A stretch of DNA of 47,715 nt, the filler included, from Dirinaria sp. TL-2023a (lineage: Eukaryota): the NCBI GenBank assembly GCA_051941275.1. It is 2 parts of 2 records of this genome, joined end to end, with 100 filler letters (N's around TTAATTAATTAA, not from the genome) between each part and the next. Parts side by side here need not be neighbours in the genome. Positions count along the whole stretch, not along the records: positions 1 to 23,838 come from JAVEBF010000197.1; 1 more part is not named here. One strand, 5' to 3'. A model generated the notes under the pieces. It was not told the origin of the DNA. It searched no databases and saw nothing but the letters and a program-made list of their open reading frames with translations. This document shows, piece after piece, positions 1 through 47,715 of this stretch. The position numbers and the translations under genes were made by a program. The first letter of the stretch is position 1; each line of letters starts with the position of its first letter.

Positions 1-421
1 GAGGGAATTAGGGGGAGGTACCTATAGGGTATTTGTTGCTGAAAGTAAACCGTAGTCGAAAGGTCTGACCGAGATATATGGGGTTCGGATCTAGGACTTG
101 GATATCCATGTCCCAGCTCATGAGGTCGTCCGCAGAGACCAACGTTATGCCGGGAGGTAGAGTTGTCTGGATCTGTAACTTGATACAACAGTCAGCGACA
201 GGAATGACCATGTTCAGTTTTCTTCTTCAAGAGAGGCAAGGTCTGGATGCGCTAGCTATTGGAGCTGGGCTCTTCTTCTGGACATCCAGGACTGGGGATG
301 GGGCTTGGCGAGCGCATACCTTTGCGAGCTCCTGGACGGTATAACGTCAGCAATTTGCGTGAGAATTTGGATCGAATTGCAGTAAGGAGTTCACCTTGCT
401 CAAACGCTTTCCGGCGAACAT
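1..421 (-). CDS. Ubiquitin-conjugating enzyme E2, UBE2W-like (5' part; runs off window start)
   Basis: Exons 421-395 (MFAGKRLSK), 331-320 (ELAK, 12 nt) and 172-22 (IQTTLPPGITLVSADDLMSWDMDIQVLDPNPIYLGQTFRLRFTFSNKYPI). Introns are GT-AG with GCTGAC branch sites. The KRLxKEL...PPG...W...Y.G..F.L.F.F...YP pattern is the E2 N-terminal half. The catalytic Cys lies outside the window. Confidence 0.85.
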
Positions 422-1067
422 GTTCGCTTTTGGAGCTGAGCGGAGCGAATCAGGCTGCCGAACTAGGATGGATGCTGGAATTGGGTGCCGCGAATGATTA
501 TGATTCAATGAGGGTGCTTGCAGGCAGTATGAAGGGAGTAGGCACACATGAATATCGAAGGGAACTTCGAAAGAAATTGTAGCTGCCGAGTTGTAGGTAT
601 CGTAGAGCAAGGGAAGCACGAGGCTGCATGTCTTTGCGAAGACCAAGGATTCTGATTGGTTCGTGGGGTTTGAGATGCCAAACAATTGGGGACAGGACAA
701 ACGCAGCGCACGACCTTGATTTAATTATTATGAAGGCAAGGACCCCTACGATTATTGCTTGCATGCATTCTCTCCATGGTCTGACCAATAATGATGTAGT
801 AAGGTAAAGCTCAATTCTACCTTATCATAAGGTGGAATTCCTGCCAGCGCTCTGCCCTGCCTTCTCAGCTCGTTACAGTACTGGTAGTCCATATGCCAGC
901 AGCTACCATCCCGAGTGCCGGCCCATAGAGGATGCTGCAAAAGAATTATTGTAAGCCCACATTATCCGCTTAACCTTCAGGATCCCATGAGCTGCCTCAG
1001 ATATATGCATCTAGTGGTGCCTGTCGCCCGCTGCTACAGTGAAACATCGCTCTTCGGGACTTGATGC

Positions 1068-2037
1068 TCAAGAAAACTGCATTACAGTGAGCCCGAGCCC
1101 AAGAGCCTGATCGAAGGGGAAATGCGTGACCTACCTTCCACCGCTTCCCGCACACTGTGCACTCGCAGAAGGTAGTCATCGGCTCATCCGCACTCCGCGT
1201 TTGCGCTTGACTATAGCTGACCTTTTTCTGCTTGCACTTTCCACACTGCAGACTTGTGCTGACACTCTTCTCTGCCTGTGGTACTTGCGCATCCCGCAAA
1301 TTCTCCTTGATCATCTTCATATCCTCCGCCCTCCGCTCCGCACTCTTTAATTCGTCGTTGGACATCTTCACGAAGCGTTCCGGAGGTATTTCTCCATTCA
1401 GTACACGTGCACGAAGTTCCGGATTTGATTTATTCTTGAGGTTCTGGAATAGGGACCGAACTTTGGTCTTGTAAGAGTCCTTGTTCTCCGGGCCAAAAGC
1501 GTCGAATGCTGCGCGTTCGCAAGCTACCGCGCAGGACAGGATCGAACTTGGAGACGCCGTAGAACCGTAGCACAGACCATTGTAGAAAAGTCCAATACAG
1601 TTGTCCCGTGTAACTTGATTGGTGCGTTTGACGTCGATATTATCCTTTTTGTAGTCGCGCTGCTCTGGAGGGACAGTAGACTTCCAGGTATCCGCGCTAG
1701 GTGCTGGTGAGCCTTGTGTTGTTGGCGGAGTCGAGGCAGCCTTGCCATTTGCACTGGGGCTGGCTTTCTGCTGTATAGTAGGACTGCCTTTTTGCCTCTG
1801 GATGTCATCACGCCATTTCTTTACGATCTCGCTGGCTAAACGAGCAACTTCTGGGTTCTTGGATTGTTTGGATTTATTGACTACTACACCAATCTTCGTT
1901 GAGCGTAAAAGATCTTCCGAGGGGACAACGCCGGTTTTTAGGTCGTTGAGTATAGTGATGATGCCGGACGGTGACTCTCCCGCTGCGGTAGCTTTCTGTA
2001 ATGCCTTTGATTTTTCGACAATCTGTCTGGCCTCCAT
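1068..2037 (-). CDS. DST1: Transcription elongation factor TFIIS
   Basis: N-terminal LLRSTKIGVVVNK domain, central YKTKVRSLFQNLKNKSNPELR domain, and Zn-ribbon CGKCKQKKVSYSQAQTRSADEPMTTFCECTVCGKRWK. Intron 1134-1077 (GTAGGT...GCAG) gives a 9-nt last exon FS*. Confidence 0.96.
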
Positions 2038-2648
2038 TGTGACGAGATAATGAAAACCCTCAACCAATTACAGTCCACGGCTGAAAAGCCTGTGCGTATT
2101 CAAGCAGAGAAAAAATTTAGGAGTCTATGGATGGCTGCTTTGCTTCTGCCGTCGGGATCCGAGCATGTTTGCTCTCTTTCAAAGTGAACTAAGACAGTAG
2201 CCTAACAACCCATCGTCAGTATATGTCTTCGAGCCAGCAATACCAGATCTAAGAACAGTGATCTGCGGTAAGCTTCCTGCAATGTGTAGTTTGCGCAGAT
2301 TACTGCCGACGAGTGCGGAATGGGAATTGGGATGTAGGCCTGTGCTTCAAGTCTCAATTTCGAGGATGGTGCAGGCGAATTTTCCCAGTCCAAATCGCTT
2401 TCGTGAAAGATCCTGATCGGTAGCAGAGCCCGCGCCTTGATAACTTCGTCACCTTGCCCTGATCTTTGTATCAGAGCACAATAGCGTGCCCAAAAGTAAT
2501 GCTCGGCGCGCAAAGATGATCTTCAGCGTTTGCTGATTATTGATGGCATCGCTCACGTCAAGTAGAAACCACGGTAGGACTTACGTTGCGGAATGCAGTG
2601 CCTCAAGGCTTGGTCAAGTACTGCGTAGATGTGGTCTCAGCAGTGTCC

Positions 2649-2664
2649 CTCTCTCTCTCTCTCT
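2649..2664. repeat. (CT)8 microsatellite
   Basis: Read directly from the sequence. Confidence 0.8.
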
Positions 2665-3548
2665 CACTTCAGCCTTATGCGTCGGCAAGTAGAGAAGATG
2701 CACTCGACTCGGTTTGGCTTTCACGCTAGGATCTAAGGCAAGTAGGAGAATGCTTGGCGCAATTAGTGAGGGATCGCTCGGGTTGGCGGCTTGGCGCCCT
2801 TCGGTCCCTCTCTGCGAGGTCTGCCTCTTGTCACTCTGTGTCCTGGACTCTTGAGCCCCGCAGTACCTTCAAGACAGCCATTACCAAGGTATTAATTTCG
2901 CCATTCTCTTACCCTCTAAGAAAGTACTGTATCTTCCATTTCCGTGAGCTACAACTGTCGGCAGCCAGAAGAGTCTCCAACATGTCTAGCGTTGGGTACG
3001 CTTGGAATCCATATCAGCTCCGCATCAAGCTCATGTCATGACTTTGTAGTCACAAGCAGAGTGGGCAACAAGCCTCTGGCAAGAGCGGCGAGAAGTCTAT
3101 CAATAAACCAAGTGATCCGAATTCTTCCAAAAATGGCAACTTTGCTCATGCTCAGCCGGGTACGTCCCCCATATCGGAATGCCTCTAAACTGCAAACGTC
3201 CTTGCCCTCTCAGACTGAGTTGAGCGGCAGGCGATTCCAAGTCGACGTTTGAAAAGCTCTCGCCGTCCCGTGGCGCAAGCAACACACCGCGAAAATAAGC
3301 GGAGCCCCGAGCTTGAAAGTTAGCACAAGGAGAGGTTGGACCATGGATAAAAGCGTGGTCCACCCAGCAATGGGCCGAGAGCATATGAACATTTCTCTGA
3401 GACTATTGAGAGCTTTCTCATCTGGAACCTACGGTAGATACTTTGGTAGCAAGACAGTGAACAATGAAATATACCTGAAACAGTGGTCCAAACAGATGGG
3501 TATTTCAACGCTTCAGATGTGCTGCTGGTGCGGATACTGCTTGGGATG

Positions 3549-4692
3549 TCACGCTTCTCCATCCTGGTGTTCTCCTCTAGCTTCTCTTGCCTGCACCTTA
3601 CTCTGGTCTGCATGTTTTGCAGGGTCAAAGACATAAATTGGAAATTCCAAGAAGATCGTTCGCTTTAGGATTGTGGGCATTCTAACATATAGCTGCGGCG
3701 GGAATGGTATGAGGATGCTTGTTCTTTTAGTATATTCGGCGTAAGACTCCCAGTGATTTCCGCTTTCATAACGCTTTTTGCCGCCGGGCCGCTCCTGGAG
3801 GGGAAGACCAGATACAAACATTAATAGCACCGTCAGGAAGAAAGGTCCAAGGATCGTAGCATAGAGAGCTGAGAACGCTCCCCCATGCACGTAATGATAC
3901 GCTGCTGGAGATACGGCGATCATGAAAATCGCTGCAGCTTGTGAGTGAAGGACGTGCTACGATAAAGCAATGGGAGACATACAGAACTGTATAATGATTT
4001 CCCCAAAATAGTTCGGATGCCGAGTCCATACGAAGAGGCCAACGTCACAGACTTTGCCCTTGTTATCCGGGTTGCTTCTGAAGCGGTACTTCTGTATATC
4101 CGAGACGCTTTCCATGAAAAATCCAATGGCAAAAAGTATTATGCCAGCAATGTCCCTTCCTGTACCGAAGGCAGGCTGGTTAAATTTGGTCACGTTGGGC
4201 GAATTGAGCACAGTAACTGGTAAAGAGACGGTCCAGACCTAGACCGAGATGTCAGCTGAATATGGTATGCGCGTCGGTTTCGAAAGAATTACCCAAAACA
4301 TTTGAAAGACCCAGAACCCCAGGAACGAAAAAAATTTATCGCGCTTGTCATCAAATCGGTCGTCCTTGCCAGTCTTAATGATTCTGAAGAGTAGGAAGCC
4401 AGAGAGTCTCGCTCCCCATAACATGATGAACAACGACGCAACGATTTGACGAGCATGATGGTGACCTGACCAAGCCAGGGTAATGATAGCTAGGACGACA
4501 AAGTTCGTACCTCCCGCGAAATCTACCAACACATCAGCACATAGCCCTACTCCTCCCCAACAGGGCGTAAATACCAGTAAGCTTGTCAAATTTGAGGCTG
4601 AAGGCGATCGAAAAGAAAAAAAGCTGATAAGCGACTGTTATCAGTAAGGTGATAGCAAGGTAATAATCGTCCAAAGCGTGGACTTCCCCCAT
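3549..4692 (-). CDS. DUF1295 / steroid 5-alpha-reductase-like membrane protein (4 exons)
   Basis: Spliced product MGEVHALDDYYLAITLL...KFDKLTDFAGGTNF...WGARLSGFLLFRIIKTGKDDRFD...ESVSDIQKYRFR...GLFVWTRHPNYFGEIIIQ...SGLPLQE...YTKRTSILIP. Three GT-AG introns restore the frame. RHPNYFGE is the family motif. Confidence 0.9.
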
Positions 4693-5708
4693 GTTCTTTG
4701 GCAGCTGTGCTTGACGAACAGACTTGGTAGGAAAATGTATGGGGAATTGATGACTGCGCGCAAACGAATCGCGCACGACGAATCCGACTCCAGATCTTCT
4801 ACGAATTCTGGCCGAGGGGACAAGCAATTGACAGCCAACCTCGCCTAAACCATAAGGTATGTACAGTAGGTACTCCGTACTCCGTACTGTACGAACAACC
4901 GGACGCGGTTTGCGCGTGGTTACGTCAACGACTTTGATGCGGGGCTGAATAAGCAGCCGACATTCGCATGAACCCATGCATCAGCGTTGCAGAGCCGCAT
5001 CTGTCATCGGATCGGGACATCAATTAGCCGACGGTATCCCATGTTGAGCGACCGTCCCGTCACCGTATCTGCCAATACTGACTTATGGTTAGGGACCTTC
5101 GAACCTGAGACCACGATATTGTTCCTTGCCTGCTACGGATCTTAACAAATTGCATTTTTCAATTCCTCGGCCCAGTGAATACGGGTGTGGTATATAAGAC
5201 GCATGGCTGGGAAGGGCGAGGATGAGACGGTTGTCGTTTCACATGGCGCCGTACCCAGCTCAATGTCAGCTTCCTTTGCTCTCATGCGTGCCAAATGTTA
5301 GCATCATAGTATTCGCCGGTTTTCAGATAGTCTCCACGTGAAACCTTGAGTATGGCTTTCGTTAGCAAAGCGTCTGAAGCTTGAACAAAATGAAGGGCAA
5401 TGAGCCAATGGCAATGCTGTTTTGCCATTCAGCTTAGGATTCGTTGGGGGACTTCCCACTCATTGCATGGTCGATATTTCCTTTGGCAACCGTCGTTATG
5501 CATTGCTCCAAAAGACCGTCTTCCGTAGAATATGGCTCTCTAATTCGGTCTCTATACTCCTTGACGTTCACTCCCTCCCTATCCCTGTGGGCCCTTAGCT
5601 CTTGTGGAAAGCTTCTTTCCTGCATTCTCATCGTTCTGGCGCTCCAATCTTGAACTGGCCTGGTGCCATCAACTAATTGCAAGCGATCTCGTACTCCCGC
5701 CCGAGAAG

Positions 5709-7276
5709 ATGCAAAGAACAACCTCAATATTCATGCTATCATGGTATGTCTATATCTGCCTAATGGGGTTACAACTAGCCTTAGCCCATGAAGCAAAAGG
5801 TAGACCTGGTGAAAAAGCGAAGGAAAAGGGCATGAGCGAATGGTGCGCCGATATGATGGGACCAACTGCAGTTCAGGGCAAGGGAAATGGCCAACCAATG
5901 GCACAGGAAGCCGACAAGCAAGCTATACACATAGCCAAAGCCCACGTGGTGGATACAAGGTATGGTCAAAGGGCTGGCCCAACGGTGGACCAAACAGACA
6001 AACAGGCATTGGCTGGGCCCTCAAACCGGGCCATGAAGCCGGAAGATGGGCAACAGATGGCTCAGGCCCAGGTCGGAGCCAACGCGAAGAATGCTGCAAC
6101 AGGTGAGAACGATAGTCATGAAGCACAACCGAACATGAACCAGACAGTGTCCAATGTCAAATTTCAAGCGATGGACCAGCGGAACAAGACCATATTTAGT
6201 GCGAAAGATCAAGCGACAAGCCAGAGCAAGAATCAAAGCATAGCAAACACTCCGAACAAAGCCAAGTCTGCGTGCAAACCTCAAGCAAAGCCACCTACCA
6301 ATGATCAAGCGGTGCCAGGGCCCAAATCTCAGGTTATCAGTGAAGGCAATATTCAGGACGCACATCAGGGCAAAGATTCAGAAAATATTGAGCAAAGCCA
6401 AACCAATAATCAAAGCACCGGTCAGGCCGGGGGCCAGGAGCAGGTAGTGGCAATTCCAGGCGCTCCGTAAGTCTTCGAAACGAAGACTCGTCAGCCACAT
6501 GCTCATTTATTAAGATCTCTCGATCAGATCGTCAGCGAAGCTGAAGCAGTTGCCCAAAGTCTAATAGACGACAGTAGTATTAATGCTCAAGTATGTACTG
6601 TATTGCTCCAAATTCACCGATCAATGATACTAATGGCTAACAGGCCGCTGCTGCTGCAGCGTCTCCGACTGCATTTATTAGCAATCAACAGTCGACCAAT
6701 GGGCAAAGTGGTAGGCAGAGTACCGATGCCCACAATGGGAATGATGTTGCAACCAGTAACAAGATAGGAAGCCGTTTGACGCTCTTCTCCGGTGTCGCTT
6801 CAGCGGTCACTGGCGGTTCAGCAGTCGGAACGGCTGCGAGCAGAAGTATACTGGCAGCCTCGTCTATCGTCCCTTCTGGCGCAGCCGTCTGCGACAAATG
6901 TCAATGCAATTGCCCCATGGCCGCCTTCGCTATGGCTACGCAAGCTGCGATGATGGCCCCTAAAGCAGCAGCGCCACCTCCTCGCTCCACTCGCCAGTCC
7001 ATGTCCATGGCCAAAGGAGATGCACAAATGACAAGCACATCTGCCCAGCAACAAGCGTTGCCAAGGACGACGGCCCCATCAACACGGATTAACGCTGCAC
7101 AGGCACAAGCAGCTCAAGCAACTAACGCCTCCAGTCCTCAGGCTAAAGGAGGAGCCACAGCTGGTGGTGCCGTGGCAGCTCTACCCACCAATTTAAATAC
7201 ATTCTCTTTTCAAAGCGCGGTGACTGTGCCACTTGGAAAACGTCGAGAGACCAGCGCAACAGCAGCTCTCCGGTAG
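5709..7276 (+). CDS. Hypothetical secreted Ala/Gln/Ser/Thr-rich protein (3 exons)
   Basis: Hydrophobic N-terminus (MLSWYVYICLMGLQLALA) resembles a signal peptide. Introns 6467-6514 and 6591-6643 join ORF 5604-6470 to ORF 6776-7276 in frame. Contains a CDKCQCNC motif. The start could be 5709 or 5733. Confidence 0.65.
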
Positions 7277-7389
7277 AGTTGCCGGCCGCTACACAATTTT
7301 GTATATAGCTTGAAGACCTTGCTCTTCAATATTTCTGATTAGAGGCTTGGATGACAGCAGAGCAAATTGACTGCTGATTAGTTTCCGTT

Positions 7390-8445
7390 TCAAGAGACAC
7401 TTTCTTGTTTCTGATCAAGATTAGGTCCTTGCAGCGTGTGCTCCTTGAGAACCTCTTTGCCGCAGCTTTCCTTCGTTTCCTTTATATCTTGAACACTTTC
7501 CTTTTGCGCAGTTTCTTGTCTAGCTTTATTCGCTCGTCGCTTCTTTTCTCTTTTTGACAATGGCTTCTCCTTTGACTCCTCTGCGCCATCATCTAGAGCA
7601 ATAGCCTTCCTCTTACGCTTGGCCCCTTGATCTTTGCCAGTCTCTGCCACAGATTCTGCTGCCGGCGCTGGTTTCTCACCACCGTATACCACGTCTATAA
7701 CGCCTCTATACCCTGTTCTTTTCATGCGAGCTTGCACGGTCACGCTCCGAGCCTCTCTACTTACAGCTTCCACGCCCCTTTCTTGCCCTAAGCCCCACAG
7801 ACATGCCAAATTAATTACGTCCCACGGGGCTCTCATAGACAAAGCTCTATGTCCTTCGCTACTTATGACCAAGCCCTTTCCCCTTGTTGCGCGTATCAGC
7901 TGCGTGGCGTTACTAATGAGGTTCTTTCTAGCTTGCCCATCACTTGCTAATACACCCGGTGCATAGCAAATCTCGAACTTTACGCCACGTTGTATGGCTT
8001 GCGAAAGAGTCTTGGATTTGAAATAGAAGAAAAAGCGAGTGGTGAGATCTAGTGAAATAATATCGCATTCGAGCGTTTGGCAGGCTTGAGCCAGAGACTT
8101 CTCGTCTGTAGGGCGCACAGCGAGGATGTCGCAGTGGGACCCGAGGGCATTGAGACGCGCATTTTGCGAAGGGTCTGAAATATGAATGGTACAGCGATGA
8201 AGGACCGACAAAGACGATGGTACTGAGAAGGGGAGAGGCTTCGGAATAGGGTCATTGATGAGCGCAGGAAGCTTGCCGTCTATGGTGTGGTTGAGCGCGA
8301 CGACATTGTAGCCCACTATTCATTGTCATGCTGCTGCGCATAACAGTATCGCCAAATTCACCGACTTACATTCTGCGACAAAGCTTAAGGTATGCTGCAG
8401 CTCTGCATGATTCGTAGTCCATGGAATATTGAGATCATAAAACAT
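7390..8445 (-). CDS. RPP1: RNase P/MRP subunit p30 (PHP-like fold)
   Basis: MFYDLNIPW start, intron 8369-8316, then LGYNVVALNH...DILAVRPTDEK...DIISLDL...GVKFEICY...RKNLISNA...RATRGKGLVISS...RAPWDVINLACLWGL and a Lys-rich tail. An alternative ATG lies at 8448. Confidence 0.93.
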
Positions 8446-8933
8446 CATTCATAAGAGGTGATGCTTTTCTTCAGAAGATATATGACCAGCGCAATTTCCT
8501 CAGCCTCTTTCCCCTTTGCAGCCAAACAGGTCGCGCGAGCACGAGTACGAAGGTAATGTACAGTGAGGGAGTACCTAGGTAGGTCGCACTCCTCCTGTCA
8601 CTACTCCGTACTAAGGTAATACATAATGAAAGGTACGAGTAGTCGAGTACTTGACTCACTTATCAAAAAGCCTCGGCATTTGATCGCTCCGCTTATCTAA
8701 GCGAGCCGCGCCCCGAGCCACTAGACTAGCCCGGTGGAAGCCGCATATCACAGCTTGGAAATTGGGTTCGCCCACCGCGCCCACAAGGTTCACAAACGCA
8801 GTGACTTGTCCAGCCAGCGCATCTTTCACTCGCAGCTGATCGCATCACATCAGGCCCCATGCAGTTCGAATCATCCAGAACTCCCTAGTGGCGCATATCC
8901 CCGCATCTTGCGGCTACGTGAACTACCAGCATC

Positions 8934-10170
8934 ATGGCGCGGGTGTACGCAGATGTCAACCAACATATGCCGAAGTCCTACTGGGAGTATGACAGCGTTA
9001 ATATTACTTGGGGTGTCTTGGAGAACTACGAGGTGGTCCGCAAAATAGGTATGAGCAGGACCGTTGTGAAATCTTGGAGCTGTGAAGATTAGCGCTGACG
9101 TATGTTTGCCTGCCAGGGCGCGGAAAGTACTCTGAGGTCTTCGAAGGGATCAACGTCGTCAACTACCAGAAATGCGTTATCAAGGTGCTGAAGCCCGTCA
9201 AGAAGAAGAAGATCAAGCGTGAGATCAAGATCTTACAGAATCTCAGTGGAGGACCAAATGTGGTTGCGCTCCTGGACGTTGTGAGGGACAGTCAGAGCAA
9301 AACACCCTCTTTAATATTCGAATATGTCAACAATACCGACTTCAGAAGCCTCTATCCAAAATTCGTGGACTATGACGTCCGGTATTACATCTTTGAGCTT
9401 TTAAAGGTGGGTGTCCACGCGGGAGCCATCGGAGGTTTAGATATGTTAACCAAATGACAGGCCTTGGACTTCTGCCACAGCAAAGGTATAATGCACCGAG
9501 ATGTTAAACCTCATAATGTCATGATAGATCACGAGAAGCGCAAAGTGAGTGTGAAGTACCCGCTGGAAAGGCATTGCTGATCGCTGATAGCTACGCCTGA
9601 TTGACTGGGGACTGGCGGAGTTCTACCATCAAGGAACAGAATATAACGTTCGAGTCGCCTCGCGGTACTTCAAAGGCCCAGAACTGCTTGTTGATTTCCA
9701 AGAGTATGACTACTCCCTCGATATGTGGTCGCTTGGCGCGATGTTCGCTTCCATGATCTTCCGGAAGGAGCCGTTCTTCCACGGCAACAGCAATTCCGAC
9801 CAACTGGTCAAGATCGCTAAAGTTCTGGGCACGGATGAGCTATTTGAGTACCTTGATAAATACGACATTGAACTTGATGCGCAATACGACGATATCCTGG
9901 GGCGCTTTCCCAAGAAGAACTGGCATGGCTTTGTCAACGCGGAAAATCAGCGTTTCGTCAGCAACGATGCCATTGACTTTTTAGACAAGTTGCTGCGCTA
10001 CGATCATCAAGTAAGTTTGTCGCAGTCTACACAAGTCTGCTCACCCTTCGGTATGAAGATTCTGATCTATCTTTCAGGAACGCTTGACTGCTGGGGAGGC
10101 AATGGCACATCCATACTTCAATCCTGTCCGAATCGCACCAGCAGGACAAAATCATGCATCATCATCATAA
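8934..10170 (+). CDS. CKA1: Casein kinase II catalytic (alpha) subunit (5 exons)
   Basis: MARVYADVN...GRGKYSEVF...[18 protein letters not shown]...[14 protein letters not shown]...[10 protein letters not shown]...[16 protein letters not shown]...[14 protein letters not shown]. Four GT-AG introns; TAA at 10168-10170. Confidence 0.97.
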
Positions 10171-11009
10171 GTTACATAGGCTCCTGCCCATGTCGCTGCA
10201 GGTATTTTACAAGTACCAGTATACCAGCAATCGCTCACAGTGTCCGCCCTCAACGAGTTGCTCAGTGCTGGGCTTCTTTACCCTCGGTCGATAGGTATAT
10301 TCCTGGCGAACAGTCCCTTAACCTAGGCGGACTTGAAAAGAGTCAATGCGAGCAATGTAGTTTCCCTATCCCGCAACGTGTCTGTATTTAGCTTTTTCGC
10401 AATTTCTCGTCCAGCGCGTCAGACTGCGCGCTAGCATATGGTAGGAGAAGGTGTTATCAAGGCGCAAGCCGGAAATCACCCAGAGCATTTGCTGCGTTTC
10501 GGAGTTTGATTCTCGTTGTATGAGCTTCCATAGATAGCTGTGAACACGAATAGCGTGAAAGAATAATGCTTGAAACTAGTGTTTCCGTCTACATATCATG
10601 AATGTTGTCGGGGTGCGGCGCTTCCCGCTTTCCCCGGGGTTCGGTAGCTGAGGCTTTGACTCACCTCACCTTATCATACCTAAGGTACCTTACGTATCTC
10701 TAAGGGCACCGTACCCTATTTCAACAATGAGTAGGTACCTTATTTAATTTCACAAGGTAGACCACTGTGCACTCATAACTTCATACAAGTCATTGCCTTC
10801 ACTACCTATTGTATCTACGACAATAGCCGCAGTACAAAAGGCATTCCCTCGCCAGCTCGTTGAAGGTTTTTGGGTCTAGTCCCTGCAAGTCCGAGCCACG
10901 ATACTTAAGCTCCCAATCTGTGGAGCAGGAGGAGTCCAAAATACTTCGAATAGCGCTGCAAGCGCGCTCGCTGGGCTTGAGAACTCCGGCAACCACTCGA
11001 TGTTTCACA

Positions 11010-14000
11010 ATGGCACTCAACGCGGCTTCTCATAATTCAAGTAACTCTTCTCGTCAAAACACCAATGTACCCTCAGTATGCTGACATACTTCCGATTTAG
11101 CTGGGGAGAAAACGGGTCCAATATCTGGCCAACCGCCGGCTGCATCCTCCGAAACGACCGCAGCATTGCTTGGGGCCGCGAAGGATGATCCGATGGGTCA
11201 GCATCAGGGTGGGCATGATGGGCCGGACAAGGAAGCAGAGAAGAAAGTGAAAAGCGAGAAGCAGCGTACGGACCCTGACTAGCTAGAGCTCTTGTACGGC
11301 TAGACTATGATAATGGCAATTAATTTTCTGACTTGTGCTGTAGTCGAGAAAGAGCGTAAGCAAGCTGAAAAGAATGCAAAATTTGCTGCCAAAAAGGCAA
11401 AAGCTGCCGAGACTGCTTCTGCTGCCCCAGCCACGTCCAAAACCAAAGAGAAAAAAAGCAAGCAAGACGCTTCCAAGGAAGAGTCATTACCAGACTATGT
11501 GGAGGAAACGCCGCCTGGACAAAAAAAGTGTAAGTTCGACAGATCGCATATACCAGATAGTGTATCGGCCAGTTGACTTCTTTAGTCTTGAAACCGCTCG
11601 ACGATCAGTTTCACAAAGCTTACATTCCGAAAGTAGTAGAGTCGGGATGGTATTCGTGGTGGGAGAAGCAAGGCTTTTTCGAGCCAGAGTTCGTGGACGG
11701 CAAAGTGAAGAGTGAGGGCTACTTTGTAATATCAGAGCCACCTCCAAATGTGACAGGAGCTCTTCACATGGGCCACGCGTTACCCAACGCTTTACAAGAC
11801 ACGATGATACGTTGGAATCGGATGCGAGGATTGACGACACTGTGGCTTCCTGGTTGCGACCATGCGGGCATATCCACCCAGAGCGTAGTAGAGAATATGC
11901 TTTGGAGAAGAAAGGGACAGACGAGGTATGACCTAGGTCGTAAGAAGTTTGTGGAGACCGTGTGGGACTGGAAAGAAGAGTACCATCAAAAGATCAATAG
12001 TGTACTCAAGCGGATGGGAGGATCCTTTGACTGGACCAGGGAAGCTTTCACCATGGACGATAATTTATCAGCTGCCGTTACCGAGACTTTCGTTCAATTA
12101 CACGAAGAAGGCATCATTTACAGAGCAAACCGCTTGGTCAATTGGTGCACCAAGCTTAATACAGCTCTATCAAACCTGGAAGTCGACAACAAGGATATCG
12201 AAGGTCGCACCCTTCTAGAAGTACCTGGCTATGAGAGGAAGGTTGAATTTGGCGTGCTTACCCACTTTTATTATGAGATTGATGGTACGGACGGCAAGGA
12301 AAAGATCGAGGTTGCAACAACACGTCCAGAGACCATGCTTGGCGATAGCGGAATTGCTGTGAACCCGAAAGATGAGCGGTACCAACATCTTGTAGGCAAG
12401 AAGGCCAAACACCCCTTTATAGACCGCCTGATGCCCATCTTCACCGATGACTATGTGGATCCGGAATTTGGGACCGGTGCGGTCAAAATCACGCCGGCTC
12501 ATGATCCGAACGACTTTACCCTGGGACAGCGACACAATCTCAAGTTCATTAACATATTGAACGATAATGGCACAATGAACCACAACACAGGCAACTTCGA
12601 GGGGTTGAAGAGATTCGACGCCCGTTACAAAGTCATCGATGCATTGAAAGAAAAAGGGCTGTATGTGAAATGGGAGAACAATCCTATGAAGGTCCCCCTT
12701 TGCTCTAAATCAAAGGATGTTATCGAGCCTTTGATGAAACCGCAATGGTGGATGCGCATGCGAGATCTTGCAGACGCAGCCGTCAAGGCGGTCAAGGATG
12801 GCGAGATCAAAATTAGGCCCGAGAATGCCGAGAAGAGCTACTTCCGATGGCTTGAAGGTATCAATGACTGGTGCCTATCAAGGCAACTGTGGTGGGGCCA
12901 TCAAGCTCCTGCATACTTTGTTGAGATCAATGGCGAGCCTAGTGATGATTCCGACGGAGAACGGTGGGTTACAGGCAGGACTCAGGAGGCTGCTAAGGAG
13001 AAGGCAAAGGCCAAATTTCCCGGCAAACAGATCTCACTGCGACGAGACGAAGACGTACTAGATACCTGGTTCTCATCCGGACTGTGGCCGTTCTCAACTC
13101 TCGGTTGGCCAAAGGAAACACATGATATGCAGACGCTCTATCCAACCTCTGTACTTGAAACAGGCTGGGACATCCTTTTCTTCTGGGTTGCTCGAATGAT
13201 CATGCTGGGCATCAAAATGACCGGGCAGGTACCGTTCAGAGAGGTATATTGCCATTCGTTGGTACGGGACTCTGAGGGCCGAAAGATGTCGAAGTCACTG
13301 GGAAACGTCATAGATCCACTGGACGTGATGGAAGGCATCGAGCTGCAGGCTTTACATGACAAATTGAAAGTAGGCAACTTGGACCCGAAAGAGCTTGCCA
13401 CTGCCACCAAATTCCAGAAGGCCTCATTCCCAGATGGAATACCGGAGTGTGGAGCGGACGCTCTTCGATTTTCACTCATCTCCTATACTACTGGAGGTAC
13501 GTCTAAAAAATTGGTGATCGGAGAGGTGCAAGACTAACCTTCGAGTAGGCGGAGATATTAATTTTGACATCAAAGTGATGCACGGCTACCGGCGTTTCTG
13601 CAATAAAATCTACCAAGCAACCAAGTATGTGCTTGGACGACTACCTTCCACGTTCCAACCTCAAGGGCATTCTGCGTGCCCCACGCCAAAGAACACGCTT
13701 GCAGAGCGCTGGATCCTTCATAAGCTTGCCATTGCATCGCAAGAAATCAACGCTGCGCTCACAGATCGTGAATTCAGTAACGCCGCCGGAGTTGTTTACG
13801 CATTTTGGTATAACCACCTATGCGACGTATATATTGAGAATTCAAAGGCTATCCTCTCCTCAGGCTCTGCCGAGGAGCAAGAGTCGGCATTACAGACGCT
13901 CTACACAGCCCTCGAGCGAGCGTTGACAATGATACATCCCTTCATGCCCTTCCTGACCGAAGAGCTCTGGCAGAGACTTCCACGACGGCCTGGGGACAAT

Positions 14001-14564
14001 ACTCCCAGCATAGTCAAGGCGGCATATCCTGTCTATGAGCAAGAAATGGATGACCCAGCTTCCGAAGAAGCATATGAATTGCTACTCGAAGTCTCGAAAG
14101 GGATACGCTCTTTGACTGCTGAATACGCTATCAAAGATTCCGCCGAGGTCATTATTCAGCTGTTCGACGACAAGTCACTCAAAACCTGCACCGACGAACT
14201 TGCCTCGATTCGCTCCCTCTCCGGAAAAGCAATCATTTCCGGCGGCAAAGTCTCAATCATCTCCCGTCATGACGCAAAACCTATAGGGTCTGTTGTCAGT
14301 CCCGTGAACGCGTCGGCATCTGTGTTTTTGAAGGTAACGGGCCGGATCGATATTGATGCTGAAATAGACAAGGCGAGAAAGAAGATGAATACAGCTAGTG
14401 AAAGCGCGAAGAAACAACGAGCCATGGTCTTGGACGAAGACTGGAAGAAGAAGGCTCTCGTCAGCGTCCAGGAATCCGAGAAAAAGAAGCTTGAAAATCT
14501 TGAGGCCGAGATCAGAGAGTTGGAGGAGAGTATTGGCAGGTTTGAAACACTCAAGTTAGAATAA
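11010..14564 (+). CDS. VAS1: Valyl-tRNA synthetase (5 exons; cytosolic start shown)
   Basis: [13 protein letters not shown] (HIGH), [52 protein letters not shown] and KMSKS motifs; anticodon-binding domain and C-terminal coiled coil. Four GT-AG introns, the first at 11041-11100. Confidence 0.96.
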
Positions 14565-14664
14565 AATTTTATGGGTCAATAGAATAAGGTAGCCGGGGAA
14601 AGCCCTTACTTGATAGCTGTTGCAGTCACTAGTGAGATAATTGATTAGCAGTAACAATTGATCT

Positions 14665-15501
14665 TCACGGCTTTCTGGCCAGGACTCGCAATCTCACATA
14701 GCCCAGCCACATGCTGTTGTCCTCTTCGTGGGTGAGGATCGTGCTCAGGACGTCGCACACCTCTTTGATAGCCGCCTCTCGCTTGTCCACCGAACTTAAG
14801 GTCTCCAATATCAGGGCTCCCATCAACCTTACCCACCCTTCAATGCCACCCTCCTTCTCCGTCGTCAGCCGCGTAGGTCGATACTGCAGCTCAGACCTCT
14901 GCACCATAAACCCGATCCCCTCAAGCAATTGCTTCATGAGCGCTTCCGACGGGAAGAACCACGGAACCGCTTCCCGAGCGCGCTCAATGCTCACCCCCTG
15001 ATGCACGACAGCCGCCAAAAGCGCCGCATGCACCTCAGCGACGTTGCCCGCCCCGCCGGTCTCAAAAGCAAACGTGCCACCCTTCTCCAGCGCTCTGAAC
15101 GCGCCGCGCAGGACCGATTCCCGCGTTGCCGGATCTCGCAAGATCCAATGCAGTGCCGCGTTCGAAAAAACCTTCGTATACGCTTCCGTTTCCACGGCTG
15201 CGCAATCCTCGACGTACCTGCAGTCCTGCACCTGCCACGACAGCCCGCTGGTCGTCGAACCGTAGCTTTGGCACGCCGCGCTGATCATGTTCGGCGACGA
15301 ATCAAGGGCTGTGATGCAGGCGCAGTGCTCTTTGATCTTGACTGACAGGGCGCCATCTCCGCAGCCGAGGTCGAGGATGTGGTCTGTTGGCTGCGGGTCT
15401 AGCCAGCTTACGATCTTATCGGTGAGCTTGGGAACGAAGGATGCGGAAGCGGAATAGGCCTCGCCAGTCCAGTGGTCTTTTTTTGAAGGTGGATCTGACA
15501 T
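14665..15501 (-). CDS. Class I SAM-dependent methyltransferase (trans-aconitate MT-like)
   Basis: Intronless 278-aa ORF with motif I ILDLGCGDG, ALDSSPNMI, and VFSNAALHWI. Confidence 0.92.
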   Translation of the reverse strand: MSDPPSKKDHWTGEAYSASASFVPKLTDKIVSWLDPQPTDHILDLGCGDGALSVKIKEHCACITALDSSPNMISAACQSYGSTTSGLSWQVQDCRYVEDCAAVETEAYTKVFSNAALHWILRDPATRESVLRGAFRALEKGGTFAFETGGAGNVAEVHAALLAAVVHQGVSIERAREAVPWFFPSEALMKQLLEGIGFMVQRSELQYRPTRLTTEKEGGIEGWVRLMGALILETLSSVDKREAAIKEVCDVLSTILTHEEDNSMWLGYVRLRVLARKP

Positions 15502-16742
15502 TGAGATCCTGATCTCACTAAGGTACCTATCTTAGTGCTGACGTAGTTCCCGGTCGCTTGGAAACTGTTCACGAGCGTCTCACGTGTCTTCCTCGGCTCG
15601 GTCCTTTCTGAGATTCACTAAGGTATGATACTTGCAACTACATGACGATGAAACCCTCCTAGCAGCAACTGATCTACTCGTACTACGATCAACTAGAGGA
15701 GGTAGGTCTATACGGCGTGGTTGCGGTATCTTTGCGCAGAAGATCATCCCAATACATAAATAAAGTGACCGACCTTCGCCCGAGTGGCTGCATCGCCCTT
15801 GATGCACCTTCTTTATTCGTCCCTTAGCTGCTCATCGTGGTAGTATTGCTGTTGGGACTCTGACAATCTTGTCGCTTTACAGTCGAGCAGAAATTACCGT
15901 CGGTCATCAGGCATTTCAGTGCAGTCAATGAAAACAGTCAAGCATTCGAGGGGTCAGGATGCTTTTCCCCAAGCCGACGATCAGCTTTTTGGCCCTTTTA
16001 GGTGCCGTTTAGATAATGTGGTCAGCAGCACTACTGTACAGTACACCGTCCGGAGACTTTTTGCTCTATTACTCGCATAATCTTCCATCCTCGCCTAGGA
16101 CAGGCTTGCGTCTTTAAGATGTATTTAACGCCTCGGCCTTCTTAACGCCTTCGCCACACTCGATATGGACCTCGCTCGAACTTAATCCGGCCGGCAGCTA
16201 ATATACTTACCTTACCTTAACAGTGGACGTACTACGTAGAGGTCGGGGGAACTCTAAGTAAGATTTTCGCGTGTCTCGGGGAGCTGTTGAAAGCTACCGT
16301 ACTTCATGGCTTGAACGTGACTGCCTCCAGCCCATTGGCCTAGGTACCTACTTTAAGACTTTCTCCTGAGTAAGGTAAGGTAAGGTACTTTAGGTACCTT
16401 GAAGTATTATTATTCGCTCTTGAGAACCTGAAGTTCACATTGGCAGACTCTTGCAAAAGAGCATCGACGTCATCCGGCATGACTCGCATCCTTGACTGGG
16501 CAATGTTCTGTGTAACAGCAGATCAACTGGATGCATGGTACAGCTTCTCATTGGACCCTCTGTAGGAGGTGGGCACACACCAATTGTTGGACCGCTCTGT
16601 CCTCGGGCTACACCAGTCGTCCAGTTGTCCACCGTCATTGGGTTTACCAGGGATGTGAGTCGTTCATCTCACGTGCTAAGTCGTCAAGCAGTCTCAGGCA
16701 GTCACCCACCCCCCTCGACCCTTTCTAGTATCGTCTTGGGGT

Positions 16743-16937
16743 GCGGAGGGGGAGCTCCACTCCAAAATGGTGGAATCTCCGCCTTGTCTGGGCAGATCGG
16801 CGTTCCTCAGAATCAAGCAGTCAGGGTATTCGTAGTCTCGTGCTCGTACTCGTACCTTACTAAGGTAAGGTAGTATCTTCAAATTGAACCGGATCTACAC
16901 TACCTTACTCCACTCTATATGAAGGCCATCCCCCCGC
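16743..16937. promoter_or_regulatory. Cluster of SYGGRG (CreA/Cre1-type) sites and a TATA-like element upstream of the hexose transporter
   Basis: GCGGAG 16743, CTCCAC 16755, CTCCGC 16777, CTCCAC 16908, CCCCGC 16932, and TATATGA at 16916. Consistent with carbon-catabolite control of a glucose transporter, but the motif is short and degenerate. Confidence 0.35.
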
Positions 16938-17077
16938 CCTTCTACTTCCTTTACACCTAAGTGTTTGCGATGTGGTGACTGCTGCTCAACACTTTTGATT
17001 CTCTCCTTATTTCTAGTCTCTACCTTACCTACCGTGTCACTCCCTTCCCATCTTCCTCTTCCCCCCGCTCATCCATC

Positions 17078-19277
17078 ATGGGTCTCATGATCAAGAAGCC
17101 CGAGCATGTGGCTGGCTCGGCAGCGCCGGCCATCATTGTCGGGCTGTTTGTCGCTTTTGGCGGTATCCTGTATGGGTGAGTTGGGACTGCCAGCATCTAA
17201 CAGCCACATGCGAGCCGATCTAAGAAAACATATGTTAGGTACGACACGGGTACCATTGGTGGGATCCAGGCCATGAAATATTGGCGTAGATTATTCTCCA
17301 CAGGCTACGTCAATCCGAAAGATAATTATCCCGATGTTACTGCGAGTCAGTCCTCAGAAATTGTGTACGTACTGGTTGCCCTCTGGTTCACTGCTTCTCC
17401 TTGGTCACCGCGAAGAGCTGGAAGAGATGTCTCGCGAGTGAAGCCCTTGATTCACGGTCTCCGATATTCTTGAAGCTCCATGGAGAGCGTGTGCTGATCC
17501 AGTGGTTCTCAAGTTCCATACTATCAGCTGGAACGTTCTTCGGCTCCCTTTCCGCGGCGCCAATGGGCGATTTCTTCGGTCGTCGGTTAGGGCTGATTCT
17601 GTCGAATTTCGTCTTCATATTCGGTGTGATACTCCAGACTGCTGCCACAGCGATACCTCTCTTCGTTGCTGGGCGATTCTTCGCCGGTTTCGGCGTGGGC
17701 CTCATTTCTGCGCTTGTCCCCATGTACCAGTCAGAGACGGCCCCGAAATGGATCCGTGGCGCTGTCGTGGGCTGTTATCAACTCGCCATCACCATAGGCT
17801 TGCTGCTTGCTGCCATTGTTGACAATTCCACCGGGGACCGAGACGACACTGGGTCATATCGCATCCCGGTTGCGGTACAGTTCGCCTGGGCTATCATACT
17901 GATCGTGGGAATGCTCATCCTACCCGAAACCCCTCGGTTTCATGTTAGGAAGGGCCACAACGAGAAGGCTGCGAAGTCCCTCTCCAGACTGCGCAGACTG
18001 GACGTCGATCACCCTGCGCTGGTGGAGGAATTGTCTGAAATCCATGCCAATCACGAATATGAGCTCAGTTTGGGCCAAGCCACATATCTTGACTGCTGCA
18101 AAGGCACGCTAGGGAAACGGCTGCTGACAGGTTGCTTGCTGCAAAGCCTCCAACAATTAACTGGTAAGTTCCTTTCTCAATCTACGAACCCAGTTCGCAC
18201 CTCCTTATCGCTAGTATCGGTGCTGTCATGGATCTCCTTTAGGACATACCGGGCTTCCATTGCAAGAGGTCATTCCATATTAGGTTTAGTACATTTGCCG
18301 GCCCGATATACCCGGCTCTCCAGCTTTTCGCATTCTCAATATCTACCCCTTTTTAGTGTTCTCCATGACCTGGTCTATGCATGAGTGATTCCTACACGGC
18401 AAGCTAACTTCTCTTTATGCGTCAATTTTATTTTTTATTACGGGACTCAGTTCTTCACGAATTCCGGCATCAGCAACTCGTTCATCGTCACCGTCATCGT
18501 CAACGTTGTCAATGTCTGCTCAACCTTCCCCGGGCTATATCTAGTGGAAAAATGGGGCAGACGGCCTTTGCTTCTCTCCGGTGCTGTGGGCATGTTTGTC
18601 TGTCAATATATTGTTGCTATTGTTGGCACAGCAGACCAATCTCAAGTGGCGAACAAGGTGCTCATTGCCTTCGTCTGCGTCTACATCTACTTCTTTGCGT
18701 CGAGCTGGGGCCCTGTAGCATGGGTTGTCACAGGCGAATTATTTCCCCTCAAGGTACGTCTTTGCCAGTCATCTCATGTGTCATATACTTGGCAAAGCAT
18801 TTGCGAACAATATTCTCCAAGCCTCGAAGTCATCTACGTGCAGGCCAATATTGACTCGGCGAAAATAAATAGGCTCGTGCTAAATGCCTCTCGATGACGA
18901 CGGCATCCAATTGGCTCCTTAATTGGGCCATTGCCTACGCAACGCCGTATATGGTGAACGCGGGTCCCGGCAACGCGAACCTGCAATCGAAGGTATTCTT
19001 CATCTGGGGAGGCTTCTGCCTCATTTGTGCCTTCTTTGTATGGGGAATGATATACGAGACCAAGGGTCTATCGTTAGAGCAGGTCGACGAGCTGTATGCG
19101 AAGGTTAGCAAAGCGTGGCAGTCGAAAGGCTTCGTTCCCACAGTCTCCTTCCAAGAGGTACAGGACCTCGGGGTCAGTGCGCGCTCGCAGTCCTTAGCGG
19201 ACATGGAGGCGGGCGCTGAACGCAAGAAGTCGGTCGCCGGTGAAATTCTGGAACACTCGGAAAAGTATGAGGTGTAA
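17078..19277 (+). CDS. MFS sugar porter, high-affinity glucose transporter-like (MstA/RCO-3-related; 5 exons)
   Basis: FGGILYGYDTG, DFFGRRLG, GRFFAGFGVG, YQSETAPKWIRG, PETPR, LQQLTG[V]NFIFYYG, VEKWGRR, SWGPVAWVVTGE and YETKGLSLEQVD motifs. Intron 3 (18164-18418) needs a non-AG acceptor (see findings). Confidence 0.93.
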
Positions 19278-21084
19278 AGATATTTGCCGGGCAATGACGA
19301 TTTTCAGTTCGCCTCTGTGAATGATGATTAGATAACGGGATAATTCTGAAGATGATGAGCCAACGTCAGTGCATCACTTAGTGCTTTGGGCGCCACGAAA
19401 GTATCGCTCTTCGAAACCACCAGCATATTGACATTGCTAGCCACATTTCCAATGGAGGATTGCATCCGTCATCAATCTAAAACTGTACTTATTATTCATC
19501 ATGAGAGTGGGACGGGTGCAAACGTGTAAGAGTCTCTCTGCCCTCCGTTTGCAGTCTTGCGTCTAGAGAGTAGTGCGCTCCGTGCCTCAGTGCGGGAGTA
19601 GCCGTGCTATCTAACAATATTCTATTATTGCAGGATTGACTTTGACAAGTACTTTATTTCTGACTCCCGTACATAAGGTACGAGTACATACCTTTAGACC
19701 TGAGACTGAGAGACCAAGAGACCACGCGACCTTGAAAGCGGAAAGCGGGGAAACGAAGAATCGTCTGCAGGGTCTCGGTGTGCATTAATGTGCATCTGCA
19801 TTCAAATGCAAGTACCCGCCTTAGCGGTATAATTCTACCTTTTAAACCCCAGCAAAGTTTCCCCCTATTTCGTAAATGGGGATTTTCATCGCCAATTGCA
19901 GGCTTATCGACGCGCGTGAGGTGGGTTTCACCACAGCAGTAAGGTACCCCAGTGACGTTTACCTGGTAATACAGTAGATCCAACAAAACCACAAGCACTT
20001 GAACGAAGTCTTCATCTTTGCAGGGTTGGTAATGATGCATAATAATGCCGTTCACCTTGCATCGAGAATTGCTTGTGTCGGATAGAGTATCTTACATTCA
20101 AAGGTAGGCAATAATAATGTACACCTAAATGTACCTTAGAGTCATGTACCTTATACAGCACCCGACCACTAGATCTACATACCTTATCTAGCTCGATTGG
20201 CGCTGGTGCCGGGGCACGCACTCCAAACCGAAACTGAGATGAACCAGTATAGGACGGTCGATGCTTGGCAGTCCAACACGTTACATAAACCAAACACCGC
20301 TGCGCCAGTCAACGGTCGAAGGCTTATCATCCCTCTAACTGCTACCTTATCTTCCTTTGCAAAATAACCCTCGGGGCCCTATCAGCTTCGCGCTATACCT
20401 GGTCCGCAAAGCCCAGGTGAGCCTGCCAGCCTGCCAGCCTCCGTCTCCCCTGCTTGGACCACCACGCGATTTCATCTGGATTAGCAAAAATTTACGTCTT
20501 GAAAATGTCGACTCGACACCACAAGCAGGACACCCGCCTGTGCGGTGTTGTTCCGATCGCCAATATTGATATCACCGCCTGCCCAAGTCGACATGATCTT
20601 CCTCAAGATTATCGTCGCTGCGTCCGGAGGGAGCTTCTTATAGCAAGAGTAGAGACGGAAGCTGGCATAGGTCCCACCGAATATCTATGATACCTCTCGA
20701 ACATCCGGTGGAGATAATGAACGGATCCATGGCCACAAGCACCATAGAATATCCAAATCTCCTACGACCAATTGCCGGTTCCCCAAGCGCGTGATTTTGC
20801 TTATTCGTACCGCGAACCCCCTTCGCCAATCCGTGCTGTGAAGAGCGTATATGTAAGGTAGCATTTCCAGATTTTGATCTCTCATGTTGGCGAAGCCAGT
20901 AGATTTGTTTTCTTCTTGCACGGCGGACGTCTTACCTACCTAATGGGAAGCCGGCCCCAAAACAGTTCGATGCAACTCTGACCTTGGAACGAGCTAATTC
21001 CGATTTGCAGCATCTCCGACTGGAGAGTGCAACGTTTCACAAACACTACTGCCTTCTGGTGAAACCAAAGTTTTGAGAGTCCGC

Positions 21085-23293
21085 ATGATGACCGCTGCAG
21101 TCATGCCTCACCCACCACTCTTACCAGCAGGCTCGCCCATGACTCCCGGAGCGCCACTCGCAGCGGCGCCGTCGACCAGCATCGGCTCGAAGGTGAAATC
21201 GACACCATCGGCAAAGGACAACAAGATTCCTCGAGGACGTAGGGAACGGCCTTGTGATGCTTGTCGACGTAGGAAGAGCAAGTGCGTCACTACAGAAGGC
21301 CAAAGCAAGACTTGTGCCGCTTGCGGTGTTCACGGACAGGAATGTACCTATCTAGAGGACCCTCAACCCAGGAAGCGGCGGCTTGATAACGAGGGAAAAG
21401 ACTCGGACTTGTCAAAGCGAAGATCGGTATCGGGAAAGTAAGTAATACAAATCCAGTGTAAAGGCTGCTCTCATCTTTGTCTCCAGCTCCGCCTTCACTG
21501 AGCGACGCTCCAAAAATTCCACCAGAGAAACGTCTGTAATCAAAACAGAAGGGGAATCGAACGCGGCTTCGATCAGTCCAGCAACGTCACCCACGGAGAG
21601 TTCCAGTTCCCGTTCTCAACACCATGGAACTCATATCGGATATACAACTGAGCTTGAGCCTATGCTTTTTGATTTGTCTCCGGAAACGACGATGACTAGT
21701 CAAGGCACGGGCTATCAGAAGACTGACGAACGCAATGCCTTTCTCATTCCTGAAGCCGATGATCCCGCGTCAACTGAAACCAACCACGCCGACTTGCAGC
21801 AAATTCTTCAGATCGTCGGCTCTCACGTTTCGACCCTTGTCCAAGTGTTTTGCAGTGTGATCAACCGCAGCTTACCAATCGTACCGGACACTTTCTTCGA
21901 TTTCCATGGCAGCTCCCCTTGGATGGGTGCTGATCCTGCATTGCTTGCTACGGTGTTTGCGCTTGCTGCAATGTCGCATACCAAGCCAATTTTGTATCCA
22001 GGCGACATTGAGAGGCTTGAAGAAATCGGATTTCGATCATTCGGTGTTGCGTTGCTCAGACCTACCCTCTCAACAATACAAGCCGGAATCCTGTTGATGC
22101 AATGCCCAGATGTCGATTCAAAGACTTTGAACACTCAGTTGGTGGGTGTCGCTTACGAACTCGGCCTCCACCTGGATTGCTCAGCCTGGTCCATAACAAG
22201 AGAGGAGCGCATGCTTCGAAGACGTCTAGGGTGGGCTTTGTACACGCAAGACAAATGGTGTTCCTTGATACATGGCCGGCCGTCGTTAATTTCCAAAGAT
22301 CACTGGGGCGTCACACCGCTCAATCAAGATGACTTCCCCGAGGACGAAACCATGGACGAGCAATTCTCCCAAGACATAAAGCGCGGGAGGGAACTCTTTA
22401 CGCAAATGGCAGCGCTCACCGGCGTTCTGTCAATCGTCCTCGAAACTTTTTACACACTCAAATCCATACAGGAGGTCGACCATGCTGGCCAAAATGGCAC
22501 AAGGCTAATTCTCGAGAAGGCGAAACCTGTTCAAATCAGGCTCAAGGAGTGGTTCACTAATCTTCCCGTCAGTCTCAAATTAGACGAGAACATTAATGGC
22601 AAACCTTCATCAACGGGCCACCTTCACCTCGCCTATTTTGCAACAGAGATCACTTTGCATCGCTGCATTATTCGGTCACTCACCTCCAACAATGCAGATT
22701 CTTACCTCACACATGTATGTCGGTCTGCCGCGAAGACCCGCCTGATATCGGCCATGGACTTTGTCAATCGTCTTCGCCCGGTACACTTGAGTTCGTTCTG
22801 GTACTTCCCTTCAAGGGTCAACTTCGCCCTCATTGGCACTTTCGGTAGCCTGTTGCTTGCGACAGCTCCCTGCCAGGAAGAGGCTGAGTTCTATCGCACC
22901 CGCCTATCGGAATATCGATGGACTCTGTGTGTGAGCAGCAAAGACGCCAGTTTCCTCACTTTCGCCATATCCTCGCTCGATGCGTCCGCAAACCTTCTCA
23001 AAGGTCTTCCACCGAAACCTTCCACCTCCGAGCTCACCGCAGAGCAGCCACAGATTATTGGACCCACGCCACGGCTCTCTCCACCCCAGGATGAAATCAT
23101 GGTGGACGAACAGCCTTTGCATCTGGGCCAACTTCGCGGCTTAGCCCCTGCTGATGGCACCAATTCCGGGTTGATTTCTCCTTCCACGTCGACTTTGAGC
23201 GATTCGCCTACGCAAGAGGCGTACGTAAGTTCCTTTATACATCCCGGTGATGGTTCGGGTGATGCTGGGATTTGGACCGGTCGGCCTTTCTAG
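21085..23293 (+). CDS. Zn(II)2Cys6 transcription factor with fungal middle-homology region, DAL81/TamA-like
   Basis: CDACRRRKSKC...CAAC...C binuclear cluster. Intron 21438-21486 joins it to ORF 21662-23293. The segments RRRLGWALYTQDKW..LIHGRP, HLAYFATEITLHR and RLISAMDFVNRL...FWYF resemble TamA/Dal81. Orthologue versus paralogue is not resolved. Confidence 0.88.
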
Positions 23294-23838
23294 GGTTCAT
23301 GTAGATAGATTTGAAGAACACCTGCAAACACTCCAACTTTGGCATTCCTTGGGATCCGAGAATCCCTTTTCTCATATTCCTCTCTCTATCTCACCTTGTC
23401 CTGTCTTGTGTACTTACACAAATTTAAAACCGTAATGTCTCATCTCAGTGGATCCTTCTCCAGGTGGTCACACAGCTATTTTCAGCCTTGGCCATGACCG
23501 GCGAGCAAAAGCCTTATCCATTCAAAGGCACCTCCCAGCTTCTATCTATACTATACACTAAATACTCTCCGCAGATCCTTGCTAAAGATCTATTACCTCG
23601 TACCGACCTCACACCTGGGCGGGCGACTGTTGACCAATGAGCCCATTGCCTTCATTTCGCCCAGCTGCTGAGCCGACACGGCGTTCAAGTTTACCTCAAT
23701 CTAGAGATTGGCAAGGGCACCGTAACCCATTTTACATTGCGAGTACGACCGGCTCAACCCAATTGACGGTCTCCTTTCCTTTCGCGCCAGACCCTTCACT
23801 ATGCTTTAGTCCTCTCAAACTGCAAGAGATAGCATGTC

Positions 23839-23938
23839 NNNNNNNNNNNNNNNNNNNNNNNNNNNNNNNNNNNNNNNNNNNNTTAATTAATTAANNNNNN
23901 NNNNNNNNNNNNNNNNNNNNNNNNNNNNNNNNNNNNNN
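23839..23938. other. Artificial contig-concatenation linker (44 N + TTAATTAATTAA + 44 N)
   Basis: Exactly 100 nt and symmetric. The central palindromic 12-mer (23883-23894) places TAA stops in all six frames. Confidence 0.97.
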
Positions 23939-24028
23939 CCCTAACCCTAACCCTAACCCTAACCCTAACCCTAACCCTAACCCTAACCCTAACCCTAACC
24001 CTAACCCTAACCCTAACCCTAACCCTAA
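23939..24028. repeat. Telomeric repeat (CCCTAA)15, left chromosome end
   Basis: 15 perfect CCCTAA units at the very start of the contig, C-rich strand at the 5' end as expected for a true left telomere. TTAGGG is the usual Pezizomycotina telomere unit. Confidence 0.95.
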
Positions 24029-24029
24029 A

Positions 24030-24450
24030 TTTTGCTTGTTGCTTACGAGTCAATGCCATCGTGAAATTAGCTTCACTCACTACCTCCCGGGAGTCGCACT
24101 CCATAGTACAAAACTTGCACTCGCCATAACTTTCGCAATTCTTCATCGATTTTGATCACCGACGCCTCGTTGGAATGCCCTCGTCCAGCTTTACCATCTT
24201 TGCATACAACATTTTATCCCGCGGTCGCTGCTTTGTTTGTTGCTTTGCTAGCAAACGATTGCCATTGTTAAACTAACTTACTTAACTAACTCCCGAGTCC
24301 CGAGAGTCGCAATTCATAGTACAAAACTTGCACTCGCAATAACTTTTGCAATCCTTAATCGTTTTGGATCAACGAGGCCTCGTTCGAATGCCCTCGTCGA
24401 GCTCTACAACTTTTACGTGAAAAATTTTGCGACGTAAGGGCTGCTTGCTA
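24030..24450. repeat. Telomere-adjacent diverged tandem duplication, period ~213 bp (2 copies)
   Basis: CATAGTACAAAACTTGCACTCGC occurs at 24102 and 24315. The ungapped alignment extends ~130 nt, with 86 of the first 100 positions identical by hand count. Confidence 0.88.
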
Positions 24451-24928
24451 GCAGAGTTTCAATTGGATTTAGATCCGAAAACGAATTGGATTTGGACCAG
24501 AAAGCGGCTATGACTCAGCAGTCCGGACCAATCGGAATTGACCCCGAATTGGATTTGGGCCCAAAACCACTTGGAACTATGGTTAGCATATAACAAATCT
24601 GTTACAAAACTCATCTCATTGATTACATCGCGAAAGCTTTTATGAGTCAACAACATATGCTTTTACACGATACAATTGCTAGAAAATTAGAGCATCCATC
24701 GTCGAAGCTTGAATTCGAAGGGGAAGGTGGTGTCACGAATTCAGCGTCCAATATTCGTGTTTAGGGGTTCTCTACACCTAGATCACTATTGTCTATATAT
24801 GGGGCCTTCAGCACCCATAGTACTTTCCTCCTCATGTCTGGTATTCTCGTACATAGTCATAGTACCTTCAGTATCATGCCTTCTGCCTATAGGTGCTGTT
24901 ATTCCCTTACACTAAGAATGTGAGAGAT

Positions 24929-26236
24929 TTACAACAGGTTTGCGAGAACACTATGTGGCAATACTGAGTCTTGCATATCGCTTCTAGTCCTGCGCATCAT
25001 TGGGTACATATACCCTGGCACTGTCCAGACCATAAAAGCGAAAACCCAAGCGCGGCCAATTGCTTTCACACTAGACCTTCGCGGATCACAGAGCCGTTGT
25101 AGTAAGGGACTTGATCGATAGATGGCGAAAATGGAGTCTTCCAGGACGATGCCAAAGGCTTGCGTACAAAAAAACCTTATTGCACCCGACTCATGCCAGG
25201 GTATTCCACCCGAGATATCTATGCCTAGGTGTATTATACCCGAAATGAGGAATACAAGCCAAAGACGAATGAACTTGGTCGTCGGATGCACGGCGTTCAG
25301 ATTGAAAACATTGATAAGGAGGAAGTCTGCTGGCTCAGAGATTATTAGGAGGTTGTTCTGGTGCCAGAAGACGCTGTAACTCGATCAGAAGGAGCCAAGC
25401 ACGACACGATGCTTTCCTAAAACTTACCTCCAGAATCTACGAATCGAATATGCGTTCGCTATTGACCCGAACCTTGGTCTCCAGTGCCTAGCTTCGCTCA
25501 AACCAAGGCCAACAGCAATAAATGCTAAAATACTTTGGAAACCTTCTTGGACACAGTATAAACCCAAACCAGCTCCAACTGTGGCAGCAATTCTCATCGT
25601 GAGTTCTTCACTTGATATTTCAGTGAGTCGGATTAAGAAAGGGACTTTTGTGAAGTGAAAGTATGTTCTGTTCTTTTCTTCGTCGTTGCTTTGATCCATC
25701 AAGTCTATGATCAAGTAACAGGCCAAGATCTTCATCGCAGTTTGCCACAAGAATGTATATCTTGGGGGAACATAGCTCTTGTCTTTTGCTGAGAAGTGCG
25801 GTACGTTCTTAACTTCACGCTCGGTGCCTGTCCAGCGAAATGAAGAAGCGGCTGAAAGGCCAAATCGGAGTCTTAACCAGAAGAGTTGAGTTAATGATGA
25901 TAACCCGCTGTGAATTGGTTTTTGCTTTGGATGAGTACTTTCCACAATTTGATTTGAAATTGTCGAGGAATTGAGACCGTTTTCCTCGTAGCTCCACCCA
26001 CTGAGAAGAGCGAGTGCAACATAGTGGAACAAATACGTGACGGAATATCCTCCCACCGTGGCTGCCCAGGGGCCGCGTACCAAAGCTGTCTTGCTTGCTG
26101 CTACGCAAATGGTGCAACTAAGAATCTCTATAGGCAAAAAAGCACCTCGGTAGAAAGACTTAGATGAGGTAAAGCCAACGATGAAGGCGGTCGTACTAAA
26201 TTGAAAGACTAGAAGAATGATGGGGTGAGGTAACAT
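24929..26236 (-). CDS. Membrane-bound O-acyltransferase (MBOAT_2 / wax synthase / TRI7-like; 2 exons)
   Basis: Multi-TM protein with WRPRFGSIANAYSIRRFW|SVFWHQ across intron 25427-25374, catalytic-His region VFLISGIIH, and FFCTQAFGIVLED...IGRAWV. Confidence 0.88.
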
Positions 26237-26623
26237 ATTTTAATCGAGAGACCCTTAAGAAGACCCTAACACTTCAAAGTCTACACAGGTCAAAAGATGA
26301 AGATAAGGGTATGGTGACGTATGCAGTAAATGAAGCAGTTAATCATATAGAGTGATGCTATGCGACTGCCTGAGGAAAAAAGCATGCTGGTTAAGGGAGA
26401 TCTATTTGTGTGTAAACAAGAGAAGTCTTGTTGGATTCAGCCATACCATAGGCCGATATTTCCCCGGTATGCGGGTTAGCCGCCACCGGCTCCATGTGTA
26501 TGTAGTTCATCTGCCATAGACCTTTCCTTCCTCAATGCTATTGATTGATTGATTACGTCATTAGGCACTCGGAACCCGTCCTATCAAGACTAGCTATGCA
26601 GCTTAATAGTCAAGTCTCATTCA

Positions 26624-28365
26624 TTAATACTTGATAGCACTAAATTGATTCAGGACGTCTATTTTCCAACTCACTGCATCCCCCATATTCGTCAGTGATT
26701 TCGTCCATTTTCTGTTGGGCAGAACTAGTTTCTCGTCCTCGCAAAAGATCGAGCATGCGGGGCTGTCAGCTAACCTACGGTCACGGTGATGAAGTGAGAT
26801 AGGGACCTTGCTACTGGAAGCCGTCGGAGGCGATGCTTGGATCAAGATAGGGGAGGAATGATCTCGAGCGTCCGTGGAGCAGATTTCCGAACGATCAACA
26901 AAGAAACACCGTTGCTCAGATAAAGACTTCTCATTAATAGTGTCCCTTTTCTGCAGCTTCTTCATCACAACTGCTGGCGCCTTCCCTTTTCCGACGTCCT
27001 GCATGATAGTTGCGACACTGTGGTTTGAAATATCTCCTGAAGAACTAGCAGCACCGTAGTCATCTGAAAGGAGGTTGTCTAGAACTCCTGTCATGTCTGG
27101 GACAGCCTCTTGCACAGGGTCAGACTCATCGTCTGGTAGGGAGCGTGGAACTGGGACTGCACAGCCAGTATTTTTAAATTCGAATCTGCCTTTATCCTCC
27201 AAAATCTCTTCACCAATCTTCTCGAGCTGCTTTGGACTTTGCGACATGATTACACCTTCCGTGAAGACTGGGTGCGTATCTAGGGCAGGTACTGTGAATC
27301 GTCTGAAGATTAGATGCCCAGTTGATTGAGATCGGCGTACTGATTTGTGTATTGACCGTTGAAGTCAGCAGTCCTAATGAAAGCACTTCTCTGTTAAGAA
27401 TTACATTGTGTTCATATTTCAGATCAGAATTGAATTAAGATTCGCTTACCCTTTTTGCAGGACAGTACCACGCATCCCATGAGATTTTGGTTGCGGTCCC
27501 CGAAGACCCAGGTTCTTAGCGATGGTGATTCATCAGCTCCCTTGACAAGATAGGCAGTGTAACAGTAGAGACATCATTGACGTCGCTCAGACTTAAGCCT
27601 GACCAGGACGGAGGACCATAGGAGAAATTGGACGACTTTGAAGGTTCAACTTGAGTCTCAGCGATTTTTTGATAGACGGCGGAAGCTACTAGCTGATCAT
27701 CGAAGGCGAATTGGTGTTGCGCCACACGGCTGGCTGCACGACTTCTGTCAGCTTCGCTGAGCAACAGATTTTCCGGCGAGGTGTACGTGGAATGGAAGTC
27801 ATGTTGATGTTGGTTCGCAGGAGCTCCTTCACCAGGCTAGTCAGCTCACGCATGGAAGCTTCCGCGGAGTCAATCGAGGTACTGGAGGGAGACATTATAA
27901 GTCTGCTTTGAAAAGAAGCGAGCGCAGTTGGTACATACCAAGTGAATATAGTGAGCATGAAGTTCATCACGCCTTGGCTGACTGGAGCCGGAGCAGGAGC
28001 TTCGAGATACTCTTCTCCTTCATCGACCACTTCAGCCTATCTATAACCCGCATATGTTCAGCTGTCTGTAAAGAATCTAAAACCTGCTCGAGTTCCGAGA
28101 AGACGGACACACAGTCTGTGAGAATGACGACTATCTGTTCAATCATAATGAGCGACCGTCTAGCCCTTGCAGCCTTCTCTCTTCCCAACAGGAAGCCCTG
28201 CAGCTAGTGGAGGTAGGCATGGATACCCGATACTTCTTTGAGAATGTTTCGCGCAGAAGCGGAAGCCTATCCCGGACCATCAACAAAGGTCTTAAGTAGG
28301 TGAGCTGCTTGTATAGCGGCGGTGGTGATTCCAATGATGGATGCGGCGATTGACAATGGATACTT
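26624..28365 (-). pseudogene. Decayed gene with fungal N-terminal helical (HeLo-like / STAND N-terminal) domain
   Basis: Frame from 28365 reads KYPLSIAASIIGITTAA (cf. the common MDPLSIAASI start; ATG absent). In-frame TAG at 28267-28269 and 28204-28206, then LTDCVSVFSELE...DRLKW...LLRLQSAK, and a frameshift near 27967 before NFMLTIFT. Fragments continue in other frames. The 3' boundary (ORF 26624-27247) is uncertain. Confidence 0.7.
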
Positions 28366-29799
28366 AACGACTAAAGTCCAAAAGATTCAGTACTAATTCG
28401 GCTTGAATGAGCTGGTTGAAAGACTAGGAATGGATGGAGTTCGTAAGCGGAGGCTTGGACTCGTCACCAATCCACTCCTCTTGGCTGCAAAACAGACTGC
28501 GAAATACTATAATTCAAGAAGAAAGGCTTTCGAAGACAGCCTTCGAATGGTGAGGATTTTGAGACAATGATATGGAAATTCTCTCGAGAAGGGATGTTCC
28601 TTAGGTTTTGCGCAGAAAAAAGTATTGTCAGGATTAGTGCAACTTTTGACCACCGCGACCCGGGATCGGGGTCGTGGCCATTCTTCAACGGCGTCTTAAA
28701 TGCCTCATCCTTCTTCAGCCTCATATCTGCTTATCTGCGAGGGCACGATCATTGGTCCAATGCTCCAGAGCTTTATCAAATCCAGCCAGGATATCAAGCG
28801 AATGGTGAGAGTTCTCCCTAAAAGTTGGGCGTGCATCTCAATGGCAATCATTGACTTTCCGCCATTGACATCAGCGAGTAGAATTGGATCTCGAGCCGCT
28901 GAGAGAGAGACGATAATTGTCAGCCAAGCCTCTTTGCCTTGTCGCCTTCATTCTCATTGAGGGAAAAACTTAGGAAACAACGGTACAAAGCGATGACGAC
29001 ACACATGCAGGATTCAATAACGTTCTTGAAGCTGCGCTGACCTATCAATTCAATGCCTTCCCATAATTCGGGAAAATTCTTACTCAGCTGCACAGGTACG
29101 AGGAAAAACACACTTGACGCTTAAACTCCGTGATGGCTTGACTGACAATTTTCCTTCCGATGAACCATCCTGCATTTCAAGAAAAGTATTGCTAATCGAA
29201 ACGCGCCAAAGCTCGCTAGGTTCACTTTCGGGTCGCTTTCTCAGTCCAGAGTCTTCTCTCAAGGCTCATGACAGAGCGGCAGTACTGGATCAAACTTCAG
29301 TGCAAAAAGAAGCGTGCTGTGGGATTGTTGCTGAGTGACCCAGACTGAAAGGAGAGCAGTCCAAGCTCGACCTCCTAGATCTATATATTTCATTCAGCTT
29401 GGGTCTGGTTAGAGTGGTTAGAGTAATTTTGATCAGCTTTTAGAGTCATCTCGTCATTAGAAAGTTCAGAGGCTTCGCTTCGGGGAAAGGAGAAAGAACT
29501 AGCCACTGAGAGTACATTAGATGAGGCGAAACCAGCAATGGATATTGCAGTGCATTAAGTATGTAACAACTCATCAGGCCAGATAAAAAGGATCTCCGCG
29601 AGATTGCTGTTTGGTTGCAGTCCATTAAAACTTATCTTGATCGATGATGGGCTATGGGCTATCTAGTGATTCCTTCGTCAGCATTCTGATCAAAGCTGAC
29701 CAAGGTGAAAGGAGTAGAAGATGAAGTGGTTCTTCTGACGGCTTCGTTACCATTAAAAAGGTAATAATATGTTGGCATGAACTTCTTGTTTTCGTTACA

Positions 29800-31227
29800 C
29801 TAAGTATACCAAGTAGGCGTCGGTATCTGTCCCTCCAAAACGTATCTTCCCAATTCTTCCTTCTTGTAGGCCACCGGATCATGCAATGTATGTGTCCTGA
29901 CATCCCTCCAAAATCTGTCTAAGCCCACCTTTGCCGCGGTCGCTCTGGCGCCCGTAACTTCAAAGACGCCATTCGTGACACGAAGTGCGGTATCTGTGGC
30001 AAATACCTTGACGCTAGCCACCCACTCGGCCACTTCTCCGCGCTCTGCTACGGTGATATCTCGCTTCTTACTTCGGTGCAGATAAATATCCCGAATACGG
30101 TCACCAGCAACGTCTGCAAGAGCCTCGGCCGCCCGTAGGTGTGCGAAGAAGGAGCCATACCGTTGCAAGATATATGGCTCTTCTACGCCGGACGCGGCGG
30201 GTCTAGGAGTGTACGGCCAGGGTCGCGTATTCTTAGATGTGTACGAGGACGCAAAATCGAGGGCTCCAATGGCAATACCAATGTAGAAATTGGAAAAGAC
30301 GAGCTGAATGCTACGTAAAATTTTCATTAGTTCTCATATCATCCCTCGTCTTCTTACCTCCCACTGAGCATACTTACGTGGGCAGTAGAAGTGTCGCCCA
30401 TGGAATGGTTAGCACGCTTGCAATGGGTTCTTTTGTCTTCTCATCCCAGCCAAGAGCGTCTCTCCAGGGTACTCTGACATTCTCGATTGAGACACTATCG
30501 GATTCGGTCAAACGAAGGCCCATGTTGTCCCAGTCATGCAAAAACCTGATCCCCGGTTGTTGCGTAGGCGCCAGAGCAAATATGTGTTTATCGGTCCCTT
30601 CGTAAACCTGTGCTACTGGTTATTCGGAGGTTTTATATACTGAGAGGGTTCATTCAATCCTACTCCTTCCAGCACAGTCAGATCAGAGACTACGCTGCCA
30701 GTATTAAAATGCTTGAATCCATTGAATACGATGTGGTCACCAGCATCTGTAATTCTTTGATCATTGTCGCGCGGATTGACAGCGCCACCGACGAAGTAAT
30801 TGTTCTTGATGATCAATTCCTGTGTGCGCTCGTGCTGATCATCGGTGCCCACAACAGCTGATGTCCACGACCATAGGAGGTGATATCCCAGCAGCTGCCC
30901 CAAAGATCCGTCGGCTTTAGCGACCTCTCGAACCACCTTATATCCCACGTCCCAGCCTTGATCACCACCACCGTACTTTGCAGGCCCGAGAACTTTGGTT
31001 AACGCAGATGCCTTAAGTAGAAACACTTCGGCAATTGGGCTCTGATTGTCTTTCTCTCGAACCGCTGCGTCTACAGCCAGAATATTTGCCACTTGCTTTG
31101 CGCGTTGGATCCATGCCTTGGGTTCAGATGGAAGTGGTGATTCCTCGAAAACCTTACTTTGTTTGTGATACACAGCTGGATCCGTTGACGGCGGTGGAGC
31201 TGTCGTATTCTCATTCTGAGTGGCCAT
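29800..31227 (-). CDS. Acyl-CoA dehydrogenase-fold flavin-dependent monooxygenase, DszC/SfnB-like (3 exons)
   Basis: GPAKYGGG, VAKADGSLGQLLGYH, FNGFKHFNTG, DWDNMGLRLTES, YIGIAIGAL and FEVTGARAT...GLDRFWRDVRTHTLHDPVAYK motifs; two GT-AG introns. Confidence 0.9.
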
Positions 31228-32696
31228 TACATTACATTCGACTCTGTATTCGGAGAAGAGGGGATATTCAGCTGTTATATGACCCCACTCCGCTACATCA
31301 ATTGAGTTTGACAGGTGAATGATGCCTTGTGTGCTGCAGTCGTCGCTTCTAGGCCCAGACGAGATCTAGAAAACAGTAAATAGCGATTTTAATTGTCTTA
31401 TCTGTATACTTTGGGCTAGCGTGGTGTAGAAAGCCTGGTCAGAGCCGAGTCCTACGGAAGCTTCAATTGATCAAACACTTTTTCATCTGTGACGCAATTC
31501 TTCGTTAGACTGTATATTTCGGGGATTCATGTTCACCCAGTAAAGGAGCTTGTCGAGCGATCCAAACTTCCTTCGAAGCGATGATCTGCGTGTACTTCCC
31601 CCACCCTAGAAATGTCTGCAAGCACGCCATTCCACGACCTGCTTTCGTGACGAGACTCGTTCCGAAATCGAGCTAGATTACTTCAAAGGATGCCGCAATA
31701 ATGCTTCGTAGCAGAATAATAATATATGTACTGTAGTCGTCGTTTACAAGCTATTAGACAGTATGTTAGATGCTCGTCTGTCTCCAAACTTTCACTGGTA
31801 AGTTCATTGGGACATCGATGAAAAAATTATCCGCAAACCAGAAAGCTACTGATGACATCGCAGCACTCCGGTTTTGAGAAGCAGATGAACTGGACATGAT
31901 GATGTAGTTGACGAATATATGAAGCACGATGAGAAGTATTGTTTTTGAGCTTCGTGTTGGACTGAAATTAGACCTGATGGTTTTGAGCACGCAACATGAT
32001 AAGGCCTGCACAATACTAGCGTCTTGGCATAACTTCGCCGAGGATATGACGTCTTGAGTAATACTCTTGGCACATGTGACAAGAAAACCATATTCAGATA
32101 CTTTTCAGTCTCATATATCTTCTTGACAGCTTCGTTCCCACCATTCTCTTCATGACTCTGAAAATATCTTGTTCAAAAGCTTGGAGCAGTGCAGATCACA
32201 TACAGAATTGAAATGAGAAGACTTTTCAATGTTCCACATGCGCTTTAGACGCTGGCTATGGAAACTCTGAACGATATCAACTTGATCGTCTATCGTACGA
32301 CCGCGATACACGTCAAGTTCGGTCAGCGTGTGATGTCTTACCCAACTCATGCGATCGTCACGACCCGGCAAAGAGCATTTGACAGCCAGGACTTGCACAA
32401 CCAAATCAGATTTTTGCTATGACAATATTCCCAAGTATTGATTGATGATATGTTGGAAAAAGCCTAGCTAATAGAGGGGAGTAGATAGACTGATTAGTAC
32501 GAAATCTTTTTGATGGCTGCGCTGGTCATCTCCTCAGCTGCGACCCGGCAATCTCAAAACTCAAACTTAAACTTGGCCGAAAGAATGATGCAGAATGCGC
32601 TAGCTGTCTCAGCGAAAGCGTTTGAGCACAGATTGGTTTTAGGCCAGTCATAGCTGAGGGCCGTACATCTTCCCGTCCGTCCTTAGCATCTGAAGC

Positions 32697-33621
32697 TCAC
32701 TCACCCGAAACATCTTTTCCAAGACGGCCTGCAGTTGAAGCCAGCCGACCTTTTCTCGCGTCTACCAGTGGGTCAACCCAGCGTAGATTGCCATCTTCGG
32801 ACCGTATAGGGAAAGCCGAGGACGCTGTCAGAGACGGTCAATAACATGTTTGGATCGAAACACAACGAGCCCTATGACTTACCAAGACCCACAGGTTGAT
32901 GGTTGACGTAAATGTTCTCCCAGTCTCCAGCTGGCGACTCGTACATCTCGTGCATGATCCCCAGGTGATTATATTTCTTGATGGTTTTATTGTACAATTC
33001 CCATCCGCGACGATGGACTGGCGAGTGCGCCCATGCCATCACATCCTCAGTGGACCGAAAATACCACACAGACTTCAATTCTGAACGGGTCGTCCTCTGA
33101 CCGGAATTGAGGAGGAATTCAGAGCCCAGAAAGCCATTCTGAGCGGCGTTCGCTTCAAGATCATCCCGCATGATCGTGAAATTATGGAATATGCCTCGAG
33201 CCCCTGGCGCAGCGACACTGAGGGGATGGTTGACGCGAAACCCGAGGATGAACACACAGACACCTTCACCGCCCTTGCCAACTGAGGCGCGCGAGAAGCT
33301 ACCTTGTTCGTCGGGCACCAAAGCAGTACATTTGGTTTGTACAACATTGTCCATATAGATGTTCCTTTTCAGACCAAAGCTCATCATCAGGGCATCTACT
33401 ACTTGCCACACCAGGAGGGTAACAGCCGGTGCAACCGCATAGAGCGTGCGAATTGGAAGAGCTACGAGAAGAGCCTGGAGCACAGCACCCAAAAGCAGCC
33501 ACGTCGTGATGGTGAACTGATCACGGAGGAAGTTGTGTCCAAATGCTACTGATTCACGACCAAGTAGGGGCCTGGCTGGCAATGGGCTTCCCGCGAGAGC
33601 GCTGTACTGTTGTACAGTCAT
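32697..33621 (-). CDS. Af470-like monooxygenase (DUF4188 family; 2 exons)
   Basis: N-terminal TM segment, VFILGFRVNHPL...APG, WYFRSTEDVMAWAHSPVHRRGW, and HLGIMHEMYESPAGDWENIYVNHQPVGL. Intron 32882-32825, then WVDPLVDARKGRLASTAGRLG. Confidence 0.85.
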
Positions 33622-35549
33622 TATCGTTGATCTGCTGCCTGGCAGTGCACTCAGGGCTAGAGAGAAAGCTAAACAGTTCTGAAAAGTACGGCAGTTTGGG
33701 AGCCGGGTGATTTTGTACAGTACCTCGCTCTCGAGGGCATACGATCACAATTTTCAAAGAGGTGAAAATGTGAAAAGAAATGACGACTCTGACTTGTAGT
33801 TCGATTAGGTGCGACCGCAGTGCCCGTTAAATTATCCTTCTGCTGTGCCGCATCACGTGTCTGACGACTCTATTAGCCTCGAAACTTGAAACCGTATGCG
33901 GTTAGAGCTGTGGCAATTGAAATGCCTAATGCCCCTCGCTTTACCAAAATCAATAGTGAGCTGAAATTCTAGTCTTTCCATTCTCTTTTTATACTCCTTG
34001 ATTTAGCCTCTGTGAGTCATGCCCACACCTTCGATGTCCGTTTTTCTTCTTCTTTCCAGTTAAATGAATCCTTGCTCGAGGGTCTGGTTCTCATTATTAT
34101 TGAATTAATAGTGGAGAGTTGACTTTGTTGCCTTTTTTTCCTGAAACTCAGATACGTTGTAGCCGCTGCATATTCCCCATGGCCAGATCTGTCGAGATTA
34201 TCACGAAATTCATCTCTCCGAAGTAGTAAAGAGTATTTCTACTCAGTTCACGCCGACAAATAAAAAGTAGAAAAGACTTATAGGCTCCAGAGTTGTGTTG
34301 ACTTGTCTAATGACCTTGATCGCTACAGCAGGGAAGAAGTGCCTAAATTAGGTATACAATCCAATAGCAGCATACTCGAACCTTGGCACTGCACTGCCTA
34401 AAAAGTGATAAATAGTGCGGCCAAACACAGGGTAGCGTTGCACGGTTTCCAGTGGCTCATGTGTTAACGTGATCTTAAACTACGATCCGAGTTGACCTAT
34501 ACGATGGACGCCAAGGTTCGTTAATAGAATCCGAGAGTGGAGGTGACAGGGAAGCATCATCTCCGATCTCGTACAGGAGAGACAGCGTGCTCTAAAGCCA
34601 CTGAGGTGACTGACGCTTGGAGCGACGTCATGATGGATGACATTGAGCTATGCAAGGGAAGACGTGAAGACTTGGGACCGCCAAACCGCGTCGGCGGGAT
34701 GTGCAGCAAGCTTACCTATTCGACTGAATTGATATGAGTAAGGTTCGAGTGCGGCAACGAGCCCCTACACGTAAGCAGACACATACAGTGATTCGAAGTT
34801 GCAAAGAGGCTTCTACGCAACCAATGAGAGCAGCTATTTCACGACTCTGGTTGCTGCTCATCGATCAATTGGGTCGAGTACGGGCTATTATTGACCATGT
34901 GGTAAAGGCAACATGCATCACAATGTGGCGTCTCTTTTCAACGCAGCTCTTTACTTCTTCGCATGGGATCGCATGACATGCGTGACATCCTCCCCCATGA
35001 AAAGTTTTATATAAATCAGGATGACAAAAAGCTGACAAGACTCCGGAGCGCGTCCCGGATCCCGATGGCAAGCAAGTGTGGCATGCCAAGGCTTGGCATA
35101 TCTTGGCAACGTTCTCGAGACGCAGCAAAATCCTGAAAACTTGCCAATCACACGAGCTTGCTCCGACTGCCACAGGATACTTTGTACAGACTTGGCGTCT
35201 GACATAGCATTGACAAAGCCATCGTGGTAAAATAGAATATCTCTACCGCTCTCGTGGCTTCCCTTGTTGATGTTGCAGGACAACGCCGTCAATGGCGGGG
35301 AGGACTTGCTGGAACGCACGGATCTACAGCAGCGAGGGATTCTATGTGCCTCCGAATGTCACTGCAGCCATGGTTGTTGTTGAGATCCGATCGAGTCTGG
35401 CTTCTCGTGGAGTCTGGTCTTCGAGTTGAAATTGACATATAAAAAGATGGTCCTTTGTCTTGCTGGCTGCTCTTTTCTCATCATCATCAACCGGCTCCTA
35501 TTCCAGTACTTGGTTCATTCTAGATCAATCCATTTGAAGCCTTGCAGCA

Positions 35550-36505
35550 ATGGTCCCGCAAAGAAAGCCAGATGCCAAGCCATGTGCTCTACTCCAGTTC
35601 CTCTTTGGCATATTGGTACTGATAGCCTTAGCCGGCACATCCAAGGCAGCGCAATTGACTCCAGGGCCAGAGTTCATACGGTTGAATAAAAGTGACGCTG
35701 TGAGTAGACAGGGTGTAGCAGGAAGATTCATGGTTCAGTGAGCTGATTTTCGGATATAGGTCGTGGTTGTTGCGGACCTTCAAGTCGGTCTTTTCCACGT
35801 TGTACGTACCCTGTTATTGCAAGCCCGCCAATCTTCATCCGTCTCACATGTGAAAGGTCCATGACTATGAGCCGACTGAATTTCGGAACAACATCATTGC
35901 TCATGCTGGACTTGCGAAGCTCTTTGATCTTCCCATCGTACTCACGACGAGCGCTGAGACGGGTCCAAACGGCCCACTGCCGAAGGAGATCACCAATTTG
36001 TACCCGGATGCGCCTCTTATTCGCCGAAATGGCGAAGTCGATGCGTGGGACAATGCAGATTTCAGGAAAGCCGTGGCTGCTACTGGCAAGAGCCAGATCA
36101 TCCTTGCGGGAATTACCACCGATGTCTGTATGTGTTACAATTCTGCTGGATGCAGCCGTCGCTGTGCTCCGACAATGGTCAATACTGACACTAAAAGGCA
36201 CCGAGTACCTCGCTCTGTCACTGCGCCAAGAAGGCTATACCGTCTTTGCCAACACTGAAGCCAGCGGAACTTTTTCCCGCCGCCTTGCTGATGACGCCAA
36301 TCGTCGTATGGAAAACGCCGGCGTGATACTCATGGGCATGTTCTCCGTTGCCATGGACTTGATGCGTGATTGGCGCAATACTCCCGGCAGTGCAGAGGTA
36401 CTCCCATTCTTGGATCAGTATTTACCCGCCTATGGCTACATTGCGAGAGCTCACGAAGGAGCCGTGCTCAACGGCTCCCTCGTTCCGGGAGAATCCGGTC
36501 TGTGA
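35550..36505 (+). CDS. YcaC-like isochorismatase-family cysteine hydrolase with N-terminal signal-like segment (4 exons)
   Basis: RLNKSDA|VVVVADLQVGLF, LTTSAETGPNGPLPKEI, GEVDAWDNADF, AGITTDVC (catalytic Cys), ALSLRQEGY...EASGT and LMRDWRNTPG. Three GT-AG introns join the ORF fragments. Confidence 0.88.
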
Positions 36506-37144
36506 GGGGCCTCTATATCTTCAGCGATATGTCCATACTGCACAGCTTTTACTCGGAGGTGTGATAAGCTACGGGACTCGTAACTAAGTGCGACAACTTT
36601 TTGGGAGAGGTTTGATTATGGGGTGACGTTCTTTTCCTTCTTTTGGTTTTGTTTCTTCTTCGAATCCTGGTCCTTTCATCGTGTCTTGACGGCCCCTAGT
36701 CATTTAAGCACGCGTCAAGATTACGGTTTTTTTTTTTTCAACAATCTAGAATTATACTTGCCAATGTCGTCTCAATGATGCGATCAGATGCTCAATCTTT
36801 CGATTGTCTTTTGAATTATGTAGGTTTCGAAGAGTGAAGTCTTTCGCGAAAGCTTCCCAGCTGCGGGCTGATCGGCAAAAGTGCCGACTATGATATGCCG
36901 ACCCCCTAAAGCGTGCTCGAACTTTGCCAAGACTTTCGACATCAATGACGTAGCGTAGTGTAGCCTGCGATATTAATAATCAGATGCCCACAATAGATAT
37001 TTCTTCCCCCAAGAAAACTGAGTTCGAATTTTCTATCGCTTCGTATATCATCTGACATCGGTCCATCACCCTCGCGATTCCCTTGTGTTCCCCTGCCCCA
37101 CACAACAGTGAAGATAGAAAGTACCCCAAACACCCGACTTCAGT

Positions 37145-38413
37145 ATGGCGGTCGAGTCCAAATATGACCCAAAAGAAATGGTACTTACATCGAATCAACC
37201 TAATCTAAATTTCCGTAGCTCACCAAACGTGTCATTGCAGATCTTTCGACATCTCGGTCCAACGGGCCTAAAAGTCTCGATTTTCTCACTCGGTACATCC
37301 TCTAGCTTCTGAAAGCAAAGAACGTTCTAATGCTTGATCGTAGGTGGTTGGCTCACCTACGGCGGGACACAAAAAGGCAACGCGGTGAAAGAATGCATGC
37401 AAGCGGCGTGGGATCACGGCATCCAGACCTTTGACACAGCCGAGGCAAGTCGAATTTTCCCACTCTCCTATTTTCGAACTCTGTTATAGCAAGAGGGAAA
37501 AAAAGTCATATTGCAAGCCCCTGTAGTACAGCAGACCAATAGCCCTGAACAGGTCTACTCGGGCGGGCAATGCGAAATCGAAATGGGGCAGGCCCTCCAA
37601 GACCTCGCGTGGCCAAGGGACGAATACGTCCTCATCACCAAGATCTTCTTCGGCACCAACCGAAAAGAGCCCAACACGCGAGGCCTATCGAAGAAGCACG
37701 TCGTCGAAGGGCTGAAATCCTCTCTGGCGCGCCTGCAGCAACCATACGTGGACGTCGTCTTCGCGCACCGGCCGGACGCGGCGACACCGATGCGGGAAAT
37801 CGTCGAGGGCTTCACGCAAGTGATACGCAACCTGAACCTGGCGTACTACTGGGGCACGTCGGAATGGAGCGCGGCGCAGATCACGGAGGCGACGCTGGTT
37901 GCGGATCAATACGGCCTGATCGCGCCCGTGGCCGAGCAGCCGCAGTACAACGCTTTCCACCGCGAGCGGTTCGAGAAGGAGTACGCGCCGCTGTTCCGGC
38001 AGTTCCAGTACGGCACGACGATCTGGAGTCCGCTGGACAGCGGGCTGCTGACGGGGAAGTACAACGATGGCATCCCTGAGGGGTCGCGGTACTCGAACCA
38101 TGCCAAGATGTTCGACGACACGATCCAGAGCCTGCAGTCCGAGGAAGGGAAGGCGAAGATCGAGAAAGTGCGCCGGCTGACGGCGATCGCGGGGGAGCTG
38201 GGCGGTAACGCGGCGCAGCTGGCGCTGGCGTGGGCGGCGAAGAACGAGAACGTGAGCACCGTCATCCTGGGCGCGACGAAGGTCGAGCAGATCGTGGATA
38301 ATTGCAAGGCGCTCGCTCTGATCCCGAAATTGACCCCGGAAGTGATGGAGCGGATTGAGAAGGTTCTGGAGAACAAGCCCCAACCAGTGTCGACGTATGG
38401 GCGAGATAGGTAG
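37145..38413 (+). CDS. Aldo-keto reductase, Kv-beta-like (4 exons)
   Basis: [37 protein letters not shown]...FDTAE|VY...TKIFFG...[10 protein letters not shown]...FAHRPD...WGTSEWSA...[13 protein letters not shown]. The Asp-Tyr-Lys-His tetrad is present; intron 3 is GC-AG. Confidence 0.93.
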
Positions 38414-39106
38414 GTATGTGAGTCGTGTATCGCACCTTTTCCTCGTTCGATGTGCTCACTGTCTGTGCAGGAAAGGGTTGCTTGCGCGCTCGAAGCGAGC
38501 AAAGCTTTAATTAGGCGCTGTTGAAACGAGCATTGCGAGAGCTTTTGATAGAACGCAGTGGTATTTCTGAGCCTCTATCTCCTTTCGCTGGTAGTGATGA
38601 ATCCCACATTTCTCGCCAAATCCCATAACAACATATTTTCTATGTCGATCACGTCACCTTTTCCCTACTTAGAATCTATATCCAATCAAATCAAAGCCAT
38701 ATGACTTTCTGCTCTTTCCTTTTTGGTCAGCACGGGCTGATGAGATCAGTCATCTACTCCACCCTGATAGCACAAAATACGGGAGAACCAGATACATCTG
38801 AACATGCGTCAAAGCAATTAGTCATATTAGTGTAACTACTAACAGTAGCTTTGAATGTTCATGATCCAGAGGGAGCAAATCGGTTCCTTATGAATGATAT
38901 AATAAAATGTTTGGCTGATGGCTCTTCGACTGCGATGCTATTCTCGGAAACCGAAAGAAAGCATGATCTAATAACTAGGATAATCCACCATTTCCACACT
39001 GAAGAATGGGATATCTAGCTCTAAAAGTCCACGGAGCTCTAGTCAGCCCTTCTGTCCAAGCTGTCAAAAAATCAAGAATCATGCATCAGCCAAGGATTCC
39101 CTCTAC

Positions 39107-40147
39107 TCAATACACATCAATACTACCAACAGGCTGAGATCCAGGCCTGGGAGAGCGTTGGATCTTCAACTCCCCCTTCGCAATCAGCACATCCACCATC
39201 TCAACCCGAATCTCCACCTCGCTAAAGCGTCCCTTGTTCAGCATATACGCCGGCACAGCAGCGGCAGCCTTGATGATGGCTTCGGCGCTGAAATACGGCG
39301 CTCGGGCCCTGAAATCCAGCGCCGTTTCCCCGACCGTGAAGGGGGTCTTGAATTCCTGGATGCGGGATTGCGGTGATAGGTTGGCCATGTTCCTCAGCAG
39401 ATCGATAACGGGCCTGAAAACATCTGCCGGCTCGAGATCGTAGCCGGTCAGGCGGCAGTAGACTTTCAGCCCCGCGTCATTCGCGGCTAGTGTGTTGTTG
39501 GTAGGTCTTTCGTGGGTCGGCCCGTTCGCGACGCCTTGGGTAATATTTTTAGACCCTGCGACTAGAGGTTCGACAGGTGTTTCAACCCTCGGTAACTTCG
39601 CGTTGTTTGCAGGTAAAGGCAGTTGATCATTGTTAATTAGGAAGCGATATTCTACACTTCCTACATTGGTCCCGTAGAGCGTCATTCTGAATTTGGCGGA
39701 CGCGAACCGATTCCGCTGCATCAGAAAAAGTAGACTCTCCGCAAGACCCCATATCAACAAACGTCTATGGAGCGTCGCTGCATTTGAGGGTGGAAGCACG
39801 AGAATTCCGACGCTGCAGTATCGAGGGTCTGTGGAACGATAGGATGTCTGTGGCACCTCACTGTTGATGTCTTCCAACGCTTCCTTAGCGAGCAGCTGTA
39901 CTGCTGATATGAGCAAAGAAGTCTGGTCCAGTCTTGGCCCATTAAAGACTGGATTAATAGCTAGACCAGTATCCGCGTTGAGGCTCGGCGCCTGGTTTAT
40001 TGTTGCTGTTGAAAGTCTAGAAACGCTAGGAATTAAGGTCCCGTTCGGAGAATTAGGAAGGGGTATAGTAGCGGCTAGGGTCAATACAAGGAATGTGCTG
40101 GAAGAGAGCCAGAGGAAACAAGGCCAGTGATCGTAGTATAGACGCAT
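39107..40147 (-). CDS. Hypothetical secreted protein with two related ~105-aa domains
   Basis: Intronless 346-aa ATG-initiated ORF with a hydrophobic signal-like N-terminus (FLWLSSSTFLVLTLA). No family recognised. Confidence 0.7.
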   Translation of the reverse strand: MRLYYDHWPCFLWLSSSTFLVLTLAATIPLPNSPNGTLIPSVSRLSTATINQAPSLNADTGLAINPVFNGPRLDQTSLLISAVQLLAKEALEDINSEVPQTSYRSTDPRYCSVGILVLPPSNAATLHRRLLIWGLAESLLFLMQRNRFASAKFRMTLYGTNVGSVEYRFLINNDQLPLPANNAKLPRVETPVEPLVAGSKNITQGVANGPTHERPTNNTLAANDAGLKVYCRLTGYDLEPADVFRPVIDLLRNMANLSPQSRIQEFKTPFTVGETALDFRARAPYFSAEAIIKAAAAVPAYMLNKGRFSEVEIRVEMVDVLIAKGELKIQRSPRPGSQPVGSIDVY

Positions 40148-41515
40148 CGTTTTTGAGGAGCGTGCGCCGTATCCTCATTGGGACTCGAAGCTGGTTCAAG
40201 ACAACGCTTAAGGTTATCAAAGATATACCCCATTTTTCAAGGCTTCAGGCTTCGAGCGGCAGTCGCGTTCCCTTTTGGCAGAAAATAGGCGACATGCGAG
40301 TGGAGAGCAAGCGCTGGGTTGGAAGCGCGGTAAAGATTCTGATTGAGCAGCGCAGCGTGGGGGTAACGGGGTTATTGTGCATTTAGCTCATTTCCCACTT
40401 GGTGAGAGAAGCATTTCAGGAGTGAACAAATCTCGGAAGATATCAGAAGATATCTGTTTACACCGTCGCAAACCAGCGAAATTTGTTCCAAATCCGTGGT
40501 ACAGACGCGGTCAATTCTATTTCAGAAGCCTTCTGCAGCTCCTTGACACTTTTGATTGGGTCGAATAGCCACGGTTGATTTCGATTGACAAGGGCTGTTT
40601 TCAAAGCTAGGAGCTTCTGTTGCACAATGATGGTTACGCTCCTACCCAATCTCGCCTGCATGGTCATGAAATATACTTCCACTTTTGTTTTTCTCTGGAA
40701 CGTTTAGCCCTTCCGCTGGACCAATGCCTAAGCAGAATCGTCTTTCTGTTTCAAATTTATGCGGGAGAAACCTCCAGTAGAGCCCATCCCAGCAATTTCG
40801 CAACTGCGAGAATGGAAGCGTCACTATGCACTCGTCTAAGACTGTTCCCAGCGTAGAATCGTTGTACAGCCTATTCATATATGCTACACCGGCGGTTTTC
40901 ACACGCGCAAGGGTTATTGCCATCGAGGTCGTTTTAGACGCTCGTCTGTGTAGCCTTATTAGCAAGATTAGGTAGGTTGATGGTTGTGCCCGATTGAAAG
41001 CCAATCAGCAAGAAGAGCATGCTTAGCATGATCGAAAGTCCAGAAGTGTAACAGATCAACACTGCCCTGACTTTGTATGATCGAATGCGATGAGTCATGG
41101 ATCGGTCCCAGAATACACATTTGGACATGGCAAGAGTCTCCCTTGGGATACCGGGTATACAGCCAAGCGTAAGTCATCGTAGTAGATCCCTTGGTGGAAC
41201 ACACTCTTTTGCAAGAAATGCTCATTGGCAGTGTGACATTTCTGCCCTCGGAGCATTGATGATAGAACTTGAGTCGAATATCATGTTTCTTCAAGGCTCG
41301 CTTCCAGAAACATCCCGGCACGCTCTCTGTTGTGGCCTCGGTGGCTTGTAGACAAGTTATGCACTGGTTTTCTCCTTCGGAATGCTGCAATGGTCTTGCA
41401 TATTCTTCAGTCCAAGTAGTTACTCCCTTGCTAGATCGGGATTAGCTGAGCAATATACGATGCAAAAGCATGGTAGACGATACTCGATCAAAATTTTTCC
41501 GTAGAGCAAAGCGCA

Positions 41516-43205
41516 TCAATCTTCAGTTACGACATCATGAATCTTAGCGAGACGCTTCATCTGGCCTAAAACCCACTCCGGCTGCCCTTCTCTGAGATAC
41601 ATAAACACATTGGTAATCTCTTTTAATGGACTATAGAGGTACCAGCCGCCGAAAGCCGAAGCGTTTTGATGATGGCCTTGCGGCAATGGCTGTCCTTCAG
41701 GAGTCGGGTAGAGACTACGGGCGAAGTAGATTGGGGTCATTTCTATTCGATCGCCTAGATGGAATGGCAAGCTTGCGCAGATATCGTCCGCTAGACGCTG
41801 AATATTGGCGGTTACCTGCTCATCGGGTTCATATCGTGCAACGAGCGCGAGCAGTTTGAGCCGTGCCGCACGCCATTCATTCAATGTGGTAGCCACCAAA
41901 ATATCGGGGTAGATATCGCAATAGCCATTGTACATGCCAGCCTCGCGGATAGTTGGGGGTACAGATTCTCCTACTACTCTTCTAGGGAGCCAGTTTGATG
42001 GAACAATTTCAAGCCATGCTCCAAGATTAGAATCTACCGTTTTCGCTCGACTGATCAGGTATGTCGTCCACGAGGATCCGTCGGCTGCTCCTTCAACTGG
42101 TAGCTCTACGTCGAGACCTTGGAACCCGGAATATGGAGGAGGCAAAACTGCGTCCAGAGGTCTCTCGTACTTGTATGCTAGAAGTGACGATTCTAAGGCC
42201 AGGACGTTGGCAACTTCTGTGAATCTTACATCAAGTATGGTCGCTGGATTATGTGGCAACGCGTTGTCATCGCTCCATATCGTTGACCGAGTGTCAATTG
42301 CAGTATTTGACTGCATTGCTCTAGAGACCTAGACGAAGTAAGCACAGGGCAGTGAAATCCAAAGTGACTCACAATGTTATTTCTAACAGCCTTGAGCAGC
42401 TTCATCGATATCTCCGAGCGGTTAGATGTTCCCGCCTGTCGTGCCAAGATGGCAGCAGCTCCTTCATAATGTCGGACTGGCGAAATTTGGCCTTTGAAAG
42501 CATACGCTGCCGCCTAAACCAAGGCTTGGTGTCAGTTTTGGAGTGAAATCCTCGAGAAAGCGGCCGACAGCTTGACTGATACGCACCTCGTATAAAGCAA
42601 GTAGCAGTACCGCCATCAGTGTTTCGTCTTTTAAGCTTTCAACAGGGTCTTCAACCGCCAATCTCGTGGCTGCTAGGGCCTTGCCATAAGCCATTTGGAC
42701 TTGAAGTGTCTCAACATCTCGAACCCTTAGTTCCCAAGCGCCGAACAGTAGGCGCGATGCCGCTGTAAGGGCTAAATAAAGAGTCGTGCTGGACTTCAGG
42801 TCTCCAAAGAAGTGCGGCAGAATCTCGGTTATGCCATGGTCCGTCAATGGGTCGTGCGGGAAATGAACCCAAGATGAAACGAAAAATGTCAATGCTCTTG
42901 ACTCTTCTGCCTCAACTAGGAAACGAGGGATACTCGGAGAGACTGATCGGCCCTTGTTTTCTCTTCTTTTGACCGATGCTTCTGCGGTGAAAGTCTGGTG
43001 TCGAAGTACAAGATCCAGCCCTTCCCGCCAACCGGAGCACACTCGCTTTGCCCGAACACATCTTCCGCAAGCAGGTCGAACTTCATCACACTGATCATTA
43101 TTGATACATAATACCGCAGCAGCTCTACGAGATGACGAGACTTACTTTGACGTGCCTATCTTTGCATTGTCGGCAGGCGCCGCTCGGTTTACCCGTATAT
43201 GGCAT
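41516..43205 (-). CDS. Zn(II)2Cys6 transcription factor (4 exons)
   Basis: MPYTGKPSGACRQCKDRHVK|CDEVRPACGRCVRAKRVC, YGKALAATRLAVEDP...DETLMAVLLLALYE, HYEGA, and LADDICASLPFHLG. Three GT-AG introns. Confidence 0.9.
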
Positions 43206-43755
43206 TTGTTATTGTGTGTTTTGACTCCAAATCGTGTTAATCAGTGAGCTCTCCGCCATTTCAGGAACGTCACCAATGGGTTACAGGGCGAAATCTTCCA
43301 CGTTTCAAAAGATTTAACTTTCGATCTCGGTTCCGCTGAAGGATCAAATAGATGACAGATTCAATCCCGCTCGAATAGCGTACATCCTTCACAAGTTCAC
43401 AAGAGTCAATGACGCAACCCTATCAAAACCCTGAATTAGTAGAGTTCCCTCCTGCCATAGATCATTCAGTCACTTTATGTCGAATAGCATCGTACTTAGA
43501 AAAGTTTCACATAACCATATAGTGCGAGACTCTGCCTTTTAATGGGCTAAACTGACCAAGACATTGAAACTGAGTTTTTCAACGCTAAGCAGCAATACAG
43601 CGTGTTTTGAGCAAAAAACCTCGCCTGATGGGCCAAGGCATACTCATAACATAATCACCCATAGAAAATCTAACCCATATACTCAAGGAGCGAGCGTGCA
43701 TTCGCAAGCATAAAGCGATATACAAAGGCCTGACGTTCGTGCATAGGCTCTATAC

Positions 43756-45365
43756 TCACGGCTTAAAGATCCACATACTCTGCGAATTGCAGTACGCCTT
43801 CAGCCCATTGGTCCCCCATTCAGTACCGATTCCGCTCCACTTATGGCCACCAAACGGAACACCAGGCGCTACCACGAAATGGGAGTTGACCCAGACGCTG
43901 CCAGCTTCCAACTGCTTCGCCATGTTCGTCGCCCTCTCGACATCTGCACTCCAGACCGAAGCCCCAAGCCCCATCTTGGTGTCGTTTGCCCGTGCGACCA
44001 CATCGTCATCGTCGGACCACTTGAGCATGGGAAAGATTGGTCCAAATGGCTCTTCGGTAACGATACGAGAGTCCTCGGGCGGGTTATCGATGATAGTAGG
44101 AGTAATAAAATAGCCTTTGCCTTGGTTGGGCAATTCGCCGCCCAGCGCTGGCTTCCATCCTTGTTTAGGGATGTCATCGAAGAGGGTCTTGACTTTCTCG
44201 TACTGCATGCTGTTTTGCACGGGACCGATGAACACATCGTCTTCGAAGCCATTTCCAACCTTGAAGGTCTTAGTGTGCTCCACCAATGCATCTCGGAACT
44301 GGTCATAAATCTTCTCGTGGACATATAGTCGCTTGATCATCATGCAAATCTGGGCCGAGCAGAGAAACGAGAGCAGTGCGACCTGAGCCAAGACATCGTC
44401 AGCCATTTGACCTCCAATCGCACTCTTGCATGGAAGCCGTTAGGCCCACCTTTGGTATGATCTTCGCAATGTCAACGTCCTCGCATATGATAGCGGGATC
44501 GTTACCACCCAGCTCGAGGGTTATGCGCTTCAGCGTTTTCGCACAAGATTCCATCACTTTCTTGCCGGTGACGCTCGATCCAGTAAAGCTGATTTTGTCA
44601 ATATCTGGATGCGCAGTAAGCATAGGCCCCAGGTCGTCTCCGCCGCTGAGGACTTGAAGCACTCCGGGAGGAAAGAACTTTCGGGCGAGCTCGCCCAGTT
44701 TGAGGTTACAGTATGGTGTGTATGGAGATGGTTTGATAATGATGCAATTCCCAGTATACAGCGCTGGAGTGACTTTCCCAATCATGAGAAGAACCGGGTA
44801 ATTCCACGGCACGATGCCACAGCAGACGCCCAGGGGTGTGTATCTGTTGATGACTTTTTTCTCTGCGTCTTCCTCAAGCACCTCTTCAGGCAGCTTCATG
44901 GCACAAAACGCGTCGATCCACGCTTTGGCCATACCCGCCTCTTGGGTGCCTTGTGAGAGCGGCTTGCCTTGCTCCTTGGTCAACATCTGCGCGATTTCTT
45001 TCGTATAACCCTCCATGGCATTGCCAAAGGCCAGGAGTGCCTCTCGACGTTTCTCGAGAGGCGTCGCCGCCCACGGCTTGAAGGCCTTCCTGGCAGATGC
45101 GACAGCTTTGTCGACATCTTCCTGAGTGGACACTGGTACCTCGGGGTTTGGCTCCAAGGTTGCAGGATTGATCCCGTGGCGAGTCGTAGAAGTTGAGGTC
45201 AATTCGTTATCGATAACATTGTAAAAGGTCTACAGCGCTTTCTCAGTCAACTTCTTATCTGAAGGGGACGAGGCCAACACTCACGTCGAAGTTCAGACCC
45301 GGCGCATGTCCATTGACAGCAGGAGCCACACCGTTGGTGCTGTTAAGGGTCGTGTAGCCAGGCAT
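43756..45365 (-). CDS. Aldehyde dehydrogenase (3 exons)
   Basis: EQGKP, IVPWNYP, IKPSPYTP, FTGSSVTG, LELGGNDP (catalytic Glu), SAQICM (catalytic Cys), EEPFGP and PFGGHKWSGIG motifs. Confidence 0.95.
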
Positions 45366-46726
45366 TATGCAGGGGCGCAGTTTCGATGCGTGTCTAGGTC
45401 GCTTAGATAGATGTATCAATATTAATTCATCTATTTGCTTGGAGATGTATTGTACAGTCTGTACAGTCAGTATTCGTACAGTATAGGAATTGTGTGAATT
45501 GAAAGCAGATGGTAGTGAATTTCTAGGCAGTAGAATTGGAGATCTCTGCGTCACTTCGCACTTCGAGGCCCCGCTTCCACCAACATCTATATGCTTTATC
45601 GATAAAGTAGTTTGAATAGTGTGGTGGAGCGGGGAAGGATCGGCGAGCTCTAACCAGATTCCAGATTCGAGATTCCAGGATTTCAGCCACGCGCAACTTT
45701 GCCTCATCAGCGCCAATCACATCTGCCAATTGATCGACCCGTTCGACCAAGTATGGCACAAGATTGCCACGGCGTGACGGCTCACACACAATGATAATGA
45801 CACAAAGGACCGGCCCGCGTTTATTTGAGGAGCGCGATAGACCAACAATAATAGTACCTTAAGTTAATGTATGTAAAAGACATGGCACGACGATGATGAT
45901 GGTACCTTGGTTTGCTGGTCAGTCAGAATTGAATCTTTGCCACTATGGGCCATGCTCTTTCAAAGTCTCAATTGAAAACCCCTGCTATCTCGGTACTGCT
46001 TTCAATTTTCGTGTGGCACCTCGGTACGGAATAGAGCCGAGCAAATTATTCTTTTTATTATTATTGCTAACACGAAGGACGTCACCCACTGATCTGCAAC
46101 CAACTTGCAGGCGCAAGAAGAAAGAAAAAACGACCCGATCAGGTTGTTCCTGCAGGGGGATATTGGATTATTGTGGAGACGCCCGGGGATTGCCTCCCGC
46201 CTGGTAGAACACGACAGGTTGTTCTTTAACGGTCTGTCGGATGTTTCGCAAGGGTAATAATAATCTTACTTTTCCCCTGTCATCGCTGATATGTCGTGGG
46301 GTTACCCTTACACAACCTCTTGGATCAGCTTCTTCCATCGCTTCGTGCTAGTGTGTACTCGATAATGAGCACTTACGGAGCAGTTCCGAGGTGGTGGCGA
46401 GCGTGGCACCAGGTACTACTATGTATGTCAGTGGGCACAAGTCTGACCGCCAGCGATGCAGCGATAAGGTTATTCGTCCTGGGCAGGACTCCGTACAGGA
46501 CAGTGGTAGCAGTACCTTAGTACAATAGTAGTGGTGGTGGTTAAACTCTCTGTCCCCCAATCCTGGCTGCATCGGGTAGTACCTGGGAATCTCTACCACC
46601 AAAGTGGACTGGCCTATCGGCTTGCCGGCACTACTGCAGTTGCATGAAGAAAATGATGGGCTCCGTGCACTGGGATTGCCGCAAGGGGGAAATCTCGCCA
46701 TAGCTCGAATGTATGTCCCTTTTCGA

Positions 46727-46756
46727 GTGTGTGTGCGTGTGTGTGCGTGTGTGTGC
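46727..46756. repeat. (GTGTGTGTGC)3 purine-pyrimidine repeat
   Basis: Three exact 10-bp units about 100 bp upstream of the ATG at 46853. Confidence 0.75.
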
Positions 46757-46852
46757 GTGGAACCTCGCGAGTATTTTAATATGTAAGACGCGCACTTTCA
46801 TGATGCATGTCGACTGTTGCTTGCTCTTTTGGTTTTGTTGGCCAAACGGAAC

Positions 46853-47715
46853 ATGGCCGAGAATTTTGTCGCGGAGGCTTTTAGCCTGCTAGCCATTGGC
46901 ATTGTCATCATCGTCTTGCGCCTGGTCTCGCGTATAATCACTGTTGGAGTTCGCAAGCTTGCTGCCGATGATTTCTTGATGATTGTCGCGGGCGTACGTT
47001 TTCCTGATTTTCCCTCCCAGCAGTCAGCAATGCCACTCTGTAAGGGGTAATAGACACTGATAGCTGCTACAGTGTCTCTATGCTGCCGAGACCGTCGCCG
47101 CTTACGTCGTCGGAGCGTATTGGGATGGCCTGGCAAACAATTCCATGACGCCGGCGCAACGAGCAGCCTTGGATCCAAATGGGCACGAATGGTACCTACG
47201 GAGGAGAGGCTCGCAGAACCAATTGTTCGGATGGCTGGTCTATACGGTGCTTCTGTGGACCCTCAAAACCTGCATGCTGATTTTCTTCACACGTTTGACG
47301 TGGGTAACCCGTTCGGGGGAAGATCATGAGAGGATCCATGATATTGACGTGCGACAAGGGATAATGTTACCCACATGAAGATTCGTATACGAATTGGCGC
47401 CGTCTTGCTCGCGGCAACCTTCTTCGCAACCTTCTTCGCTATCCTCTTCGGCTGCTATCCCATCGAAAAGCATTGGCAGATAAATCCTGATCCAGGGAGT
47501 ACGTAACCTCAGCCCAAGCAAGATACTGGAAATTTTCATGCTGATCGATGCAGATCGTTGCCAGCCGGCCGTTTCCAAGCTCCAGGTCGCCGTCCTCATC
47601 ACACTGAATATCTCGACGGATTTCTATTTGATGTCTATTCCGCTGCCGGTGAGGACCTTTCCTTTTTACGCAAGACTTTTGTTTCTCGCTGACCGCTTTT
47701 TAGATGATATGGAAG
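46853..47715 (+). CDS. PTH11-like (rhodopsin-domain, no CFEM) integral membrane protein; runs off window end
   Basis: MAENFVAEAFSLLAIG...LRLVSR...ADDFLM|...GLANNSMT...GSQNQLFGWLVYTVLLWTLKTCMLIFFTRL...CYPIEKHWQINPDPG...LNISTDFYLMSIPLP|MIWK. Four GT-AG introns are visible. Confidence 0.85.

Follow-up and report, generated by a model that had tools for sequence, protein, structure and literature searches.

A sugar porter gene of the lichen-forming fungus Dirinaria sp. TL-2023a contains an intron, the third of four, that ends in AT in the assembled genome (GCA_051941275.1). A private mutation or an assembly error most likely accounts for the odd T, which is only possibly part of a working but unusual splice site. 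The explanation we favor, to which we give about an even chance, is a recent G-to-T change of a TAG acceptor in this isolate or a close lineage, leaving a weak or null allele. The exon boundary itself is not a matter of chance, as RNA of a relative joins 18163 to 18419 and all 110 homologues compared lack an insertion there. Here, we describe the gene, the signals of its third intron, the acceptors of related genes and the relative's RNA, and weigh the readings that these permit. Positions are those of the window, the whole 47,715-nt stretch of DNA that was analysed, in which only 1-23838 lies on contig C197 and 23839-23938 holds two runs of 44 N, so that the part beyond need not be its neighbor in the genome.

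Results

Gene model and predicted product

Translation of the five-exon model with the junction at 18418 (Table 1) yields 537 aa with no internal stops and with QQLTGVNFIFYY in TM7, which we take to be the sugar-binding helix of sugar porters; the QQxxGxN motif of this helix is present only with that junction. By sequence comparison the product is a sugar porter (TIGR00879 / PF00083), and the source label of its homologues, 'high-affinity glucose transporter rgt2', makes it a predicted glucose transporter. Against TIGR00879 the near-identical homologue P0004 scores 436.5 bits and P0003 407.5 bits, with a curated cut-off of 237.8, and the gene aligns with STP6, STP10, XylE and the GLUTs. The gene thus resembles the family in its TIGR00879 score, whereas intron 3 is absent from most of the loci examined. 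Two paralogues in the genome, L002 and L003, share 55% identity with it in exon 3.

Table 1. Features of the sugar porter gene and of its third intron
Feature	Position	Strand	Remarks
Exon 1	17078..17175	+	Start codon at 17078; gap-free match to P0004
Intron 1	63 nt between exons 1 and 2	+	GT-AG
Exon 2	17239..17364	+	3' of intron 1
Intron 2	17365-17513	+	149 nt; GT-AG, ends AAG
Exon 3	17514..18163	+	Last base is first base of Gly292; relative's RNA joint starts at 18163
Intron 3	18164..18418	+	255 nt, phase 1, GTAAGT...TAT
Cryptic AAG	18401..18403	+	Acceptor in public annotation P0003
Branch site GCTAAC	18403..18408	+	Branch A at 18407; acceptor lies 11 nt downstream
Non-canonical acceptor TAT	18416..18418	+	T18418 is the anomalous base; junction +21 over best AG
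Overlapping ATG, possible second non-AG acceptor	18417..18419	+	Frame shift, stop by 18544; putative use
Exon 4	18419..18753	+	Remainder of TM7 onward; private Ser345 at 18578
Intron 4	119 nt between exons 4 and 5	+	GT-AG
Exon 5	18873..19278	+	Runs to stop codon

The homologue set comprises 161 proteins (P0004-P0164), and the motif count took those of at least 440 aa; every one of these (110/110) has LQQL[TS]GVNF without insertion. The exon 3/4 junction is the same in P0004, which is 99.1% identical, and in P0123 and P0124, with 96.8% identity over the shared part of P0123. The public protein P0003 is identical to the 537-aa product at 536/537 positions, and its annotation splices at the AAG ending at 18403; this acceptor is probably wrong, because the relative's RNA joins 18163 to 18419 exactly. 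A preliminary description of the DNA had proposed the gene model and the 18163/18419 junction adopted here, and the 537-aa reading frame, the relative's RNA joint and the 110 insertion-free homologues all bear it out. It had also held the rest of the gene to be intact, which agrees with the lack of internal stops and with the canonical GT-AG ends of introns 1, 2 and 4; intron 3 alone ends AT.

Several other details of the gene were observed. The splice at the AAG end of intron 2 skips a CAG lying a few bases past the likely branch site, and the public model P0003 has 32 extra residues at this intron. Introns 2-4 (149, 255 and 119 nt) are longer than those of the orthologues, mostly 47-70 nt. 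Upstream of the gene, 16768-16873 resembles 20 N-terminal residues of P0124, a protein of a relative, there joined to exon 2, and this similarity suggests that the first exon may have an alternative; near 16865 lies AAG/GTAAGG, a strong donor-like sequence.

Signals of intron 3

The donor at 18164, ACTG/GTAAGT, is of the GTRAGT type characteristic of U2-type introns, and GCTAAC, the sole NYTRAY-type match in 18164-18460, supplies a CTRAY branch site at the usual distance. At the end of the intron the assembly has TAT in place of the terminal YAG of U2-type introns, and the border with exon 4 reads TTCTCTTTAT/GCGTCAAT, the last intron base being 18418. These features, reported in the preliminary description, are all present in the assembly at the positions it gave. 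Nine of the ten bases upstream of TAT are pyrimidines, TAT is unpaired in both folds computed, and AG dinucleotides end at 18385, 18403 and 18450, the last 43 nt past the branch A. This context of pyrimidines, an unpaired acceptor and no AG for 43 nt favors some use of UAU and in that respect counts against a loss of the acceptor. In homology-guided scoring the AT junction beats the best AG by 21 points.

Splicing at the AAG ending at 18403 would give 542 aa, with ANFSLC (5 extra residues) replacing Gly292 in TM7, and splicing at the GAG ending at 18385 would give 548 aa; use of the CAG ending at 18450 shifts the frame, and retention of intron 3 brings a stop after codon 364. The earlier remarks that the AG at 18402-18403 overlaps the branch site and adds ANFSLC, and that the AG at 18449-18450 shifts the frame, are correct.

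Other origins of the AT end were considered and rejected. No slide of the junction gives a GT-AG pair. In a stwintron one intron lies inside another and its excision restores a canonical site, the final acceptor still being AG, and no slide places an AG at or beside the junction. The U12-type consensus, RTATCCTT at the donor and TCCTTAAC at the branch site, is matched at neither place by intron 3; U12 and U6atac RNAs were not found in the genome, whose assembly is incomplete, and U6 was found. A-to-I editing is not known to turn U into G. A genome search with intron 3, of a kind that may miss common words, returned one match, itself, which speaks against an introner or other repeated element. 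Neither a structured RNA (fold z +1.21) nor an Rfam family (best E 0.31) was recognised within the intron.

Acceptors in the gene family and the genome

Homology-guided testing of 83 loci yielded junctions in 54, several of which nearly duplicate one another; of the 120 junctions, 117 fit AG. The three flagged junctions are intron 3, L046 and L067; the latter two are 42-nt in-frame loop insertions without donor consensus and were rejected as non-AG introns. Intron 3 is thereby the only real intron of the family, among these junctions, that prefers a non-AG end. Introns at the same phase-1 position end in CAG in the paralogue L003, TAG in L066 and CAG in L095, and the neighboring phase-0 introns of L031 and L032 end in CAG. 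The preliminary description had proposed asking whether a non-AG acceptor is conserved across Pezizomycotina, and the AG ends of L066, L095 and L003, together with the lack of any other non-AG intron in the family, go against such conservation. Comparison of these loci rules out a family-wide AT site and is still compatible with a genus-level one, because the orthologues with AG are only remotely related (65-75% identity over exon 3).

Among 80 metagenome loci, 70 have no intron in the T/S-G-V/I-N pattern, 6 have one and 4 show no match to the pattern; many of these loci are short transcript-like contigs, so that the absence of introns is overstated. Introns cluster within six bases around Gly292-Val293 (18160-18424 here, and L031, L032, L066, L095, L105, L106 and L003) and occur in three phases, phase 1 within Gly, phase 0 after Gly and phase 2 in the next codon. 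This cluster may reflect sliding or repeated gain.

An ab initio survey covered 800 kb of the genome in 80 stretches of contigs C1-C15. It gave 84 candidates, 56 with a compatible AG, and recovered intron 3, and the branch-acceptor distance most common among its AG candidates is 11-12 nt. The survey cannot bound the rate of non-AG acceptors, because AG rates were alike for branch and control motifs (0.72-0.87); among its candidates without AG no second frame-compatible AT case was found, at low power. One candidate, L188 (minus strand, 7204-7085), consists of a 462-codon frame and, after it, one of 122 codons that scores as coding-like, and has no AG within 40 nt of a GCTGAC; it is probably false.

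RNA and reads from relatives

No public sequencing run searched shares half or more of the words of the gene; six share a small part, and four of these six were aligned to the window. In a relative, two RNA contigs of a single sample, X1 and X4 (depths 40.3 and 11.4), join 18163 to 18419 and are also joined across intron 4. They differ from the gene at 22/677 exon bases (96.7% identity). No retained-intron or alternatively spliced form appears in X1 or X4, and contigs drop rare variants. This joint fixes the exon boundary, and the AT letters come from the window, not from the relative's genome.

A related run, X5, probably of DNA, covers 18392-18551 and has the same intron at about 253 nt. One T>G change occurs among its 76 differing places, as an AG acceptor would require. 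This count is uninformative on the acceptor base because, by our estimate, background alone would produce about 1.7 T>G changes among the 47 places without a listed position. From run X6 nothing aligned to the region. Protein fragments P0165, P0285 and P0169 begin no earlier than Val293; P0125 and P0005, from closer relatives, read into an intron at the position of intron 3 and stop inside it. Seven short protein matches sought for read-through of the acceptor were all distant, and no stray fungal DNA was picked up by a pattern scan of contigs from prokaryote genomes.

Assembly, decay and the spliceosome

The assembly consists of 27.7 Mb in 3105 contigs and is labelled at its source as metagenome-assembled. 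On contig C197 and the next, the introns checked are canonical and no long frame is broken; where frames overlap in the genes for valyl-tRNA synthetase and aldehyde dehydrogenase, assembly errors were considered, but these places proved to be ordinary GT-AG introns. Between 997 and 23293 the contig also carries TFIIS, RNase P p30, a kinase and the valyl-tRNA synthetase, a methyltransferase at 14665-15531 on the minus strand and, just downstream of the transporter, a Zn2Cys6 transcription factor at about 21100-23293.

Ser345 (18578) occurs in 0/110 homologues, and the residue is Phe in X1 as well as X5. As a second private change it counts for loss of the acceptor, although this evidence is weak since private residues are common: at least one of this kind is present in 46/107 other homologues, among them Pro341Ser in P0123. 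Three clustered residue changes relative to P0004 and P0123 lie in the C-terminal tail, at about 19242-19253. Among the codon differences listed against X1, 15 are synonymous and 1 is non-synonymous, a pattern consistent with purifying selection and in that measure contrary to loss of the acceptor. Any decay or loss of function would have to be very recent, because 15/16 listed codon differences are synonymous.

Prp18 is intact in the genome, and the alpha-finger of Prp8 aligns to yeast 1585-1612 with Gln kept at the 1594 position. As far as these sequences can tell, there is no sign of a relaxed spliceosome. The PRP8 gene (G000:C338:2243-4748; L113, L114) contains an in-frame intein-like insert of about 650 aa that begins CLANG, ends VLHN and has acidic low-complexity stretches; two short introns surround the alpha-finger, downstream of the insert.

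Discussion

Four readings of T18418 were weighed, by judgement and not by computation. In the favored one, intron 3 would be of the ordinary U2 type, and its acceptor would have mutated from TAG to TAT not long ago, in the isolate or its close lineage. The spliceosome would still branch at A18407 but would ligate poorly, its second step choosing among UAU at 18418, AUG at 18419, CAG at 18450 and two upstream sites. Most transcripts may then retain intron 3 and stop after codon 364, or take sites that shift the frame (AUG 18419, CAG 18450) or break the TM7 helix (AAG 18403, GAG 18385), and a small fraction may use UAU and yield the normal 537-aa protein. A weak or null allele may be tolerated, given the two 55%-identical paralogues (L002 and L003). 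We favor loss of the acceptor because 117/120 family junctions are AG, with AG at the same position in L003, L066 and L095; because one substitution would suffice to place a perfect YAG 11 nt past the branch; because Prp18 and the Prp8 Q1594 equivalent are intact; and because a yeast reporter changed from UAG to UAU yielded very little functional product (10.1101/2025.06.16.659908). The authors of that report infer use of a cryptic AG; an adjacent AG takes over in the reporter, whereas the next AG of intron 3 is 32 nt downstream. Mutations of the acceptor -1 G that create splice-site loss alleles involve the same one-base step from YAG to YAU, with cryptic sites nearby.

If, instead, T18418 is fixed in the species or clade, intron 3 would be a working U2-type GT-AT intron giving normal mRNA, perhaps more slowly. 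The major spliceosome would dock UAU, with U-1 pairing with G+1, and this would be enabled by the perfect donor and branch site, by the tract rich in U and by there being no AG close by. We regard this reading as possible but not probable. The rest of the gene is intact, and the exact junction occurs in RNA of the 96.7%-identical relative and in proteins P0004, P0123 and P0124; that RNA, however, is the relative's and not that of Dirinaria sp. TL-2023a, no other family intron has a non-AG acceptor, and the 800-kb survey, at low power, contained no second frame-compatible AT case among AG-less candidates. Precedents exist in the literature: human and mouse DGCR2 share a conserved U2-type GT-AT intron (PMC1557818), 18 GT-AT sites (0.02%) are annotated in Ganoderma lingzhi (PMC11590231), and GT-AT is counted among 'others' in human fungal pathogens (PMC6176087), all minor splice classes making up 0.257% of fungal sites (PMC7072748). 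The DGCR2 and Ganoderma introns share with intron 3 the U2-type donor, pyrimidine tract, AT end and location in a coding gene, but that of DGCR2 is conserved and transcript-supported (PMC1557818), whereas intron 3 is known from an assembly and a relative's RNA junction. The U12-type GT-AT introns in Table 2 of PMC1557818 have the same terminal dinucleotides, but the donor and branch site of intron 3 are U2-type. In Saccharomyces cerevisiae, CAU and UAU are the best-used non-G 3' splice sites and AUG is among the best-used BG sites, in each case mainly without Prp18, and poly(U) and accessibility help (PMC10711555). Intron 3 resembles these HAU sites in its UAU, U-rich tract, accessibility and distance of 11 nt from the branch (PMC10711555). 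The yeast HAU sites, however, are minor alternatives beside an intact YAG that rise on loss of Prp18 (PMC10711555), whereas intron 3 would have no productive site other than UAU, in a genome with an intact Prp18. Among the hits listed by a literature search there was no report of intron 3 or of any fungal sugar transporter with an acceptor other than AG.

An assembly or consensus error, with G the true base and intron 3 a normal GT-AG intron, ranks next and is unlikely. A single base would explain everything, the metagenome-assembled genome is fragmented and relatives splice normally at 18163/18419; but the other introns on contig C197 and the next are canonical, their long frames are unbroken, and short-read consensus errors are usually rare. 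That the upstream AAG is the acceptor in use, with ANFSLC replacing Gly292, appears very improbable. It would keep the frame, it has the annotation of P0003 behind it and intron 2 of the same gene ends in AAG, but the site runs into the sole consensus branch site, falls 21 points short of the AT junction in score and is absent from X1 and X4, and no homologue (0/110) has an insertion at Gly292.

Recent mutation and sequencing error, which the preliminary description had listed as alternatives, are jointly likelier than its main claim of a real GT-AT intron. Its further proposal that the intron throttles or regulates transporter expression found no support, either for throttling or for control by glucose, and regulation by sugar would be an unsupported further step even for a working GT-AT intron. 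We consider it decidedly unlikely that UAU is fixed in a clade of lichen fungi as the sole productive acceptor of a conserved, expressed glucose-transporter gene with normal Prp18 and Prp8, so that the choice between UAU and the frame-shifting AUG sets the amount of transporter, perhaps in response to sugar or hydration.

Should the T prove to be erroneous or a private mutation, the matter is one of annotation only, the public model P0003 having a wrong TM7. If the T is fixed and the intron spliced, the gene would be a natural fungal gene that relies on UAU as its acceptor; studies of this site have until now treated it as a fidelity error of yeast mutants. The proposed U-1/G+1 pairing could then be tested directly, as could the idea that a weak acceptor tunes sugar uptake in a lichen symbiont.
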